Shown here piece by piece: positions 1 through 64,000 of a stretch of DNA of 64,000 nt. The notes below the pieces were generated by a model that was given only the letters and a program-made list of their open reading frames with translations, ran no database searches and was not told the origin of the DNA. How positions within the stretch are numbered: position 1 is the stretch's first letter; each line of letters starts with the position of its first letter. The stretch comes from an uncultured Candidatus Saccharibacteria bacterium (GTDB lineage Bacteria > Patescibacteriota > Saccharimonadia > Saccharimonadales > JACQNP01), in NCBI GenBank assembly GCA_964590725.1, contig CAZPWF010000003.1, forward strand, positions 1,649 through 65,648, in the 5' to 3' direction. The position numbers and the translations under genes are program-made.

Positions 1-2
1 TC

Positions 3-2375
3 GACAGCAAGGGTGCAGTTATTGTAACGTTCTCAGGTACAGGATTTGAAGCTGCAATACCTGATCCTTACTTAACAACTGCCGGTAAGATCATGTATGT
101 AACCGCAGCTAACGGCACAAGGGACTTCACACTATGTTTGAACGACGTTGCTGCCGGTGCGTCGTACGATGGAACCTGTAATACTACCGCTGGTAACACA
201 ATTTCTATGCGCGCTAACACGACGGCTACTCTGATATGGAATGGTAGCGATTGGACAGCTGCAGGTGCTTCTAGCTCGACTGACCTTCAGTCTGCCTATA
301 ACAACACACAGAGTTCTGCTGGAGCAGCTGAGTTGTTGGTCTCACAGTCTGGCACAAACAACTACGATGGTCTAACAATCCGCAACAATACCACTAACTC
401 TATTACTGGTGCATTATTCGAAGTTCAGACAGCGATCGGTTCGAACCTAATCAGTATCAACAATAACGCAATCGAATACGCTGTTAACGGCGGTGGCGAA
501 TCCAGCACATTCACAGCATGGACGGGCACACCTGTGAGCGGTACGATCGTTCGCGATACGACAACTTTTGCGACTGGACAGGGCTCGGCAGAGGTTACAA
601 CTACGGCTGCTGCAGGCTCTGGTGTTGAAAACACTCTATCGTCGGCACTGACAAACGGTCTAAAATACACAGTTTCATATTCTATAAAGGCAGATTCTGC
701 ATATGACGGTTTCACAGCTCTCGACACTGTTTACTCATACAACGGCACAGATATTCGTTACTGTGTAACCGGCACGCCATATTACAGCACTGGTACGGCT
801 AGCCAGACTGCCTCAACTACAGCTGTAGGTGTAGGTACAACCTGGACGGCTGCAATGGTTGGCAAGACACTTTATTACGCCGACGGAAACTCAGCTAAGG
901 TCACTGCATTTACAGACGCCACTCACTTAACGGTAGACAAGAGTCAGACTGTCGCAAGCCAGAATTATGGCATATACAACGCTGGCTTTACTGTTGGTAA
1001 GGCCGTATGGACTCGAGTAACTTGTACTTTCTACGCACCACCAACAGGTACAACAATCACTGCAAGTAACTCTGTAATGATTCGTCAAACTTCTGATAGT
1101 GCAATTGCTCGTGTCTTCAACGTTGATAACTTGAGTGTTACTGTTAGCGCTGATGTTAATCACGCATCTGACGGAAGTGTAGACTCTGCATTGGGCACTA
1201 ACTGGACAGCTTATGATGCGGACGGTGGTGCGGGTACTACTACACCTACGAGAGACACTACAAACATATATGATACTAGTGGTGCTGTTGCCGACGTTAC
1301 AAGTGCGCACATTAACGAAGGTGTTCGAAACAACATGACTATAACTCCTTCTGTTAGCACGCAATACCTAGTTAGTTTCTACGCAAAATTGGCAAGTGGT
1401 TCATTTACCGATCTAACGGTAGGATTCTTGCCTGCGGGCGGTAATAGCGCACCTGTCACTGCCCAACTTTGTACTGACTACAATACTCAGACGCTGTCGA
1501 CGACCGCCTGGACCAAGATCACCTGTATTATTACAACCCCAAGTTCTGGCATTTCTGACCCTGATATCGTCATATATCAGCCAACTGCAACAGCACGAAC
1601 TTTCTACGTTGATGCACTATCTGTAACATTGAACACAAACAACTCTAGCAATGTCCAGATTGGTGGCGCCAACAAGGGTGGCCCAACGACTCTATTGACA
1701 CTTGATCGTGGCTCAAACGCACCAATCGCAGCAAACAACGACGCTTACTTGGGTTCTATGTACTACGACACTACTACTGGTCGAATCCAATGTTACGAAG
1801 CTGACGGCTGGGGTGCTTGTGGATCTGCTCCAGATAACATCGTTAACCTTAACCCAGAATATGCGGGTGCAGTTCTTAACGGTACAGGCGTAGGAACAAT
1901 GAGCGCCGACTTCTGCGCTAACCAATCTGGCGTGCTACAGGTTAACTACTCAGCTGCATCTGACCCGTGTTTCACAGCTGGCGAAGTACATAACTACTAC
2001 AAATGGACTTCACCACAGGCTTCACCACAGGCATATAGCATTTACGTAACCTACCAATTGCCGTCAACATTCAAGAACTTCGCTAGTGATGATACTGTGC
2101 AGTTAAGTGCCCGACGAAGTAGTTCTAGCGCGTCTGTTGCCTACGAAATGTTCCGAAGTGAAAATGGAACTATCAGTCAGTGTGGTACTTCGACAACTGT
2201 AACGACTTCTGACAATACCTGGCAGACGGTTGGCATTAACGGTAACGAGTCGACAGGTTGTGGCTTTACGTCCGCTTCAGGTAGTGACTTCGTAATATTC
2301 AAGATTACAACTACAGCTCAGAGCAGTGCTAGTGCGTATGTTGGAACATTAACCTTTACGAGTACAGGTAACTAG
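3..2375 (+). CDS. C-terminal ~790 aa of a very large secreted fibre/surface protein (5' end outside window) with two CBM4/9-like modules
   Basis: The frame is open from nt 3 (no stop upstream of the ATG at 93), so the gene starts left of the window. The protein is T/S/G/N/A-rich with very few charged residues. Two ~170-190 aa segments look like CBM4/9 / galactose-binding-like jelly rolls, ending in ...WTRVTCTFYAP... and ...WTKITCIIT...TFYVDALSVT. It shares the motifs TTAGKIMYV...LIWNGSDWTAA and MYYDTTTGRIQCYEADGWGAC with the 2499-aa protein at 10120-17619. Confidence 0.8.
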   Translation, partial: DSKGAVIVTFSGTGFEAAIPDPYLTTAGKIMYVTAANGTRDFTLCLNDVAAGASYDGTCNTTAGNTISMRANTTATLIWNGSDWTAAGASSSTDLQSAYNNTQSSAGAAELLVSQSGTNNYDGLTIRNNTTNSITGALFEVQTAIGSNLISINNNAIEYAVNGGGESSTFTAWTGTPVSGTIVRDTTTFATGQGSAEVTTTAAAGSGVENTLSSALTNGLKYTVSYSIKADSAYDGFTALDTVYSYNGTDIRYCVTGTPYYSTGTASQTASTTAVGVGTTWTAAMVGKTLYYADGNSAKVTAFTDATHLTVDKSQTVASQNYGIYNAGFTVGKAVWTRVTCTFYAPPTGTTITASNSVMIRQTSDSAIARVFNVDNLSVTVSADVNHASDGSVDSALGTNWTAYDADGGAGTTTPTRDTTNIYDTSGAVADVTSAHINEGVRNNMTITPSVSTQYLVSFYAKLASGSFTDLTVGFLPAGGNSAPVTAQLCTDYNTQTLSTTAWTKITCIITTPSSGISDPDIVIYQPTATARTFYVDALSVTLNTNNSSNVQIGGANKGGPTTLLTLDRGSNAPIAANNDAYLGSMYYDTTTGRIQCYEADGWGACGSAPDNIVNLNPEYAGAVLNGTGVGTMSADFCANQSGVLQVNYSAASDPCFTAGEVHNYYKWTSPQASPQAYSIYVTYQLPSTFKNFASDDTVQLSARRSSSSASVAYEMFRSENGTISQCGTSTTVTTSDNTWQTVGINGNESTGCGFTSASGSDFVIFKITTTAQSSASAYVGTLTFTSTGN

Positions 2376-2630
2376 TATGCGTAAATTTAAAACACAACTT
2401 AAAATGCTACAAAACACAATTCTCTTAAGTCATTCATTCGGTGGCTTATCACCACTGAATGGGCCCTGTCGTTAAAGGCCGGGCATCCTCGCAAGCAAAA
2501 CTACTTTTCCCGGGTAGTTTTGGAAGCTGATGCCAGGTGACAGGTGACCAAAACAAAAAACCTCTTTGTGCCGCTCTACATAAGAGCGGACCACCTCTTA
2601 AACAAAAATAAAAACCCAACAAAAACAAAA

Positions 2631-2676
2631 AACACCCTTGGAAATTGCGATAATTTATCGCATTTCCAGGGGTGTT
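2631..2676. other. long near-perfect hairpin (about 21-bp stem, 3-nt loop) in the intergenic region before the Kelch gene
   Basis: aacacccttggaaattgcgata / att / tatcgcatttccaggggtgtt pairs with one bulged T (2645) and one G-U. It is flanked by an A/C-rich run on the left, which is a T-run on the minus strand, so it could act as a terminator for either direction. Confidence 0.6.
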
Positions 2677-2741
2677 ATATGTTAAAATTAAGACATTAGG
2701 GGAATAGCCGTAAATTGCGGCTGCAAAACAGCAATCTATAG

Positions 2742-5700
2742 ATGGATAATAATAGATACAACAGGGATACTACTAGATATCGCCCTCAACCAGCAGGGAA
2801 TAGTACTTCGGTTACCAATAATTTAGCAAACCAAAACAACCCCGTTGAATTAAAGCCAGAAGGCAAACATAAAGGCTTACACAAAAAGAAGCGCCTAAAG
2901 CGATTTACTCGCAAAGATGGTTTAGTGGTGATTCGGCTGCCCAAGTTCGTTCAAAAATCGTTGGACTTTACCATCCGACATAGGGTTATGTTTAGAATTT
3001 GCTGCATATTATTGGCGGGGCTGTTGGTGTTTACTCTTTATCGAGAAATGAGTGGACCAAAGAACAACGAAGGCAAGTACAACATTAACCCTTCGGCTCG
3101 ACCGCTACTTAGCGAAACCAATGATTCTTACGGCGAAAAGCTTGTATATGATGCCAAGGCCGAGGTGTTCGAGTATAACAAAGACTATAAATCGCCTGAT
3201 GCCAGTAATGGCGCCGGATTTAGTGGTAGCCCAAAATTCAGCGCTAGTTTCCCTATGGATTCTGCCAAAGGTATGACTGTAAAAGATCCAGATACAGAAT
3301 CTAAGGTTACATTTAAGCCAAAATACAAATTGGGTGATCCTCGCAAAGAAAAAAATAGACTTATATATCCGATAGATTCTTATAACGCATCTAAGGTAAT
3401 AAGCACCGGAGGCGCGGGTTTTAAAGAAGATATTGTCTTAAATGAATATAAAGGCGACAAGATATCTTTTACCTATGAACTAGAAATGGACGATGGACTT
3501 GAGGCGCGGATGCAGCCTGATGGTTCGCTTGGTGTATATGGCGTTCAAAAAGTGTTGCTTGGTAATGTCAGCACGGGTAGTGAAGCAGATGCAAAATTGT
3601 TAGAAAATGCTCGAAAGAACGGCGAAAAAACGAACTTGATTTTTGTTTTTCCCGCGCCGTTCGTAAAAGAATCTAACAAATCTGGTACTGAAACTAAATC
3701 GAAATTTATACTGGATGGCAAAAGGTTAACAGTAGAAACCACGGGTCTCAAAAAAGCTAATTATCCACTGACCATTGACCCTAGTGTATATCTGGATTCA
3801 GCCACAGAGTTTATGCGTGGAAATAACGAAACCAATATAGACTTTGATGTTACGAATAGTTTGATAGAAAAGGGAGTCCTAACTGGGGCAAGATTCGAAA
3901 CTTGGACCGCAACTACCGCACTCAATGCTGCTCGCTGGAATGGGGCTACGGTGGTTGCTGGCGGGTATATATATTTAATTGGTGGTAGTAGTGGTACGAC
4001 AAACTTTGGCAATGTGTATTGGGCAAAGCTAAATACCTCGACTTACACTATCGATAGTCCTACGCCAGGTAGTGGGGCGGCGTGCACTAACTGGTGCACT
4101 AATACTCAGTATGACTTACCATCGTCGCAAGTAAGACGTGGACTATCGGCGGTCGCCTATAATGGTTATTTGTATGCAATTGGCGGCAAGGATGCAGCTT
4201 GTGCAGGAACTAACACTGTTTGTGGAACTGTGTATGTTGCTAAAGTTGGGGCAAATGGTGAGCCAATTAGCTGGACGGCAACTAGCTCACTAGCTACCGA
4301 TAGAAGTTATTTTGGTGCCACAGTCTATGATAATAAGATTTATGTAGCAGGAGGCCAAACTGATGCCAGTCTTAACGGTGATTCAACCTTAGAGTATGCA
4401 AGCATTAAACCTGATGGCGCCTTGAGTGCATGGACGGTCAGCGGCGTTGCCTTGCCAGCTACTTTATGGGGTCATAGTATGTTGCAGTATAATGGCTACC
4501 TTTATCTAATTGGCGGAACAAGTACAGCTACAGTCCAAGCGACAGTTTATTACAACAAAATCCAATCTACTGGATTGCCGGCGAGCTCGTGGACTGCGAC
4601 AACTAGTTTTGGAACGGCTAGGGGGACATACGGTGGTAATTTTGCCACAATAGGAGGTGGATATATTTATATTATTGGTGGCTGTAGTGCCATGACAACA
4701 ACTAACTGTTCGACCGGTATAAGTAATGCCAACGGGCAGTTAGCAAGCATTAATGCAGACGGAACGGTTAGTGACTGGACGGCGTTTACTTTGACCGGTA
4801 GTACGGGCACTTTGTCTGGTCACGGTCTGGCGTTTTGGCGGAACAATATCTATTCAGTAGGGGGCTGTAGTGTCGCCACTACGACTAGTAATTGCGGAAC
4901 AGCCATAACAACAACCCGTTACGGAGCAATTAAAGCTGATGGTGACGTCAGTCCAAAAACTAACGAAACTACCTTGCCGGCAATTGGTGCAGCCAATGGC
5001 CAAGTTGGTCGTCATAATGCAGTTGTGGTAGTTAATGATGGCTGGATTTATAACGCGGGTGGCTGTGCGGTCAATAACTGTGGATCAATGAGTGATAATA
5101 CGGCCTATGCTGCGATTGCAGCAGACGGTACTATTGGAGCCTGGACGGTTGATAATAGTGGCCTTAGAGGGACTACAGGACAGGGCGCTGCTGGAGGCGC
5201 GGTGTATAACAATTATATCTATGTGGTGGGCGGCACTAGCGGTGCTATAGGAGGGTTTACTAGGAGTATTTGGAGGGCTCCTCTCAATGTCGATACAGAC
5301 CATTCTGTGGGCACATGGACAGAAGAGACTAATCAGCTAGGATCCGCTTACGGGATGATGGGAGTTTTTACCAGGTCTTATAGTGGGACGTCCGGCAATA
5401 TGTATATAGTCGGTGGTTGCGAGAGCAATACTGCTGCCGGTATTGGCTGCGGGGCGTCTTGGAAGACGGATGTATTGAAGTGCACTATAGCTCATGCAGA
5501 TGGTTCTATAGGGGGTACTTGTTCTACTGCAAGCCAGCTTCAGCTGCAAGATTTTGATGGTGATGTGGCAGGAACTCAAGGTTTAGGGGCTATGGCCTAT
5601 GCTATGTGGAGTGATTATTTGTATTTGGCTGGAGGTGTTTGCGGATTAGGAAATGGAGACGGTACGGCTGCCGATACCAACTCTGGCTGTGACGGAACAA

Positions 5701-7631
5701 GCAATACTACGGGGGATAATAATTACACGACGTCAGAAACAAATAAGGTCTGGGTAGCGAAAATCAATGCTAGTGGTAATATTGTTAAGGCAGATGTAAG
5801 TGCTAATAATGAGTGGCAGATCACTTCTAACAAGTTACCGCAGTCTAGGCGCCGAGGTGTAGCATTCGCAGTCAATGGTTACTTTTATGCTGCCGGAGGA
5901 CATGATGGGACTAACGGGACTGATGTAACGCTTAGTGATGTTGCTTTTGCAAAGATTAATCCTATAACAGGTGATCTTAATGCTTTTACTTCTGCCTCAC
6001 AAGGCGGCAGTACTAACAATATTATTTCTTCTCGTTGGGGACACGGCTATGTGGCTGCAAATGGTTATTTGTATTTTGTTGGTGGCTGTTCCGCGGGCGC
6101 CCCAGCCAATAGTTGTTCGTCTACGACCGGTGGAGTAGAAAGTGTACAGGTGTATAACAATTATAGCGGTTCGCCATATTCTTATGCTACTACCGGCTTG
6201 CCTGCGACAGATAGATACGGAGCGGGTTCAGTAATACACAATGGATTTATATATTTGGCTGGAGGTTGTACGAGCACCACAGACTGTACTACGGCGACGG
6301 CTAACGTAGAGTTTGCGCCTATAAATAATGACGGCACGATTGGTACTTGGGGTAACACCACCGACAATGATTTAGGAACTGCTCAGTTGAGAGGTTGGGG
6401 TAAGTTGGTTGTTGCAGGGAATACACTGTACTTTATTGGTGGTCAGACTAGTGGTTCTACTAATGGTAATGCGCAAGTATATTGGGGAACGCCCAATACT
6501 TCAACCGGGCAAGTTACCGCATGGGCTCAAGCGACTAATGGATTGCCGGCTGGGCGAACCGATTTTGGCGCGGCAGTATGGAACGATCGTATATACGTAA
6601 CTGGTGGGCGCGACGCCGCTGGTGCAGTTTCGAATGTCGTATATGCTAGTCCAGATTTGAGTGCTGGAGGTGATATAGGCTCTGCTTGGACCACAACAGG
6701 TATGACGGCTTTTACTGGAGCGCGCAGCGGAGTTACAGCTATCACTTACTCTAATACACTTTATGTGTTGGGCGGCTATAACGGTACCAACTATATGAAT
6801 GATGTCCAGTATGCGGCTATCGCTTCGGATGGAACAATAGGTTCGTGGGCGTACGGCAATTCGTTACCTATTATGGTAAGACAAGCTTCCGGGTTTGCGG
6901 CTAACGGCTATATTTATTTGTTCGGGGGGCGGCAAACCGATACAACATGTTCTACTAACACTTACTCAACCTCAATTGCAGGGTTTGGTGCCGGCAGTAG
7001 TGCTCGCTATGGAATTGGTCAGTGGTCTCAGACAAATGTTTCATATAGCACAACTCGTTATGGTGTTGCGGCGTCTTATTATCAGGGTAGGACATATTTA
7101 ATCGGAGGACAATGTAATTCCGTATTAACTGGCGCCAATAGATCGTACTACAGTACTTTGCAGGCTCAGCCGCAGAAGTCTATATACTCGTTCTATATAA
7201 ATACTGATATCGACGTATTCGCAAATAAGTTTCTATTGAATGGCATCGACAATGGTATTGGCGCTCGCTGGAAGATGAATTATAAGTCATCAGCAGATCT
7301 AACTAGTGCTGCTTGCGCAACTATGACTGACTGGGGTCAAAATACAACTTATAATACAACGGGTATTGTCACGCTTGGTACTGTTTCTACATATACTCCA
7401 AAAGATGGAAGTGGCACCAACATATTCTGCGCTCGGTATTATTACATGTCGGTTAGCATAGATAGCACACAAGCTTTTGGGTTTCCAGAGGATGTCTCCA
7501 GGGGTCCAACCATAAATGATATGTCACTATTCTTTACTTCTAACCCATCTAAACGCTTAAGACATGGAAAGTCGTTTACTGACGGTACTCAGCAACCACT
7601 AGATACACCTTGTGGTTCACCGAGTTGTTAA
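2742..7631 (+). CDS. membrane-anchored Kelch-repeat beta-propeller protein, 1629 aa (18 blades)
   Basis: A basic N-terminal tail is followed by the hydrophobic segment FRICCILLAGLLVFTLY. Met83 is an alternative start that would give a classical signal peptide. I count 18 consecutive blades with the Kelch-like signature h-Y-h-x-GG (GYIYLIGG, GYLYAIGG, NKIYVAGG, GYLYLIGG ... NGYIYLFGG, GRTYLIGG). Most are followed by a conserved Trp (ISWTATS, SAWTVSG, SSWTATT, GAWTVDN ...). Eight blades carry a Cys pair right after GG (e.g. GGCSAMTTTNC, GGCAVNNC, GGCTSTTDC). A ~190-aa non-repeat C-terminal domain follows. No Shine-Dalgarno sequence precedes the ATG at 2742. Confidence 0.85.
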   Translation: MDNNRYNRDTTRYRPQPAGNSTSVTNNLANQNNPVELKPEGKHKGLHKKKRLKRFTRKDGLVVIRLPKFVQKSLDFTIRHRVMFRICCILLAGLLVFTLYREMSGPKNNEGKYNINPSARPLLSETNDSYGEKLVYDAKAEVFEYNKDYKSPDASNGAGFSGSPKFSASFPMDSAKGMTVKDPDTESKVTFKPKYKLGDPRKEKNRLIYPIDSYNASKVISTGGAGFKEDIVLNEYKGDKISFTYELEMDDGLEARMQPDGSLGVYGVQKVLLGNVSTGSEADAKLLENARKNGEKTNLIFVFPAPFVKESNKSGTETKSKFILDGKRLTVETTGLKKANYPLTIDPSVYLDSATEFMRGNNETNIDFDVTNSLIEKGVLTGARFETWTATTALNAARWNGATVVAGGYIYLIGGSSGTTNFGNVYWAKLNTSTYTIDSPTPGSGAACTNWCTNTQYDLPSSQVRRGLSAVAYNGYLYAIGGKDAACAGTNTVCGTVYVAKVGANGEPISWTATSSLATDRSYFGATVYDNKIYVAGGQTDASLNGDSTLEYASIKPDGALSAWTVSGVALPATLWGHSMLQYNGYLYLIGGTSTATVQATVYYNKIQSTGLPASSWTATTSFGTARGTYGGNFATIGGGYIYIIGGCSAMTTTNCSTGISNANGQLASINADGTVSDWTAFTLTGSTGTLSGHGLAFWRNNIYSVGGCSVATTTSNCGTAITTTRYGAIKADGDVSPKTNETTLPAIGAANGQVGRHNAVVVVNDGWIYNAGGCAVNNCGSMSDNTAYAAIAADGTIGAWTVDNSGLRGTTGQGAAGGAVYNNYIYVVGGTSGAIGGFTRSIWRAPLNVDTDHSVGTWTEETNQLGSAYGMMGVFTRSYSGTSGNMYIVGGCESNTAAGIGCGASWKTDVLKCTIAHADGSIGGTCSTASQLQLQDFDGDVAGTQGLGAMAYAMWSDYLYLAGGVCGLGNGDGTAADTNSGCDGTSNTTGDNNYTTSETNKVWVAKINASGNIVKADVSANNEWQITSNKLPQSRRRGVAFAVNGYFYAAGGHDGTNGTDVTLSDVAFAKINPITGDLNAFTSASQGGSTNNIISSRWGHGYVAANGYLYFVGGCSAGAPANSCSSTTGGVESVQVYNNYSGSPYSYATTGLPATDRYGAGSVIHNGFIYLAGGCTSTTDCTTATANVEFAPINNDGTIGTWGNTTDNDLGTAQLRGWGKLVVAGNTLYFIGGQTSGSTNGNAQVYWGTPNTSTGQVTAWAQATNGLPAGRTDFGAAVWNDRIYVTGGRDAAGAVSNVVYASPDLSAGGDIGSAWTTTGMTAFTGARSGVTAITYSNTLYVLGGYNGTNYMNDVQYAAIASDGTIGSWAYGNSLPIMVRQASGFAANGYIYLFGGRQTDTTCSTNTYSTSIAGFGAGSSARYGIGQWSQTNVSYSTTRYGVAASYYQGRTYLIGGQCNSVLTGANRSYYSTLQAQPQKSIYSFYINTDIDVFANKFLLNGIDNGIGARWKMNYKSSADLTSAACATMTDWGQNTTYNTTGIVTLGTVSTYTPKDGSGTNIFCARYYYMSVSIDSTQAFGFPEDVSRGPTINDMSLFFTSNPSKRLRHGKSFTDGTQQPLDTPCGSPSC

Positions 7632-7635
7632 GTAT

Positions 7636-8595
7636 TCATTTCAAAGAATTAATATAATCGAAGGCTAGTTTTGATACTTCAGCAATATGTTTGTCTGTTT
7701 GTTCTGTATCGGGACCTTTAATCATAACGCAAAGCACGTAATTACGCTTCGGGTAGTATATAATCCCGCAATCACTTTGTGTATCCTGAGAGTAACTACC
7801 AATTTTATGCGCCACCTTAATATCTTTATTTGGTATTCCTGCAGCCAGCCGATCCATGAAGACGCTTTTCGTTAGAAATTGAAGAATCTCTTGAGAATCT
7901 TCTTTGTTGTTATAACAGGCAAAGTATAGGCATTTTAGCAGGGAACTATAGGAACGGGCGCTTACGGATATGGTGGAATTATCATTTTGTGTTAAATCGA
8001 TATCTAAATATTTGTGAGGACGCTGTTCTTCGTCTACTTTGTTTGCGACCGATTGCGCAATCGCATTTAGGGCTGTATTGTCGGAATTCTCTAGCATAAT
8101 TTTAACCGCATCATTTAGAGATAGTGAGTAGCCGGCCCCTTTTTTATATAATTCACCATATGCATCGTCAAGCATCTGGTTATTTAATGTCACGCGATCA
8201 CTCAGTTTTAACTTTCCTAGTTCAGCTGCTTTATAAAGTTCCATCGCAAAAGGCAGTTTGAGTAATGATGCACCTACTTGCTGAGTATCTCCGTCGACTC
8301 GTATAGATGTGCCGGTCGGCAGATATTCAAAATATATGCTTCCCGCAAGGCCGTTGTTTGCATAGTAATCTTTGATTTGCTGGCGTAACGGCGAAAAATT
8401 AACTTGAGGATCATTTGGATCATCTATAAAGATTCTTTTTGCCAGTAAATCAAACTTTTCAGCATCTTTTTGCGATGTAATAGTTTTTGCGTTATTTGAA
8501 GTAGTAGAATTTTTACCGATAGAGTATGACGAGTAAATTACTAGACCCAGGACAGAGGCCAGTCCAGTTATGTATAGTATTTTTTTAAAATTCAT
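7636..8595 (-). CDS. membrane-anchored serine hydrolase of the class A beta-lactamase fold
   Basis: 319-aa ORF with an N-terminal TM segment (ILYITGLASVLGLVIYSSY). The motifs occur in class-A order: SxxK (GASLLKLP), SDN (ENSDNTALN) and a KTG-like triad (HKIGSY). It is convergent with the Kelch gene, 4 nt apart. Confidence 0.7.
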   Translation of the reverse strand: MNFKKILYITGLASVLGLVIYSSYSIGKNSTTSNNAKTITSQKDAEKFDLLAKRIFIDDPNDPQVNFSPLRQQIKDYYANNGLAGSIYFEYLPTGTSIRVDGDTQQVGASLLKLPFAMELYKAAELGKLKLSDRVTLNNQMLDDAYGELYKKGAGYSLSLNDAVKIMLENSDNTALNAIAQSVANKVDEEQRPHKYLDIDLTQNDNSTISVSARSYSSLLKCLYFACYNNKEDSQEILQFLTKSVFMDRLAAGIPNKDIKVAHKIGSYSQDTQSDCGIIYYPKRNYVLCVMIKGPDTEQTDKHIAEVSKLAFDYINSLK

Positions 8596-8775
8596 TGTGG
8601 TTACAGATTATATCAAAAATGCCGGCATTAATCATTACTGCCCAGCCAGACGCCTACGCAGACAAAGAACGGCTAATATGCTTCCAGGGTTGGTCCTTGG
8701 AGGCTATAGATTAGAGTTGGGCGCGGCGAGGGTTGGGGGTGACTGATCGGGAGTTTTCTGTCAGAATATATATAG

Positions 8776-9882
8776 ATGAGTGAACAGGGTAAGAGAAGGG
8801 TAGAAAATACGCGTTTGGTGCGTTTACCGAACGGTCAGTTAGTCATGCAAAAAGTTGACGAGTCTTCCGATAGTGCTAAAAGAGAAGTTGCCCCTAAAGC
8901 AAATACCAATGTTTCGTTACCACGGGCAGAATCGATGAGTAATATGCCAGTTGGTCAGGAGCGCTTAGAGCAGTCCCGATCGAAGTTAAAATCAAAAAAA
9001 CAGAATAAATCAAAGAAAAAAACAGACGATAAAGATATTGGCGACGTTTGGGAAGAGCAGATGCGGCTAAAGGAAGAAGCTGACCGGCTTGAGTTGGAAT
9101 ACGAAATCGCCAAAAAAATGACCAAAGAACTAAAGAAAAAGGTTAGAGAGCGCGACCAGCCGTATAATTACGCTGACCCAGCGTTCAAGGATTTGCTTTC
9201 TCCAGAGGTCAAAGACTTTGGTAAAAAGCTTAAACCAGTTGCCGACAAGACAAAGGACATAGCTGGCAATTCTTGGTCAATTGCTAAAGTTTCTGCAAAA
9301 AAGATCAGAATTGGCGCAAAACTGTTAATAAAGAAGTATTTTGCTTCAAAAAAGGCTTTGATTGCTACACCGATCATTCTTGTACTAGTTGTCGGAGTGG
9401 TTGGTCTAGGTAATGTTATCGGTAATCGAAAAGGAAACGTATCGTCTCAGGCTGTGCAATCCGCAACAGATTCGCAGACACCAAAAATACCGCTCAATCA
9501 AAAGCCGGAATTTGCCGTATTAGTTCCAAAAAACAAAAAAATTGAGGACATGGGTGGTTTTGCCAAGGTCAGCCCGGCTAACAGTGCTGCAGCCTACGCC
9601 TTTATAGACCAAGTAAAAGGAGTAAACATCAAGGTAACGCAACAAAAGCTACCAGATACCATCAAGGCTAACCCAATAACAGAACTTGAAAAATTAGCAA
9701 AAAACTTCAACGCTACCAAGCAACTAGAGTTAGACGGTAACAGCGTTTATTCTGGTAAATCTGCCAAGGGTGCTCAGACCCTAATTTTTACAAAAGATGA
9801 CGTGCTTGTATTTATAGCTGCAGAAAGTACAGTCGCAGAAGTCGACTGGGTGCAATACCTTACAAATCTTAGTAAGCAGTAA
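8776..9882 (+). CDS. hypothetical single-pass membrane protein with a Lys/Glu-rich N-terminal region
   Basis: 368-aa ORF. It has a charged, coiled-coil-like N-terminal half (KSKKQNKSKKKTDDK..., EEADRLELEYEIAKKMTKELKKK), one TM segment (ALIATPIILVLVVGVVGLG), and a ~150-aa C-terminal ectodomain. I recognise no family. Confidence 0.6.
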   Translation: MSEQGKRRVENTRLVRLPNGQLVMQKVDESSDSAKREVAPKANTNVSLPRAESMSNMPVGQERLEQSRSKLKSKKQNKSKKKTDDKDIGDVWEEQMRLKEEADRLELEYEIAKKMTKELKKKVRERDQPYNYADPAFKDLLSPEVKDFGKKLKPVADKTKDIAGNSWSIAKVSAKKIRIGAKLLIKKYFASKKALIATPIILVLVVGVVGLGNVIGNRKGNVSSQAVQSATDSQTPKIPLNQKPEFAVLVPKNKKIEDMGGFAKVSPANSAAAYAFIDQVKGVNIKVTQQKLPDTIKANPITELEKLAKNFNATKQLELDGNSVYSGKSAKGAQTLIFTKDDVLVFIAAESTVAEVDWVQYLTNLSKQ

Positions 9883-10119
9883 TATGCTAGCAATATAACG
9901 CTAGTATAATAGTACTATGTACTGAAATAAGCGGTTTGTAAAGTTATCCACACCACAGGGGTGATTTATCTGTAAAACGCTTTACATAACTACCACTAGG
10001 GATTTACACTAGTAGAGATCTGATAAAAACAAAAACAAAAAAGAACCAGATCAACCAAAAATAGAACACTCTGTTCGCAGGGTATTCAAAACAAAAATAA
10101 ACAAAAAGAAGTAAGGCGA

Positions 10120-13100
10120 ATGATTGCTGATAAAAAGCTAATCATTGTGCGACGTAAGTGTCACACTCATAACAGTGTCCGTAACCTCAAAAGCTTGGGG
10201 ATGGGGATTTTTTTGGTTTTGGTCGCCGTTGCTGTGTTTTCTTATACGCGCGTGGGTATGTACACACGTACGTACACGCGCGATGCTCATGCGGCTACTA
10301 GCAGCACACTTAACTTTCAAACTCGTTTGTTGACTTCTAGTGGCGGATTGGTGGCGGATGGCAGCTACAGCATTGCGTTTAACCTCTACAACGTATCTGG
10401 CGGTGGTACTACTCAGTGGACTGAAACTCAGGCTGTCACTACCAAGAATGGTTACGCTAGCGTATATCTGGGGAACGTTACTCCTTTCCCGGGAACGATA
10501 GACTGGAGTCAAGAACAGTGGCTGACCATGAACGTGAACGGTGATGGCGAAATGACGCCACGGATTAAACTCACTGCGGTGCCATTTGCATTTGCAGCCG
10601 AGTCGTTGATTAAAACTAACGGGGCAAGCAAAGCTGTACTTAGCTGGCTAACGCCTACGTCTAACCGCACTATTAACTTACCTGACGCTTCAGGAACAGT
10701 CGCATTATCATCTGGGGGGACATTTACTAACAACGGAGTGATTTACGGCAATGGTACAAGCGTATTGCAGAGCACGGCCGCAGGCCTAACAGGGCAGTGT
10801 TTTGTTGCGACTACTGGCGCAGCGCCATCATGGGGGTCTTGTTCTAGTGGAATAACATTACAGGATGTTTATGATAATTCAACAGGTGGAATAACTACTG
10901 TTACGGCAGCGGATGGCGCATTTCGTGTGCGAGATAACTCGACAACATTTGGTAATTCCAATATTTTCTCAGTTCAAAACAATGCGGGTACTGTTGACTA
11001 TATCGCTGTCCAGGGAGACGGTGATTTTGCGGTTGATACAAATACTTTGTTCGTAGACGCTACGACAAATAACGTAGGTGTCGGCAATGTCGATCCTGAC
11101 GCACAGCTGACTATTGCATCTTCAAATACAACTTCAAATCAGATTAATTTGCGCAGTCAGAGAGCAGCGATCATCAACGATAGCGTGCTTGGAGGCATTC
11201 AGTTTAGCTCTAACGATACTACTAACGCAGCGCCAGGTATTGCGACAGTCGATGTTCGAGGTATTGCAACAGCAACTCATACGGCGACAGTTTTGGATAG
11301 TGCTTTGGTCGTAAGGACAACAAACGGGACTGTTCTTTCAGAAGTTGCCAGATTTACAGCTAATAGTCGACTAGGTATTGGCACTATAGCGCCAACAGGT
11401 ACTCTTGGGGTAACCACTGCTACACCTACAAGCGTTGCCGTTGCAACCGGTACAGCACAAATACCGGTCGCGGTATTTACTGGTGGAATTGGAGGTACAA
11501 CAACTATTGCAACAACCGGAACGGGTGGCGCAGGTGGCGCATTTAACGTAACGGGTGGCGCCGGTGGCGTTGTATCAACGGCACTTACGTTATCTACTGG
11601 TGGCGCGGGTGGTGCATTGAATCTTAATGGTGGCGCGGGTGGTGCAGCGGCGGTTGCAGGGACAGGTAACAATACTGGTGGCGCCGGTGGTGCATTTGTA
11701 TGGCAGGCGGGGACGGGTGGACTTGCGAACGGAGCAACCAGCGGTAACAATACTGGTGGCGGCGGCGGTGGTATCACACTTCAAGCGGGCACGGGTGGCG
11801 CAGCAAATACTGGAACTGGTAACTTGATTGGCGGTGCCGGTGGTACTTTGGTACTCCGCGGTGGAACTGGCGGTTTGGGTACTACAAGTGGCGGTAATGG
11901 AGGTGCTGTTAGTTTACAGGGCGGTACTGCAGCGGCCATGGCTGGTTCTACTGGTGGCGCAGTAACAGTTTCTGGTACGGCCGGTTCAGCCACTGGGTCG
12001 GGCGGCAACGGCGGTGCATTAACTTTGGCAGCTGGTTCAGCCGGCGGCGATAACACAGTTAGCCGAACAGGGGGTGCTATTTCAATAACCGCAGGAAGCT
12101 CAAAAGGAGCAAGTGCTGGTGGCGCCATTAGTGTAACGGCAGGAACCGGTGGCAATAACTTGACGGTCGGCACTGCAACTGGTGGTGCATCGGGTGGAAT
12201 TACCATAAACGGCGGTAATGGTGGGATAGCTCCAAATGCTGATGTTCAGTCTACGGGTGGCGCAGCTACTGGTATCACATTTACCGCAGGAACTGGAGGC
12301 GCAGCATCTGTGGCCGGAACAGGCAATAATATTGGTGGCGTTGGTGGTACGTCTACATTTACTGGAGGAAACGGCGGTGCTGCTAACGGAGTAACTAGTG
12401 GTAATAACACTGGCGGCAATGGTGGCGGTTTTACACTGCAAGGTGGTACTGGTGGCGCCGCAACTCTAGGCTCTGGAAACTTGGTTGGCGGAACTGGTGG
12501 CGCTTTGCAATTAATTGGAGGAACTGGCGGTGTTGGTACTACTGGTGGTAATGGCGGCACCGTCACTATTCAGGGTGGCGCAGCAGCAGCAATTGCTGGA
12601 GCGGCCGGTGGCGCAACAAGTATAAGCGGCACTCAGGGGTCTAATACAGGATCAGGCGGGGCCGGTGGCGCTTTAACCCTCAGTGCCGGAGCTGCGCGTG
12701 GTGATAATACTGTTGCTCGAGCAGGAGGAAATCTAACTCTGGCTGCAGGTAACTCAATAGGTGGCGCGGTTGGAGGAGTTATATCGTTCACCGGAGGTAA
12801 CGGCGGTAATAACTTGACGGTCGGCACTGCAACTGGTGGCGCTTCTGGAGGAGTGACAATTAGCGGCGGTAATGGTGGAACTGCACCCAATGCCACTGTT
12901 CAGTCTACGGGTGGAGCGGCTGGAGGGTTTACTATTAATGCTGGCACAGGTGGTGCAGCTTCTGTCGCTGGAACAGGCAATAATATTGGTGGCGCGGGTG
13001 GAGCATTTGCCTGGACTGCCGGCACGGGTGGTACGGCAAATGGCGCAACAAGTGGGGCAAACACTGGTGGCGCCGGTGGCGCGATCACATTGCGATCAGG

Positions 13101-16100
13101 GACTGGCGGAAATGCTACTACGGGTACGGGTTCTTTGCAGGGTGGTGTAGGAGGAGGTTTGACTTTGCAAGCTGGTTCTGGCGGAACGGGTACAACCTTA
13201 GCAGGTGCTGGAGGGGCTTTGACACTGAACGGCGGTCTTGCTGGTGCTGCATCGGCAGTTGGTGGTGATATTGTTGTACAGACAGCACAAAACACGGCCT
13301 TTACTGAGCGCATGCGAGTTACGAATACTGGTTACGTCGGTATTGGTACCGGCACTACAACATCACTGCCTAACGCTAGATTAACTGTGGCAGCTGAGAA
13401 TACGACAACATCTCAAGTCAAGCTGCGCAGTACGCGCTCTGCAATCGTGGCTAGTGACATACTCGGTGGTATAGATTTTGACACTAACGATACCAACCTT
13501 ACTGCTCCGGGGGCAACCAGTGCGCGTATTCAAGCAGTTGCTACCGCTATACATACAGCCGCAGTTAACGACACTGCTTTAGTATTCTCGACTAGCTCAG
13601 GAGTTACGCTTGCAGAAAGATGGCGAATAAATTCTACGGGTGAACTTCAAGGAAACGGCGCTAGTACAATTCGAGCTAATGCTGGCAACTTAACCATCAG
13701 CACAGTAACTTCAGGCAACATAATAATAAACGGAGCGGGAACGCTTGAAGTGCAAGACAGTATAAACATTACTGGCACCCAGTTAACAAATAGCGCTTCT
13801 ACTGTAAACGCAGTATCAGCTCTCACTAACTTTGCTGCTGATGGTCCAATTGGAACAGCAGCTGCAACTGTTGATATAAGAACTGGGTTTACGATTAATC
13901 AAACCACCGCCGGCAGAACACTTACAATTCCTGCCCCTACAGTTACTACTGCGGGAAGGATAGTATATATAAGTAACATTGGCTCAACTAGTTTCATAAT
14001 GCATGGTGTGACAGTTAGCGCTGGAGCAAACCAGTCATATATATATAACGGCACAGCTTGGGCGCCATCAAACGTGGCTGCTGCTGGTGCTGGCGTAAAT
14101 ACTGTTGGAGCAATAGATTCACAGACAAAATCGGCTGACGGCGCAGTTATAAGTGGTAACACTATATATTTACAGACTGCTGACGCAACAAGTCCAGGAC
14201 TTATATCGGCCGGGGTTCAAACTATTGCCGGTGCTAAAACGTTAACGGGCGTAACAACTCTTAGTTCGGTAGGAACAGCATTATCGGTTAACAATGATGT
14301 GAGTGTTGGTGGTCAGTTGAGCACAGGTACGCTTAATGTTAGCGGTCTATCTACTTTGGCTAGTTTGAGTTTGAGCGGTTCGATATCTGGCGGCACCTCA
14401 TACTCCGGATCGGGTAATATAAATACAACCGCAGGAGCAGTCCAAACCAATAGCATAACCAGAATTGATAACACAGGAAATTTGAGTAATATTGGTACTA
14501 TTTCACTGTCTGGCGCTATATCCGGTGGTACAACTTATTCGGGGTCTGGCAATATTAACTCTACTGGAGGCAGTCTGCAGACCAACAGTATAACGAGGCT
14601 AGATAATACTGGTAATCTGACTAACATTGGGAATATTACGGGTACGAGCGCTTTGGCATTATCATCTGGCGGTATAGGTATTTTAGGATTAAAGACGTCG
14701 GATCAGTCAGCGGCAAGCACTAATTCTGCTGACGTATCGATTACGTCTGGTAACGCTGGTGGGGCAACAAGTAATTCAGGTAATGTTGTGATCGATGCAG
14801 GTACAGCAACTGGTACAACTGGCCTTGTGAATCTGGGGACTACGAATGCAAGCGGAGTTAATATTGGAAAAACCGGTGCAAACACAACTATTAACGGCCT
14901 GGCTGTCATTAGCGGAAATTTGATCGCTTCTGGATCAGCAACTGGTACGACTGCAACAGCAACCGCCAGCCCGGGCACCAACACCACTACAATTAATCTA
15001 ATTGGCGCAGCTTTTGCAAATGATGATGTGATCTTTATAAATAATGCAGGACAAGATTATTACGCCAGGATTGTATCGGGTGGTGGTACGGCAACGTTGA
15101 CTGTTTCTCCGGCTGTAAATTATGACGCAAGCGCCGCGATAGAGAAATATAATGTTCAAAATGTCGGGGCTACGAGTACGGATTATAGTACCCAAGCAAA
15201 TCGTTTCTTCCAAGGATTCTTCCTGGGTGGCGTGGTTACGGGTGCGGGTAGCACAACATTGAGCGATGGAAATTTAAACAGCACCGGAAGTTTGACATTG
15301 CAACGAGGTGGTGGCGCCGTTTCAGTAGGTGGCAATATTGATGTAACAGGTACTATAAGTGGTAATGGGTCTGGAATTACAAACGTTAGCGGGTCGGCGA
15401 TCACAGGTACTATAAGTGGTCTTACTAGCTTGACTCTCTCTGGCGCTATCTCTGGCGGAACAACCTTCACTGGCTCTGGCGACATCAATACAACTGGTGG
15501 AGTAATTCAGACAAACAGCACAACTCGCATAGATAACTCTGGTAACCTACTCAATATTGGCGCATTGACACTAAGTGGCGCCATTTCTGGCGGCACCACT
15601 ATCACAGGAACTACTCTTAACGGTACAATCGGCATCAACACAGGTGCTGGCGCTGGTACGCAGCGTATTGATGCAACAGGAAACTTACTGAACATCGCTG
15701 GACTTACTCTCTCTGGCGCTATCTCTGGCGGAACAACCTTCACTGGCTCTGGCGACATCAATACAACTGGTGGAGTAATTCAGACAAACAGCACAACTCG
15801 CATAGATAACTCTGGTAACCTGAGCAACATCGGTACACTTACACTAAGTGGCGCTATATCCGGCGGGACTAGCTTTACCGGATCAGGAAACGTAAACACC
15901 ACAGCTGGTGTGATTCAGACAAACAGCACAACTCGCATCGACAATAGCGGCAATCTAACTAACATAGGTAATATTAGTGGCACCGGAGCCTTGACTCTTA
16001 CATCTGGCGGTGTTGGCGATCTGACACTAGATTCAGCTAGCAATACACTATTGTTAGCGGCGAACGATACAACACTTCAACGCATTGCAGCTGGAACGTA

Positions 16101-17619
16101 TACTATTGACCTGAAAGACACTGCAACCACAGCACTAACTTTGACAAACAGTGGTGCAGGTATAGCTGATCTGAACATAGGCGAGGGTGCGCTACAAACT
16201 AACGGAACGTCTAGGCTTACTAACACGGGCGCTCTACAAAACATTACTAGCTTGACTCTCTCTGGCGCTATCTCTGGCGGAACAACCTTCACTGGCTCTG
16301 GCGACATCAATACAACTGGTGGAGTAATTCAGACAAACAGCACAACTCGCATCGACAATAGCGGCAATCTAACTAACATAGGTAATATTAGTGGCACCGG
16401 AGCCTTGACTCTTACATCTGGCGGTGTCGGAACCTTGACATTGAACACGGATGCTCAATCATCAGCAGCGACATCATCAGCTGGTATCACTCTTAAATCA
16501 GGTGACGCATCTGGAACTGGGGCGAGCAACTCTGGTGATGTGACAATTGATAGTGGCGCATCAACTAACGGTACAACAGGATTAATCCAAATCGGTACGG
16601 CAAATGCTAGCGGACTAACCTTGAGTCGCAGTGGCATTATAACTACAGTCGGAGGAACATTAGTAATTAATGGTTCAAACGCAAGTATCGGAACAAGCGG
16701 CTTGGCAGGAACTCTAACTCTGTCTGACGGTTCGAGTAACACGGGTATATTCCAGACGACCGCACTCGGCTCAAACCGCACTTACACATTGCCGGACGAA
16801 AATGGTACAGTTTGTGTTCAGGATTCACTTAATTGTGGATTTATCAAATTTGCTGAAGCTAGCGCACAGGTTGATAGTGGAACAGATACATCCCTCTTTA
16901 TTAATAAAACGGGCGCTAGCGGCAATATATTAACCTTACAAAAAAATGGTTCTGGGGTATTCACAGTTGCCAATGGAGGCGCTACACAGATAAGCACCGA
17001 TTCAACTACAGCTATGCAAATACGTAACGCTGCTGGTACGAGCAACTTCTTTACGGTTGATACGTCAGGTGCAATTGTACAAATTGGATCATCTACTGGC
17101 GATGCTACGGGTGTGTTGTTTGTGCTTGATAGTAAGACCGGCGCTGACCCTGTAACTGGTGTAGTTAACGGTGCTCAGTACTACAACAGTACAAATAATC
17201 GATTTAGATGCTACGAGAATGGCGCTTGGAGGGATTGTGTAAGCTTGCGAGAGGATCTGGTGGCTCATTGGAACGCATCATCAACCAAGACAAATATCGG
17301 CACAGCCTTTGTCGATATATTTACTCAAGCTAACTCTGACGGTAAATCGGTTCAGATTGACACCAATGACAAGACTCAACTTAGATTGGTTGTAAACTGG
17401 AATAAAATTGGAGGCGGTACGCAAACGGTTCAAATCTTAGAAGTTGGGACCGCTAACGTACTAGCAACTATTAATGTTGTATCAGGTAGGAATGACACCG
17501 GAGTGATTAATATCCCAGCCTTTGCTGCCAACTCGGTAAAATACTATAAATTACAAGCTAAGAGTACAACCGCCAACGACGATCCTGTGTTTGAAAGTGC
17601 AAGTATTACACTTAAATAA
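10120..17619 (+). CDS. giant (2499 aa) secreted/anchored fibre protein: N-terminal beta domain, Gly-rich solenoid-like super-repeat, ~45-aa tandem repeats, C-terminal beta domain
   Basis: Uninterrupted 7.5-kb ORF with aagg 6 nt upstream of the ATG. An N-terminal hydrophobic segment (GIFLVLVAVAVFSYT) is followed by AHA. The N-domain LNFQTRLLTSSGGLVADGSYSIAFNLYN...QWTETQ...VPFAFAAESL resembles the N-termini of many uncharacterised tail-fibre-like surface proteins. ERMRVTNTGYVGIGT and ERWRINSTGEL are phage tail-fibre-like strings. The GGxGG-rich region spans 11470-13290. Repeats of the type LTLSGAISGGTTFTGSGDINTTGGVIQTNSTTRIDNSGNL span 14340-16430. The C-proximal motif is QYYNSTNNRFRCYENGAWRDC. 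Confidence 0.85.
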   Translation: MIADKKLIIVRRKCHTHNSVRNLKSLGMGIFLVLVAVAVFSYTRVGMYTRTYTRDAHAATSSTLNFQTRLLTSSGGLVADGSYSIAFNLYNVSGGGTTQWTETQAVTTKNGYASVYLGNVTPFPGTIDWSQEQWLTMNVNGDGEMTPRIKLTAVPFAFAAESLIKTNGASKAVLSWLTPTSNRTINLPDASGTVALSSGGTFTNNGVIYGNGTSVLQSTAAGLTGQCFVATTGAAPSWGSCSSGITLQDVYDNSTGGITTVTAADGAFRVRDNSTTFGNSNIFSVQNNAGTVDYIAVQGDGDFAVDTNTLFVDATTNNVGVGNVDPDAQLTIASSNTTSNQINLRSQRAAIINDSVLGGIQFSSNDTTNAAPGIATVDVRGIATATHTATVLDSALVVRTTNGTVLSEVARFTANSRLGIGTIAPTGTLGVTTATPTSVAVATGTAQIPVAVFTGGIGGTTTIATTGTGGAGGAFNVTGGAGGVVSTALTLSTGGAGGALNLNGGAGGAAAVAGTGNNTGGAGGAFVWQAGTGGLANGATSGNNTGGGGGGITLQAGTGGAANTGTGNLIGGAGGTLVLRGGTGGLGTTSGGNGGAVSLQGGTAAAMAGSTGGAVTVSGTAGSATGSGGNGGALTLAAGSAGGDNTVSRTGGAISITAGSSKGASAGGAISVTAGTGGNNLTVGTATGGASGGITINGGNGGIAPNADVQSTGGAATGITFTAGTGGAASVAGTGNNIGGVGGTSTFTGGNGGAANGVTSGNNTGGNGGGFTLQGGTGGAATLGSGNLVGGTGGALQLIGGTGGVGTTGGNGGTVTIQGGAAAAIAGAAGGATSISGTQGSNTGSGGAGGALTLSAGAARGDNTVARAGGNLTLAAGNSIGGAVGGVISFTGGNGGNNLTVGTATGGASGGVTISGGNGGTAPNATVQSTGGAAGGFTINAGTGGAASVAGTGNNIGGAGGAFAWTAGTGGTANGATSGANTGGAGGAITLRSGTGGNATTGTGSLQGGVGGGLTLQAGSGGTGTTLAGAGGALTLNGGLAGAASAVGGDIVVQTAQNTAFTERMRVTNTGYVGIGTGTTTSLPNARLTVAAENTTTSQVKLRSTRSAIVASDILGGIDFDTNDTNLTAPGATSARIQAVATAIHTAAVNDTALVFSTSSGVTLAERWRINSTGELQGNGASTIRANAGNLTISTVTSGNIIINGAGTLEVQDSINITGTQLTNSASTVNAVSALTNFAADGPIGTAAATVDIRTGFTINQTTAGRTLTIPAPTVTTAGRIVYISNIGSTSFIMHGVTVSAGANQSYIYNGTAWAPSNVAAAGAGVNTVGAIDSQTKSADGAVISGNTIYLQTADATSPGLISAGVQTIAGAKTLTGVTTLSSVGTALSVNNDVSVGGQLSTGTLNVSGLSTLASLSLSGSISGGTSYSGSGNINTTAGAVQTNSITRIDNTGNLSNIGTISLSGAISGGTTYSGSGNINSTGGSLQTNSITRLDNTGNLTNIGNITGTSALALSSGGIGILGLKTSDQSAASTNSADVSITSGNAGGATSNSGNVVIDAGTATGTTGLVNLGTTNASGVNIGKTGANTTINGLAVISGNLIASGSATGTTATATASPGTNTTTINLIGAAFANDDVIFINNAGQDYYARIVSGGGTATLTVSPAVNYDASAAIEKYNVQNVGATSTDYSTQANRFFQGFFLGGVVTGAGSTTLSDGNLNSTGSLTLQRGGGAVSVGGNIDVTGTISGNGSGITNVSGSAITGTISGLTSLTLSGAISGGTTFTGSGDINTTGGVIQTNSTTRIDNSGNLLNIGALTLSGAISGGTTITGTTLNGTIGINTGAGAGTQRIDATGNLLNIAGLTLSGAISGGTTFTGSGDINTTGGVIQTNSTTRIDNSGNLSNIGTLTLSGAISGGTSFTGSGNVNTTAGVIQTNSTTRIDNSGNLTNIGNISGTGALTLTSGGVGDLTLDSASNTLLLAANDTTLQRIAAGTYTIDLKDTATTALTLTNSGAGIADLNIGEGALQTNGTSRLTNTGALQNITSLTLSGAISGGTTFTGSGDINTTGGVIQTNSTTRIDNSGNLTNIGNISGTGALTLTSGGVGTLTLNTDAQSSAATSSAGITLKSGDASGTGASNSGDVTIDSGASTNGTTGLIQIGTANASGLTLSRSGIITTVGGTLVINGSNASIGTSGLAGTLTLSDGSSNTGIFQTTALGSNRTYTLPDENGTVCVQDSLNCGFIKFAEASAQVDSGTDTSLFINKTGASGNILTLQKNGSGVFTVANGGATQISTDSTTAMQIRNAAGTSNFFTVDTSGAIVQIGSSTGDATGVLFVLDSKTGADPVTGVVNGAQYYNSTNNRFRCYENGAWRDCVSLREDLVAHWNASSTKTNIGTAFVDIFTQANSDGKSVQIDTNDKTQLRLVVNWNKIGGGTQTVQILEVGTANVLATINVVSGRNDTGVINIPAFAANSVKYYKLQAKSTTANDDPVFESASITLK
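11470..13290 (+). repeat. intragenic Gly-rich super-repeat, period 654-657 nt (218-219 aa), about 2.7 copies
   Basis: The ..(A/S)VAGTGNN(T/I)GG(A/V)GG.. anchor recurs at 11656, 12313 and 12967. An identical 32-nt block (aataacttgacggtcggcactgcaactggtgg) occurs at 12154-12185 and 12808-12839. Each unit is built of ~18-20-aa GGxGGxhxhxxG turns. Confidence 0.85.
14340..16430 (+). repeat. intragenic ~45-aa tandem/dispersed repeats, including 100% identical DNA copies
   Basis: At least 7 units of L(S/T)LSGAISGGT(S/T)(F/Y)(S/T)GSG(D/N)(I/V)N(T/S)T(G/A)G(V/A/S)(I/V/L)QTNS(T/I)TR(I/L)DN(S/T)GNL. Exact DNA identities by hand alignment:
- 15433-15548 = 15706-15821 (116 nt)
- 15422-15530 = 16244-16352 (109 nt)
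- 15913-16013 = 16327-16427 (101 nt). Confidence 0.9.
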
Positions 17620-17689
17620 ACTCTGGTCACCCCTTTATTATTACTTCTGTACATGGTAACCTAAAGGGGAAAAAGTAGGGACGTGTAAG

Positions 17690-18448
17690 GTGACAAAAAA
17701 AATCGCAATACTCAATCAAAAGGGTGGGGTTGGTAAAACTACCACAGCTATTAATCTTGGCGCATATTTGGCTAAGGCGGGCAAGACAGTGCTGATTGTC
17801 GATTTTGATCCTCAAGGTAATGCCACTAGCGGGCTCGGCATTGATAAGAACGAGACTGATGTTACGGTGTACGAAGTTGTATTGGGTTCGGTTACTCCAG
17901 ACAAGGCGATTGTAGAATCAAGTGTGGCTGGACTGAATGTCATGGTAGCAAACGCGAACCTTGCAGCAGCTGAGTTAGAACTTGCAGATAGTGAAAACCG
18001 AGAGACGGCTTTAAAACAAGCGCTCAGTGGCCTAGATTATGACTATATATTAATTGATTGCCCGCCAGCTCTGGGGCTTTTAACGGTCAACGCACTAACT
18101 GCAGCACACTGGTTACTTGTTCCTGTACAGGCAGAATATTATGCGCTGGAGGGTTTGAGTCAATTATTGAGTGTAATGCAAAAAGTTAAACAAGGCCTGA
18201 ACACACAATTAGAACTATTGGGTGTCGTGGTGACAATGTTTGACGGTCGCAATAGCTTGGCAGATCAGGTGTATAAAGAACTACAGAAATATTTTGGCGA
18301 TAAAGTGTTTGATTCGGTTGTTCCACGCAATGTTCGCCTGGCTGAAGCGCCAAGTCACGGTGTGCCGATCGTAGAACATGACAAGTGGTCTAAAGGGGCA
18401 AGGGCATACAAGCAGCTAGCCAAGGAGGTAGAAAAACGTGTCGGCTAA
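17690..18448 (+). CDS. parA: chromosome partitioning ATPase ParA/Soj
   Basis: GTG start preceded by gtaagg. Deviant Walker A (AILNQKGGVGKTTT) and DFDPQGNAT. The 252-aa length is typical, and the gene overlaps parB by 11 nt. Confidence 0.92.
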   Translation: MTKKIAILNQKGGVGKTTTAINLGAYLAKAGKTVLIVDFDPQGNATSGLGIDKNETDVTVYEVVLGSVTPDKAIVESSVAGLNVMVANANLAAAELELADSENRETALKQALSGLDYDYILIDCPPALGLLTVNALTAAHWLLVPVQAEYYALEGLSQLLSVMQKVKQGLNTQLELLGVVVTMFDGRNSLADQVYKELQKYFGDKVFDSVVPRNVRLAEAPSHGVPIVEHDKWSKGARAYKQLAKEVEKRVG

Positions 18449-19301
18449 ATCAAAATCTGGACTAGGCAAGGGTATAGAAGCGTTAATATCATCTGACTTT
18501 GACAAGACAATACTAGATGACGGTAAAGACCGAATACAAAAATTGTTCATTAGCCAAATAACACCTATGGAAGATCAACCAAGGCAGCATTTTGATGATG
18601 TGGCGCTACTAGAATTAGCTAGTTCGATTAAACGATTCGGTATATTGCAGCCACTTATTGTGACTAGTATTGATAATGATAATTTTGCTCTCATTGCTGG
18701 CGAACGTCGATGGCGGGCTGCTAAGCTCGCCGGGTTAAAGCAAGTTCCGGCAATAGTACGTGATCAAAAGGATCAGGAAAAGCTAGAAATTGCTTTAATC
18801 GAAAACGTGCAGCGTGTAGATTTATCGCCTTTGGAGCAAGCGATTTCAATCGAGCGATTAAAGAGTGAGTTTAATATGAGTTATGCAGATATTGCCACAA
18901 GACTTGGCAAGGCTCATACGACGGTGCATAACATCGTTAGGCTTTTGCAATTACCTGATGCCGCCAAGCAGGCACTTCAAAAAAGGCAGATTAGCGAGGG
19001 TCACGCTCGTGCAATTTTGTCTCTGAAAGGGGATGAAGTAAAACAACAAGCGTTATTGGATCACATAATAAAACAGGGTTGGTCTGTTCGTCAGGCTGAA
19101 CAGTTTGTAACAAGCGCCAAGCAGGGAGCTAAAACGGAAAAACAAGTCAGCGAGCGTATGGCAACAGAAACGCCAGCTACTAAGACTCTGAGCGCAAAAC
19201 TTCACACCAAGGTTACGGTAAAGCATACTGCGCGTGGCGGTCGTCTAGAGATTCACTTTAAAAACGAAGAACAGCTAGGCGATATTCTTAAGAATTTATA
19301 G
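18438..19301 (+). CDS. parB: chromosome partitioning protein ParB/Spo0J
   Basis: GLGKGIEALI N-terminus, ParB box (LIAGERRWRAAKLAGL) and an HTH region (ADIATRLGKAHTTVHNIVRLLQLP). Confidence 0.92.
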   Translation: MSAKSKSGLGKGIEALISSDFDKTILDDGKDRIQKLFISQITPMEDQPRQHFDDVALLELASSIKRFGILQPLIVTSIDNDNFALIAGERRWRAAKLAGLKQVPAIVRDQKDQEKLEIALIENVQRVDLSPLEQAISIERLKSEFNMSYADIATRLGKAHTTVHNIVRLLQLPDAAKQALQKRQISEGHARAILSLKGDEVKQQALLDHIIKQGWSVRQAEQFVTSAKQGAKTEKQVSERMATETPATKTLSAKLHTKVTVKHTARGGRLEIHFKNEEQLGDILKNL

Positions 19302-19308
19302 ATGGCGA

Positions 19309-19977
19309 CTAGAATTTCTGGAACTTGTTAAAAGGGAAAACTCGAAACTCTAGTTTTCCAGTGATATCGCTTGAGGATACGGTGCCAAAAGCGCGCGAAT
19401 CTAGTGAATTTGATCGGTTATCTCCAGAGACAAAAACTTCTCCCTCCGGCACAGTAATATCGACATTGCCGTTAGTTGGATAGATTGCATCTCCGTGATC
19501 TTTGCCCTCGTCAGGATTAAATCCGTTAGGGTTTTGCTCATTGTAAATTGTGTATTTACCATCAGCTACAAGAACTCTGTCTCCGGGCAGTCCGATAACA
19601 CGTTTTATAAGCTGCTTGTCGCCAGTAGTGCCTCCTTCATAGATGGAGTGTTTTGTGAATATAATTATATCGTTACGATTTGGTATGTAGTTAACTTTTC
19701 GTAGGTTAGAAATGGTCTTGGGTAACTTCCAAACGATTAGCCTGTCTTTGTTTTGAAGCGTCGTATTCATACTTGGTCCGTCAACTTCGTATGACTGAAA
19801 AACAAAATTAATTAGTAATAATGCTATTAGTGGCGCAAGAATAATGATAGCAATTGTAGAGAGAATACTTTTCCAGCTGTCATTCTTTTTTTGAGGTTCT
19901 TGAAGTGTGGCGTCAGGGACGTACTCTGGCGGTGGCGGGGCCTGGGGGGTTTGTGGTATAGTTGGTTCTTGCTGCAT
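19309..19977 (-). CDS. lepB: signal peptidase I
   Basis: N-terminal TM segment, catalytic Ser box (VDGPSMNTTL), catalytic Lys box (LIKRVIGLPGD), and box E (GDNRSNSLDSR). Confidence 0.88.
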   Translation of the reverse strand: MQQEPTIPQTPQAPPPPEYVPDATLQEPQKKNDSWKSILSTIAIIILAPLIALLLINFVFQSYEVDGPSMNTTLQNKDRLIVWKLPKTISNLRKVNYIPNRNDIIIFTKHSIYEGGTTGDKQLIKRVIGLPGDRVLVADGKYTIYNEQNPNGFNPDEGKDHGDAIYPTNGNVDITVPEGEVFVSGDNRSNSLDSRAFGTVSSSDITGKLEFRVFPFNKFQKF

Positions 19978-20071
19978 TATTCAGAACTAGACTATAAACT
20001 ACTTTGCAGCGAACAACCACAATTTGTTTACGAAAGGCATCAATAAACGTTATACTTAATCTCGTATTTAT

Positions 20072-21739
20072 ATGGATAATTTTAGAAAACATAGAACAAA
20101 TAAGCCGCGAAAAGGAACCCTGGATGGAATGGTAGGCGGTGCCAGTACTGGTCCTCGTAGACCAAAAGCCACTTCTACTAGCAGCATCAAATCTAAGCCT
20201 GATGAGTCAACGCCAATATCTCGGGTTGGTAATTTTAGTAGTTCCGACGGCTTCCATCCTAATAAGCAATCTCAGATTCAGAGCTCTGCCCGAACAGTCG
20301 GCAGGCAACCTCAGAGAAAAGACGACGGAACCATCGAATTACAGTTACCAGATTCTGATGTCGCAAAACACAATAAGAAGCACCGTGCTCATCGTGGTCG
20401 CTCTATTGCAAAGCGTGGCCTAAGTATGGTTATGGTTTTTACGTTACTGTTTAGTGGGTTTGCATTTGGAAAAGCATATTTGAAGTTTGGCCAAGTTTTT
20501 AAGGGTGGTGGAAGTGCTGCTGCACTTGGTGAGAATGTTGACCCATCCAAACTAAAGGGTGAGGGCGATGGTCGTGTAAACATATTGATGCTTGGAAAGG
20601 GTGGCCCTGGACATGAAGCTCCAGATCTGACTGATACCATTATGATTGCAAGTATAAATCCAATTCAAAAAGAGGCGGCGTTATTGAGTATACCGCGTGA
20701 CTTTTATGTTAAAACTGCCGATTACGGTTCGATGAAGATTAATGCAGTCTATGCGAATGGTAAGAACGATGTACTTAACTCGACAAATTCTAACGATCCA
20801 AATCGCGAGAAAAAGGCCGAAGAAGCCGGTCTGAAGGCTATCGAGCAGACAATTGAGGGAACGATCGGCATACCGATTCATTATCACGCTATGGTGGATT
20901 TTACTGGGTTTGAAAAAGCTATTGATACTGTTGACGGAGTTGACGTTAATGCGCCAAGCGAAGTTACGGAAAGTATGTGGATCAAGGGAAGAAATTATAG
21001 ATTAAATGTACAGCCTGGTGTATCGCATTTTGATGGGTTCCGAGCACTAGCATATGCAAGATCTCGTTACACTAGCCCTCGCGGAGATTTCGATCGATCA
21101 GAACGACAGCGTTTGATCTTGGTGGGGCTAAAAGATATGATTTTAACTTTAGGAACTTTAGCTAACCCGCTGAAAGTCAATCAGTTGCTTGGGGATTTTG
21201 GTGATCATGTCGAGACAAACTTATCTGTTGATGAAATGATGCGTTTGTACGAAATAGGAAAAGATATTGATAGTAGCAAAATTAGTTCGGTTGGCTTGGC
21301 AGATCCACCAAATAACTATGTTGTTACATCAATGATCGGCGGCCAGTCAGTAGTTATTCCAAAGGCCGGAATCGGAAACTACAAAGAAATTCAAAATTTT
21401 GTCCGCAACAAGCTAAAGGACGGTTATCTGGCAGATGAAAATGCCACCGTGATGGTGCTTAATGGAACATATACACCTGGCTTGGCCGGTCGAACTGCCG
21501 AAGAATTACAATCTTATGGCTACAACATGATGCCAGCGGCAGATGCGCCAACAAAGGGATACCAAGATACGGTAATAGTCGATCTGCGCAACGGCGAGAA
21601 GAAATACACCAAACGATATTTAGAGCAGAGATTTGGAGTTACTACAGTGCCAAACTTGCCAGACAGTACGATTAATCCAGGAACTGCTGACTTTGTAATA
21701 ATAATTGGACAAAATGAAGTCAGTCGTCTCGAGAATTAA
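20072..21739 (+). CDS. LytR-CpsA-Psr (LCP) family cell-wall polymer transferase with a C-terminal LytR_C-like domain
   Basis: Disordered basic N-terminus and one TM segment (LSMVMVFTLLFSGFAF). The LCP core reads NILMLGKGG...DLTDTIMIASINP...LSIPRDFYV...KINAVYANG...HYHAMVDFTGFEKAIDTVDGVDV...RSRYTSPRGDFDRSERQ. Confidence 0.82.
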   Translation: MDNFRKHRTNKPRKGTLDGMVGGASTGPRRPKATSTSSIKSKPDESTPISRVGNFSSSDGFHPNKQSQIQSSARTVGRQPQRKDDGTIELQLPDSDVAKHNKKHRAHRGRSIAKRGLSMVMVFTLLFSGFAFGKAYLKFGQVFKGGGSAAALGENVDPSKLKGEGDGRVNILMLGKGGPGHEAPDLTDTIMIASINPIQKEAALLSIPRDFYVKTADYGSMKINAVYANGKNDVLNSTNSNDPNREKKAEEAGLKAIEQTIEGTIGIPIHYHAMVDFTGFEKAIDTVDGVDVNAPSEVTESMWIKGRNYRLNVQPGVSHFDGFRALAYARSRYTSPRGDFDRSERQRLILVGLKDMILTLGTLANPLKVNQLLGDFGDHVETNLSVDEMMRLYEIGKDIDSSKISSVGLADPPNNYVVTSMIGGQSVVIPKAGIGNYKEIQNFVRNKLKDGYLADENATVMVLNGTYTPGLAGRTAEELQSYGYNMMPAADAPTKGYQDTVIVDLRNGEKKYTKRYLEQRFGVTTVPNLPDSTINPGTADFVIIIGQNEVSRLEN

Positions 21740-22463
21740 GCCAAAGGGCGGCTTCTCACACATATTTCATATACTATTGACTCTATTGCTGCCGATATCC
21801 ATGTTTGTGCTGGTTCGTATTAATCTGGTGCCAATTGCTGCTGCGCTCATACTCATGAGTAAATGGCGTATGTTTGCAGTTCGTCCCAGGTATTGGCCAG
21901 CGAACATTAGGGCAAATGCTGTTGATTTGATCATAGGTTTTTCGTTGCTTGTGTTTATGTCGAATACGACCGCTATGTCTTGGCAGTTGGCTTGGGCGTT
22001 GGTATATAGCATCTGGCTTATTTACATCAAACCCGGCTCTAGTGTATGGAAAGTTACATTACAAGCTGGGCTAGGCCAATTGTTTGGGCTTATGGCTGTA
22101 TATATGGCTTGGGGTAGTGCTCAAAGCATTGTGCTTGTTATTGCGACTTGGGTAGTTTGTTATGTTTCGGCAAGACATTTCTTTACGGCATTTGATGAGG
22201 AGCGTTCGGCGCTGCTTTCACATTTATGGGGATATTTTGGTGCTGCCACTGCGTGGGTGTTGGCACACTGGCTTCTTTACTATGGATTGCTATCTCAGGT
22301 AACGCTTATTTTGAGTGTGATTGGCTTTGGTTTAGCGGCGCTTTATTATCTTGATCAAACAGATCGTTTATCGCCATTGCTCAGAAGGCAATTTGTATTT
22401 ATTATGATAGCGATAGTGGTAGTGGTTTTGATTTTCTCTGATTGGGGAGACAAGGCCATCTAA
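21705..22463 (+). CDS. hypothetical polytopic membrane protein (about 7 hydrophobic segments)
   Basis: 252-aa ORF, very hydrophobic and Trp-rich. It overlaps the LCP gene end by 35 nt. An alternative start is Met4. I recognise no family. Confidence 0.55.
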   Translation: MDKMKSVVSRIKPKGGFSHIFHILLTLLLPISMFVLVRINLVPIAAALILMSKWRMFAVRPRYWPANIRANAVDLIIGFSLLVFMSNTTAMSWQLAWALVYSIWLIYIKPGSSVWKVTLQAGLGQLFGLMAVYMAWGSAQSIVLVIATWVVCYVSARHFFTAFDEERSALLSHLWGYFGAATAWVLAHWLLYYGLLSQVTLILSVIGFGLAALYYLDQTDRLSPLLRRQFVFIMIAIVVVVLIFSDWGDKAI

Positions 22464-22509
22464 GCTTATTCTCAGCAAAAAACACTGTAATAATGTGCGA
22501 GGAGAAAGA

Positions 22510-23757
22510 ATGCAAGAAACTAAAGAACCAAAAGAGTCTGAATTAACGGATCCAAAAATGGATACAGATAAGCAGGTCGACAAGCCCAAGGAAGTAGCCA
22601 GCAAGAAACCAAACAAAACTGCCCAAATTCTTGGTGTAGTGTTGGTAGTGATTTCTATTGGTTTTATGGGCGGCTGGCTTGGAGCCGGTAGTCGTAGTTA
22701 TCAGCAAAAAATAGACGGCACTATTGAACCGGGCAAAACAACTGTTGTTGCCGAGAGTGATCTTATTAGTAATTTAGCCAAAGAAGTTGGACCTAGTGTC
22801 GTGTCGGTAAATGTAAAAACTCAACGCAATGTTACTAATGTTTTTGGTTCTCAAAATGCATATCAAGAAGAAGGTGCTGGCACCGGATTTATTATTAGCA
22901 AAGAGGGTCTAGTGGCTACAAATCGCCATGTTGTGCCTCGTGGCACCAAAAATGTTTCGGTAACTTTATCCGACGGAACTGAATTAACAGAAGTCGAGGT
23001 TGTTGGCAGAACGCTTGATAGCGATCCATTGGACGTGGCATTTTTGAAGATTAAGGATGCCAAGGGCAAGGAACTCAAGCCAGCCAAAATAGGCGACTCA
23101 GCTAAAATGCGTGTTGGTGATAAGGTTATTGCGATTGGCAATGCGTTAGGACAATTTCAAAACACTGTAACTAGCGGAATAATTTCTGGCTATGGTCGTC
23201 AAATCCAAGCCTATGATGGCGACGGAACTGGCGGTGAGACGTTACAAAATCTATTTCAGACAGATGCAGCTATAAATCAAGGCAACTCCGGTGGTCCACT
23301 AGTAAATATGAATGGTGAAGTAATTGGAATCAATACTGCGGTTGCTGGGGGTGGGGCTGAAAATATTGGATTCTCTATTCCTGTAAACGACGTAAGCGGC
23401 ATGATTAAGGGTGTTCTGGAAAAGGGAAAACTCGAGAGGCCTTATCTTGGTATACGCTACCTTGAACTAACAGATGACTATGCAAACCAGTTAGGTATAG
23501 ACCAAAAACGTGGTGCATACATCATGCCGAGTACTAATGGGCAGGCTGCTATCTTACCGGGCAGCCCAGCAGAAAAGGCTGGTCTAAAGGAAAAAGACGT
23601 TATTGTTAAGGTCGGATCAGATACGGTTGATGAAAATAACAGCCTAACTTCTTTACTGCAAAAGCGCGCGGTCGGCGAATCAGTAGATCTAACAATAATT
23701 CGTGACGGTCAAGAACAGAAAATCAAAGCTACCTTGGAAGCCGCTCCTCAGAACTAA
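22510..23757 (+). CDS. htrA: HtrA/DegP-family (S1C) serine protease with a PDZ domain
   Basis: I chose the ATG at 22510 because gaggag lies 8 nt upstream; the ORF track starts at 22495. N-terminal TM segment. The catalytic triad context is TNRHVV ... D ... GNSGGPLVN, and the C-terminal PDZ contains GSPAEKAGLKEKDVIVKVG. Confidence 0.88.
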   Translation: MQETKEPKESELTDPKMDTDKQVDKPKEVASKKPNKTAQILGVVLVVISIGFMGGWLGAGSRSYQQKIDGTIEPGKTTVVAESDLISNLAKEVGPSVVSVNVKTQRNVTNVFGSQNAYQEEGAGTGFIISKEGLVATNRHVVPRGTKNVSVTLSDGTELTEVEVVGRTLDSDPLDVAFLKIKDAKGKELKPAKIGDSAKMRVGDKVIAIGNALGQFQNTVTSGIISGYGRQIQAYDGDGTGGETLQNLFQTDAAINQGNSGGPLVNMNGEVIGINTAVAGGGAENIGFSIPVNDVSGMIKGVLEKGKLERPYLGIRYLELTDDYANQLGIDQKRGAYIMPSTNGQAAILPGSPAEKAGLKEKDVIVKVGSDTVDENNSLTSLLQKRAVGESVDLTIIRDGQEQKIKATLEAAPQN

Positions 23758-23758
23758 C
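23714..23758 (+). repeat. left copy of a 45-bp direct repeat (functional 3' end of htrA)
   Basis: aacagaaaatcaaagctaccttggaagccgctcctcagaactaac encodes QKIKATLEAAPQN*. Confidence 0.85.
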
Positions 23759-24347
23759 CAGCGTTTGAGATTGCAAGTTCACCACTTTTAGCTCTGATCT
23801 TCATAATACGTTTTTCAAGGACTTCTTGAACGCGCAGTATGTCTGGCGAAAATAGTCTATCTCGAATAGTGGTGTAGGGTGCAGATATTTCCCATTGTCC
23901 TTGTCTCTCGAACCCAATTCGCTCAGCTATTCTTGCCATAGCATCGTTAGTACTACCAGCTAAACGATCCGGAGGTTCAATGAAACCCGCCTCGGCAAGT
24001 ATTGCGAAATCTTGAAATGCAATCAATCCTCGCAAGGCAATTGTTGTAGACTCTCCTCGCTGTGGCAATGTAGCGCCTCGGTTTTTCTCAGTCCTAGGAA
24101 GGTAATCAACTTTGCTGGTTGTTGTGCCGTAATCGTCGGTGTTTGGTTTGTGTATGAATAGTCGACTCTCATTGAATGATGTTGGCTTGAAGCCAGTCAA
24201 GGTAGACTTCTCTAAACATTCAAGTGCCGTATTGTTTAGTGTAGACAACCTATCAGAACTTACTTCTATTCCGAGAGCTTCAATGGTCTCTGTCAACTTA
24301 GTAGAAGGATCATTAATTTCTGCGTTAATTGTTTTTGTTTCGGACAT
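23754..24347 (-). CDS. hypothetical protein (197 aa), cargo of the htrA-3' insertion
   Basis: Start moved to Met25 of the tracked ORF (MSETKTINAE..., aaagg upstream), because the first 24 tracked codons (MVFFKLYIDYSVCLCYY...) look like AT-rich intergenic read-through. No TM segment and no recognisable motif. Its stop overlaps the htrA stop by 3 nt (the annotated CDS ends overlap by 4 nt). Confidence 0.55.
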   Translation of the reverse strand: MSETKTINAEINDPSTKLTETIEALGIEVSSDRLSTLNNTALECLEKSTLTGFKPTSFNESRLFIHKPNTDDYGTTTSKVDYLPRTEKNRGATLPQRGESTTIALRGLIAFQDFAILAEAGFIEPPDRLAGSTNDAMARIAERIGFERQGQWEISAPYTTIRDRLFSPDILRVQEVLEKRIMKIRAKSGELAISNAG

Positions 24348-25272
24348 TTTATTGATTACCTTTGGATTATAATAACATAAACATACACTATAATCAATAT
24401 ATAATTTGAAAAAGACCAAATATTGTGATATACTATAAATACTAAAGTAAAAAAATAAAAATGTCAGAAATAGATCCTTTTAATCAGCCCAGCCCAGAAG
24501 CAATTCGTCGCCACGAACAGTATGACGCTAATGTAGAAATGCTTGAGACTGCTGAGCTTGGCGTTGTTTTGGAGCGTGCTTATAGGGAAGCGGTAAAAGT
24601 TGACCCCAGGTTAGGTGATATCGAAGTTATTCCTCTTGATCAAGAAAGCCACAAGGCAGCTTTTGCTAGACCTTCTTGGCATCCTGAAGCAAACGGTAAA
24701 AGTTCGATTCATATTAGACTAGATAATCTGGACGAAACTTTAGATCGCTACCAAGGATACATGGATCAAATACCTGGTGTGCGCGAAATATTCGGTGAAC
24801 AGCTTGGTGTCGAACCGCAGCTAGTAACCCCTCAATTATTATATGTACAGTCTGTATTGCACGAAATGGGGCATCTGACAGAATATATGGATTACGAAGA
24901 CAATCCGGGTGAGTTGGTTAAACGTAACAAACAAGAAAAAGCAGCGCTTCCTATAGGTAATGCAACTGTGTCTGCAATATTGGATCCCAGTACCCCAGCC
25001 AGAAAATTTGTTGATGACAGGTGGGGGGACATTAGCCAGAAACTCCAAGTTGGCTCAATTGACGAGCTTGCAGAGATGCAACACGCTGCCTACCGATCCA
25101 CGACATCAGAGAAGATTGCAGATGATTTTGCAGCTGAAGTGCTACAAAGTAATCAAATGTTGAAAGATGAATTGGTAATGGGTAATGTCGAGGATATAAA
25201 AAATTATCCATATGCTGCGTAATATATACTTACGGAAGTAGTAAGCGGGCCACTACATTGCGAATATTAAAT
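23759..25272. other. 1.5-kb inserted segment between the two htrA-3' repeats (two divergent cargo genes, no recombinase)
   Basis: Defined by the flanking 45-bp imperfect direct repeats. It contains only the 197-aa and HExxH 253-aa genes. Confidence 0.6.
24461..25222 (+). CDS. hypothetical protein with an HExxH motif (putative zinc metallopeptidase-like)
   Basis: 253-aa ORF, acidic, with no TM segment. It has a single HEMGH (SVLHEMGHLTEY). It is divergent from the 23754-24347 gene across a 113-nt AT-rich spacer that contains tgatatact (an extended -10-like element). The family is not recognised. Confidence 0.6.
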   Translation: MSEIDPFNQPSPEAIRRHEQYDANVEMLETAELGVVLERAYREAVKVDPRLGDIEVIPLDQESHKAAFARPSWHPEANGKSSIHIRLDNLDETLDRYQGYMDQIPGVREIFGEQLGVEPQLVTPQLLYVQSVLHEMGHLTEYMDYEDNPGELVKRNKQEKAALPIGNATVSAILDPSTPARKFVDDRWGDISQKLQVGSIDELAEMQHAAYRSTTSEKIADDFAAEVLQSNQMLKDELVMGNVEDIKNYPYAA

Positions 25273-25317
25273 AACAGAAAATCAAAGCCACGCTGGAAGC
25301 TGCTTCTCAGAACTAAC
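25273..25317 (+). repeat. right copy of the 45-bp direct repeat (orphan htrA 3'-end relic)
   Basis: aacagaaaatcaaagccacgctggaagctgcttctcagaactaac is 40/45 identical to 23714-23758. In the same frame it encodes QKIKATLEAASQN*. Four of the five differences are synonymous. Confidence 0.85.
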
Positions 25318-25368
25318 GAAAAGTTAATAGCTTGTGGTTATCGTTGTTTAATCTGGTAGAATCATTTT

Positions 25369-25644
25369 GTGTCAGATTTAATTGAAAAAATATTCCCGGC
25401 AGAACAATGTTTGTCAGATGAAGTCATTGCACTTGCAGAGAATTTGACGGAAATTTGCTTAGTCGACTTTTTTAGGATCCATGGCCCAGCCTATTATGGA
25501 TACGGGTTGGGTTCTCAGACGTATACCGAGTCGCCGTTCACCCTTACATACAGTGATGTTCAAGTACAAGGAATTAACTATGAAGCATTGGGTAGTTTTA
25601 GTATTGAGATGGCTGAGTTACGTCAAAAACTATTAGAAAAGTAG
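25369..25644 (+). CDS. hypothetical small protein (91 aa)
   Basis: GTG start 6 nt after the extended -10-like ctggtagaat. The ORF is convergent with prmC and overlaps it by 12 nt. No recognisable motif. Confidence 0.45.
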   Translation: MSDLIEKIFPAEQCLSDEVIALAENLTEICLVDFFRIHGPAYYGYGLGSQTYTESPFTLTYSDVQVQGINYEALGSFSIEMAELRQKLLEK

Positions 25645-26451
25645 TGCGAATAGTTGGATAAAATCGTCTTCTTGTTGTTGATGATAGCCTGACTTTTTAG
25701 CGATTGCAGCTAAATCTATTTGCTGGTTGGGTAGGGATTCGGTAATAATATATGTTGGCTTATTGTGAAGAGTGTCAATTTGCGTAAACATATTTCGGTA
25801 AAGGTCCAATCCGTCTTTGCCGCCGAAAATAGCATGGGTAGGTTCGAACATTGCCGCTTTGTTTACAGTATGACCATCGGGAACGTAAGGCAGGTTAGCA
25901 ATGACGACCCAATTAACTTTGATCTCCTCCAAAAATGGTTCGAGTAGGTTACCTTGGCGAAAATCTATACTAACATTGTGTTTTTCTGCATTAGCTTTGG
26001 CCGTACGGATACATTTTTCATCAATGTCAGTTCCAATGACTTGAATTTGAGTAAATTCAAGCTTAGCAGTTATTGCTATCGCACCAGAACCAGTTCCGGC
26101 GTCAATCGCTGTTTCTATTGAAGATAGGTCGAGAGTCTTTAGTAGTTCGATCATAGTCTCAGTCTCTGGGCGGGGCTCTAGTGTGTGTTTATTGATTATG
26201 AATTCTCGACCATAAAACTCACTTTTACCACGAATGTAGGCAAGGGGTTCGTGATCGCATCTTCGTTTAATTTGTTCATTGAGTATCTCCAGGGTTGGTC
26301 CTTGGATTGTATATTCTGGGTGTGCAAGCAACCAGGCACGATCTTTACCTGTAGCATCTTCCAATAGGACCAGTGCGTCTAGCCTCGCTGTTGATATATA
26401 ATTTGTTTCTAATATGTCTGTAGATTGCTGGAGAAAATCAGAAAGAGTCAT
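25633..26451 (-). CDS. prmC: release factor glutamine N5-methyltransferase PrmC/HemK
   Basis: EPLAYIRGKSEFYGREF, SAM motif (IDAGTGSGAIAI), and the catalytic NPPY variant (IANLPYVP). Confidence 0.87.
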   Translation of the reverse strand: MTLSDFLQQSTDILETNYISTARLDALVLLEDATGKDRAWLLAHPEYTIQGPTLEILNEQIKRRCDHEPLAYIRGKSEFYGREFIINKHTLEPRPETETMIELLKTLDLSSIETAIDAGTGSGAIAITAKLEFTQIQVIGTDIDEKCIRTAKANAEKHNVSIDFRQGNLLEPFLEEIKVNWVVIANLPYVPDGHTVNKAAMFEPTHAIFGGKDGLDLYRNMFTQIDTLHNKPTYIITESLPNQQIDLAAIAKKSGYHQQQEDDFIQLFALLF

Positions 26452-26458
26452 TGTGTAG

Positions 26459-26467
26459 AGTATAACA
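26459..26467 (-). promoter_or_regulatory. extended -10 TGtTATACT, 7 nt before the prmC ATG (minus strand)
   Basis: The minus strand reads tgttatact, then ctacaca, then ATG (26451). Confidence 0.5.
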
Positions 26468-26567
26468 TCTTAGAGTGTTACACATAATTGACAAAATAGC
26501 ATAAGCATGCTAGTATACGTTCGTAATGTATCAATAAAATATACAAAAATATAAAAGGAAATTAACA

Positions 26568-27035
26568 ATGAACGATCAAATGCCAATTCCAAAACCTGAC
26601 GGACAAGATGAATTATATAGACAACCGGCTGTAATTACCCCAGGAGAAGTCACGGTTGGTCAGCACTATTTTGAAGAAAATAGAGATGAAGTAAATAAAC
26701 CAAAACCTCAGTCATCTGAAGCAGGAGATAAGCCACCCGATGAGCCAAATGATAAGAATGAATACAATTTAGCATATTCATCTAAAGGGATAGACAAGCA
26801 GAATTTATTAACCCCAGATGTGCTTAAGGTGCCCGAAATGCAAAATCTCGGAAATGTCGGAATAGAAGCGTTTGTAGATGTTAAGACATTTAAACCCCAG
26901 ATATCTGAAGAAGTTAAGGTACCAAAGGATGACTTACATGTATCTGAGGATCTGGCAGAAATTCTCGGTATCGGAGCTTCTGATAATGGGATGAAAGATG
27001 ACGGCGCTAAAGAAAAATTGCCCCCTAAACAGTAA
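26568..27035 (+). CDS. hypothetical acidic, Pro/Lys/Asp-rich protein (155 aa)
   Basis: aaagga Shine-Dalgarno 8 nt upstream. Low-complexity and disorder-like composition, no TM segment. It lies on the opposite strand between prfA and prmC. Confidence 0.5.
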   Translation: MNDQMPIPKPDGQDELYRQPAVITPGEVTVGQHYFEENRDEVNKPKPQSSEAGDKPPDEPNDKNEYNLAYSSKGIDKQNLLTPDVLKVPEMQNLGNVGIEAFVDVKTFKPQISEEVKVPKDDLHVSEDLAEILGIGASDNGMKDDGAKEKLPPKQ

Positions 27036-27044
27036 GCTAATAAT

Positions 27045-28097
27045 CTAGGCTTGGCTTAGTAGCTCATGTTCTGCGGCGAGGAGTTGTTCGATAATATCGT
27101 CTATATCGCCAGTCAGAGCCGTAGGAATGTTACTGCGTGAATAACCAATTCTATGATCGGTAATACGGTCCTGAGGGAAATTATAAGTACGGATTTTTTC
27201 ACTGCGATCACCCGAACCGATTAACTTTTTACGCGCATCAGATGATTGTTTCTGTTCTTCCTCAATTTTTTGCGCTAAAAGCCTAGAACGCAGTACTCCC
27301 ATAGCTTTGTCTTTGTTCTTGATCTGAGACTTTTCGTCCTGGCATGTAACTACGAGACCAGATGGTATATGCGTGATTCGCACGGCAGAGTCAGTGGTGT
27401 TGACTGACTGGCCGCCGTGACCACTAGAGCGGTAAACGTCGATACGCAAATCGTTTGCGCTAATCTCTATGTCGGTTTCTTCAGCTTCTGGTAATACCGA
27501 TACAGTAACCGTACTGGTATGAATACGCCCTTGAGATTCGGTTACCGGAACGCGTTGTACGCGGTGCACACCGGCTTCAAATTTTAGGTATTTGTATGCT
27601 TCGTCGCCCCGAACCGCAAAAATAACTTCTTTGAACCCTCCGGCGTCACTGGGGCTTTCGCTGATCAGCTCTATCTTATAGTCATGATTTTCTGTCCAGC
27701 GAGCATACATGCGATACAGTTCGCCCGCAAATAGGCTGGCTTCGTCGCCACCAGCAGCAGCTCTAATTTCTACAATCACGTCTCGATCGTTATTGGGATC
27801 GGCGGGTGTAAGTATTTCAGTTAGTTGCGCTTGTAGAGTTGATAATTTTGATTCGTTTTCGGATACTTCTAGTCGCGCCATTTCACCGAGCTCATCATTA
27901 CTTTGTGCAAGTTCTCGTGCACTAACCAAATCGTCGTTCAGCTTGTTAATTTTATCGAATAATTCAAGCGTGCCTTCTATTTGTTTTTGTCTTTTGGCTA
28001 GTTTGGGGTATTCCTTGGATGAAAAGATAGACGGATCTTCCAGTCTTGTCTGCAGATCTTCTAGCTCTTTTCTGAGTGTTGCTTCTTTTTCGTTCAT
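27045..28097 (-). CDS. prfA: peptide chain release factor 1
   Basis: GGQ loop ([23 protein letters not shown]) and the RF1-type PxT tripeptide ([14 protein letters not shown]). 350 aa, with gagga upstream. Confidence 0.95.
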
Positions 28098-28120
28098 ACC
28101 ATGTCCTCGATTAAGTATAC

Positions 28121-28155
28121 AAATAAAAAACCATCAAACATAAATTTGATGGTTT
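28121..28155 (-). terminator. rho-independent terminator after rpmE
   Basis: On the minus strand an 11-bp perfect stem (aaaccatcaaa/tttgatggttt, 28128-28155, 6-nt loop) is followed by TTTTTTATTT (plus-strand aaataaaaaa, 28121-28130). It begins 14 nt downstream of the rpmE stop. Confidence 0.8.
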
Positions 28156-28168
28156 AATTTAAATCTAG

Positions 28169-28525
28169 TTAACGCTTTGATGTTTTGAGTGTACCCATTT
28201 TTTGGGTTTCTGACTCGTAGTCTTTGTCGACTTTTGTGCGTGTTTTCGTAGCTGATTTCTTCATTGCTTCAGCACGAGCTTTGGCAGCTTCTTGACGAGC
28301 CTTGAACTTATCTACACGACCTTCGATGTCGATCATCTTTTCTTGCCCAGTAAAGAATGGGTGAGAAGCGCTAGAAATGTGAACTTTAACTAGAGGGTAT
28401 TCAACACCATCAAGTTTAATGGTGTCTTCAGTAGCGACAGTAGATTTGGTCAAGAACGTCTGATTATTGTTCAGGTCCTGGAAAACCACTGGTCGGTAGT
28501 TAGTTGGATGTATATCTTTCTTCAT
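28169..28525 (-). CDS. rpmE: 50S ribosomal protein L31 (type B, no Cys motif) with a Lys-rich C-terminal extension
   Basis: True start at [17 protein letters not shown] (Met20 of the tracked ORF), and a TTGACC-N17-TATAAT promoter lies inside the tracked N-terminal extension. The core contains [10 protein letters not shown]. The ~40-aa tail reads [25 protein letters not shown]... Confidence 0.9.
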
Positions 28526-28537
28526 AGTCAAGGCGTG

Positions 28538-28566
28538 ATTATACACATCTGTTGGTATCTGGTCAA
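28538..28566 (-). promoter_or_regulatory. sigma70-like promoter TTGACC-N17-TATAAT for rpmE (minus strand)
   Basis: The minus strand reads ttgacc (28566-28561), then 17 nt, then tataat (28543-28538), then 12 nt, then ATG at 28525. Confidence 0.55.
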
Positions 28567-28596
28567 GACAATTAGCTTGCAACAGATGACGCCATC

Positions 28597-28605
28597 TGTT
28601 AAAAT
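28597..28605 (+). promoter_or_regulatory. extended -10 TGtTAAAAT for rpsB, giving a ~95-nt 5' leader
   Basis: tgttaaaat lies back-to-back with the rpmE promoter, and the rpsB ATG is at 28708. Confidence 0.4.
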
Positions 28606-28707
28606 GAACAAGTAAATTATTAAACAGGTGAGTTAATTAATCCTTCCTGTACTATCCCGTGTAGGGACGTATGGGCAAAAGATTCACCGATGACGAAAGG
28701 ATAATAT

Positions 28708-29463
28708 ATGGCATCAGTAGATGTTGATATTAAAAAACTATTAGAAGCTGGTGCGCATTTTGGCCACAAGACTAGCCGATGGCACCCAAAGATGGCTCCT
28801 TATATTCACAGCAAGCGTGAAGGTACCCATATAATTGATCTGACCAAAACGGTCGAAGCATTAAATCTTGCACTTGGATTTATTGAAGATCAAGCTTCAG
28901 AAGGCAAGCAGATTTTGTTTGTAGGTACGAAGCGTCAGGCACACGATGTTGTTAAGCAGGCTGCAGTAGATACAAACATGCCATACGTTGTAGAGCGTTG
29001 GCTTGGTGGCATGATTACTAATCGCAACACTATTGGCGGTCGCGTCAAACATCTTAAAGACTTAGAGACTAAGATGGAAAACGGACAGCTTGCTCACAAA
29101 TATAACAAGCTTGAAGTTCAGCGATTCCAGGAAGAAATTGACGAGATGAATCACCTTTACGGCGGTATTAAAGAATTGGCCGCAAAGCCCGGGGCCTTGT
29201 ATATCGTAGACGTTGTCCATGAGATTAATGCAGTCAGAGAAGCTAAAAAGCTTGGTATACCAATTGTCGCAATCGTTGACACAAACGCTGATCCTACTGA
29301 CATCGATTACCCAATCCCAGCTAATGATGATGCGATTAAAACAATTGCTTTGATTACAGGATATGTTCAGCAAGCGGTAGAAACTGGCAAGGCAAAATAT
29401 GCAAAGAAAGCAGAAAAGGCTGCCCCAAAACCTGATAAAGACGAAAAGGAAGGCGAAAAGTAA
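28708..29463 (+). CDS. rpsB: 30S ribosomal protein S2
   Basis: LLEAGAHFGHKTSRWHPKM, VGTKRQA and ERWLGGMITN, with gaaagga upstream. Confidence 0.95.
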   Translation: MASVDVDIKKLLEAGAHFGHKTSRWHPKMAPYIHSKREGTHIIDLTKTVEALNLALGFIEDQASEGKQILFVGTKRQAHDVVKQAAVDTNMPYVVERWLGGMITNRNTIGGRVKHLKDLETKMENGQLAHKYNKLEVQRFQEEIDEMNHLYGGIKELAAKPGALYIVDVVHEINAVREAKKLGIPIVAIVDTNADPTDIDYPIPANDDAIKTIALITGYVQQAVETGKAKYAKKAEKAAPKPDKDEKEGEK

Positions 29464-30060
29464 ATGGCGATAAATATTGATGACATTAAGAGACTAAAGA
29501 GTTTGACTGGCGTAGGTTTGACCGACGCTAAAGCTGCACTCGAAGAAGTTGGTGGTGATTTTGACAAAGCTCTAGCTGCTATGCGTAAAAAAGGTCTGAC
29601 CAAGGCTGAAAAACGCGGCGAACGCGAAGCCCGAGCTGGAATCGTAGGTAATTACAATCACGATAACCGAATTGGCGTACTTGTAGAAGTGAACTGCGAA
29701 ACTGATTTTGTGGCTCGTAACGAAATCTTTACAGATTTTGTTAAGGATGTGGCTATGCATATTGCAGCCAGTAGTCCCGAATATGTCAGCATAGATGATA
29801 TCTCAGCAGAGGATCGTGATTCTAAAAAGGCTGAATTTGCAGACAAGGCAAAAGCAGACGGCAAGCCAGAAAATATGATCGACAATATCGTTGATGGAAT
29901 GCTAAAGAAGCACTTCGCTGAGAAGTGTTTGCTAGATCAGCCTTTTGTGAAGAACCCAGATATTACTGTTGGCGAATACGTCAAAGAGCACAATGCCAAA
30001 CTTGGCGAAAATATTGTTGTTCGTCGCTTCAGTCGTATGGCCCTAGGTGAAGTAAGCTAA
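29464..30060 (+). CDS. tsf: elongation factor Ts (short, 198-aa form)
   Basis: IKRLKSLTGVGLTDAKAALEEVGGDFDKALAAMRKKG (UBA-like N-domain) and VLVEVNCETDFVARNE. It starts 1 nt after the rpsB stop. Confidence 0.92.
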   Translation: MAINIDDIKRLKSLTGVGLTDAKAALEEVGGDFDKALAAMRKKGLTKAEKRGEREARAGIVGNYNHDNRIGVLVEVNCETDFVARNEIFTDFVKDVAMHIAASSPEYVSIDDISAEDRDSKKAEFADKAKADGKPENMIDNIVDGMLKKHFAEKCLLDQPFVKNPDITVGEYVKEHNAKLGENIVVRRFSRMALGEVS

Positions 30061-30077
30061 AAATATCTGGTTCGTGG

Positions 30078-30086
30078 TGATATAAT
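30078..30086 (+). promoter_or_regulatory. extended -10 promoter element TGaTATAAT, 8 nt before the start codon (leaderless-type)
   Basis: tgatataat, then acgttcgt, then the ATG at 30095. No Shine-Dalgarno sequence. Confidence 0.55.
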
Positions 30087-30094
30087 ACGTTCGT

Positions 30095-30328
30095 ATGAGA
30101 TTACGTGAATACCGAGAGTGCCTGGTTGATCCAGAGGCAAGGGTTCACGTTCGAATTGCCCAGAATATATTAGCGATTATCGCCAGAGTTGAAGAAATTA
30201 CTGAAGAGGATCGTGTGGGGACATTTCCGGTTGTTGAAACTATCGAGATGCCCTGGCGCCAGACAGTAGTTCGTGATGAAACAGAGCTAAACGAATTAAT
30301 GAGAACGTACGAAGAAGGCGGAATGTAA
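30095..30328 (+). CDS. hypothetical small protein (77 aa), first of three coupled ORFs at the pyrH position
   Basis: The ATG lies 8 nt after an extended -10 (tgatataat, 30078-30086), with no Shine-Dalgarno sequence. Its stop overlaps the next ATG (taATG). The protein is acidic and I recognise no family. Confidence 0.5.
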   Translation: MRLREYRECLVDPEARVHVRIAQNILAIIARVEEITEEDRVGTFPVVETIEMPWRQTVVRDETELNELMRTYEEGGM

Positions 30329-30609
30329 TGCGGCATGAAATTGCGATCGATTTGGCTAAAGGTGTAACCGAAACCATTACTGCCGAAACTTGGAGTGGTA
30401 TCGACCCACACAAAGTTATCGAACATATGGTATCGACAATTAATCCTGAAGACAGGCACAAACTCGTAGGTAATGTCAGTCTTAGGAGATTGGCAGATCT
30501 ATCTAATCCATATAATATTTCAGACAGTTTGAGAGCAGTCTTAGCGGAAAAGTCACCAAAAATGCTCGAAGACATAGATCGTTGGGCCCAAGAAGACCGT
30601 TACAGATAA
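30328..30609 (+). CDS. hypothetical small protein (93 aa), second coupled ORF
   Basis: Its start overlaps the previous stop by 1 nt. No TM segment and no recognisable motif. Confidence 0.5.
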   Translation: MRHEIAIDLAKGVTETITAETWSGIDPHKVIEHMVSTINPEDRHKLVGNVSLRRLADLSNPYNISDSLRAVLAEKSPKMLEDIDRWAQEDRYR

Positions 30610-30610
30610 T

Positions 30611-30877
30611 ATGGATAATAAACTAAGTAGTAGTATGAAATATTTTGACAGACCTACTGATGATCGGACAAGCGCAGCTTTGGCAAGGGGTGCGACTGTA
30701 TTGCCCGACCTGGGAGGTGGTTTGCCTCCTATAGATATTGATTGGGAAATCTATAATAATTGCTTAACTAGGGTGCTTAAAAACCTTAGAGACAACCGAG
30801 TTGAAAAAGTATTAGAGGCGCCTAACGAGCCACGCATAGCAAGAATACCTAGCAACATAATATTAGGAGAAAACTAA
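30611..30877 (+). CDS. hypothetical small protein (88 aa), third coupled ORF
   Basis: It starts 1 nt after the previous stop and ends 3 nt before frr. No recognisable motif. Confidence 0.5.
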   Translation: MDNKLSSSMKYFDRPTDDRTSAALARGATVLPDLGGGLPPIDIDWEIYNNCLTRVLKNLRDNRVEKVLEAPNEPRIARIPSNIILGEN

Positions 30878-30880
30878 ACA

Positions 30881-31444
30881 ATGAGCCCAGCACAAATCGT
30901 AGAAGACGCTAAAAAGAAATGTAACGGTGCGTTAGAACATTTTAAAGAAGACCTAAAAAAGCTAAGAACAGGTCGAGCCCACCCGAGTATGCTTGATAGT
31001 GTCATGGTGGAGGCTTATGGTTCACAAATGCCGCTTATTCAGGTTGGCACTATAACTGTTCCAGAAGGTCAATTATTGCAAATCACTCCATTTGATCCAG
31101 GTAATATTGACGCGATTTGCGCAGCTATTCGTAATAATCAGAGCTTGGGGCTTAATCCTATGGATGATGGCCGAGTTGTGAGAATTCAGATACCGGCACT
31201 TACAGAAGAGCGTCGTCGAGAAATAACTAAGCAAGTCGGAGTAAAGCATGAAGAATGTATGATTTCACTTCGGAATCTTCGACATGACGCGCTAGATGCA
31301 ATCGAAAAATCCAAGAAAGACAAAGAAATCGGCGAAGATGAAGCCAAGCGACTGGTTTTACAGATAGAAGAAGCTATGACTAAGGTCAAATCTGAGGCTG
31401 AAGCTACTGCCAAATCCAAAGAACAAGAGATTCTAACTGTTTAG
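30881..31444 (+). CDS. frr: ribosome recycling factor
   Basis: LRTGRAHPSMLDSVMVEAYG, ITVPEGQLLQITPFD and IPALTEERRREI. 187 aa. Confidence 0.95.
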   Translation: MSPAQIVEDAKKKCNGALEHFKEDLKKLRTGRAHPSMLDSVMVEAYGSQMPLIQVGTITVPEGQLLQITPFDPGNIDAICAAIRNNQSLGLNPMDDGRVVRIQIPALTEERRREITKQVGVKHEECMISLRNLRHDALDAIEKSKKDKEIGEDEAKRLVLQIEEAMTKVKSEAEATAKSKEQEILTV

Positions 31445-31467
31445 TCAGCCAGTTTTCAGCTTTGGTT

Positions 31468-31476
31468 TGATATAAT
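31468..31476 (+). promoter_or_regulatory. extended -10 TGaTATAAT, 9 nt before the uppS ATG
   Basis: tgatataat, then tatttgtac, then the ATG at 31486. Confidence 0.5.
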
Positions 31477-31485
31477 TATTTGTAC

Positions 31486-32178
31486 ATGTCAGAAATAGCA
31501 GAACCAGTACACCTAGGATTTATATTAGACGGAAATAGACGGTGGGCAAAAGAGCAGGGTCTGCCAACTCTCGAAGGGCATAAGCGTGGATCAGAAGTCT
31601 TCCAAGAGATTGCTTTGCATGCTTTTAAACGGGGCGTAACGTGTGTCTCGGGTTTTGTATTTTCTACTGAAAATTGGCAAAGGACCGAAGAAGAAGTCGG
31701 TTATCTTATGAGGTTAGTTAGTAAAGCGGTTGATAATTATTTAGAAACTTTTCACGCTGAAGGAATAAAGATTGTTATATTAGGACGCCGCGATGGTCTT
31801 CGAGCTAGGGTGTTAAAGTCAATACAAAAGGCCGAGGAAACAACTAAAAATAACACCAAAGGCACACTGGCACTTTGCTTTAACTATGGCGGCAAAGACG
31901 AAATTGTCGATGCGGTTAAGCAAATAGTTGATTCAGGATTGGATTCTTCGCAGATTTCTACCGAAACGGTCAGCGAAAACTTATACCACCCGGAATTACC
32001 GGATATTGATATGTTAATAAGGACTTCTGGTGAGCAAAGGTTGAGCGGTTTTATGCTGTGGAGAGCTGCCTACGCAGAACTATATTTTTGTAATAAATTT
32101 TGGCCAGCGTTTACGACAGAAGATTTAGATAAAGTTTTAGAGTGTTATGGTTCAAGAGAAAGAAGGTTTGGAAACTAA
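31486..32178 (+). CDS. uppS: isoprenyl (undecaprenyl) diphosphate synthase
   Basis: HLGFILDGNRRWA, VFSTENWQR and RTSGEQRLSGFMLWRAAYAELYF. I chose the ATG at 31486 because an extended -10 (tgatataat, 31468-31476) covers the tracked TTG start region. Confidence 0.9.
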   Translation: MSEIAEPVHLGFILDGNRRWAKEQGLPTLEGHKRGSEVFQEIALHAFKRGVTCVSGFVFSTENWQRTEEEVGYLMRLVSKAVDNYLETFHAEGIKIVILGRRDGLRARVLKSIQKAEETTKNNTKGTLALCFNYGGKDEIVDAVKQIVDSGLDSSQISTETVSENLYHPELPDIDMLIRTSGEQRLSGFMLWRAAYAELYFCNKFWPAFTTEDLDKVLECYGSRERRFGN

Positions 32179-33306
32179 ATGTCCTTAGGGTTATTAATTT
32201 TTGGGTTGTTTGCGTTCGTTGGATTGGTGATTGTTCATGAGTGGGGACATTTTATCGCCGCTCGTCGCAACGGAGTGGATGTGGAAGAATTTGGTGTTGG
32301 GTTTCCTCCTAAAGCACTGACTATCACCAAGAAAAAAGGCACAGAATATACGCTCAATTGGCTTCCTCTTGGCGGGTTTGTCCGACTAAAGGGCGAACAT
32401 GATGCCGATACTGAAAAGGGTAGCTATGGCGCAGCAAGTCTAAAAACCAAAATAAAAATCATGGTGGCCGGTGTAGGTATGAACCTAATTACAGCTTTTA
32501 TATTGTTTACTTTAGTTGCCCTGATAGGTATGCCGCACTTAGTAAAGGATCAGTTTGTCGTGTCTTCTGACTCGAAAATATCCCAGCAAAAGGTATACAT
32601 TGGGAAAATAGATAATGATTCCCCCGCAGCAAAAGCTGGCTTAAAGCAAAAAGACCAGATAATTAAAATTACGGATAAAGACGGACAAGAAATAATCATT
32701 ACCGATGCTGCAAAATTACTAGAAACTACAAAAAAACTATCAGGGCAAGAAATATCAGTAACCGTTGTTAGAAATGGGCAGGAGCAGCAAGCCAAAACTT
32801 CGCTTCTGGCATCTGCAGAGGTTGAAGCCAGTAAAAAAACAAGTAATCCAAAGGGATATCTTGGAATTATCCCATCAGAATTAGTTTTGAGACGATCAAC
32901 ATGGTCTGCGCCTATTGTAGCTCTGGGGACAATGAAACAGTTCACGGTGCTTACGCTAAAAGGTATAGGTTCTGCTCTGGCAGGAGTATTTAGCGGAAAT
33001 GGCTCTAAGGCGGCAGAACAGGTATCTGGCCCTGTTGGTATATTCGTAGTTCTAAGAGATGGGAGCTCACTAGGTGTTGCATTCGTATTAATGATAATCG
33101 CAGTAATATCTCTAACCTTAGCAATTATGAACATTCTACCGATTCCAGCCTTGGATGGTGGAAGACTGTTTGTAACTTTGCTTTACAGGGTTCGCGGTAA
33201 AAAACTTACACCAAAGATGGAGGAGCGAATTCACGGTACTGGCATGGCTGTCCTGTTAGCTTTGTTTGTTCTTATAACAGTTGTTGATGTTAGGAGATTT
33301 TTCTAG
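32179..33306 (+). CDS. rseP: site-2 (RIP) zinc metalloprotease RseP family
   Basis: HExxH within TM1 (VIVHEWGHFIAAR), an internal PDZ (DSPAAKAGLKQKDQIIKI), and a C-terminal NILPIPALDGG motif. It starts 1 nt after the uppS stop. Confidence 0.88.
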   Translation: MSLGLLIFGLFAFVGLVIVHEWGHFIAARRNGVDVEEFGVGFPPKALTITKKKGTEYTLNWLPLGGFVRLKGEHDADTEKGSYGAASLKTKIKIMVAGVGMNLITAFILFTLVALIGMPHLVKDQFVVSSDSKISQQKVYIGKIDNDSPAAKAGLKQKDQIIKITDKDGQEIIITDAAKLLETTKKLSGQEISVTVVRNGQEQQAKTSLLASAEVEASKKTSNPKGYLGIIPSELVLRRSTWSAPIVALGTMKQFTVLTLKGIGSALAGVFSGNGSKAAEQVSGPVGIFVVLRDGSSLGVAFVLMIIAVISLTLAIMNILPIPALDGGRLFVTLLYRVRGKKLTPKMEERIHGTGMAVLLALFVLITVVDVRRFF

Positions 33307-34087
33307 CGTGGTGGAAGAAAAAATACCCAAAAAACAACTTAAGCTGCGAGATTGGGGTCCGATAAGTTCTATTGTGGTGACAATAGCCGGCTTTTTACTG
33401 GCTCAGATTGTAGCTATGGCTGCACTGGGTATATATGCCGGTTTTCGTGGTTGGGACAGTAATACGACCACAAAGATGCTCGAATCGTCCGTTTGGCTGA
33501 CATTTGCCTTTAGTGTCCTGGTATATGGTTTGTATTTGTGGTTTATAAAAGTATTTCTAAAGTGGACCAAGCATTCTTTCAAAGATGTGGGCTGGGTCAT
33601 TCCAAAGAGTTTATTGGTGACCTTGGCCTACATACTTGGCGGTTTTGTCATATATTTTATACTAGCCATCGTAGCTTCTGCTATAACCAAGGCGGTTTTT
33701 CCAAGTGTTAACCTAGATCAAAAACAAGAGCTCGGGTTTAGTGCCAACGCATCGGGATTATCGTTAATTCCAATATTTCTGGCGTTGGTTATTATACCTC
33801 CGTTAGCCGAAGAGATTGTCTGTAGAGGGTTCCTTTATACCGGACTACGCAAAAAACTACATGTCATTACTGCCGGGATAATTACGAGCATTATATTTGC
33901 ATCAGCACATTTACAGTGGGGTAGTGATGCTCCGTTACTCTGGGCGGCTGCGATCGATACTTTTGTTTTGTCGGCGGTACTCATATATGTAAGAGAGAAA
34001 TCTGGCAGTTTGGCTGCTCCAATTGGCATACATATGCTCAAGAATGGACTGGCATTTCTGGCGCTGTTTATTTTACGCCTTGCATAG
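33287..34087 (+). CDS. CPBP-family intramembrane glutamic endopeptidase (CAAX protease-like)
   Basis: Polytopic. Motif 1 is EEIVCRGFLY and motif 2 is FASAHL. The start is uncertain: TTG 33281, ATG 33287, or GTG 33308 downstream of aggag. Confidence 0.75.
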   Translation: MLGDFSSVVEEKIPKKQLKLRDWGPISSIVVTIAGFLLAQIVAMAALGIYAGFRGWDSNTTTKMLESSVWLTFAFSVLVYGLYLWFIKVFLKWTKHSFKDVGWVIPKSLLVTLAYILGGFVIYFILAIVASAITKAVFPSVNLDQKQELGFSANASGLSLIPIFLALVIIPPLAEEIVCRGFLYTGLRKKLHVITAGIITSIIFASAHLQWGSDAPLLWAAAIDTFVLSAVLIYVREKSGSLAAPIGIHMLKNGLAFLALFILRLA

Positions 34088-34207
34088 CAAAACTTGCGTG
34101 ATATACTGGGCTCATGCAAAAGAACATGGTGATTATTATGACACCAAAGACCTGCCCAAGGGTCTGATGTTTTTTGTATAAAATAACAATCAAAAAGCAT
34201 ATTCAGA

Positions 34208-34231
34208 CCCCTCCCATAAGAGGGGGTTTTT
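34208..34231 (+). terminator. rho-independent terminator-like hairpin upstream of proS
   Basis: cccctc / ccataa / gagggg stem-loop followed by gTTTTT. A weaker one (agacc-tgcccaag-ggtct + gatgTTTTTTg) lies at 34148-34176. Confidence 0.6.
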
Positions 34232-34302
34232 AATAAGCTTACACATAGACTAAAGTATACGAGGGTAAATACTGATTATTTTCAGTCATAAAAAGGACTA
34301 AG

Positions 34303-35550
34303 ATGAAGCTATCAAATAACTTTACTAAAACCAGAAAGCAACCTCCAGCCGAGGAGACTGCTCGTAATGCTCAATTGCTTATACAGGCAGGCTTTATTAA
34401 TAAGGAAATGGCGGGCGTGTACGCCTATCTGCCGCTAGGGCTTAAAGTACTAGAAAATATTAAGCAGATTGTTCGTGAAGAAATGGATGCCATTGGTGGG
34501 CAAGAGCTAGTAATGTCTAGCTTGCAGCCAAAAGAGACGTGGGAGATTACCGAACGTTGGGATGATGAAGTTGTTGATGTATGGTTTAAGTCTGCACTAA
34601 AAGATGGAACAGAGGTGGGATTTGGCTGGTCGCATGAAGAGCCGATCATTGAAATGATCAAACATCATCTAAATAGCTACAAAGATTTGCCGATTAATGT
34701 TTACCAGTTTCAGACGAAATTACGCAATGAATTACGCGCAAAAAGCGGCATAATGCGTGGTCGCGAATTTGTTATGAAAGACATGTACTCTTGCAGTCTG
34801 GATGGAGGTCAGCATGAAAAGTTTTATCAAGAAACAGTTGATGCTTACAATCGTGTTTATGAGCGTCTAGGTATAGGCGAGGATACCTATGTGACGTTTG
34901 CTAGCGGTGGCGCATTTACGGAATTTAGTCATGAATTTCAGACTGTTTGTGACGCAGGCGAAGATGTCATTTATTTGCATAAAGAAAAAAACATTGCAGT
35001 TAATGAAGAAGTTCTTGACGAAGAAAATCTAAAAAAGCTTGGGATTGACCGTAGCGATCTTGAAAAGGTAAAAAGCGCTGAAGTAGGCAACATATTTAAC
35101 TTTGGAACCCACAAGAGCAAGCAGATGAAGTTTAGTTACACAAACGAGCAAGGTGAATTACAGTACGTTCACCTTGGTTCTTACGGTATCGGTGTTTCTC
35201 GCTTAATGGGTGTTATTGCAGAAAAATTTAGTGACGAAAAAGGCCTTGTGTGGCCAGAAGCGGTGGCGCCGGCTCGAGTTTATATCGCCAGAATCGGCCA
35301 AAATGACAAGGTTGTGTCGTACGCGGATAGCTTGTATGATGAACTGCAACAGCAAAATGTAGAGGTGCTGTATGATGACCGAGACATTCGACCTGGCGAG
35401 AAATTTGCTGACGCAGATCTGATGGGAATTCCACACCGACTTGTAATTAGCGACAAGACAATAGATCTTGACAAGGTTGAGTACAAACCCAGGATTGACC
35501 GAGACGCAAAGTTAATGAGCAAGAAAGAGTTTTTAGAGTTAATAAAGTAA
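34303..35550 (+). CDS. proS: prolyl-tRNA synthetase, bacterial-type core without the INS editing domain (415 aa)
   Basis: Motif 2 region (FQTKLRNELRAKSGIMRGREFVMKDMYS), FASGGAFTEFSHEFQ, motif 3 region (GSYGIGVSRLMGVIAE), and a C-terminal anticodon-binding domain. Only ~45 aa separate GEDVIYL from EVGNIFNFGT, where E. coli ProRS carries a ~180-aa INS domain. Confidence 0.9.
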   Translation: MKLSNNFTKTRKQPPAEETARNAQLLIQAGFINKEMAGVYAYLPLGLKVLENIKQIVREEMDAIGGQELVMSSLQPKETWEITERWDDEVVDVWFKSALKDGTEVGFGWSHEEPIIEMIKHHLNSYKDLPINVYQFQTKLRNELRAKSGIMRGREFVMKDMYSCSLDGGQHEKFYQETVDAYNRVYERLGIGEDTYVTFASGGAFTEFSHEFQTVCDAGEDVIYLHKEKNIAVNEEVLDEENLKKLGIDRSDLEKVKSAEVGNIFNFGTHKSKQMKFSYTNEQGELQYVHLGSYGIGVSRLMGVIAEKFSDEKGLVWPEAVAPARVYIARIGQNDKVVSYADSLYDELQQQNVEVLYDDRDIRPGEKFADADLMGIPHRLVISDKTIDLDKVEYKPRIDRDAKLMSKKEFLELIK

Positions 35551-35591
35551 ATCAATAAAGACCAAGGTGACATACAGGTTATAAGGAGAAT

Positions 35592-36053
35592 ATGATTATG
35601 AAGAAACAATTTCACTTAACACAAGAGGGTATAAACGAATTACAGTCGGAGCATGACCGTTTGGTTTTGCAGAGACCAGAAATTGCGGAGCGTATAAAAA
35701 CAGCTCGTGAATTTGGTGATCTTGCCGAAAATGCAGAATATAGCTCGGCTCGTCAAGAACAGGAAAAGGTAGAGTCTCGAATTGCAGAGATAGAAAACAT
35801 TTTGCAAAACGTTGCAGTAATTAAGAAGCCAAAAGGCGACAGCAAGGTTCAGCTTGGGTCAAAGGTGACACTTAAGAATGGTAAAACTAAGGAATTTCAG
35901 GTTGTGGGTACGGTCGAAGCTGATCCGTTAAATGGCAAAATATCAGACGAATCACCGATTGGTCGAGCGTTGCTAGGTAAAAAAGTTGGTGATGAGGTCG
36001 AGATTACTACCCCAGCCGACACTACTACTTATAAAGTCGCCGCGATCGCCTAG
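35592..36053 (+). CDS. greA: transcription elongation factor GreA
   Basis: aaggag Shine-Dalgarno. Coiled-coil N-domain with REFGDLAENAEYSSARQEQ, and a C-domain with ISDESPIGRALLGKKVGDEV. The start may instead be 35598. Confidence 0.92.
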   Translation: MIMKKQFHLTQEGINELQSEHDRLVLQRPEIAERIKTAREFGDLAENAEYSSARQEQEKVESRIAEIENILQNVAVIKKPKGDSKVQLGSKVTLKNGKTKEFQVVGTVEADPLNGKISDESPIGRALLGKKVGDEVEITTPADTTTYKVAAIA

Positions 36054-36159
36054 GCAGTAGCATCAATACGATAAATCTTATATTCTTATAACCAATGGCT
36101 AATTTAAAAGAACTGCGCGACGAGCGCTTACGTAAACTTGAAGAATTGAAGAATTAATA

Positions 36160-37689
36160 GTGTATTGGTTAGATAATGTTGTAAATAAATTAATACAAGA
36201 TCATCCTGATGGAGAAATTCTAGTCTCTTCTGGTGTTTCGCCCTCTGGAACCTATCACTTAGGAACATTACGTGAGGTGCTGACTGCTGAGGTAATTCTG
36301 CGCGAACTAAAGAATAGGGGCAGAAAAGCGCGTCATGTACATGTGGTAGATGATCTAGATGTATTTCGTAAAGTGCCAGTCGATGTTCCAAACGAGTTTG
36401 ATCAATATCTAGGTAGGCCATTGTGTGATGTGCCTGCGCCAGACGGTAGTGATATGTCATACGCAGATTATTTCCTAAAAGATCTTCTGGAAGCTGCAAA
36501 AAATTTACACCTAGAAATGGAAGTTGTACGTGCTCATCAAAAATATCGCGAAGGATATTTTGTCTCAGCTATTGAAAAATCACTTGATAATAATGAAGTC
36601 ATAAGAAAGATTCTTGAGGATGTGTCCGGTCGCAAGCTTGATGAGTCTTGGTCTCCAATTCAAATTATAGAAGATGGCTATCTGAAAAACAGGCAGTTTG
36701 TATCTATTGATAAAGATGATCACCTGGTTAAATACTTGGACAAGGACAATAAAGAGCAGACTGTTAGCTATGAAAAAGGTGAAGTTAAACTAAGTTGGAG
36801 AATTGACTGGCCGGCAAGATGGTGGCTGCTTGGAGTTGATGTTGAGCCCTTTGGTAAAGATCATGCAACTAAGGGCGGATCATATGATACTGGCAAGCGA
36901 ATTGTCGAAGAAGTATTCGATACTTTAGCGCCACTGCCAGTGCCGTATAATTTCATAAATCGCACTGGTGACACTAAAAAAATGAGCAAGAGTGCGGGAG
37001 ATACAGTGACTGCTTCGCAGCTTCTAACCATTCTACCAGCCGAAGTAGTTTGGTATTTTGTGATTCGTTATTCGCCAGATAAGTTACTGTTCTTTGATCA
37101 AGGAGAGACACTGGCAAAAATAATTGACGAGTTCGCTGCTTTACTAGCAAAACCAGATAAAACTGAAGACGAAGAGCATTTGATACAACTATGTTTAATA
37201 GGTGTAGATAAACCGACCATTACAAATATTCCATTTTCACATTTAATCGCAAGTTATCAGGCATCGCTTCGCGAAAGTGAAAAGACGATTGAGGTTATTG
37301 AGAGAACTGAACACAAGCAAACTGCTAAGTCGGACAGGGAGGTTATAATAGAAGAGTTGAGGTTCATTGATACATGGTTGGATGAATGGGCGCCAGTTGA
37401 AATGAAGTTTAGCTTACTTGAATCATTCGATTCGTCTACCCTCACAGAAACTCAAAAGCGTTATTTGCAAGGATTGGCTGATAAGATCGAAAAAGCACCA
37501 GAAGACGCTGATGGTGAATGGTTTCATTTGGCAATTTATGGGTTTAAGGAAGAACTTGGCATGCATCCCAAGGAACTATTCTCTACACTCTACCAAGCGG
37601 TTATTGGTAAGGACTATGGGCCAAGAGCAGGTTGGTTTTTGAGTATTTTACCTAGAGAATGGTTGGTAGAGAGGTTAAGCCTAAAATAG
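36160..37689 (+). CDS. lysK: class I lysyl-tRNA synthetase
   Basis: The N-terminus (YWLDNVVNKLI...SSGVSPSGTYHLGTLREV) aligns with the archaeal/spirochaetal class I LysRS start (HWAD...PSG.(h)H(h)G). KMSKS motif present (KKMSKSAGD). 509 aa, GTG start. Confidence 0.9.
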   Translation: MYWLDNVVNKLIQDHPDGEILVSSGVSPSGTYHLGTLREVLTAEVILRELKNRGRKARHVHVVDDLDVFRKVPVDVPNEFDQYLGRPLCDVPAPDGSDMSYADYFLKDLLEAAKNLHLEMEVVRAHQKYREGYFVSAIEKSLDNNEVIRKILEDVSGRKLDESWSPIQIIEDGYLKNRQFVSIDKDDHLVKYLDKDNKEQTVSYEKGEVKLSWRIDWPARWWLLGVDVEPFGKDHATKGGSYDTGKRIVEEVFDTLAPLPVPYNFINRTGDTKKMSKSAGDTVTASQLLTILPAEVVWYFVIRYSPDKLLFFDQGETLAKIIDEFAALLAKPDKTEDEEHLIQLCLIGVDKPTITNIPFSHLIASYQASLRESEKTIEVIERTEHKQTAKSDREVIIEELRFIDTWLDEWAPVEMKFSLLESFDSSTLTETQKRYLQGLADKIEKAPEDADGEWFHLAIYGFKEELGMHPKELFSTLYQAVIGKDYGPRAGWFLSILPREWLVERLSLK

Positions 37690-37716
37690 CTAATGAGCTT
37701 TAGCTCCTAGAGTTTC

Positions 37717-37725
37717 TGGTATACT
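37717..37725 (+). promoter_or_regulatory. extended -10 TGgTATACT, 8 nt before the ATG at 37734
   Basis: tggtatact, then tatcaaca, then ATG. Confidence 0.5.
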
Positions 37726-37733
37726 TATCAACA

Positions 37734-38183
37734 ATGACAAGTCCTGAATTTGATCAGGGTGGTGAAATTCTTGAAACTCAAGTTTTTTATGAAGATGCTG
37801 CAAGGTGGGCTGATTTGGTCCAAGAAATTATTGATCAGCAGCAAGGTATTGAGCACGTAAAAACTGTTATTAAGGATTTCAATGACGGATCATCACTAAA
37901 AGGGGCTACTTTAATAATTGAATCAAGCCTACATTATATAGACTGGTCATATGGCCAAGCTTCTAATGAAGATAATATATCCTTTGAAATTGCTAAAGGG
38001 AAATTTCAGGGAGTGTTTATCGGATATCAAGTTGCACCGGCATTGAGTCGTTTAACTGGCTTGCATGAACCGGTTCTCTCGACCGTACTGGATACATCAA
38101 TAGCTGATCCTGACGTTGATAGTATTAAAGTATTTGTTGTAAGTCCTATAAATATTGCAGACATTGAGCTGGTTAAAGATTAG
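37734..38183 (+). CDS. hypothetical protein (149 aa)
   Basis: The ATG lies 8 nt after an extended -10 (tggtatact, 37717-37725). Acidic, no TM segment, no recognisable motif. Confidence 0.55.
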   Translation: MTSPEFDQGGEILETQVFYEDAARWADLVQEIIDQQQGIEHVKTVIKDFNDGSSLKGATLIIESSLHYIDWSYGQASNEDNISFEIAKGKFQGVFIGYQVAPALSRLTGLHEPVLSTVLDTSIADPDVDSIKVFVVSPINIADIELVKD

Positions 38184-38266
38184 TAGCAATGTTGTCCATA
38201 ACACAAGCGAGATAATTCGTGCTTTTCAGTAATGTTCGATAGAATAAATACAGACGGAGGCTCGAA

Positions 38267-38992
38267 TTGATTGAAGTAAACGCAGTAAGCAAGGTGTACG
38301 GCAAGAAAGACAATCTCTTTATTGCTTTGAATGATATAAATCTGAAAATCCCAGATGGTGCTTCTGTCGCTATAGTTGGTAAGAGTGGAAGCGGTAAAAG
38401 TACGCTTATGCACGTAATGAGCGGGCTTGATCGTCCAGATGAAGGTCAAATTATTATTGATGGTAAAGACTTGCATAGTTTGAAACGACAAACCATGGAT
38501 AAGTTTCGGGCAGAAGAGATGAGTTTTATTTTTCAGGCGTTCTTTGTCGAGGCTAACCAATCTTGCTATCAAAACGTATCATTGCCGTTAGAGATTGCAG
38601 GAGTCCCTCGCAGGCGGCGTAGGACTATGGTTGAAAAGGCGCTAGGGCGTGTCGATCTTCTTGATAAAATAGATAGTAAAGCCAAGAATTTGTCTGGCGG
38701 CCAAAAACAACGTTTAGCAATTGCTCGGGCTATAGTTAATAAACCAAAGTATATTTTTGCTGATGAACCAACAGGAAATCTAGATACCGTAACAGGTCAA
38801 AAGGTCGAAGATCTTCTTTTCGAGCTAAATAAAAAATTAGGCTGTACATTATTTATTGTCACTCATGACGCTGAATTAGCTGCAAAGTGCAAGATACAGG
38901 TAAATATTAAAGACGGAAGTCTTGTCGAAAGCGAAAAGACAACTAAAAAAATAACCAAAACTGCCGCCAAGACCAAGAAGGGTAAGAAATAA
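38267..38992 (+). CDS. ABC transporter ATP-binding protein (MacB/LolD/FtsE-like)
   Basis: TTG start 6 nt after ggagg. Walker A (GKSGSGKST), signature (LSGGQKQR), Walker B ([11 protein letters not shown]), and an H-loop (VTHD). A Lys-rich tail follows. Confidence 0.9.
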
Positions 38993-40374
38993 TGAAGTTC
39001 ATGGATCTTATTAAGCGAGCTGGGCGGTCTTTGGCTACGGCGAAGGCACGAACGATTTTAACGGCTTTAGCTATTGCAGTTGGTGGTTTTACGCTAACAC
39101 TTACGATTGCGGCTAGTAATGGAGCTACACAATACGGCAACAAATTGATTAGTAGCAATTTTGACCCATCAGAGCTAATTGTTGGCCGCGATAAAGCAGT
39201 GTCCGGTGGCGCTGCAACATCGAGCAGCCCTCAAGAATATGATGAATCAATTGCTTCAGTAAGTGCGGGTGGTCCAAATGCAAAACTACAGGTTAAGCGT
39301 GTGTCGCAACAAGACGTTGAACAGCTTAGAAAGTTACCATTTATTGAGCAGGTCCGAGAAAATTACCAAATTGATATGCGATACGTTACAAGAGAAGGCC
39401 AGAAGAAATATACAGGAAGCTTACAAGCATACAATCCAGCACAAAAACCAGAAATGAAATCCGGTAATCTTCCGGTCGAAGGAGATATTTCACAAGGAAC
39501 TGTACTTCTACCTGACGCATATCTAGAGCCGCTGGGGCTTGGAACCGCTGAACAGGCTATAGGAAAGACAGTGACAGTTACGGTACAACAACCTTTTAAT
39601 ATTGACACGTTAAAAGGCTTAATTGGTGGACAGACAGGGGATTTGGGTTCTGTCGATCCTAATAGTTTAAAACCCAAAGAAATGAGCATGACTTTTAAGA
39701 TTGCTGGAGTAACAAAAAAACCCACCACAAGCCTAAATTTCGGCCTGTCACCAATGCTAATAAGTACTCCTGATGCTAAGCAGTTATACGATTTTACGCA
39801 AAAGGGTACATCCGATTATCAGAAATATTTGTTCGTATATGCGCGAGTAAAGGGTGGTCAAAACGAGGCGCAATTACTTGAAGCTCAAAAACAATTAATT
39901 GCACAAGGCTTTGAGGTTCAGAGCATAAAAGATGTTCAGAAGACAATTAATCAGTTTATTAATGTATTGCAGATAATTGTAACCGTTTTCGGTGTTATTA
40001 CTCTTATAGCGTCGGTATTTGGGGTTATAAATACGCAGTACATTAGTGTCTTAGAGAGAACCCGAGAAATAGGTCTTATGAAAGCTCTTGGTATGCGTCG
40101 ATCTGATGTTAGTAGACTATTTATTCTTGAAGCGACCTGGATAGGCTTTTTGGGCGGTATTATCGGCGCAATTTTAGCTTTTATATTGGGTGTCGTTATG
40201 AACCCATACATATCTAACAAATTAGACCTGGGAAGCGATAGGTTGTTGATATTTAAGCCGGTCCAAATAATTATCTTGATATTAATTTTGATGTTGATAG
40301 CAACACTAGCGGGCCTTTTGCCAGCACGTAAGGCTGCAAAACTTGATCCGATTGAAGCTCTAAGGACTGAATAA
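38992..40374 (+). CDS. ABC transporter permease, MacB/FtsX-type with a large periplasmic-type loop
   Basis: ATG overlaps the ATPase stop. TM1 is followed by a ~290-aa extracytoplasmic domain and then the FtsX-domain four-helix region (REIGLMKALGMRRSDV...). The C-terminus reads PARKAAKLDPIEALRTE. Confidence 0.86.
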   Translation: MKFMDLIKRAGRSLATAKARTILTALAIAVGGFTLTLTIAASNGATQYGNKLISSNFDPSELIVGRDKAVSGGAATSSSPQEYDESIASVSAGGPNAKLQVKRVSQQDVEQLRKLPFIEQVRENYQIDMRYVTREGQKKYTGSLQAYNPAQKPEMKSGNLPVEGDISQGTVLLPDAYLEPLGLGTAEQAIGKTVTVTVQQPFNIDTLKGLIGGQTGDLGSVDPNSLKPKEMSMTFKIAGVTKKPTTSLNFGLSPMLISTPDAKQLYDFTQKGTSDYQKYLFVYARVKGGQNEAQLLEAQKQLIAQGFEVQSIKDVQKTINQFINVLQIIVTVFGVITLIASVFGVINTQYISVLERTREIGLMKALGMRRSDVSRLFILEATWIGFLGGIIGAILAFILGVVMNPYISNKLDLGSDRLLIFKPVQIIILILILMLIATLAGLLPARKAAKLDPIEALRTE

Positions 40375-40392
40375 CTGATAGGAGAGTAGCTA

Positions 40393-40695
40393 GTGAAGGC
40401 AACTTGGAAAAATAATGTAATAGCAGAAGCTCCCAGAGAAGAGTTGATTTATATAGAGGGTAATTGGTACTTTCCTCCCTCACGAGTAAATATGGAATAT
40501 TTACAAAAAAGTGATACTCCGTATACCTGCCCCTGGAAGGGCGTCTGCCAATACTTTGATGTGTTGGCTGGCGACGAAAGCGCAAGAGATTGTGCCTGGT
40601 GCTACTCTGAGCCGTTACCCAACGCTATAGATCGAGTAAAAAAAGACTTTAGTAACTATATTGCTTTTTGGCGAGATGTAACGGTAGATGAGTAG
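40393..40695 (+). CDS. DUF427-family small protein
   Basis: 100 aa, GTG start after aggagag. Characteristic strings include VIAEAPREELIYIEGNWYFP...YTCPWKGVCQYFDV. Confidence 0.7.
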   Translation: MKATWKNNVIAEAPREELIYIEGNWYFPPSRVNMEYLQKSDTPYTCPWKGVCQYFDVLAGDESARDCAWCYSEPLPNAIDRVKKDFSNYIAFWRDVTVDE

Positions 40696-41220
40696 GTGGA
40701 AACAATAGTTTTAGGCGGGGGATGTTTCTGGTGTTTGGAAGCTAGTTATCAACTAGTGCGTGGAGTTGACGAAGCTTTACCTGGTTATGCTGGCGGGACA
40801 ACCCAAAATCCAACATATTACGATCTTCATGAAAACAACACCGGACATGCTGAAGTTGTGCAAGTAATGTTTGAACCTTCTGTTATTTCTTTAGATAATA
40901 TCCTGTAAATATTTTGGGTTATTCACGACCCAACCACTCTAAATAAACAGGGTAATGATATTGGATCAGAGTATAGATCAATTATTTTGTACAATAATGA
41001 CGAGCAGAGGGAGATAATTAATTCTTCAAAAGAAGCGGCGCAAAAACTCTGGGATAATCCAATTGTGACAGAAATAGAAAGGTTAAAAACATTTTACGAG
41101 GCCGAGCCAGAACACCATAACTATTTTAGGTTACATCCTGAACAAGCGTATTGTCAGATAGTCATAAACCCAAAGATTGCTAAGTTAAAATCGTCATTTA
41201 GCTCTAAGTTAAAAGATTAA
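40696..41220 (+). pseudogene. msrA: peptide methionine-S-sulfoxide reductase MsrA interrupted by one in-frame TAA (40906-40908)
   Basis: Tracked ORFs 40696-40908 and 40987-41220 are in the same frame. Reading through the stop gives a full-length MsrA: GGGCFWCLEA ... GYAGG...NPTY ... TGHAEVVQV...[29 protein letters not shown]... The stop occupies the position that is Glu in B. subtilis MsrA (..LLELFW..), so a single GAA->TAA change would explain it. Confidence 0.8.
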
Positions 41221-41897
41221 CGATAAATTTTTAATATCCCTAAACTTAAAAGATAGAATCCCAATATTAAGCAGCCCCATATTAGTATTGGTTTATAACT
41301 TCGATTCATTAACGGGTCAATTCTTTCTTCAATGTTTTTTATGGTTTCAGGTCTCTTTATGGAATATCCAATCATTCCTAAAAACGGGATCATCCCTACG
41401 CATATTGTCCAAAAAAGTCCAAGTAATACTACTAGATAGTTATCGGTCATGTCTTTAATTATTTTTGTTGCCGCAACAATCCCGATAATACTAGTAAAAC
41501 TAAGTGCTGATCTAAAAAAGGCAAACCAGAAAAGAGAGATGCCAGACATGTTTACAGAGTCAAGCTTTTTTGGATTTGAAGTTTTCGGGAAAAATCTAAG
41601 TCGAAGGCCGACGAGTACTAGAATTACTCCAAAAATTATATTTAGAATGGGTGATAAACGAATATCGTGACTAAATGATCTTACTTGTGTATTTTCGTTA
41701 AAAACAAACCCACCAACAATGGCAATTATAATTAAAGGAGTTGCTACGCCCGCAATAAGTATTATTGAGTTTAACAGTGGCCTTTTTGATTTTAGTATAA
41801 TTGCAAGCTCAGATACGAGCAGTAGAGGATTGAAGGCGACAAAAATTCCTAAAAAGGTTAGTTCGATTATTACGACTACAACCTGGAGTATATTCAT
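41217..41897 (-). CDS. hypothetical polytopic membrane protein (GAP/LysE-like topology)
   Basis: 226 aa with about 6 hydrophobic helices and no conserved Cys pair. It overlaps the msrA stop by 4 nt (convergent). The family assignment is only a guess. Confidence 0.55.
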   Translation of the reverse strand: MNILQVVVVIIELTFLGIFVAFNPLLLVSELAIILKSKRPLLNSIILIAGVATPLIIIAIVGGFVFNENTQVRSFSHDIRLSPILNIIFGVILVLVGLRLRFFPKTSNPKKLDSVNMSGISLFWFAFFRSALSFTSIIGIVAATKIIKDMTDNYLVVLLGLFWTICVGMIPFLGMIGYSIKRPETIKNIEERIDPLMNRSYKPILIWGCLILGFYLLSLGILKIYR

Positions 41898-41941
41898 TAA
41901 CTTATAGTAACGATTCGTTTATGGTAAGCCAAGAATTAATA

Positions 41942-41950
41942 TGTTAATGT
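41942..41950 (+). promoter_or_regulatory. extended -10 TGtTAATGT, 6 nt before the heliorhodopsin ATG
   Basis: tgttaatgt, then tttggt, then the ATG at 41957. Confidence 0.45.
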
Positions 41951-41956
41951 TTTGGT

Positions 41957-42760
41957 ATGACTACAAAATCAATCAAGAAAAAACCAATCACAATGGATAG
42001 CTTATATCGATTAAACGTCGGCGCGGCAATACTGCATGCGGCTCAAGGTATAGTTGTATTAATACTTGCAAAAGCATCAACCTTGCCGGTAACTACAAGT
42101 TTTCTAACTATCGATACGCTAACTAGTAAGCCAGGGCAGGCTCCTGTGCTTGTTCCAGGAACAAGCCAAGTGTTTAGTGTGAATTTGGCATACATTGTTG
42201 CCGCCTTCTTCTTTATGTCTGCAATTGCGCATACGGTTATTGCTACAGTTTATCGCAAACGTTATGAGGCAGATCTAAAGGTTGGGATTAATAAAGCGCG
42301 TTGGATTGAATATGCGATCAGTGCCAGTACTATGATGGTCGCTATAGGATTCTTGAGCGGTATTTATGATTTATCAAGTTTGATTATGATTTTTGCGCTC
42401 GATTTCATGATGAACATGATGGGGCTAGTTATGGAAGTTTCAAACAAGGGATCTAAAAAACCAAACTGGCTTAGCTATTGGTTGGGATGTTTTGCTGGTA
42501 TTGTCCCGTGGATTGTATTTGCGATATATGTTTGGGGTGCAAGCGTTTATGGAAGCGGTAATGTACCGACATTTGTATACTGGATTTACCTCAGTATCTT
42601 CATATTCTTTAATTGCTTTGCAATAAATATGTATTTGCAGTACAAAAAAATTGGAAAATGGGCGGATTATTTATACGGAGAACGAGTGTATATAATTCTT
42701 AGTCTTGTTGCGAAATCATTGTTGGCTTGGCAGGTATTTGCCGGCACACTACGCCCTTAA
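41957..42760 (+). CDS. heliorhodopsin (canonical, retinal-binding Lys present)
   Basis: 267 aa. It matches the heliorhodopsin prototype 48C12 (recalled from memory) along its whole length: ILHAAQGIVVL (His in TM1), SAIAHTVIA (His in TM3 region), RWIEYAISAS (counter-ion Glu118, codon 42308-42310), GCFAGIVPWIVFAIYV, and YLQYKKIGKWADYLYGERVYIILSLVAKSLLAWQVFAGTL (Schiff-base Lys253, AAA at 42713-42715). An extended -10 (tgttaatgt) ends 6 nt before the ATG. Confidence 0.9.
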   Translation: MTTKSIKKKPITMDSLYRLNVGAAILHAAQGIVVLILAKASTLPVTTSFLTIDTLTSKPGQAPVLVPGTSQVFSVNLAYIVAAFFFMSAIAHTVIATVYRKRYEADLKVGINKARWIEYAISASTMMVAIGFLSGIYDLSSLIMIFALDFMMNMMGLVMEVSNKGSKKPNWLSYWLGCFAGIVPWIVFAIYVWGASVYGSGNVPTFVYWIYLSIFIFFNCFAINMYLQYKKIGKWADYLYGERVYIILSLVAKSLLAWQVFAGTLRP

Positions 42761-42819
42761 TTTGCACCTCAAGTGACTCATCTGTGGCACCACGAGTTAA
42801 TGTGTGTTAAAGTTGTGCC

Positions 42820-43740
42820 ATGGCTACAACTACTAAGAAAACAACTAAGGCAAAAACCAAAACTGTAAAACCAAAGACCTCAACGGCAAAAACTTCAACA
42901 ACTAAATCTGTCAAAAAATCTGTTACCAAAAAACCAACCATTAAGGCTGTAGAAGTAAAATCTAATCCAGTCGCCCCAGTCAATGTATTGCAAAAAATTT
43001 ATGCAATTAGTATTGCGGTTTATGTGGCAATTGCTGGCGCAGCCTACTTTTTAATGAGTAACGCAAGCTATCAATTAAGTATCGGCTATTGGACGAAAGA
43101 CGCGCTTGCAAGCGCTAATAGCACGGTGTTCGCAGCAGGCTCACAAGGATTAGTTGATGTTCAGGTTAAGTGGATTGTAATGACGGTAGCTCTGCTTTCA
43201 ATCGTTATGCCAGTACTGTATTTAACTAAATTGAAAGATTATCACCAGAAAAGTATGAAAGCTAAAGTACTACCAACTCGTTGGTTAGACATGGCTGTGG
43301 TGGCAGCAATTATGATTGAGGCAGTTGCAATTGTAAGTGGAGTGCTCGATATCGGTACCTTAAAGCTTGTTGGTGGTCTAATGGTTGTAACTTGTATTCT
43401 TGGTTGGATGGCCGAAAAGAGAACTGCAGAAGCAGGTAAGCCAGCGACAGCCAAATACTATTTGAGTATGCTAACTGGGCTATTACCATGGGTATTAATT
43501 GGATTATATGCAATTGCAACACCGCTATATGGTGAAGTTCGCTCACCTTGGTTTGTTTATGCTCTTTACGCAGTTATGTTGATCGGTGCCGGTATTGTAG
43601 GTAGCAATCAACTCAAAGGTCTTAAGGGCCAGGGTAAGTACGCTAGTTTTGGCTACATTGAAAAGAATTATGCAGTCAGTAGCCTTGTTATAAGAACTAT
43701 GTTTGCTGCTGTATTGATTATTGGCTTGATGGCTAAATAA
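42820..43740 (+). CDS. heliorhodopsin-like paralogue lacking the retinal Lys (Arg292), with a Lys/Thr-rich N-terminal tail
   Basis: 306 aa, collinear with the upstream heliorhodopsin:
- RWLDMAVVAAIM vs RWIEYAISASTM (Glu -> Asp157)
- LLPWVLIGLYAIA vs IVPWIVFAIYVWG
- KGQGKYASFGYIEKNYAVSSLVIRTMFAA vs KKIGKWADYLYGERVYIILSLVAKSLLAW (Lys -> Arg, AGA at 43693-43695)
Both conserved His positions are also lost. The first 48 residues contain 15 Lys and 16 Thr/Ser (MATTTKKTTKAKTKTVKPKTSTAKTSTTKSVKKSVTKKPTIK). Confidence 0.75.
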   Translation: MATTTKKTTKAKTKTVKPKTSTAKTSTTKSVKKSVTKKPTIKAVEVKSNPVAPVNVLQKIYAISIAVYVAIAGAAYFLMSNASYQLSIGYWTKDALASANSTVFAAGSQGLVDVQVKWIVMTVALLSIVMPVLYLTKLKDYHQKSMKAKVLPTRWLDMAVVAAIMIEAVAIVSGVLDIGTLKLVGGLMVVTCILGWMAEKRTAEAGKPATAKYYLSMLTGLLPWVLIGLYAIATPLYGEVRSPWFVYALYAVMLIGAGIVGSNQLKGLKGQGKYASFGYIEKNYAVSSLVIRTMFAAVLIIGLMAK

Positions 43741-43751
43741 TTACAACTGAA

Positions 43752-44999
43752 ATGCTTGAAACTGTAAAAATTACTAAGCTCGTTCATGGTGGGCAAGGTC
43801 TTGGTATATTATCTGACGGACGTAAAGTTTTTGTTTGGAACGCTTTACCTGGCGAGCTAGTTAAGATTCAAATTACTAAGAAACGTAAGGATTATTGCGA
43901 AGCCATTAGTCAAGAAATTATAGAAGCATCATCCGAAAGAATTAAGCCGCTGGATGAAGCTTTTATGAGTACTAGCCCTTGGCAGGTCATGTCTTATGAA
44001 GCTGAGAATAAATACAAACAACAAGTATTAACTGAAACTATGTCTCGTGAAAAGGTGGATTGGAAAAAGGAAATAAATCTTTATTCGGACGACCGCCAAT
44101 GGCATTATCGAAACAAAATGGAATATAGCTTTTGGGCGGATGATAATGGTTTACATTTGGCTCTTTTTCATCGCGGAAGTCACGGTAAACAGATAGTGCC
44201 TGGCAGTAGTATTGCCCGACCAGAAATAGATGCCGCAGCTCATGAAGCACTAGACGTATTAGTTGCTAACGGGGTTCGAGGTAGCCAGTTAAAAACCTTG
44301 ATACTTAGATGCAATCAAGAAGGTGATGTTGTAATGGCATTATTCGTAAAAGACGAAAAATTTCCTAAGATTCAAGGACTCAAATCGATAGCACAAGGAA
44401 TAACAGTTTGTTATTCAACCCCAAAAAGTCCAGCCAGCGTTATCACAAAAAAACTATATACATATGGCGACACTTCCATGACTGACATGATCATGGGTGT
44501 GAATATAAATTATGATGTTCATTCTTTTTTTCAGGTTAATGTGCCAGTGTTTGAAAATGCATTGAAACGGATTGATCATTTTACAGCCGGAGCTGACAAT
44601 AAAATTGATCTATATTGTGGCGTCGGTACCATAGGCGTCGCCATAGGCAATACTAAAAAATTTATAGAGATTGATAAAATAAATTGCGAGTATGCACGTA
44701 TAAATGCCGGTTCGGATGCGAAAATTATTCAAGCAAGTTCTGAACAAGCCTTAGATCATATTGACCCTGACAGTACATTGATAGTTGATCCACCTAGAGC
44801 TGGCTTGCACGCAAAGCTGATCGATCGAATTTTAGAAGCAAAACCAAAAATGGTTGCATATCTTAGTTGTAACCCAAGTACGCAGGCACGAGACATTGCC
44901 TTGCTGCAGTTAGGATATAAACTAAAAACGATCGAGGGTTATAATTTTTTTCCTAGAACTCCACATATTGAGAGTTTAGCTGTTATGATAAAGAAATGA
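43752..44999 (+). CDS. RNA (uracil-5-)-methyltransferase, RlmD/RumA/TrmA family
   Basis: TRAM-like N-terminus (VKITKLVHGGQGLG...GELVKIQI), SAM motif (DLYCGVGTIGVAIG), DPPRAGL, and the catalytic Cys context (YLSCNPSTQARD). The substrate (23S rRNA vs tRNA) cannot be determined by eye. Confidence 0.8.
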   Translation: MLETVKITKLVHGGQGLGILSDGRKVFVWNALPGELVKIQITKKRKDYCEAISQEIIEASSERIKPLDEAFMSTSPWQVMSYEAENKYKQQVLTETMSREKVDWKKEINLYSDDRQWHYRNKMEYSFWADDNGLHLALFHRGSHGKQIVPGSSIARPEIDAAAHEALDVLVANGVRGSQLKTLILRCNQEGDVVMALFVKDEKFPKIQGLKSIAQGITVCYSTPKSPASVITKKLYTYGDTSMTDMIMGVNINYDVHSFFQVNVPVFENALKRIDHFTAGADNKIDLYCGVGTIGVAIGNTKKFIEIDKINCEYARINAGSDAKIIQASSEQALDHIDPDSTLIVDPPRAGLHAKLIDRILEAKPKMVAYLSCNPSTQARDIALLQLGYKLKTIEGYNFFPRTPHIESLAVMIKK

Positions 45000-45682
45000 G
45001 ATTGCACAGATTTTATGTCGGCGATGAGGTTGAGTTAAAACATGACTTTTGGTTGCACGACGTAGGTTTATTAAACCAGTGGCGACGAGTATTACGTTAT
45101 CAGGTTGGCCAAGAATTAGTGTTATTTGATGGCATAAATGAGGATCGACTCTATAAAATTACTCTTTTGACCGAAAAAGAAGCGCATCTTGAAATGGTTA
45201 CAGAATTAAAAAGGCAAATTCCAAAAAGAGACATATACCTCTTCTGGTCTTTGTTAAAGAAAGACAAGAATGACTGGGTTCTACAAAAATGCACTGAACT
45301 TGGCGTGAGTCACTTTGTTCCGTTAATTGCTGATCGATCGGAAAAAACTGGTTTTAATGTAGAGCGAGCTCAGAAGATTATCATAGAGGCGGCAGAGCAG
45401 TGTGGTCGAAGTGATATTCCGTCTGTAAGAGAGCCAATTCTTGTCGAAACCGCACTTACTGAGTTTGATGGTAAGCTACGGTTATTTATTTGCGAACAGT
45501 CACAAGACGGGAAATTGTGCGATATTGACCAAGCAGGCTTACTGATTGGTCCTGAGGGTGGATGGTCGGAAAATGAAAGAAATATATTCAAACAACACGA
45601 TTTGGCTCACGTTAATCTTCATGATTTTACGCTTCGTGCCGAAACCGCATGCGTTGCCGGCGCCACGTTACTGCTACAATAA
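44996..45682 (+). CDS. rsmE: 16S rRNA (uracil1498-N3)-methyltransferase RsmE
   Basis: MRLHRFYV N-terminus (PUA-like), then a SPOUT C-domain with LIGPEGGWSENE and LRAETA. The ATGA start overlaps the upstream gene. Confidence 0.85.
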   Translation: MRLHRFYVGDEVELKHDFWLHDVGLLNQWRRVLRYQVGQELVLFDGINEDRLYKITLLTEKEAHLEMVTELKRQIPKRDIYLFWSLLKKDKNDWVLQKCTELGVSHFVPLIADRSEKTGFNVERAQKIIIEAAEQCGRSDIPSVREPILVETALTEFDGKLRLFICEQSQDGKLCDIDQAGLLIGPEGGWSENERNIFKQHDLAHVNLHDFTLRAETACVAGATLLLQ

Positions 45683-45687
45683 ATATA

Positions 45688-46467
45688 ATGGCAACAAATT
45701 ATTGGCAAACCAGGAATAAACCTTACGAAGTAGGGCAAAAAGCGCCTTTTAAAGTTAGTCGAAGCAAAATAGAGCTATTTACTCAGTGCCCCAGGTGCTT
45801 TTGGTTAGACGTGCGTTTGAAGATAAAACGTCCCAGTGGTCCACCATTCAATATCAATAAGACGATAGATGAACTGTATAAAAAAGAGTTCGATATTCAT
45901 CGTGCAAGCAAAACTCCACATCCTATTATGATTGATAATCAGATCAAGGCAGTACCAATGCAGCATGAAAATATGGATCAGTGGCGCCATAATTTTACGG
46001 GGGTCACAGCACTTCACAAGCCGACAAATTTGCACGTATTTGGTGCGATTGACGATTTGTGGGTTGATGATGACGGTAACGCTATTGTTGTAGACTACAA
46101 AGCAACCTCAAAAGACAAAGAGGTGTCGATAGATTCAGATTGGCAGATTAGCTACAAAAGACAACTCGAAGTATATCAGTGGCTGCTTCGTCAAAATGAT
46201 TTATCTGTGAGTGACATCGGCTACTTTGTCTACACAAATGCTCGGATGGATTTAGACGGATTTAACGATCGACTAGAATTCCGAACCAAACTTATTCCGT
46301 ATCAAGGTAACGATTCTTGGGTTGAGCAAACGCTAAAAAATATGAAGAACTGTATGGACGGGGAAATCCCAGAAGTAGGGACTGCCGCAATGGGGGGCGA
46401 ATGTGATTATTGCTCATATGCTAGAGATCGAACTAGGTTGACTTTGCAGCATTTAAACAAGGCCTAA
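45688..46467 (+). CDS. PD-(D/E)XK nuclease, Cas4/RecB-like, with CxxC...CxxC
   Basis: I chose the start at MATNYWQ (ATG 45688, 5 nt after the rsmE stop). N-terminal FTQCPRCFWL, core (GAIDDLWVDDDGNAIVVDYKATSK, i.e. D...D-x-K), QLEVYQWLL, and a C-terminal GGECDYCSYA. Confidence 0.7.
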   Translation: MATNYWQTRNKPYEVGQKAPFKVSRSKIELFTQCPRCFWLDVRLKIKRPSGPPFNINKTIDELYKKEFDIHRASKTPHPIMIDNQIKAVPMQHENMDQWRHNFTGVTALHKPTNLHVFGAIDDLWVDDDGNAIVVDYKATSKDKEVSIDSDWQISYKRQLEVYQWLLRQNDLSVSDIGYFVYTNARMDLDGFNDRLEFRTKLIPYQGNDSWVEQTLKNMKNCMDGEIPEVGTAAMGGECDYCSYARDRTRLTLQHLNKA

Positions 46468-46533
46468 ACTTAATAGGTAGCTCGTTTAGATGGCAGTTTT
46501 TATCGGTCCTTTTGGTCTTATTGCAGGCTTAAT

Positions 46534-47352
46534 TTAAATTTGTTGTGAGGGGTCAGCCTGCAAAGTTGAGTCTTTTGATTCAAGATCGAGTACTTTCCAG
46601 CTATTGTTCTCTTTTTCTATAACTAATCGCATATAGTAGTTTTTGCCATCTTTGAGTGATCTAAAAACAACCACGCTGTTATTTGATTCTTCAATAGTAG
46701 GCTTATCTTTCCATTTATCGATTAACATTGGTTGCCCTGGGTAATTTTTTGATATTTTATTTATTGCTTCTGACAGTTGTTCTTTAGTAGCGACAGATTT
46801 AAATCCCTGACTGGTCAAATCGTATGCTTTATCCATATCTTTAGACTGAACTGCAACTAGGAATTCTTTTCCTATAGCTATGTCAGCTTTATTGGCGCGT
46901 TGATCTTTCAGAAACAGATACCCACCAACTGAGCCAGAAATAAGTATTACCGCTATGATCGCAGGGATTACATATTTTAGTCCAGGTAGCTTAATCCTTC
47001 TTCTATTCTTTCCTTTTTCTATTAAAGTCGGGATTGTTTTTGTATCTGCGGTGTTATTTATAGGAGGCTTCGATTTGTTTATTGCAGTAACCGAGTCATT
47101 GCGTGAATGTACTGTTGTCTGGGTTTGACGTCTAGGTGGGCGGACTGGAGGTTGCGGGCGTTGTTCAACTTTAGCAATTGGCGTCACCGTGGATGTATTA
47201 GCAGCGGGTGCTGGCCTATTGTTCGTGCTTGATTGTTGTGTCGGTTGGTTTAACTGACTACTGGGTCTCAGATTATAACTATCAAGTTGTGATCGCTGAA
47301 TTTTTGCTCGTGGTCTTGGTGTTCGTTCTCCTGGTCGCAAAGTAACTCCCAT
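46534..47352 (-). CDS. hypothetical membrane-anchored protein: Pro/Gln-rich N-terminus, one TM segment, small C-terminal domain
   Basis: 272 aa. A disordered P/Q/T/R-rich first ~130 aa is followed by a TM segment (YVIPAIIAVILISGSVGGYLF) and a ~115-aa globular tail. I recognise no family. Confidence 0.6.
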   Translation of the reverse strand: MGVTLRPGERTPRPRAKIQRSQLDSYNLRPSSQLNQPTQQSSTNNRPAPAANTSTVTPIAKVEQRPQPPVRPPRRQTQTTVHSRNDSVTAINKSKPPINNTADTKTIPTLIEKGKNRRRIKLPGLKYVIPAIIAVILISGSVGGYLFLKDQRANKADIAIGKEFLVAVQSKDMDKAYDLTSQGFKSVATKEQLSEAINKISKNYPGQPMLIDKWKDKPTIEESNNSVVVFRSLKDGKNYYMRLVIEKENNSWKVLDLESKDSTLQADPSQQI

Positions 47353-47410
47353 TTTTTGCTTATGATTAATTACATACTAACAAAAAAAACTGCATAATTG
47401 GAACGTTCAA

Positions 47411-47440
47411 TTAGATCAAGAGTGACATATCGCGTATAAT
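47411..47440 (+). promoter_or_regulatory. sigma70-like promoter TTAGAT-N18-TATAAT, 6 nt before the serS ATG
   Basis: ttagat (47411-47416) and tataat (47435-47440), then ataggt, then the ATG at 47447. Confidence 0.5.
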
Positions 47441-47446
47441 ATAGGT

Positions 47447-48742
47447 ATGATCGATATACAGTACATTAGAGATAATCCCGAGATTGTAAAAGAAAAAAGC
47501 GAACAAAAAGGCTACCCGGTAGATGTTGCTGAATTGCTGAGTTTGGATACTCGTAGACGTGAACTACAAACTGAGATTGAAGACATCAGAACACGACGCA
47601 ATGAGCACACGGAAGTGATTAAAAAGCAAGGTAAGCCTTCGACCGAACAGATCGAAATTGGCACAAAATTTAAAGAAGAGCTTAGCAGCAAGGAAGATGC
47701 TTTTTCTAAAATTGATTCGGAATGGCTTTTATTACTTAAAAGCGTGCCTAACATGCCCCTGGACGATGTCCCAGTTGGTGCTAGCGAAGATGACAACGTT
47801 GTAATAAAAAAAGTCGGAGAGCCAACTAAATTTGATTTTGAACCAAAAAATCATGCACAAATTGCCGAGGCAAAAGGATGGCTGGATAAAGAGAGGGCTG
47901 CTAAGGTTGCAGGATCGCGCTTTGCATATATAAAGGGAGACATGGTGCGTATGCAGTTTGCAATCGTGCAGTTTGCCTTTGACGTTCTATCTGACGAAAA
48001 TATTTTAAAAGAGATCATAGAAGATAATAATCTAAGCATTTCATCGAAACCATTCAATCCTGTTTTGCCGCCAGCAATTGTCAATACTGTAGCGTATGAG
48101 GCGACAGCTCGTTTGGATGCAGAAGATGTTACGTATAAATTAGCAGATGATGAGATGTGGTTGAATGCGAGCGCCGAACACTCACTATGTAACATGTATA
48201 TGAATGAAATAATTCCCACAGAAGAACTACCGATTCGGTATATTGGATACGCCACGAGCTTTCGAAGAGAAGCTGGAACATACGGTAAAGATACTGAAGG
48301 TATTTTCAGAATGCACCAATTTGATAAACTTGAAATGGAAGTCTTCTCAGATGAAGAAACTGGCTATGAAGAACATAAGTTTCTAGTAGCAATTCAAGAA
48401 TATCTAGTATCTCAGCTAGGGCTGCCATACCAAGTATTGCAAAAATGTACTGCTGATATAGGTAGGCCAAATGCTCAGGGAGTTGATATAGAAACCTGGA
48501 TGCCGGGTCAGAATAAATATCGCGAAACGCATTCGGCAGATTATATGACAGGATATCAAGCTCGAAGACTTCAGACGAGATATAAGACAGAAAGTGGCAC
48601 AAAATTCGTACACACTAATGACGCAACCGCGTTGGTGCTAAGTCGAATACCTGTAGCAATTATTGAAAATTACCAGACAAGAGATGGTAATGTAGTTGTG
48701 CCAGAAGTATTAAAACCGTATATGAATAAAGGAGAAATATAA
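47447..48742 (+). CDS. serS: seryl-tRNA synthetase
   Basis: Coiled-coil N-arm (MIDIQYIRDNPE...), the class II motif 2 region (FRREAGTYGKDTEGIFRMHQFDKLE), and a motif 3-like C-terminus. TTAGAT-N18-TATAAT lies upstream, with the TATAAT ending 6 nt before the ATG. Confidence 0.95.
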   Translation: MIDIQYIRDNPEIVKEKSEQKGYPVDVAELLSLDTRRRELQTEIEDIRTRRNEHTEVIKKQGKPSTEQIEIGTKFKEELSSKEDAFSKIDSEWLLLLKSVPNMPLDDVPVGASEDDNVVIKKVGEPTKFDFEPKNHAQIAEAKGWLDKERAAKVAGSRFAYIKGDMVRMQFAIVQFAFDVLSDENILKEIIEDNNLSISSKPFNPVLPPAIVNTVAYEATARLDAEDVTYKLADDEMWLNASAEHSLCNMYMNEIIPTEELPIRYIGYATSFRREAGTYGKDTEGIFRMHQFDKLEMEVFSDEETGYEEHKFLVAIQEYLVSQLGLPYQVLQKCTADIGRPNAQGVDIETWMPGQNKYRETHSADYMTGYQARRLQTRYKTESGTKFVHTNDATALVLSRIPVAIIENYQTRDGNVVVPEVLKPYMNKGEI

Positions 48743-49101
48743 TGATTAAAAAACTTGAAATTAACGGAGTCCACACGGTTTTAAATGAAGATCTAAAGAA
48801 ATACATTACTAAAAAAATAGGTAAACTTGATCGTTATCTACCAAGAGCAGCGCGCGAGAGTGCGCATGCAGAGGTCTTTGTAAAAGAGTCAAAGGTTAAA
48901 GGCAAAAAACAGTGCGCATGTGAAGTTGTGTTGCATTTACCGAACGAAACCATCATTACAAAAGAGAGCACTCTGAATATGTTTGCCGCTGTAGATATTG
49001 TTGAATCTAAGCTAAAGAACCAAATTAAAAAGTATAAAGATACGAACAGCCCAAAAGGTTTGCGTCATCGTGTCATCAATAAAATTAGAAAACAAGCCTA
49101 A
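48742..49101 (+). CDS. hpf: ribosome hibernation/associated factor (short HPF/RaiA family)
   Basis: 119 aa. YITKKIGKLDRYL...AEVFVKESK...CEVVLHLPNETIITKESTLNMFAAVDIVESKLKNQIKKYK. aaggag Shine-Dalgarno, and the ATG overlaps the serS stop. Confidence 0.85.
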   Translation: MIKKLEINGVHTVLNEDLKKYITKKIGKLDRYLPRAARESAHAEVFVKESKVKGKKQCACEVVLHLPNETIITKESTLNMFAAVDIVESKLKNQIKKYKDTNSPKGLRHRVINKIRKQA

Positions 49102-49201
49102 TATTGTTAAACTGTTGGGAAAATTACTGTGTACATTGACCTCTATTGCGGTACAATAGGTATATTATTTTGATGACAGTCAAATCAGAGAGGGAACTTG
49201 A

Positions 49202-51796
49202 GTGAAAAAAGTACTAAAACGGGTTTTGGGCGACCCACAAATCCGAACTGTTAAGCGACTTAAAAAGCGTGTGAAGGTTATTAATGATCTTGCACCAAAG
49301 TATAAAAAACTTTCCGATAAAAAACTAGCCGAACAGACGCAATTACTAAAGAAGCGTTTAGAAAAAGAATCTCTAGACAAAATTTTGCCTGATGCTTTTG
49401 CGCTTGTCCGTGAGGCGGCTACGCGTACTTTAGGCCAACGTCACTTTGATGTGCAGCTAATTGGCGGCATGTCATTGCACGAAGGTAATGTGTCAGAAAT
49501 GAAAACTGGTGAAGGCAAGACACTGGTCGCGACATTACCTGTATATCTAAATGCGCTTACCGAAAAGGGTGTACATGTTGTGACGGTAAACGACTATCTA
49601 GCTCAGCGTGATGCGGGCTGGATGGGTCAAATTTATGGATTTTTAGGGCTTACAACCGGAGTTATAATTGCTGACGAATCTTATATTTTCGATAAATCTT
49701 TCGAAAATAAGAATCACAGTGACCCTCGTTTCAAACATCTAAAGCCTTGCACTCGTCAGGAAGCGTATAAAGCAGATATTACGTATGGTACAAATAACGA
49801 GTTTGGTTTTGACTATCTTCGTGACAATATGGTTCGAGAAGTCGAGCAATTGAGACAAAGAGAGCTTCATTACGCTATTGTTGACGAAGTAGATTCAATC
49901 TTGATCGATGAGGCTAGAACGCCACTTATTATATCGGCCCCATCTGTTACGAGTGGAAATGCCTATGCTCAATTCTCCAAGGTCACGCGTCAATTAAAAA
50001 AAGATGATGACTATGAAGTAGACGAAAAGCGTAAATCAGTTATTTTGACCGATGATGGTATCGAACATGTCCAGAAAATACTTGGCGTAGATAGTTTATA
50101 TGGCACAGAAAATATCCGTACAATTTATCACCTAGAGCAAGCTCTAAAAGCCCAAGCTCTTTTCAAGCGCGATAAAGACTATGTTGTAACTAGCGACGGC
50201 GAGGTTGTGATTGTAGATGAGTTTACTGGTCGTCTACTAAAAGGTCGACGATATAATGAGGGATTACATCAAGCAATCGAGGCAAAAGAAGGGGTAGAAG
50301 TTCAAGAAGAGTCTATGACCTTAGCTACAATCAGTTTTCAGAACTATTTTAGATTGTATGAAAAACTAGCAGGAATGACCGGAACGGCTGAGACTGAGAG
50401 TGAAGAATTCCACCAGATATACGAACTTAATGTTTTAGAAATACCATCTAATCGAGGTGTTGCGCGCATAGATCATCCAGACAGAATCTACAAAACAGAG
50501 ATGGGTAAGTTTAAGGCAATTGTCAGGGAAGTCCAAAAACTTCACCAAAAGGGACAGCCGGTTTTGATAGGAACTGTATCAATTGAACGAAACGAAGTTC
50601 TTAGTGGGTTGCTAAAAAAATCAAAGATTCCGCACCAAGTATTGAACGCAAAGAGCAATGAAAAAGAAGCAGCTATTGTTGAAAAGGCAGGCCAGAAAGG
50701 TGCAGTTACTTTGGCAACTAACATCGCTGGTCGTGGTACTGATATTGTTCTTGGAGAAGGTGTAAAAGAAATTGGCGGTTTATTTGTTCTTGGATCGGAG
50801 AGGCACGAATCTCGACGTATTGACAATCAATTGAGGGGCCGTTCCGGTAGACAAGGTGACCCTGGAGCAACTCAGTTTTATGTTAGTACAGAAGATGATC
50901 TTATGCGTATTTTTGGTGGAGAACGAATCGGATCAATCATGGAACGCCTTGGGGTTGATGACGAGACGCCGATTGAAAATAGGGTTATATCAAAATCACT
51001 TGAAGCTGCTCAGAAAAAGGTAGAGGGCTACAACTTTGATGCTCGCAAAAATGTTGTTCAGTACGATGATGTAATGAATCGTCATCGAAAAGCTACTTAC
51101 ATAATGCGTAAAGAGATACTTTTGCAAACTGACATAAGTAAGCGTATTAAGATGTTCATCCAGGAAGAAGCGAAGGCGCTTGCGAGCTCGTCGCAGTTGT
51201 TGTCGGATCAGTTCGAATCGACTGTTACCGAAGTATTTCCGTTTGACGAAGAAACCCTAGATCGATTGTTTGATACCGAAGCAACCAAGTTTGGCAATGT
51301 ACTACTAACAGAGGCTCAGGAACTATATGAAGGTCGTGAATTAGCATTTGGCGATGAGATTATGCGCAAAGTAGAACGCGACATTTATTTGCAAGTTCTA
51401 GACAATCTCTGGATGCAGCATTTAGAGAATATGGACCACATGAAAGAAGGCATACACTGGATTTCTGTTGGCCAGCGCGATCCGTTGGTTGAGTATCGTC
51501 GTCAGGCTCAGCGCATGTTTGAGGAAATGCAAGTAAGCCTGCGTCAAGAAGTTGTGCGTGCAATTTATAGTGCAACACCTGTAGACGCTGACGAGCCTAC
51601 CGAAACAGAACTTACAAAAGCTGCTCGAAAATCGGTTAGCAATGCAGATCAAATAATTGAGGCCGAAGAATTTCATGAAACAGACTTTGTGCCACAAAAA
51701 GTGGAGCAAGTTGCAGTAAAACAAGCTCACGAAAAAATTAAAAAAGCCAGGAAGGCAGAGCGCAAGCGTAAAAAGGCTGGCAAACGTCGAAAATAA
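49202..51796 (+). CDS. secA: preprotein translocase ATPase SecA
   Basis: GTG start after gagggaa. MKTGEGKTLVATLP (Walker A), VTVNDYLAQRD, DEVDSILIDEARTPLIIS, LAGMTGTA and TNIAGRGTDI. 864 aa with a basic C-tail and no Zn-finger Cys. Confidence 0.95.
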   Translation: MKKVLKRVLGDPQIRTVKRLKKRVKVINDLAPKYKKLSDKKLAEQTQLLKKRLEKESLDKILPDAFALVREAATRTLGQRHFDVQLIGGMSLHEGNVSEMKTGEGKTLVATLPVYLNALTEKGVHVVTVNDYLAQRDAGWMGQIYGFLGLTTGVIIADESYIFDKSFENKNHSDPRFKHLKPCTRQEAYKADITYGTNNEFGFDYLRDNMVREVEQLRQRELHYAIVDEVDSILIDEARTPLIISAPSVTSGNAYAQFSKVTRQLKKDDDYEVDEKRKSVILTDDGIEHVQKILGVDSLYGTENIRTIYHLEQALKAQALFKRDKDYVVTSDGEVVIVDEFTGRLLKGRRYNEGLHQAIEAKEGVEVQEESMTLATISFQNYFRLYEKLAGMTGTAETESEEFHQIYELNVLEIPSNRGVARIDHPDRIYKTEMGKFKAIVREVQKLHQKGQPVLIGTVSIERNEVLSGLLKKSKIPHQVLNAKSNEKEAAIVEKAGQKGAVTLATNIAGRGTDIVLGEGVKEIGGLFVLGSERHESRRIDNQLRGRSGRQGDPGATQFYVSTEDDLMRIFGGERIGSIMERLGVDDETPIENRVISKSLEAAQKKVEGYNFDARKNVVQYDDVMNRHRKATYIMRKEILLQTDISKRIKMFIQEEAKALASSSQLLSDQFESTVTEVFPFDEETLDRLFDTEATKFGNVLLTEAQELYEGRELAFGDEIMRKVERDIYLQVLDNLWMQHLENMDHMKEGIHWISVGQRDPLVEYRRQAQRMFEEMQVSLRQEVVRAIYSATPVDADEPTETELTKAARKSVSNADQIIEAEEFHETDFVPQKVEQVAVKQAHEKIKKARKAERKRKKAGKRRK

Positions 51797-51818
51797 CTGA
51801 CGGCTGAATTAATTATTA

Positions 51819-53111
51819 ATGAAACATACCGTTAGCGAAATTAGTTTAGCAAATGGCTCGAAAGGCTTGTTAATTAACGTGCCCGACGCCAGTGTTATGA
51901 CTTTCGAAGTAAACTTTCGGGCTGGTGAATATTTGGTTAATGAGGAAAAATGGGAAACCCCACATCTTATGGAGCACGTTTTGCTTGGCGCTAACGAGCT
52001 TATTCCAAAGGCTCGTCTATTCCAGGCAGAGTTTGAAAAAAACGGCGCATATAATAACGCCAGTACTGGCGCGTATGATATTAATTATGAAGCTGAATGT
52101 GCAGATTTTGAGTGGGATCGTGTTGCAGGCATGCTGCTGACAGCTATAAGTAAGCCACTTTTCTTACAAGAAGAATTCGATGCTGAGTACGGTAATGTCG
52201 TCGAAGAGCTTAATGCTCGATCAAATAATCATTTTCGGCACCTAAGCTTGGCGTTGCGTGGTAAATATGGTTATAAAGTGCTCACTGACCAAAGAAGATT
52301 AGAGCTTATAGAGAACGTGTTATTGAGTGACGTAAAAAAGCACTACAAGCGCACACATACAGCGTCTAATATGCGATTTATTATAGCTGGTAAGATTACG
52401 TCAGAAAGAAAAAAGGTGCTTGAGGACCTACTGGCTAATATCGAATTACCAAAGGGTTTTAAAAGATTTGTATTACCAAACGAAACGCCAAGACCGCTCA
52501 AAAAACCACTTTATATTCATAATCCAACAGTAGAAAATCTTCATTTTTATATAGATACATTCATGAAACGTAAAATGAATGATGATGAAGCTGATGCCTT
52601 AAATCTAATTAATACAATGTTGACTGAAACATTATATTCGCGAATTTTGGGTGAAGCTCGCGAGCATGGACTTGTATATCACATGAGTTCGGGAACAGGT
52701 CAATCTAGATATAGTTCTAACTGGTGGTTTGGTGCGCAGATTATGCCAAAAAATACTGAGAAGTTATTTTCGATCATCACAAAAGAACTACATAAGGTAT
52801 TTTCTGCAGATATTTCTTCTACCGATATATTGGCTGCTAAGCAGTATTCACTTGGAAGGTATCAACGTAGCGGTCAGACAGTTTCTGGTACTGCCGATGG
52901 TTATGCAAGCAGATATTTCTTTGACGAGCAAATAGAGGACTATTATAAAATTCCTCAAAGAATCGAGTCGGTTAATAGGGACAAGATTGTTCAGATATCT
53001 AGAGCAATGTTTGCCGACAGGGTGTGGGGCATGGGTGTACTCAGTAGTTGTGGTGAAGACTTTGTTGCAAACTTGTCAGATAAAATAGAACCACTATGGC
53101 TAGTCGGATAA
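51819..53111 (+). CDS. M16 (pitrilysin/insulinase) family zinc peptidase
   Basis: 430 aa with the inverted zinc motif HxxEH (TPHLMEHVLLG), a downstream Glu region (EYGNVVEEL), and a two-domain length. Confidence 0.8.
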   Translation: MKHTVSEISLANGSKGLLINVPDASVMTFEVNFRAGEYLVNEEKWETPHLMEHVLLGANELIPKARLFQAEFEKNGAYNNASTGAYDINYEAECADFEWDRVAGMLLTAISKPLFLQEEFDAEYGNVVEELNARSNNHFRHLSLALRGKYGYKVLTDQRRLELIENVLLSDVKKHYKRTHTASNMRFIIAGKITSERKKVLEDLLANIELPKGFKRFVLPNETPRPLKKPLYIHNPTVENLHFYIDTFMKRKMNDDEADALNLINTMLTETLYSRILGEAREHGLVYHMSSGTGQSRYSSNWWFGAQIMPKNTEKLFSIITKELHKVFSADISSTDILAAKQYSLGRYQRSGQTVSGTADGYASRYFFDEQIEDYYKIPQRIESVNRDKIVQISRAMFADRVWGMGVLSSCGEDFVANLSDKIEPLWLVG

Positions 53112-53164
53112 AAATGGTTATGCTAGTATTAAGCTAACAATTAAGTAAAAGTTAACAAAAAATT

Positions 53165-54373
53165 ATGGACCCAAATCAAAGTCCTCAACCCGATCAGCAA
53201 AATATACAGCCAAATCCAACACAGCAGGGTATTGCTCAGCCTGCCGTACCGTCGGCAAATACCCCTCAAATAGTAACTCCGACACCCCAGCCTCAATCTA
53301 TTGAACCACCTATAACCACACCCACTAATCAGCCCACAGGTATTGTTCAGCCACAACAACCAATTTTCTCAGATCAATCTCCTCAATTAGTTACTGAACC
53401 TGCGGATAATGTGGTTCATAGTGTTCCTCAAACTCAGCTATATCAATCAGAAAATAATTACGCACAGTCGGTTGAAGCCTCAGTACGGCAAAACACTCCA
53501 ACAATGAGTCCTCCTGCGCAGACTGCGCCTATAAATTCGGTCTCGAACATTCCTTCGCCTCAGGTTCAGCAAGCAGTTTTGCCAGCACCTCCATTACTAA
53601 GTAATGTTGATTCAAAAAAACCCAAGACACCTTTGGTCACTCTGGCTGCGCAGTTAACTTTTAGAGGAACAGAAGAGCGGCGACCAAAAACACTAATTGG
53701 CAAAATACTGGGTATTTTTATAATTATTGTCGCGCTGGCAGGTAGTGCTGGATTTATATATGCAGCTCAACACGTTAAAGCAGCGCGAAAAGAGATTCAT
53801 CAACAGTCAAATCCATATGCGGCAAAAAACGAGGAAGATAAGAAAAAAGCTATTGCCGACAGCTCGCCTGAAACACAAAAACTAAAAGACGGTAAGTTAG
53901 ATGTTTCAAAACTTTTTGACACATATGCAGCCGAACGTGAGCAAGATATTAAAGCAGAATACAACGAGCAAATAAATGTTTCAGATGGTACAACTTTTGC
54001 AGTTGTCGGTTCTACAAGAGGTTGGATGCCCAAAGGTAAGTACGCTTCGAAGCCAGCTAAAGGCAAGGAGTATATAAAAATAGACTTGTTAGTTGGCTAT
54101 AGAGGGAAAGAAGGTACTGGTTCTATTTATGAATTAAAGCTTCAAAATTCGAAAGGTGGCTTACAGGATACTTCATATGTTTCGGATGAATCTAGTGATG
54201 AGAATGGGCTAGGTAGTTTACCGTCAATAACACCTGGAGGCACAGCAGAGGGTTGGTTGGTATTTGAAGTAGATAAAGGTGAGCCCGTGTCTTTGGTGCT
54301 CGAAAAGAAAGGTCTCTTTGATGCTAAGAACAAAGAATATAAAGTTCGTGCAGCTGTGGAGATAAAGCAATGA
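53165..54373 (+). CDS. hypothetical membrane-anchored protein: Pro/Gln-rich N-terminus, one TM segment, beta-rich C-terminal domain (DUF4352-like guess)
   Basis: 402 aa. About 175 aa of P/Q/T-rich sequence is followed by a TM segment (ILGIFIIIVALAGSAGFIYAA). The C-terminal ~150 aa contain GKEYIKIDLLVGYRG...GWLVFEVDKGEP. Confidence 0.6.
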   Translation: MDPNQSPQPDQQNIQPNPTQQGIAQPAVPSANTPQIVTPTPQPQSIEPPITTPTNQPTGIVQPQQPIFSDQSPQLVTEPADNVVHSVPQTQLYQSENNYAQSVEASVRQNTPTMSPPAQTAPINSVSNIPSPQVQQAVLPAPPLLSNVDSKKPKTPLVTLAAQLTFRGTEERRPKTLIGKILGIFIIIVALAGSAGFIYAAQHVKAARKEIHQQSNPYAAKNEEDKKKAIADSSPETQKLKDGKLDVSKLFDTYAAEREQDIKAEYNEQINVSDGTTFAVVGSTRGWMPKGKYASKPAKGKEYIKIDLLVGYRGKEGTGSIYELKLQNSKGGLQDTSYVSDESSDENGLGSLPSITPGGTAEGWLVFEVDKGEPVSLVLEKKGLFDAKNKEYKVRAAVEIKQ

Positions 54374-54702
54374 CAAACTTAATAATGGCAGTGTCTGAAT
54401 TCACAGCTTATCAGGTAGATCTAGATCAGCAATTTGTCATACCAATTTTGTATTTCGTGCCGCTCATAGTGTGCGCATTACTTCATAAATATTCTCCTCG
54501 TATACTCTCTCTTGTCGTTGGATCGATATTTATAGCTTGCACGGCATATTTTGCATACATATTATATTTTGATTATTCTATTTGGAAATATGTGATGCCG
54601 GTGATAGTTGTATTTGGTGGCCTTTCAGGATTATCTGGATGGATCAGATTCTTGCTGAAGAAAATCAAGAATATTGGCGACGACGACTCCTATCTTAGCT
54701 AG
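54370..54702 (+). CDS. hypothetical small membrane protein (110 aa, 3 hydrophobic segments)
   Basis: The ATGA start overlaps the upstream stop, and the composition is hydrophobic. Confidence 0.5.
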   Translation: MTNLIMAVSEFTAYQVDLDQQFVIPILYFVPLIVCALLHKYSPRILSLVVGSIFIACTAYFAYILYFDYSIWKYVMPVIVVFGGLSGLSGWIRFLLKKIKNIGDDDSYLS

Positions 54703-54735
54703 TTAATATCTTTGACTGTTATAATTCTCTTTAGT

Positions 54736-55821
54736 ATGCAAGACATATTAAAGAAAACCAATGAACTTGAAAAAACAATTGAAGCTATAATTGGGCAATT
54801 AGGTATAGATGAGCTTGAAAAAGAATTGATCACATTGCGCGATCAGTCCAGCGCAAATGATTTTTGGTTGAATGCTGAACATGCGCAATCTGTCATGAAG
54901 CAAATAAGTAAGTTAGAGTTACGTATATCACCGTGGAGGGAAATGCAAACAGAGCTATCAGAAATAACAGAACTAATTGAAATTGATGACGACTCAATCA
55001 GAGATTCGTTACTAAAACAACTGTCTAGTGTCGAATCAAGGTTTGATGAGCAAAAACGTGTTCTTCAGTTTTCCGGTCCTTATGATGATTTTAATGTTAT
55101 TTTGGGTATTCATGCAGGAGCTGGCGGTACCGATGCTCAGGATTGGGCACAAATGCTACTTCGAATGTATGTTCGTTGGGCAGAAGCGCACAAATATAAG
55201 GTTAAGATGATTGATGAGTCACCAGGAGAAGAGGCCGGCATAAAAAGCGCTACTATTGAAATAGAAGGGCCTTTTATGTTTGGCAAATTGAGTGGCGAAC
55301 ACGGTGTTCATCGCCTAGTACGTTTGAGTCCATTTAATTCAGATAATCTTCGCCAAACCAGCTTCGCGAAAGTTGAAATTATGCCGAAAGTCGATACCCC
55401 CGATGCGGTCATAATTGATGAAAAAGAACTAAAAATTGATGTATACCGTAGCGGCGGCAAGGGTGGTCAGTCGGTAAACACAACAGATTCCGCGGTGCGT
55501 ATTACACATTTACCGACTAATATTGTGGTGGCTATTCAAAACGAACGCAGCCAGATCCAAAATAAAGAAACAGCTATGACAATACTGCGCTCCCGATTAG
55601 CACAGTTACAGATCGAACAACACGCTGAAAAAGTATCAGAACTAAAGGGTCCAAATCAGTCAGCCGAGTGGGGTAATCAAATTCGCAGCTATGTTCTCCA
55701 CCCCTACAAACAAGTTAAAGATCTTCGAACGCGTTATGAAACAAGTGATGCTGAAGGTGTATTGGATGGTAGGCTCGATGAATTTCTAGAAAGTTATCTT
55801 GAATCAACACTCGAAGGCTAA
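54736..55821 (+). CDS. prfB: peptide chain release factor 2 (no programmed frameshift)
   Basis: SPF tripeptide (RLSPFNSDNLRQTSFA) and GGQ ([23 protein letters not shown]). I chose the ATG at 54736 because an extended -10 (tgttataat, 54717-54725) overlaps the tracked TTG start region. The N-terminal region is one continuous frame. Confidence 0.92.
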   Translation: MQDILKKTNELEKTIEAIIGQLGIDELEKELITLRDQSSANDFWLNAEHAQSVMKQISKLELRISPWREMQTELSEITELIEIDDDSIRDSLLKQLSSVESRFDEQKRVLQFSGPYDDFNVILGIHAGAGGTDAQDWAQMLLRMYVRWAEAHKYKVKMIDESPGEEAGIKSATIEIEGPFMFGKLSGEHGVHRLVRLSPFNSDNLRQTSFAKVEIMPKVDTPDAVIIDEKELKIDVYRSGGKGGQSVNTTDSAVRITHLPTNIVVAIQNERSQIQNKETAMTILRSRLAQLQIEQHAEKVSELKGPNQSAEWGNQIRSYVLHPYKQVKDLRTRYETSDAEGVLDGRLDEFLESYLESTLEG

Positions 55822-55826
55822 TCGTT

Positions 55827-55835
55827 TGCTATAAT
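55827..55835 (+). promoter_or_regulatory. extended -10 TGcTATAAT, 8 nt before the ftsE ATG
   Basis: tgctataat, then gcttatac, then the ATG at 55844. Confidence 0.55.
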
Positions 55836-55843
55836 GCTTATAC

Positions 55844-56524
55844 ATGATTCTGTTTGATAGGGTAACGAAAGTATATAATCGCAGCAACACTGCTCTCGAC
55901 CGCGTGAGTCTACACGTTGAGCCGAAAGAATTTGTGATTATTGTTGGTAAGAGTGGTGCGGGTAAATCTACGCTTCTTAAGTTACTTACTAGAGAAGAGC
56001 GACCGACTAGCGGTAAGATTGTGGTTGGTGGTGTCGATTATGACAAGCTAAAGGATCGGGATATCCCATTGCTTCGCCGAAAAATAGGAGTAGTTTTTCA
56101 GGATTTTAAACTTTTGCCAAACAAGACAGTGTTTGAAAATGTTGCATTTGCTTTGGAAATTGTCGGTTTCGGTAACAAAGAAATTAATCATACGGTTCCT
56201 AGGGTACTTGATATTGTTGGTCTAAAAGGCAAGGAACGTCGAATGCCGATGGAGCTGTCTGGAGGAGAAAGACAAAGGGTAGCAATCGCACGAGCAATAG
56301 TGCGACAGCCAAAAATATTGATTGCTGACGAGCCAACAGGTAACCTCGACCCGAAGCACGCATGGGATGTCATAAAAGTTCTAGAAAAAATAAATCGTTA
56401 CGGAACCACAGTTTTGCTGACAACTCATAATCAAGACATCGTTAATAAATTGAAACGGCGAGTCATAACAATTAGCGATGGACGCGTAGCAAGCGACCGA
56501 GCCAATGCGGAGTATAAAAGCTAA
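55844..56524 (+). CDS. ftsE: cell-division ABC ATPase FtsE
   Basis: Walker A (GKSGAGKST), [14 protein letters not shown], and Walker B ([11 protein letters not shown]). 226 aa, directly followed by ftsX. Confidence 0.9.
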
Positions 56525-57468
56525 TGAGAAGAGGGTTCATATCTTTTGGTCGTGTCATCCGTGCGGGTTTGCAAAACTTTGCCCGTAATTTAACGCTTGC
56601 CATTGCTGCGATGGCGGTGATATTTATAACCTTAACCATAGTATTATTTTCTGTAATTGTTAATGCAACATTTGCTCACACAGTACAGCTTATCACTGAC
56701 AAAATTGATATATCTGTATATCTAGTTGATGGTCTAAAAGATCAGCAGAGAGAAGAGTTAATAAACAATGTAAAAGCTATAGAGAATGTAAAAAGTGTTG
56801 AGTATGTCTCTAAGGATCAGGCATTGGATATATACAAAAAGCAAAACGCTGACAACATTGATTTATTGGTTGCGATATCTCAGACGGATAATCCCTTGCC
56901 AGCCAGTCTGCAAATTAAACCAAGAGATCCAAATAAAATTGACGAGATTAAACAATTCCTCGAAAAGCCAGAAATAAAAGCGCTTCAATCTGACGAGACC
57001 TCTTATTCGGGTGATCGCAAAGACGCAATTGATAAGATCTCCAAAGCCACATCTTTCTTTAGACAGGCTGGTATTGTTGGTGTGGCCGTATTTATGTTGG
57101 TGTCGGTGCTCATTATCTTTAACACGATTAGGATGGCAATATTTAACCGACGAGATGAACTGACAATTATGAGACTACTTGGGGCAGGAACATGGTATAT
57201 ACGGGGTCCATTTATTATTGAAACTGTTATCTATGGTTTGATTGCAGGGGCTTTGTCCATTGTTGCAGTAGGTTCTATGTTTGCAGTGTCGTCTAATACT
57301 TTTGACGCTAGCAGTCTGGGTTTGTTAGATATTAAATTTGCTAGTGACTATTTCGCTAGTCATTTTGCGTTAATTGTTGCTGTGCAGCTTACAATTGGTG
57401 TACTTATTGGTGCGTTTTCATCGTATATTGCCACGACGCGGTATCTTAAATTTAAGAGTTCTAAGTAG
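56524..57468 (+). CDS. ftsX: cell-division permease-like protein FtsX
   Basis: ATG overlaps the ftsE stop. TM1, then a ~130-aa extracellular domain, then three C-terminal TM segments including RRDELTIMRLLGAGTWYIRGPF. Confidence 0.87.
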   Translation: MRRGFISFGRVIRAGLQNFARNLTLAIAAMAVIFITLTIVLFSVIVNATFAHTVQLITDKIDISVYLVDGLKDQQREELINNVKAIENVKSVEYVSKDQALDIYKKQNADNIDLLVAISQTDNPLPASLQIKPRDPNKIDEIKQFLEKPEIKALQSDETSYSGDRKDAIDKISKATSFFRQAGIVGVAVFMLVSVLIIFNTIRMAIFNRRDELTIMRLLGAGTWYIRGPFIIETVIYGLIAGALSIVAVGSMFAVSSNTFDASSLGLLDIKFASDYFASHFALIVAVQLTIGVLIGAFSSYIATTRYLKFKSSK

Positions 57469-57531
57469 AGCTGTATAATATTAGTAACTAAATTGCAAAG
57501 TATTGCAGGGTATGGTATGATCAAAGAGGTT

Positions 57532-58725
57532 ATGCTAAAACAAAAAACTAAAGTATCCACAACTTCATTTCGTTCAGGAGCACTGATATTTATCTTAACT
57601 TTGGTTTTTGCTGGAAGTTTTCTTGCAGCACCTTTTGCGCATGCCGATCGGTTTGACGAAGAAATCAAAAAGTTAAGTGCTGATAGTCAGCAAAAAAAAG
57701 AACAAGTTAACTCCCTAGAAATTCAGGCAAACAGCATCCAAGATACGATTGCAAAATTGCAACAACAAATTGACGGATTACAGGCGCAGATTACGGCTAA
57801 TCAAGCCAAGAATGACAAGCTAAAAGTTGAGATAGATGTCGCTCAGAAAGAATTAGATCAGACAAAGAAGTTACTTGGTGAGAATATTAAGGCAATGTAT
57901 CTAGAAGGTGAGATCAGCACCTTAGAAATGCTAGCTTCTAGTAAAGACCTAAGCGAATATGTAGACAAGGAGCAGTATAGAGATACTGTAAAAACCAAGA
58001 TTAAAACCTCGCTTGATAAAGTTACCCAACTAAAAGCCCAACTGAAAACACAGAAAGAATCAGTCGAGAAGCTTCTTGCCGAACAGCAGTCATTACGAAA
58101 TCAAGTTGCCTCGCAGCATGGTCAGCAACAAAGGCTCTTGACACTTAATCAGTCACAGCAGGATTCGTTTAATCAAGACATTCAGTCCAATCAAGAAAAA
58201 ATTAAGGATCTAAAACACCAACAAGTCTTAGAGAATGTAAAATTATTCGGGGGAAACTCCGTTCAACCGGGGATACCTGGTGGTGGTGGGTATCCATGGG
58301 GCAATGCGTATTGTGCTCACACGGGTCAAGTTGGTGGCGATTGTTGGAATTATGATTGGGAATTTAATGGCAGTCCTTGGGATTCTTGGGGTTATGGTTT
58401 CCGTAACTGTACTAGCTGGGTTGCATACAAACTAGCATCAGACGGCAAGGTAGGCATTACTTATTTAGGAAATGCAGCAAATTGGCCAGGAAATGCTTCT
58501 GCGCGCGGCATACCTGTATCTTACGGTTCTGGTGCGCGTCCAGGTGATGCAGCGGTTAATCCAAACGGTTATTATGGGCATGTTATGTATGTAGAGGCTG
58601 TTACGGGCGATGGACAGGTGATAGTAAGTGACTATAATCGAATGGGTGATGGGCTGTATCGTGGCCCAGAAGGTGGCAGTGCAGCAGTGTTAAACCAGGC
58701 TGGACTCGTTTTCATCCATTTCTAA
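57532..58725 (+). CDS. secreted coiled-coil + CHAP-domain peptidoglycan hydrolase (PcsB-like)
   Basis: Start at MLKQKTK (aagagg upstream), with a signal peptide ending AHA. About 200 aa of Q/K/E-rich coiled coil precede a C-terminal CHAP domain with the nucleophile context FRNCTSWVAYKL and the His context GHVMYVEAV. Confidence 0.8.
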   Translation: MLKQKTKVSTTSFRSGALIFILTLVFAGSFLAAPFAHADRFDEEIKKLSADSQQKKEQVNSLEIQANSIQDTIAKLQQQIDGLQAQITANQAKNDKLKVEIDVAQKELDQTKKLLGENIKAMYLEGEISTLEMLASSKDLSEYVDKEQYRDTVKTKIKTSLDKVTQLKAQLKTQKESVEKLLAEQQSLRNQVASQHGQQQRLLTLNQSQQDSFNQDIQSNQEKIKDLKHQQVLENVKLFGGNSVQPGIPGGGGYPWGNAYCAHTGQVGGDCWNYDWEFNGSPWDSWGYGFRNCTSWVAYKLASDGKVGITYLGNAANWPGNASARGIPVSYGSGARPGDAAVNPNGYYGHVMYVEAVTGDGQVIVSDYNRMGDGLYRGPEGGSAAVLNQAGLVFIHF

Positions 58726-58788
58726 GTTTTCTATCGTAACATAAGTATTGAATGTGTAATAATGTATTGGTCTATAAGGAGGTCATGA

Positions 58789-60012
58789 GTGTTTAAAGAA
58801 TCAGATGTTGTTGACGTAAAGAAGCGTCCACGTTGGATGAAGACGGGTCTTATTACCCTGGGTGTGGCAGCTGTTTTTTTGTTGGGTTTGTATATAGGAA
58901 ATGGCAATATTGCCTTTGGAGCTATAAATCTAAAAAAGAACAATCAGAATGGTAGTATGCCGGCTAATTTAAATTACACATCTGTCGAGCAACTTTATGA
59001 CGCCCTCAAGGTAAGCTTTGACGGTCAGCTTAATGAAACTAAACTAGTTGATGGCATGAAAAAGGGTCTAGTGGAAGCAGCAGGTGATCAATATACCGAA
59101 TATCAGAATAGTGAAAAGTCAAAAGAATTCAATGAAAGTCTAAATGGAACTTTTAGTGGTATTGGTGCTGAATTAAGCAAAGAGAATAATACAATAGTGG
59201 TTGTCGCGCCTATTTCGGGCTACCCGGCTGAAAAGGCAGGCTTAAAAGCTAAAGACGTCATTGTAAAGATCAATGACGAAAGTGCTCTAGATATGTCGGT
59301 TTCTGATGCTGTTACTAAGATTCGTGGCCCAGAAGGAACCAATGTAAAACTCAAGGTAGTTCGTGACGCGAAACAAGAGCTAGAGTTCGATATTACTCGG
59401 CAAAAAATTACTATTCCCAGCGTAGAATACAACGTGGGCGCTGACAATATCGGCTATATTAAGATTAGTCGATTTGCCGAAGACACGAGTGGCCTAGCAC
59501 AAAAAGCTGCCGAAGAATTCAAGGCAAAAAACGTTAAGGGTGTCGTACTCGACATGAGGAACGATCCGGGTGGCCTGCTTGATGCATCTGTTGACGTCTC
59601 AAGTTTATGGATAGATAAAGGAAAGACAATCTTGGAAGAAAAGCGTGGCGGCGAGGTAGTGAAGACATATAAAGCCAAAGGCGACAATATACTTAAAGGC
59701 ATCCCAACAGTAGTGTTGATTAACGAAGGAAGCGCCAGCGCGAGCGAGATTACTGCAGGAGCACTCAAAGATAATGGTGTAGCTACGCTAATTGGCGCAA
59801 AGTCATTTGGTAAAGGTAGTGTTCAACAGCTTTCTGATTTACGTGGCGGCGGTGTTCTAAAGGTAACAGTTGCTCGTTGGTATACCCCAGCAGGCAAGAA
59901 TATCGATAAAGAAGGTATTGAGCCTGACCAAAAAGTAGAAATAACCGAAGAAAATGCAAAAAACAAGCAAGATCCGCAAAAAGACGCAGCCATTCAATTC
60001 ATAAATAAGTAG
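58789..60012 (+). CDS. ctpA: S41 carboxy-terminal processing peptidase (CtpA/CtpB-like) with a PDZ domain
   Basis: GTG start after aaggagg. N-terminal TM segment, PDZ (GYPAEKAGLKAKDVIVKIND), DMRNDPGGLL, the catalytic region (INEGSASASEI), and GAKSFGKGSVQ. Confidence 0.87.
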   Translation: MFKESDVVDVKKRPRWMKTGLITLGVAAVFLLGLYIGNGNIAFGAINLKKNNQNGSMPANLNYTSVEQLYDALKVSFDGQLNETKLVDGMKKGLVEAAGDQYTEYQNSEKSKEFNESLNGTFSGIGAELSKENNTIVVVAPISGYPAEKAGLKAKDVIVKINDESALDMSVSDAVTKIRGPEGTNVKLKVVRDAKQELEFDITRQKITIPSVEYNVGADNIGYIKISRFAEDTSGLAQKAAEEFKAKNVKGVVLDMRNDPGGLLDASVDVSSLWIDKGKTILEEKRGGEVVKTYKAKGDNILKGIPTVVLINEGSASASEITAGALKDNGVATLIGAKSFGKGSVQQLSDLRGGGVLKVTVARWYTPAGKNIDKEGIEPDQKVEITEENAKNKQDPQKDAAIQFINK

Positions 60013-60120
60013 GCCTTTCAGACTAGCTTGATTCAATTATGCCGGAGATGTGCGTCTTCGTCTGGCAGTAAAAGATACCTCCAAGCTAATAGCTAACAGA
60101 TAGAAATATTTCGGAAGATG

Positions 60121-60149
60121 TTGACGAAATACACAAAAAGTACTATAAT
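60121..60149 (+). promoter_or_regulatory. consensus sigma70-like promoter TTGACG-N17-TATAAT
   Basis: ttgacg (60121-60126), a 17-nt spacer, then tataat (60144-60149). It abuts the tracked GTG at 60150. Confidence 0.55.
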
Positions 60150-60857
60150 GTGGATAAATATGGAATTGTTGTGGACATAAAGAACACTTTTGAAGCTGTA
60201 GATGTATTAATTAGTGGCATGGATTATGTTGAACGTGCTGAATTTTTTGATCACATTCGTGGCGCATATCCAGATGAATTTGGTACAAGTGCGCTAGAAA
60301 ATACTGTAGAAGTCGAGACTTTAGATGAACCATTCGAAGAGCGCGTTGACGTCATATCTATGCTATCGCCAGAACAAGCAGAACGTGCTAACAAGTTAAA
60401 ATCCGCTATGGCTGAAAAGTTTCGCGTCGATGCAGCAGATTTCTCAGTCCTGGCAACTGAAGCCGAAACGGGTGAGAAACTGTTCTGCGTAGCTTACACC
60501 GCAGGTAACGGTATCTACAAAGGCAGTTGGAACAAAATCATGGGTAATGAAACCACTAAAGACTTCGTGGTAGAAATTGATGGTCAAAAATTCGACACCC
60601 GAACTGGTATGACCCTAGATGTTTACGCAGCAATGGTTGAACGGGCTAGAGCAAATGACGAAATCCTACCAGATAGTCGACAATTATCCGAAGAAAATGG
60701 TCAAGTCTGGACTTGGACACTTCGCACTGGCGAACAGGCGGTTGTCCTCAACGCGCCGCGCGCTAGCGTCCTCGAGGACGATTCGGTGTACGGCGGCTGG
60801 TGCGATGGCGGCGACGGCGGTGGCGCTGTTCGTTTCCGCCCCGCAGCGGTCCTCTAG
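60150..60857 (+). CDS. hypothetical acidic protein (235 aa) with an abruptly GC-rich 3' end
   Basis: Long ORF with no TM segment and no recognisable motif. The start is doubtful: a consensus TTGACG-N17-TATAAT promoter ends at 60149, immediately before the tracked GTG. The real start may therefore be downstream (GTG 60171 or ATG 60216). Confidence 0.5.
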   Translation: MDKYGIVVDIKNTFEAVDVLISGMDYVERAEFFDHIRGAYPDEFGTSALENTVEVETLDEPFEERVDVISMLSPEQAERANKLKSAMAEKFRVDAADFSVLATEAETGEKLFCVAYTAGNGIYKGSWNKIMGNETTKDFVVEIDGQKFDTRTGMTLDVYAAMVERARANDEILPDSRQLSEENGQVWTWTLRTGEQAVVLNAPRASVLEDDSVYGGWCDGGDGGGAVRFRPAAVL

Positions 60858-61016
60858 TTTGTCTTTTGATACTTTTACGGGTATGTAAAATAATCTTGAA
60901 AGCATCCCAAAGAGGTGTGTAGAATTGCGGTTATTTGTTGTGAAAGTTAGGTAAGATATTCCAAGAGTTGGGTTCTTGTGGTAGTATCTTTTAAGTAATG
61001 AGAGGGTTAATACAAG

Positions 61017-62633
61017 GTGGCAAAACCGACTAAGTATGTGTTTGTAACGGGTGGTGTTCTTTCTGGGCTTGGAAAGGGCATCACTGCCGCCTCAATTGGT
61101 AACCTTTTAAAAGCTCGCGATTTAAAAGTAAACATTCAAAAATGTGACCCGTATCTAAATGTGGATGCCGGTTTATTAAACCCAGCAGAGCATGGAGAAT
61201 GCTTTGTCACTAAAGATGGGGCAGAGACGGATCTGGACTTAGGCCACTACGAAAGGTTCTTAGACCAAGAATTAACTCAGGGAAGCTCACTTATGAGTGG
61301 GCGAATCTTGCAAATGGTCATTAACGAAGAACGCTCCGGAAAGTTTTCCGGTAAGACAGTTCAGTTCATCCCGCACGTCACTAAGACAATACAAGAAGAA
61401 ATTATCAAAGTTTCCAAGGGTTTTGACGTTCACATTGTTGAGATTGGTGGTACGGTTGGTGATTATGAAGGGCTTAGTTTTGTAGAAGCAATTAGAGAGC
61501 TAGCATTTAGTGTTGGTCGAGAAAATTGCGTGTTTGTGCACGTGGTGTATCTGCCGTACTTAGGCGCAAGCCACGAGTTCAAGACTAAACCGGCTCAGAA
61601 TGCTGTGCGTGATTTGCGTGGCCTGGGCATTGTTCCCGATGTTTTGGTTGTTCGCAGCGAAGAGGAAGCTATCAAATCAGTCATTGATAAATTAAGTATG
61701 TTTTCTGGGGTTGCTCCAGAAGCGATCGCATTACTGCCAAATGCGGCTTCAATATATGAAGTGCCGCTTACTCTTGAAGATGCAGGAATAGCTAGTGTTA
61801 TAGCCAATAAGCTTAATCTTAAGATGTCAAAGCCCAATCTAAAAGAATGGCGTAATGTAGTAGACAAAGCGACCGCGCGCTATAGCAAGAGAATAACCAT
61901 TGGTGTTGTAGCCAAATATATGGACAATCAAGACACTTATATGTCGGTTTTCGAAGCTCTAAAATCAGCTGCATGGTGGAACAAATCTACACTGTCGATT
62001 AAATGGATAAATGCAGAAAAACTTGATGGCGACACCGATGAATTGTCGGCAATATTCAAAGACTGTGATGGAATAGTTATACCTGGAGGATTTGGCACAC
62101 GCGCTCTCGAAGGAAAAATAAAAGCAGCTCAGTATGCTCTAAAACAAAAAGTACCATATTTGGGGCTGTGCCTAGGTTTGCAAATGGCGGTAATCGCTGC
62201 CGCACGAAATGCAGGAGTGAGCGACGCTTCGACGCCCGAACTAAATGACGGCTCAAAAAATCTCGTCATAAACACCATGCAGGGGCAAGAAGGCAAAGAA
62301 AACACCGGTGGCTCCATGAGGCTAGGCGATTACAAATGTAATCTAGAAAAAGACAGTCTCGTGGCTAAAATTTATGGCAAGAAGCAGATTGTTGAACGTC
62401 ATCGCCATCGTTATGAGTGTAGCAATGATTATCGTGATAAATATGAGTCTTGGGGGATTAAGGCGGTAGGCACAAGCCCAGACGGCAAACTAGTAGAAAT
62501 AATTGAGGCGATAGATCACCCATTCTTTATGGCAAGCCAGTTTCATCCAGAATTTAAATCTCGACCCAACAGACCTCATCCAATGTTTGACGGATTTATC
62601 AAAGTGGTTATTGCAAAAAAAGTCATAACCTGA
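61017..62633 (+). CDS. pyrG: CTP synthase
   Basis: GTG start. YVFVTGGVLSGLGKGI, DPYLNVDAG, and a glutaminase domain with the GLCLGLQ nucleophile and HRHRYE. Confidence 0.95.
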   Translation: MAKPTKYVFVTGGVLSGLGKGITAASIGNLLKARDLKVNIQKCDPYLNVDAGLLNPAEHGECFVTKDGAETDLDLGHYERFLDQELTQGSSLMSGRILQMVINEERSGKFSGKTVQFIPHVTKTIQEEIIKVSKGFDVHIVEIGGTVGDYEGLSFVEAIRELAFSVGRENCVFVHVVYLPYLGASHEFKTKPAQNAVRDLRGLGIVPDVLVVRSEEEAIKSVIDKLSMFSGVAPEAIALLPNAASIYEVPLTLEDAGIASVIANKLNLKMSKPNLKEWRNVVDKATARYSKRITIGVVAKYMDNQDTYMSVFEALKSAAWWNKSTLSIKWINAEKLDGDTDELSAIFKDCDGIVIPGGFGTRALEGKIKAAQYALKQKVPYLGLCLGLQMAVIAAARNAGVSDASTPELNDGSKNLVINTMQGQEGKENTGGSMRLGDYKCNLEKDSLVAKIYGKKQIVERHRHRYECSNDYRDKYESWGIKAVGTSPDGKLVEIIEAIDHPFFMASQFHPEFKSRPNRPHPMFDGFIKVVIAKKVIT

Positions 62634-62646
62634 TAGCATAACCATT

Positions 62647-63036
62647 ATGGATACTCAAAATACAACACAGAAAAAAGTTTTACTAGTAGAGGATGATGAT
62701 GCCTTAGCGAGCGTATATCAAACCCGTTTACAGGCGGAGGGTTTTGATGTTAAGCGCGTTCCAAATGGCGAGGACGCTTTAGCGACCACGCTAGAATATA
62801 AGCCAGATCTAATGCTTTTGGACGTAATGATGCCAAAGGTTAGTGGTTTCGATGTGCTTGATATTTTGCGTAATACTCCCGAAACTGCCAATCTTAAGGT
62901 AATAATGTTGACTGCACTTAGCCAGGATGCTGACAAAGAACGCGCCCAGAGCCTTGGCGTAGATGATTATCTTGTAAAATCACAAGTTGTTATAGCCGAC
63001 GTAGTCGAAAAAATCAAACAGCACCTCGGCGTCTAG
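62647..63036 (+). CDS. single-domain response regulator (CheY-like receiver only)
   Basis: 129 aa. VLLVEDDD, the phospho-acceptor context (DLMLLDVMMP), LTAL, and a Lys in DDYLVKS. No output domain, and no histidine kinase in the window. Confidence 0.85.
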   Translation: MDTQNTTQKKVLLVEDDDALASVYQTRLQAEGFDVKRVPNGEDALATTLEYKPDLMLLDVMMPKVSGFDVLDILRNTPETANLKVIMLTALSQDADKERAQSLGVDDYLVKSQVVIADVVEKIKQHLGV

Positions 63037-63070
63037 TTTATATTTTTATAATTTCTTGTAGTATGTATAT

Positions 63071-63580
63071 ATGTACGACGAGAGAGATGTCTTTGAGTTT
63101 AGCAGCGTCGACTGGGGTATTGAATCTTTTGAAGACAAGCTTAATTTTGTAAACAGCGAGTTACATGATTATATCGAGGGATGTAGTAATTCTTTGGTTT
63201 TTAATGTTATGAAATACGGCCAAGAGGACGTAGTTCGTATTTTAACCGGAATTTACTGTGGACATAGTGGCGGCAAGAGAGTCGTCCTAGAAACTACTGA
63301 TAATTCGGGGAAGCGAAACATATATTGGGCTGGAAGGCACACATTTCGAAATGGCAAAAAGAAAACAAATAAAGATTTTTTTGTTACTGAGGAATATGTT
63401 GTGAAGACAAATGAATGGCAAGAAGAGATAACTACCTTGGACCGAGCTTATATTTTATTAGAGGCTCCGTCAGCTGTACGCATCACGCCATCAATAGAGG
63501 ATAGCGAAGAGACCCCTGTGAATAAATCAAAATTTCGTCAAATCGCTGAAAAAATTGGCAACTTCATTATCGACATATAG
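63071..63580 (+). CDS. hypothetical protein (169 aa)
   Basis: Long ORF with no TM segment and no recognisable motif. Confidence 0.5.
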   Translation: MYDERDVFEFSSVDWGIESFEDKLNFVNSELHDYIEGCSNSLVFNVMKYGQEDVVRILTGIYCGHSGGKRVVLETTDNSGKRNIYWAGRHTFRNGKKKTNKDFFVTEEYVVKTNEWQEEITTLDRAYILLEAPSAVRITPSIEDSEETPVNKSKFRQIAEKIGNFIIDI

Positions 63581-63648
63581 TAGACACTAACATTGACTAA
63601 ATATGTATTCTGTGATAACATAAATAAGTTAATTAAAAAACAAAAATT

Positions 63649-64000
63649 ATGTCAGAAACGTTATTACACGAAGTACAAACTAACGGCCCGGAATATCAAG
63701 CTGGGTTTGAGCCAAATATGCATGGCTCTGAGGGTTTTATTGATCCAAGCTCACCACTCATGGGCCGTGAAGATGCTTTAAAGCAGTATGGATTAGATGC
63801 CGCAGTTGTTGCTGATTTACGGCTTGGCGGAAATGATAGTCATCAATATTTAGTTCTTGATTTGGGCCAGGATGCTGATTCTAGAGCGAGCATTACCCCT
63901 ATTTTGTCAGATAGAAGAGGAGCGGGGCATCAAGAAGACATGATAAGCCACAGACGTTTCGTTATCGTTGAAGGAATAATGGGTGAAGATGGCAATACTC
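63649..64000 (+). CDS. hypothetical protein, 5' part only (runs off the right window edge)
   Basis: My own translation from the ATG at 63649 (MSETLLHEVQTNGPEYQAGFEPNMHGSEGF...) has no stop to nt 64000. It is not in the ORF track because it is open-ended. The tracked 63593-63781 ORF in another frame is AT-rich junk (MTKYVFCDNINKLIKKQKL...). Confidence 0.45.
   Translation, partial: MSETLLHEVQTNGPEYQAGFEPNMHGSEGFIDPSSPLMGREDALKQYGLDAAVVADLRLGGNDSHQYLVLDLGQDADSRASITPILSDRRGAGHQEDMISHRRFVIVEGIMGEDGNT

Follow-up and report, generated by a model that had tools for sequence, protein, structure and literature searches.

Published surveys of the heliorhodopsins (HeRs) have used the motif SxxxK in transmembrane helix 7 (TM7) as their criterion (PMC8612252, PMC9601134, PMC9166423); HeRs without the lysine were therefore discarded. 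In agreement with a remark in the first-pass annotation of the DNA analysed here, our literature search found no paper that describes a lysine-less HeR. Among type-1 rhodopsins, such derivatives have been reported. Rh-noK of marine betaproteobacteria is a Lys-less rhodopsin fold encoded beside a Lys-bearing rhodopsin gene, its tandem arrangement with proteorhodopsin is characteristic, and a retinal-free function is presumed (PMC10308929, PMC7714340); according to one suggestion, this tandem gives rise to a regulatory multimer (PMC10308929). Flotillin-associated rhodopsins (FArhodopsins) and haloarchaeal opsins are likewise conserved Lys-less or non-retinal-binding rhodopsin derivatives, and the FArhodopsins from freshwater carry Gln, Thr, Leu or Arg in place of the Lys (PMC10308929; bioRxiv 10.1101/2025.04.29.651185).

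The stretch of DNA that we analysed (the window; 64,000 nucleotides from an uncultured Candidatus Saccharibacteria bacterium) contains two adjacent HeR-family genes, g1 and g2, of which g2 resembles Rh-noK in being a Lys-less rhodopsin fold encoded next to a Lys-bearing rhodopsin, with a function presumed to be retinal-free. However, Rh-noK is a type-1 rhodopsin of the opposite topology, whereas g2 is a HeR; the tandem that is characteristic of Rh-noK occurs in 1 of 14 loci in the case of g1 and g2, the window included; and the residue substituted in g2 is Arg in particular, which is coupled to the counter-ion. With FArhodopsins and haloarchaeal opsins, g2 shares a conserved gene neighbourhood and an unassigned function, but those proteins are type-1, flotillin-linked and found in Proteobacteria or Halobacteria, and neither a polycationic tail nor an msrA/rlmD context has been reported for them.

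A heliorhodopsin fold with arginine at the Schiff-base position

The two genes and the two codons on which the analysis centres are as follows.

41957..42760, forward strand: g1, canonical HeR of 267 aa (PF18761, NCBIfam HeR, key residues)
42820..43740, forward strand: g2, HeR-fold protein of 306 aa in which Arg replaces the Schiff-base Lys (PF18761, AF2, Foldseek, synteny)
43288..43290, forward strand: GAC codon of Asp157 in g2, at the position of the counter-ion Glu107 of 48C12; proposed ion-pair partner of Arg292
43693..43695, forward strand: AGA codon of Arg292 in g2, at the Schiff-base Lys position (K241 of 48C12); invariant in the R clade

Both open reading frames are exactly as the first-pass annotation had given them, on the same strand with g2 59 nt 3' of g1, and its description of a tandem of two HeR-family genes holds. 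Its view of g1 as a textbook HeR was likewise borne out: the protein scores 313.7 bits against the Pfam Heliorhodopsin profile PF18761 and 312.5 bits against the NCBIfam HeR equivalog NF038020 (cut-off 100), and it carries the full canonical residue set of N16, H23, H80, Y92, R104, E107, F206, S237 and K241 in 48C12 numbering. In its own numbering, the counter-ion is E118 and the Schiff-base Lys is K253, both His residues are kept, and the N-terminus is short and Lys-rich (MTTKSIKKKPITMD). GC content gave no sign of a foreign origin of g1.

The assignment of g2 to the same family, proposed earlier from the letters alone, is supported by profile and structure. PF18761 matches at 98.4 bits (gathering score 26.7) and over profile positions 3-240 of 242, while no type-1 rhodopsin Pfam family matches g2; at 93.2 bits, g2 misses the NF038020 cut-off of 100, compared with 115.2 and 118.8 for two of its Lys-bearing (K-type) siblings. 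The AF2 model (mean pLDDT 88.1) shows seven transmembrane helices and an AB beta-hairpin (strands 83-93 and 104-115), in line with the claim that g2 is collinear with g1 over all seven helices, and the ten best Foldseek matches are all HeR structures, with target-normalised TM-scores of 0.83-0.90 and an rmsd of mostly 2.1-2.9 A. In contrast, type-1 rhodopsin structures in the Foldseek search reach a target-normalised TM-score of at most 0.73, almost all with an rmsd above 6 A.

The placement of Arg292 and Asp157 is the same in three independent alignments, namely BLASTP against g1, phmmer against the 48C12 and TaHeR chains, and MAFFT with 100 relatives, and the alignment to the solved structures thus places Arg292, not a Lys, at the Schiff-base position. 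The reported Lys-to-Arg and Glu-to-Asp exchanges and the loss of both His residues of the Schiff-base cavity (H23 to Tyr68, H80 to Pro131) are all recovered in this way. The TM7 motif of g2 reads SLVIR and does not conform to SxxxK, and no alternative pocket Lys is present in g2, in which all other Lys residues lie in loops or at helix ends. Besides R292, the only mid-membrane charges are D157 and E167. By manual tally from the residue list, about 30 Lys/Arg fall on the predicted cytoplasmic side (tail, loops 2-3, 4-5 and 6-7) and 5 on the other side, and from the positive-inside rule the topology of g2 is predicted to be inverted, with a cytoplasmic N-terminus.

Compared with the canonical HeRs (48C12 and TaHeR; PF18761, Kovalev subfamily 1), g2 is alike in fold (target-normalised TM-score 0.86-0.90 against 6is6, 7u55 and 6su3), in its long AB beta-hairpin, in its predicted N-terminus-inside topology and in the residues R104, W105, S76, E149, P172, W173, E230, Y233, S237 and the D127/Y179 pair (48C12 numbering). 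In g2's own numbering, the retained features include R154/W155, E199, P223/W224, E281/Y284 and the D177/Y230 dimer contacts, together with the cytoplasmic loops and the polycationic tail. It differs in the Arg for Schiff-base Lys and the Asp for counter-ion Glu, in the exchanges His23 to Tyr, His80 to Pro, Tyr92 to His, Asn16 to Tyr and Phe206 to Ala, in having Glu167 and Lys182 buried in the normally hydrophobic extracellular half, in its 55-residue tail and in its sub-cut-off score against the NCBIfam equivalog.

The arginine is invariant in a clade under selection

The first-pass annotation took g2 for a paralogue of g1 that had lost its Lys. At 24% identity and with membership of different subfamilies, a recent tandem duplication of g1 is ruled out; as judged from sequence and gene order, g2 is instead an orthologue of an old, divergent, msrA-linked HeR subfamily that is vertically inherited in Saccharimonadia and whose members mostly keep the Lys. 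Its K-type siblings (for example P0026 and P0034; 42-47% identity) occupy the same chromosomal slot, begin with the tail motif MATT(T)KKSTKAKTKT and share with it the subfamily signatures of Pro at 80 and Asp at 107 and the g2 residues E167, K182 and R241. They keep the Lys, whereas the clade with Arg (the R clade) has in addition N16 to Tyr, position 23 (His in canonical HeRs, Phe in the K-type) to Tyr and Y92 to His, as well as F206 to Ala/Gly, Q216 to Ser/Ala/Gly and L227 to Glu. The pocket positions S76, M115, P172, W173, Q213 and S237 (48C12 numbering) are mostly conserved in the R clade, and the only standout pocket change is that of F206 to Ala/Gly.

The R clade is monophyletic and comprises 22-23 sequences, 22 of them in the neighbour-joining (NJ) tree. 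All of 23 cluster representatives, with 54-100% identity to g2, have Arg at position 292, and so it is attributable neither to chance nor to error. R292 is one of 66 columns that are invariant among 21 R-clade sequences, and the pN of 0.09-0.23 against a saturated pS of 0.70-0.83 in the core of these proteins indicates that the clade is under purifying selection. Two R-type proteins are labelled 'hypothetical protein' in NCBI.

Beyond the R clade, the NJ tree contains at least five further independent Lys-to-Arg lineages. When the best 150 matches of an exhaustive search over 1.84 billion representatives were aligned with three references, the Schiff-base column held Lys in 113, Arg in 20 and a neutral residue in 18 sequences, and the Lys is absent from about a quarter of the divergent-branch clusters at 50% identity. 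The identity of the replacement goes together with the fate of the counter-ion: in 48C12 numbering, Asp or Glu at position 107 is retained in 45 of the 47 sequences with R241 but in 3 of the 18 with a neutral residue at 241 (Fisher p = 5e-10, on counts that are phylogenetically non-independent). Among the K241 sequences, 142 of 174 have Asp/Glu at 107, and 21 of the 32 exceptions have it at 237 instead. In the other lineages, the Lys has become Val, Leu, Gln, Thr or Ala and the counter-ion is lost too. Lys loss may have followed two routes, in which either Lys changes to Arg and an Arg-carboxylate pair would mimic the protonated Schiff base with its counter-ion, or both charges are lost.

One heliorhodopsin per slot

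The genes that flank the tandem in the window are the following.

40696..41220, forward strand: msrA (peptide methionine sulfoxide reductase), the gene conserved on the upstream side of the HeR slot (from its translation)
41217..41897, reverse strand: SfLAP-family membrane protein, a variable slot gene (PF11139, 53.4 bits)
43752..44999, forward strand: RlmD/RumA-like RNA (uracil-5)-methyltransferase (Pfam TRAM and tRNA_U5-meth_tr; synteny)

In Saccharimonadia the slot has a fixed order of msrA, HeR, rlmD-like, rsmE, PDDEXK, serS, hpf and secA. In small genomes with high synteny, shared gene order argues only weakly for a functional connection. Upstream of the HeR, 13 of 13 independent loci carry a PMSR gene, which either adjoins it or has one or two variable genes in between, and the msrA of the window is broken by an in-frame TAA at 40906-40908. 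The RlmD/RumA-like gene scores 179.9 bits against NCBIfam rumA, slightly below the cut-off of 183.55, and, starting 11 nt 3' of g2, is probably co-transcribed with it. Rfam and tRNA scans over the whole window gave no matches.

Neighbourhoods of +/-3-10 kb around each orthologue were compared. R-type genes lie between msrA and rlmD-like/rsmE in seven loci (L001, L002, L004, L006, L007, L012 and L019), the K-type P0026 and P0034 occupy the same msrA-rlmD slot, and canonical g1-type HeRs fill it in other genomes as alternative occupants to the divergent HeRs; relatives of g1 that are 69-74% identical to it sit alone between msrA and rlmD. The 13 independent loci thus hold a single HeR each (seven R-type, two K-type divergent, four canonical), and a tblastn check found exactly one HeR gene per locus in 20 of the 20 loci compared. 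The tandem itself was seen in none of the 13 other independent related loci and is unique to the window. In the closest R-type relatives (L001, L004, L019 and L020), the SfLAP gene directly abuts the g2 orthologue, and L001 and L019, whose proteins are 75-78% identical to g2, have the SfLAP(-)/g2 arrangement without g1. Four short metagenome contigs (up to 2.3 kb), found with the R-clade alignment, likewise show no g1-type sequence just upstream.

Promoter-like boxes and the lysine-rich tail

Upstream of each gene lies an extended -10-like box, and g2 begins with a long tail.

41942..41950, forward strand: TGtTAATGT extended -10-like box, separated from the g1 ATG by 6 nt (read from the sequence)
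42805..42813, forward strand: TGtTAAAGT extended -10-like box, separated from the g2 ATG by 6 nt and taken as g2's own promoter
42820..42984, forward strand: disordered polycationic tail, residues 1-55 of g2, with the leading motif MATTTKKtTKAKTKT (composition, conservation, pLDDT 52-60)

The boxes of the form TGnTAnAGT were spotted by eye in aligned upstream regions. TGnTAAAGT or TGnTATAGT stands at an equal distance upstream of the orthologues in L001, L004, L006, L012, L014 and L019, so that the g2-type box is conserved also where g1 is absent, and a similar box of equal geometry precedes the g1-type genes of L015, L017 and L018. Judged from its -10-like box, the g1 transcript is probably leaderless. 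In a sigma-70 consensus scan, promoter-like sites were no commoner than in shuffled sequence; no terminator-like site was found between g1 and g2, and terminator-like matches fall inside genes. The conserved boxes suggest a separate promoter for each of the two genes.

The Lys-rich, acid-poor extension noticed in the first reading of g2 is confirmed, with 15 Lys, 19 Ser/Thr and 1 acidic residue among 55, and it is predicted to be cytoplasmic. The accompanying claim that the Lys-less copy had gained it as a histone-like tail fails: K-type and R-type members of the subfamily alike bear the tail and its conserved MATTTKKSTKAKTKT start, and many canonical g1-type HeRs of Saccharimonadia likewise have a Lys-rich tail, of 14-60 residues. 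Acquisition upon Lys loss is ruled out. From this distribution, the tail is unlinked to the Lys loss, being ancestral and widespread. The g2 tail is the sole segment of such a kind in the 64-kb window, and in 273 kb of related DNA the motif KAKTKT occurs at the N-termini of the g2 family only. The consensus tail peptide, used as a homology query, returned 21 candidates, none of which scored.

Discussion

We consider, with a probability of about 0.55, that g2 is a functional, retinal-free HeR derivative that acts alone and is not a partner of g1. In the clade that includes the source organism, the Schiff-base Lys would have been exchanged for Arg, and we infer that g2 does not bind retinal: the guanidinium of Arg292 would stand where other HeRs have the protonated Schiff base, forming a permanent ion pair with Asp157, the former counter-ion, and this pair would keep the bundle of seven helices in one state that is insensitive to light. 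Because the remaining subfamily-conserved features are retained, g2 most likely does the non-photochemical job of its subfamily constitutively, and by analogy with characterised HeRs this job may be to bind or regulate a partner in the cytoplasm by way of the loops and the tail. Independence of retinal would be sensible because these bacteria cannot make retinal and need a host supply; Saccharibacteria are without blh and rely on external retinal (PMC9296517). The unbroken linkage to msrA hints at a connection with the repair of oxidative damage. Presumably, g1 is a second, canonical, light-sensing HeR that shares the slot in one genome and has its own promoter-like box.

The first-pass annotation favoured a hetero-oligomer in which g1 senses light and the chromophore-less g2 serves as adaptor or transducer, its tail relaying the signal to a cytoplasmic polyanion. 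The adjacency of the genes on one strand, 59 nt apart with no terminator-like site between them, would suit such a pair, as would the retention in both proteins (g1 D138/Y191, g2 D177/Y230) of residues that correspond to D127 and Y179, the polar contacts of the dimer (PMC7049168), and the type-1 precedent of Rh-noK in tandem with proteorhodopsin genes. The survey of 13 independent related loci nevertheless shows that the pair is not conserved: R-type genes stand alone in seven of them, L001 and L019 keep the SfLAP(-)/g2 arrangement without g1, and the conserved promoter-like box belongs to g2 itself. Furthermore, the tail is older than the Lys loss and present on Lys-bearing HeRs, and a common hydrophobic interface is not expected at 24% identity; we regard this pairing as quite improbable. 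Decay is far less credible still. That g2 is a HeR pseudogene which became redundant once g1 had arrived might be read from its changed photochemical residues, from the in-frame stop in the adjacent msrA and from its score just below the NCBIfam HeR cut-off; yet the reading frame is intact, the Arg does not vary among 23 representatives with identities as low as 54%, pN lies far under a saturated pS, the AF2 model is confident, and the Lys-to-Arg change is older than the presence of g1, since orthologues without g1 share the Arg. This conservation effectively refutes the pseudogene.

A light-related role would survive if g2 still used a ligand, chromophore or lipid, that needs no Schiff base, either by binding retinal or a carotenoid non-covalently or by holding or scavenging host retinal for true rhodopsins. 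The conserved pocket residues of the R clade in g2 numbering (W224, equivalent to W173; P223, M165, Y213, Q264, S127 and S288), the need of Saccharibacteria to import retinal (PMC9296517) and the fast uptake of retinal by HeRs through a lateral opening (PMC9296517) all speak for this reading. However, F206 has become Ala/Gly in the R clade, and the recurrent Arg coupled to a kept carboxylate is better explained by a structural ion pair than by an emptied attachment site; the lineages with Val, Leu, Gln, Thr or Ala at the Lys position drop the counter-ion too. Nor do we know of any HeR in which a non-covalent retinal site is functional, and we consider a retained ligand unlikely.

The first reading needs correction in that g1 and g2 do not make up a conserved two-component photosensor. 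What is new is a selected, conserved Lys-to-Arg clade in the chromosomal slot of bona fide HeRs, and the independent recurrence of the Lys-to-Arg exchange with the Arg coupled to the counter-ion. These findings suggest that the HeR scaffold has a light-independent job and that the charge pair at the Schiff-base site matters to the structure in its own right. More tentatively, HeRs in general may have a core function that needs no light, and retinal-free forms ('HeR-noK') that perform it constitutively may have evolved repeatedly in CPR bacteria. If this is true, HeR-noK proteins would be natural 'locked-state' mutants for finding the partner and the function of HeRs and the role of the MATTTKKSTKAKTKT tail.

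Results

Two heliorhodopsin (HeR)-family genes, g1 and g2, lie 59 nt apart on the same strand, and 6 nt separate each ATG from the end of a TGnTAAAGT/TGnTAATGT box upstream of it.

41942-41950: TGnTAAAGT/TGnTAATGT box of g1
41957..42760, + strand: g1, ORF of 267 aa, textbook heliorhodopsin
42805-42813: TGnTAAAGT/TGnTAATGT box of g2
42820..43740, + strand: g2, ORF of 306 aa, HeR-family protein

The first-pass annotation had called g1 a textbook heliorhodopsin, and this description is borne out by its scores against Pfam PF18761 (313.7 bits) and the NCBIfam HeR equivalog (312.5 bits; cut-off 100) and by the presence of all canonical residues (N16, H23, H80, Y92, R104, E107, F206, S237 and K241; numbering of the solved HeR 48C12). 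g2 also matches PF18761 (98.4 bits; gathering score 26.7) over profile positions 3-240 of 242. With 93.2 bits it falls slightly below the NCBIfam cut-off, which may explain the name 'hypothetical protein' that two of its relatives carry at NCBI. The AlphaFold2 model of g2, for which 69 relatives were the input, is confident (mean pLDDT 88.1, pTM 0.78) and has seven helices and the HeR-typical AB beta-hairpin. Its ten best PDB matches are without exception heliorhodopsins (TM-score normalised to the target 0.83-0.90, rmsd mostly 2.1-2.9 Å), and type-1 rhodopsins rank far below them.

Three independent alignments (BLASTP against g1, phmmer against the solved 48C12 and TaHeR chains, and MAFFT with ~100 relatives) place Arg292 (codon AGA, 43693-43695) at the Schiff-base Lys and Asp157 at Glu107, while His23 and His80 are replaced by Tyr68 and Pro131. 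The earlier reading of g2 as a Lys-less member of the family, with an altered counter-ion and both His residues lost, is therefore correct. No alternative pocket Lys is present in g2; all remaining Lys residues lie in loops or at helix ends. Lys182 was rejected as a replacement Schiff-base Lys because it is near-invariant in Lys-bearing relatives as well.

Searching 5.8 billion proteins with g2 as query yielded 99 clusters, which fall into three sets. In the 23 nearest (54-100% identity) the Schiff-base residue is always Arg; the next ~60 (31-47%) keep Lys in nearly all cases and resemble g2 in having Phe/Tyr at position 23, Pro at 80, Asp at 107 in most, and a length of ~300 aa; and the last dozen are canonical HeRs. 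g1 and g2 are only 24% identical. Because of this distance, and because g2 belongs to a divergent, mostly Lys-bearing subfamily, we abandon the proposal that it arose as a g1 paralogue that lost its Lys, and equally reject a degraded copy of g1. When 1.84 billion cluster representatives were scanned exhaustively with phmmer, 603 relatives passed a threshold of E <= 1e-3 and 87 one of E <= 1e-30. Among the best 150 of the 603, together with three references, the Schiff-base column holds Lys in 113, Arg in 20 and a neutral residue in 18, so that Lys-less proteins are common in this branch. In a neighbour-joining tree built on 247 core columns, the Arg clade (22 sequences) is monophyletic, and at least five more Arg-bearing lineages (P0030, P0066, P0069/P0076, P0075 and P0090) are nested among Lys-bearing ones.

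The divergent subfamily as a whole is marked by a buried Glu167 in the extracellular half of TM3 (g2 codon 43318-43320), Lys182 at the start of TM4 (43363-43365) and Arg241 in the TM5-TM6 loop (43540-43542). All three are missing in canonical HeRs, whose extracellular half is, in contrast, wholly hydrophobic; these residues may reflect a different activity of the subfamily, such as an ion pathway.

The most informative result is the covariation between positions 241 and 107 (48C12 numbering). Asp or Glu is kept at 107 in 45 of 47 proteins with Arg at 241 and in 142 of 174 with Lys, but in 3 of 18 with a neutral residue; 21 of the 32 Lys-bearing exceptions have Asp or Glu at 237 instead. The buried cation and carboxylate therefore travel together. 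Many Lys-bearing HeRs of the divergent branch lack an acidic residue at the TM3 counter-ion position and have Asp at 237, so that helix 7 carries a DxxxK motif like that of type-1 rhodopsins (P0260, P0261, P0284, P0286, P0287, P0289, P0292, P0310, P0318, P0324, P0325, P0327, P0330, P0338, P0339, P0355 and P0361) and suggests counter-ion displacement within heliorhodopsins.

The HeR gene occupies the same housekeeping neighbourhood in all 13 independent loci: (ABC/MacB) ... msrA, 0-2 variable genes, HeR, rlmD/rumA-like methyltransferase, rsmE, PD-(D/E)XK protein, serS, hpf, secA.

Independent loci with an HeR gene in this slot
Arg-type, 7 loci: L001, L002, L004, L006, L007, L012, L019
Lys-type of the divergent subfamily, 2 loci: L013, L014
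Canonical g1-type, 4 loci: L015 to L018 (69-74% identical to g1)

Unexpectedly, the slot is thus the ancestral HeR locus of Saccharimonadia, with canonical and divergent HeRs as alternative occupants. The wider conserved order (L001-L020; window 38992-46467) is proS, greA, aspS/lysS, (ABC-MacB), (DUF427), msrA, HeR, rlmD-like, rsmE, PD-(D/E)XK, serS, hpf, secA, M16 peptidase, prfA, and a short segment surrounding the HeR gene is a hot spot of variable genes (SfLAP, sortase, HAD hydrolase, Orn/DAP decarboxylase and unknowns). In the window, msrA (40696-41220), directly upstream of the slot, has an in-frame TAA at 40906-40908 (…SLDNIL*IFWVIHDPT…) with the reading frame intact on either side; the gene is intact in all related loci, and the stop is either a fresh pseudogene mutation or an assembly or sequencing error. 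Across window 1-64000, ARAGORN found no tRNA gene and no Rfam family reached its gathering threshold.

The g1-g2 tandem occurs only in the window among 14 loci (the 13 independent ones and the window), and tblastn with g1 and the g2 core found exactly one HeR gene in each of the 20 related loci. In the closest Arg-type relatives (L001 and L019/L020, 75-78% identical), the same divergently oriented SfLAP gene as in the window directly abuts the g2 orthologue, without g1, and the flanking RumA, RsmE and DUF427 proteins of the window have their closest counterparts at Arg-type loci. The window thus belongs to the Arg-type lineage, and g1 is the extra gene in it: g1 either arrived by recombination from a related genome or is the only survivor of an ancient tandem, two origins between which base composition does not discriminate.

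No Shine-Dalgarno sequence precedes g1 or g2. A conserved TGnTA(A/T)(A/T)GT box ends 6-8 nt 5' of the ATG of both HeR types in L001, L004, L006, L012, L014, L015, L017, L018 and L019, again with no Shine-Dalgarno sequence at any of these genes, a pattern suggesting that these Saccharimonadia use extended -10 promoters and leaderless mRNAs. Each HeR gene would then have its own putative promoter. Since no terminator-like site lies between g1 and g2, read-through is possible, and the 11-nt spacing from g2 to the rlmD-like gene makes co-transcription of these two probable.

The N-terminal extension of g2 comprises 55 residues (15 Lys, 19 Ser/Thr, 1 acidic) and is the sole such segment in the window. 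It had been thought to be gained with the loss of Lys; its opening motif, MATT(T)KKSTKAKTKT, is however conserved throughout the divergent subfamily, whether Lys- or Arg-type, and recurs in canonical-motif HeRs of one group (P0088 to P0099). Canonical g1-type Saccharimonadia HeRs likewise have Lys-rich tails (14-60 residues, MAKKSTSKKPAKSAKT kind), that of g1 itself being short. The tail is therefore a trait of the HeRs of this class and not a consequence of Lys loss. The dN/dS of the tail is ~0.1-0.5. Its third-codon positions are variable, so the constraint is largely at the protein level, and KAKTKT was not found elsewhere in 273 kb of related DNA. At one locus, the ABC-transporter ATPase upstream of the slot (L001 370-1119) has a short Lys/Thr-rich C-terminal tail, …SVSKPKTKTTTRKKAGAKS, reminiscent of HeR tails. 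The tail of g2 is predicted to be cytoplasmic by the positive-inside rule and disordered in the AlphaFold2 model (residues 1-53, pLDDT 52-60). It could bind anionic lipid, RNA or the ribosome, or a protein; the tails with which Oxa1 and YidC2 bind ribosomes offer a possible analogy.

Discussion

We favor the view, with a probability of roughly 0.55, that g2 is a retinal-free protein with an Arg-Asp ion pair. The Arg guanidinium would stand in for the protonated Schiff base, and Arg292, paired permanently with Asp157, would hold the helix bundle in one state without retinal. The 241/107 covariation fits this model, as does the recurrence of Arg, a single transition from Lys, as the replacement at 241. 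Changes specific to the Arg clade (N16 to Y, Y at position 23, Y92 to H, F206 to A/G, Q216 to S/A/G, L227 to E) are concentrated in the pocket and in the cavity that once held the Schiff base, whereas the structural core is kept, as are the dimer contacts D127/Y179. Saccharibacteria are unable to make retinal (PMC9296517), which makes repeated escape from retinal dependence plausible.

It is unlikely that g2 instead binds a chromophore non-covalently or holds retinal, although much of its pocket is conserved. A heterodimer of g1 as sensor and g2 as adaptor is possible in this one organism; as the raison d'être of g2 it is distinctly improbable, because Arg-type genes normally stand alone, and among the 14 loci the pairing is not conserved, contrary to the first-pass annotation. 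A pseudogene is effectively refuted: in the core of the Arg clade, non-synonymous differences amount to 0.09-0.23 per site against saturated synonymous values of 0.70-0.83, and 66 columns, R292 among them, are invariant across 21 sequences. The Arg form is under purifying selection.

Our committed reading is that g2 would be a light-independent, stand-alone protein that performs the non-photochemical function of its subfamily. With much lower confidence, this function is probably partner binding or regulation at the cytoplasmic face, by analogy with HeRs that are reported to bind and regulate enzymes (PMC9529153, PMC9769723). With similarly low confidence, msrA, as an invariant neighbour, may link HeR to oxidative-damage repair; no HeR-MsrA link appeared in the literature searched, whose incomplete coverage makes this absence no proof.

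Lys-less relatives of type-1 rhodopsins are known (Rh-noK, haloarchaeal opsins and FArhodopsins; PMC10308929; PMC7714340), and one source counts ~600 Rh-noK among 5,558 rhodopsin genes 'including HeRs', with the HeR share of Rh-noK not stated. Large HeR surveys demand Lys or an SxxxK motif in helix 7 (PMC8612252; PMC9601134; PMC9166423) and would therefore have discarded proteins like g2. In agreement with the earlier supposition, our full-text search, of incomplete coverage and hence no proof of absence, found no description of a Lys-less heliorhodopsin, and g2 appears to be undescribed as such. It belongs to a Lys-to-Arg type of heliorhodopsin that is under selection, has arisen recurrently and occupies the slot ancestral to HeRs in Saccharimonadia; in the window, a canonical HeR is its accidental neighbour. 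Arg-type HeRs would be natural 'locked' variants with which to attack the question of HeR function, and are as such of interest to rhodopsin specialists.
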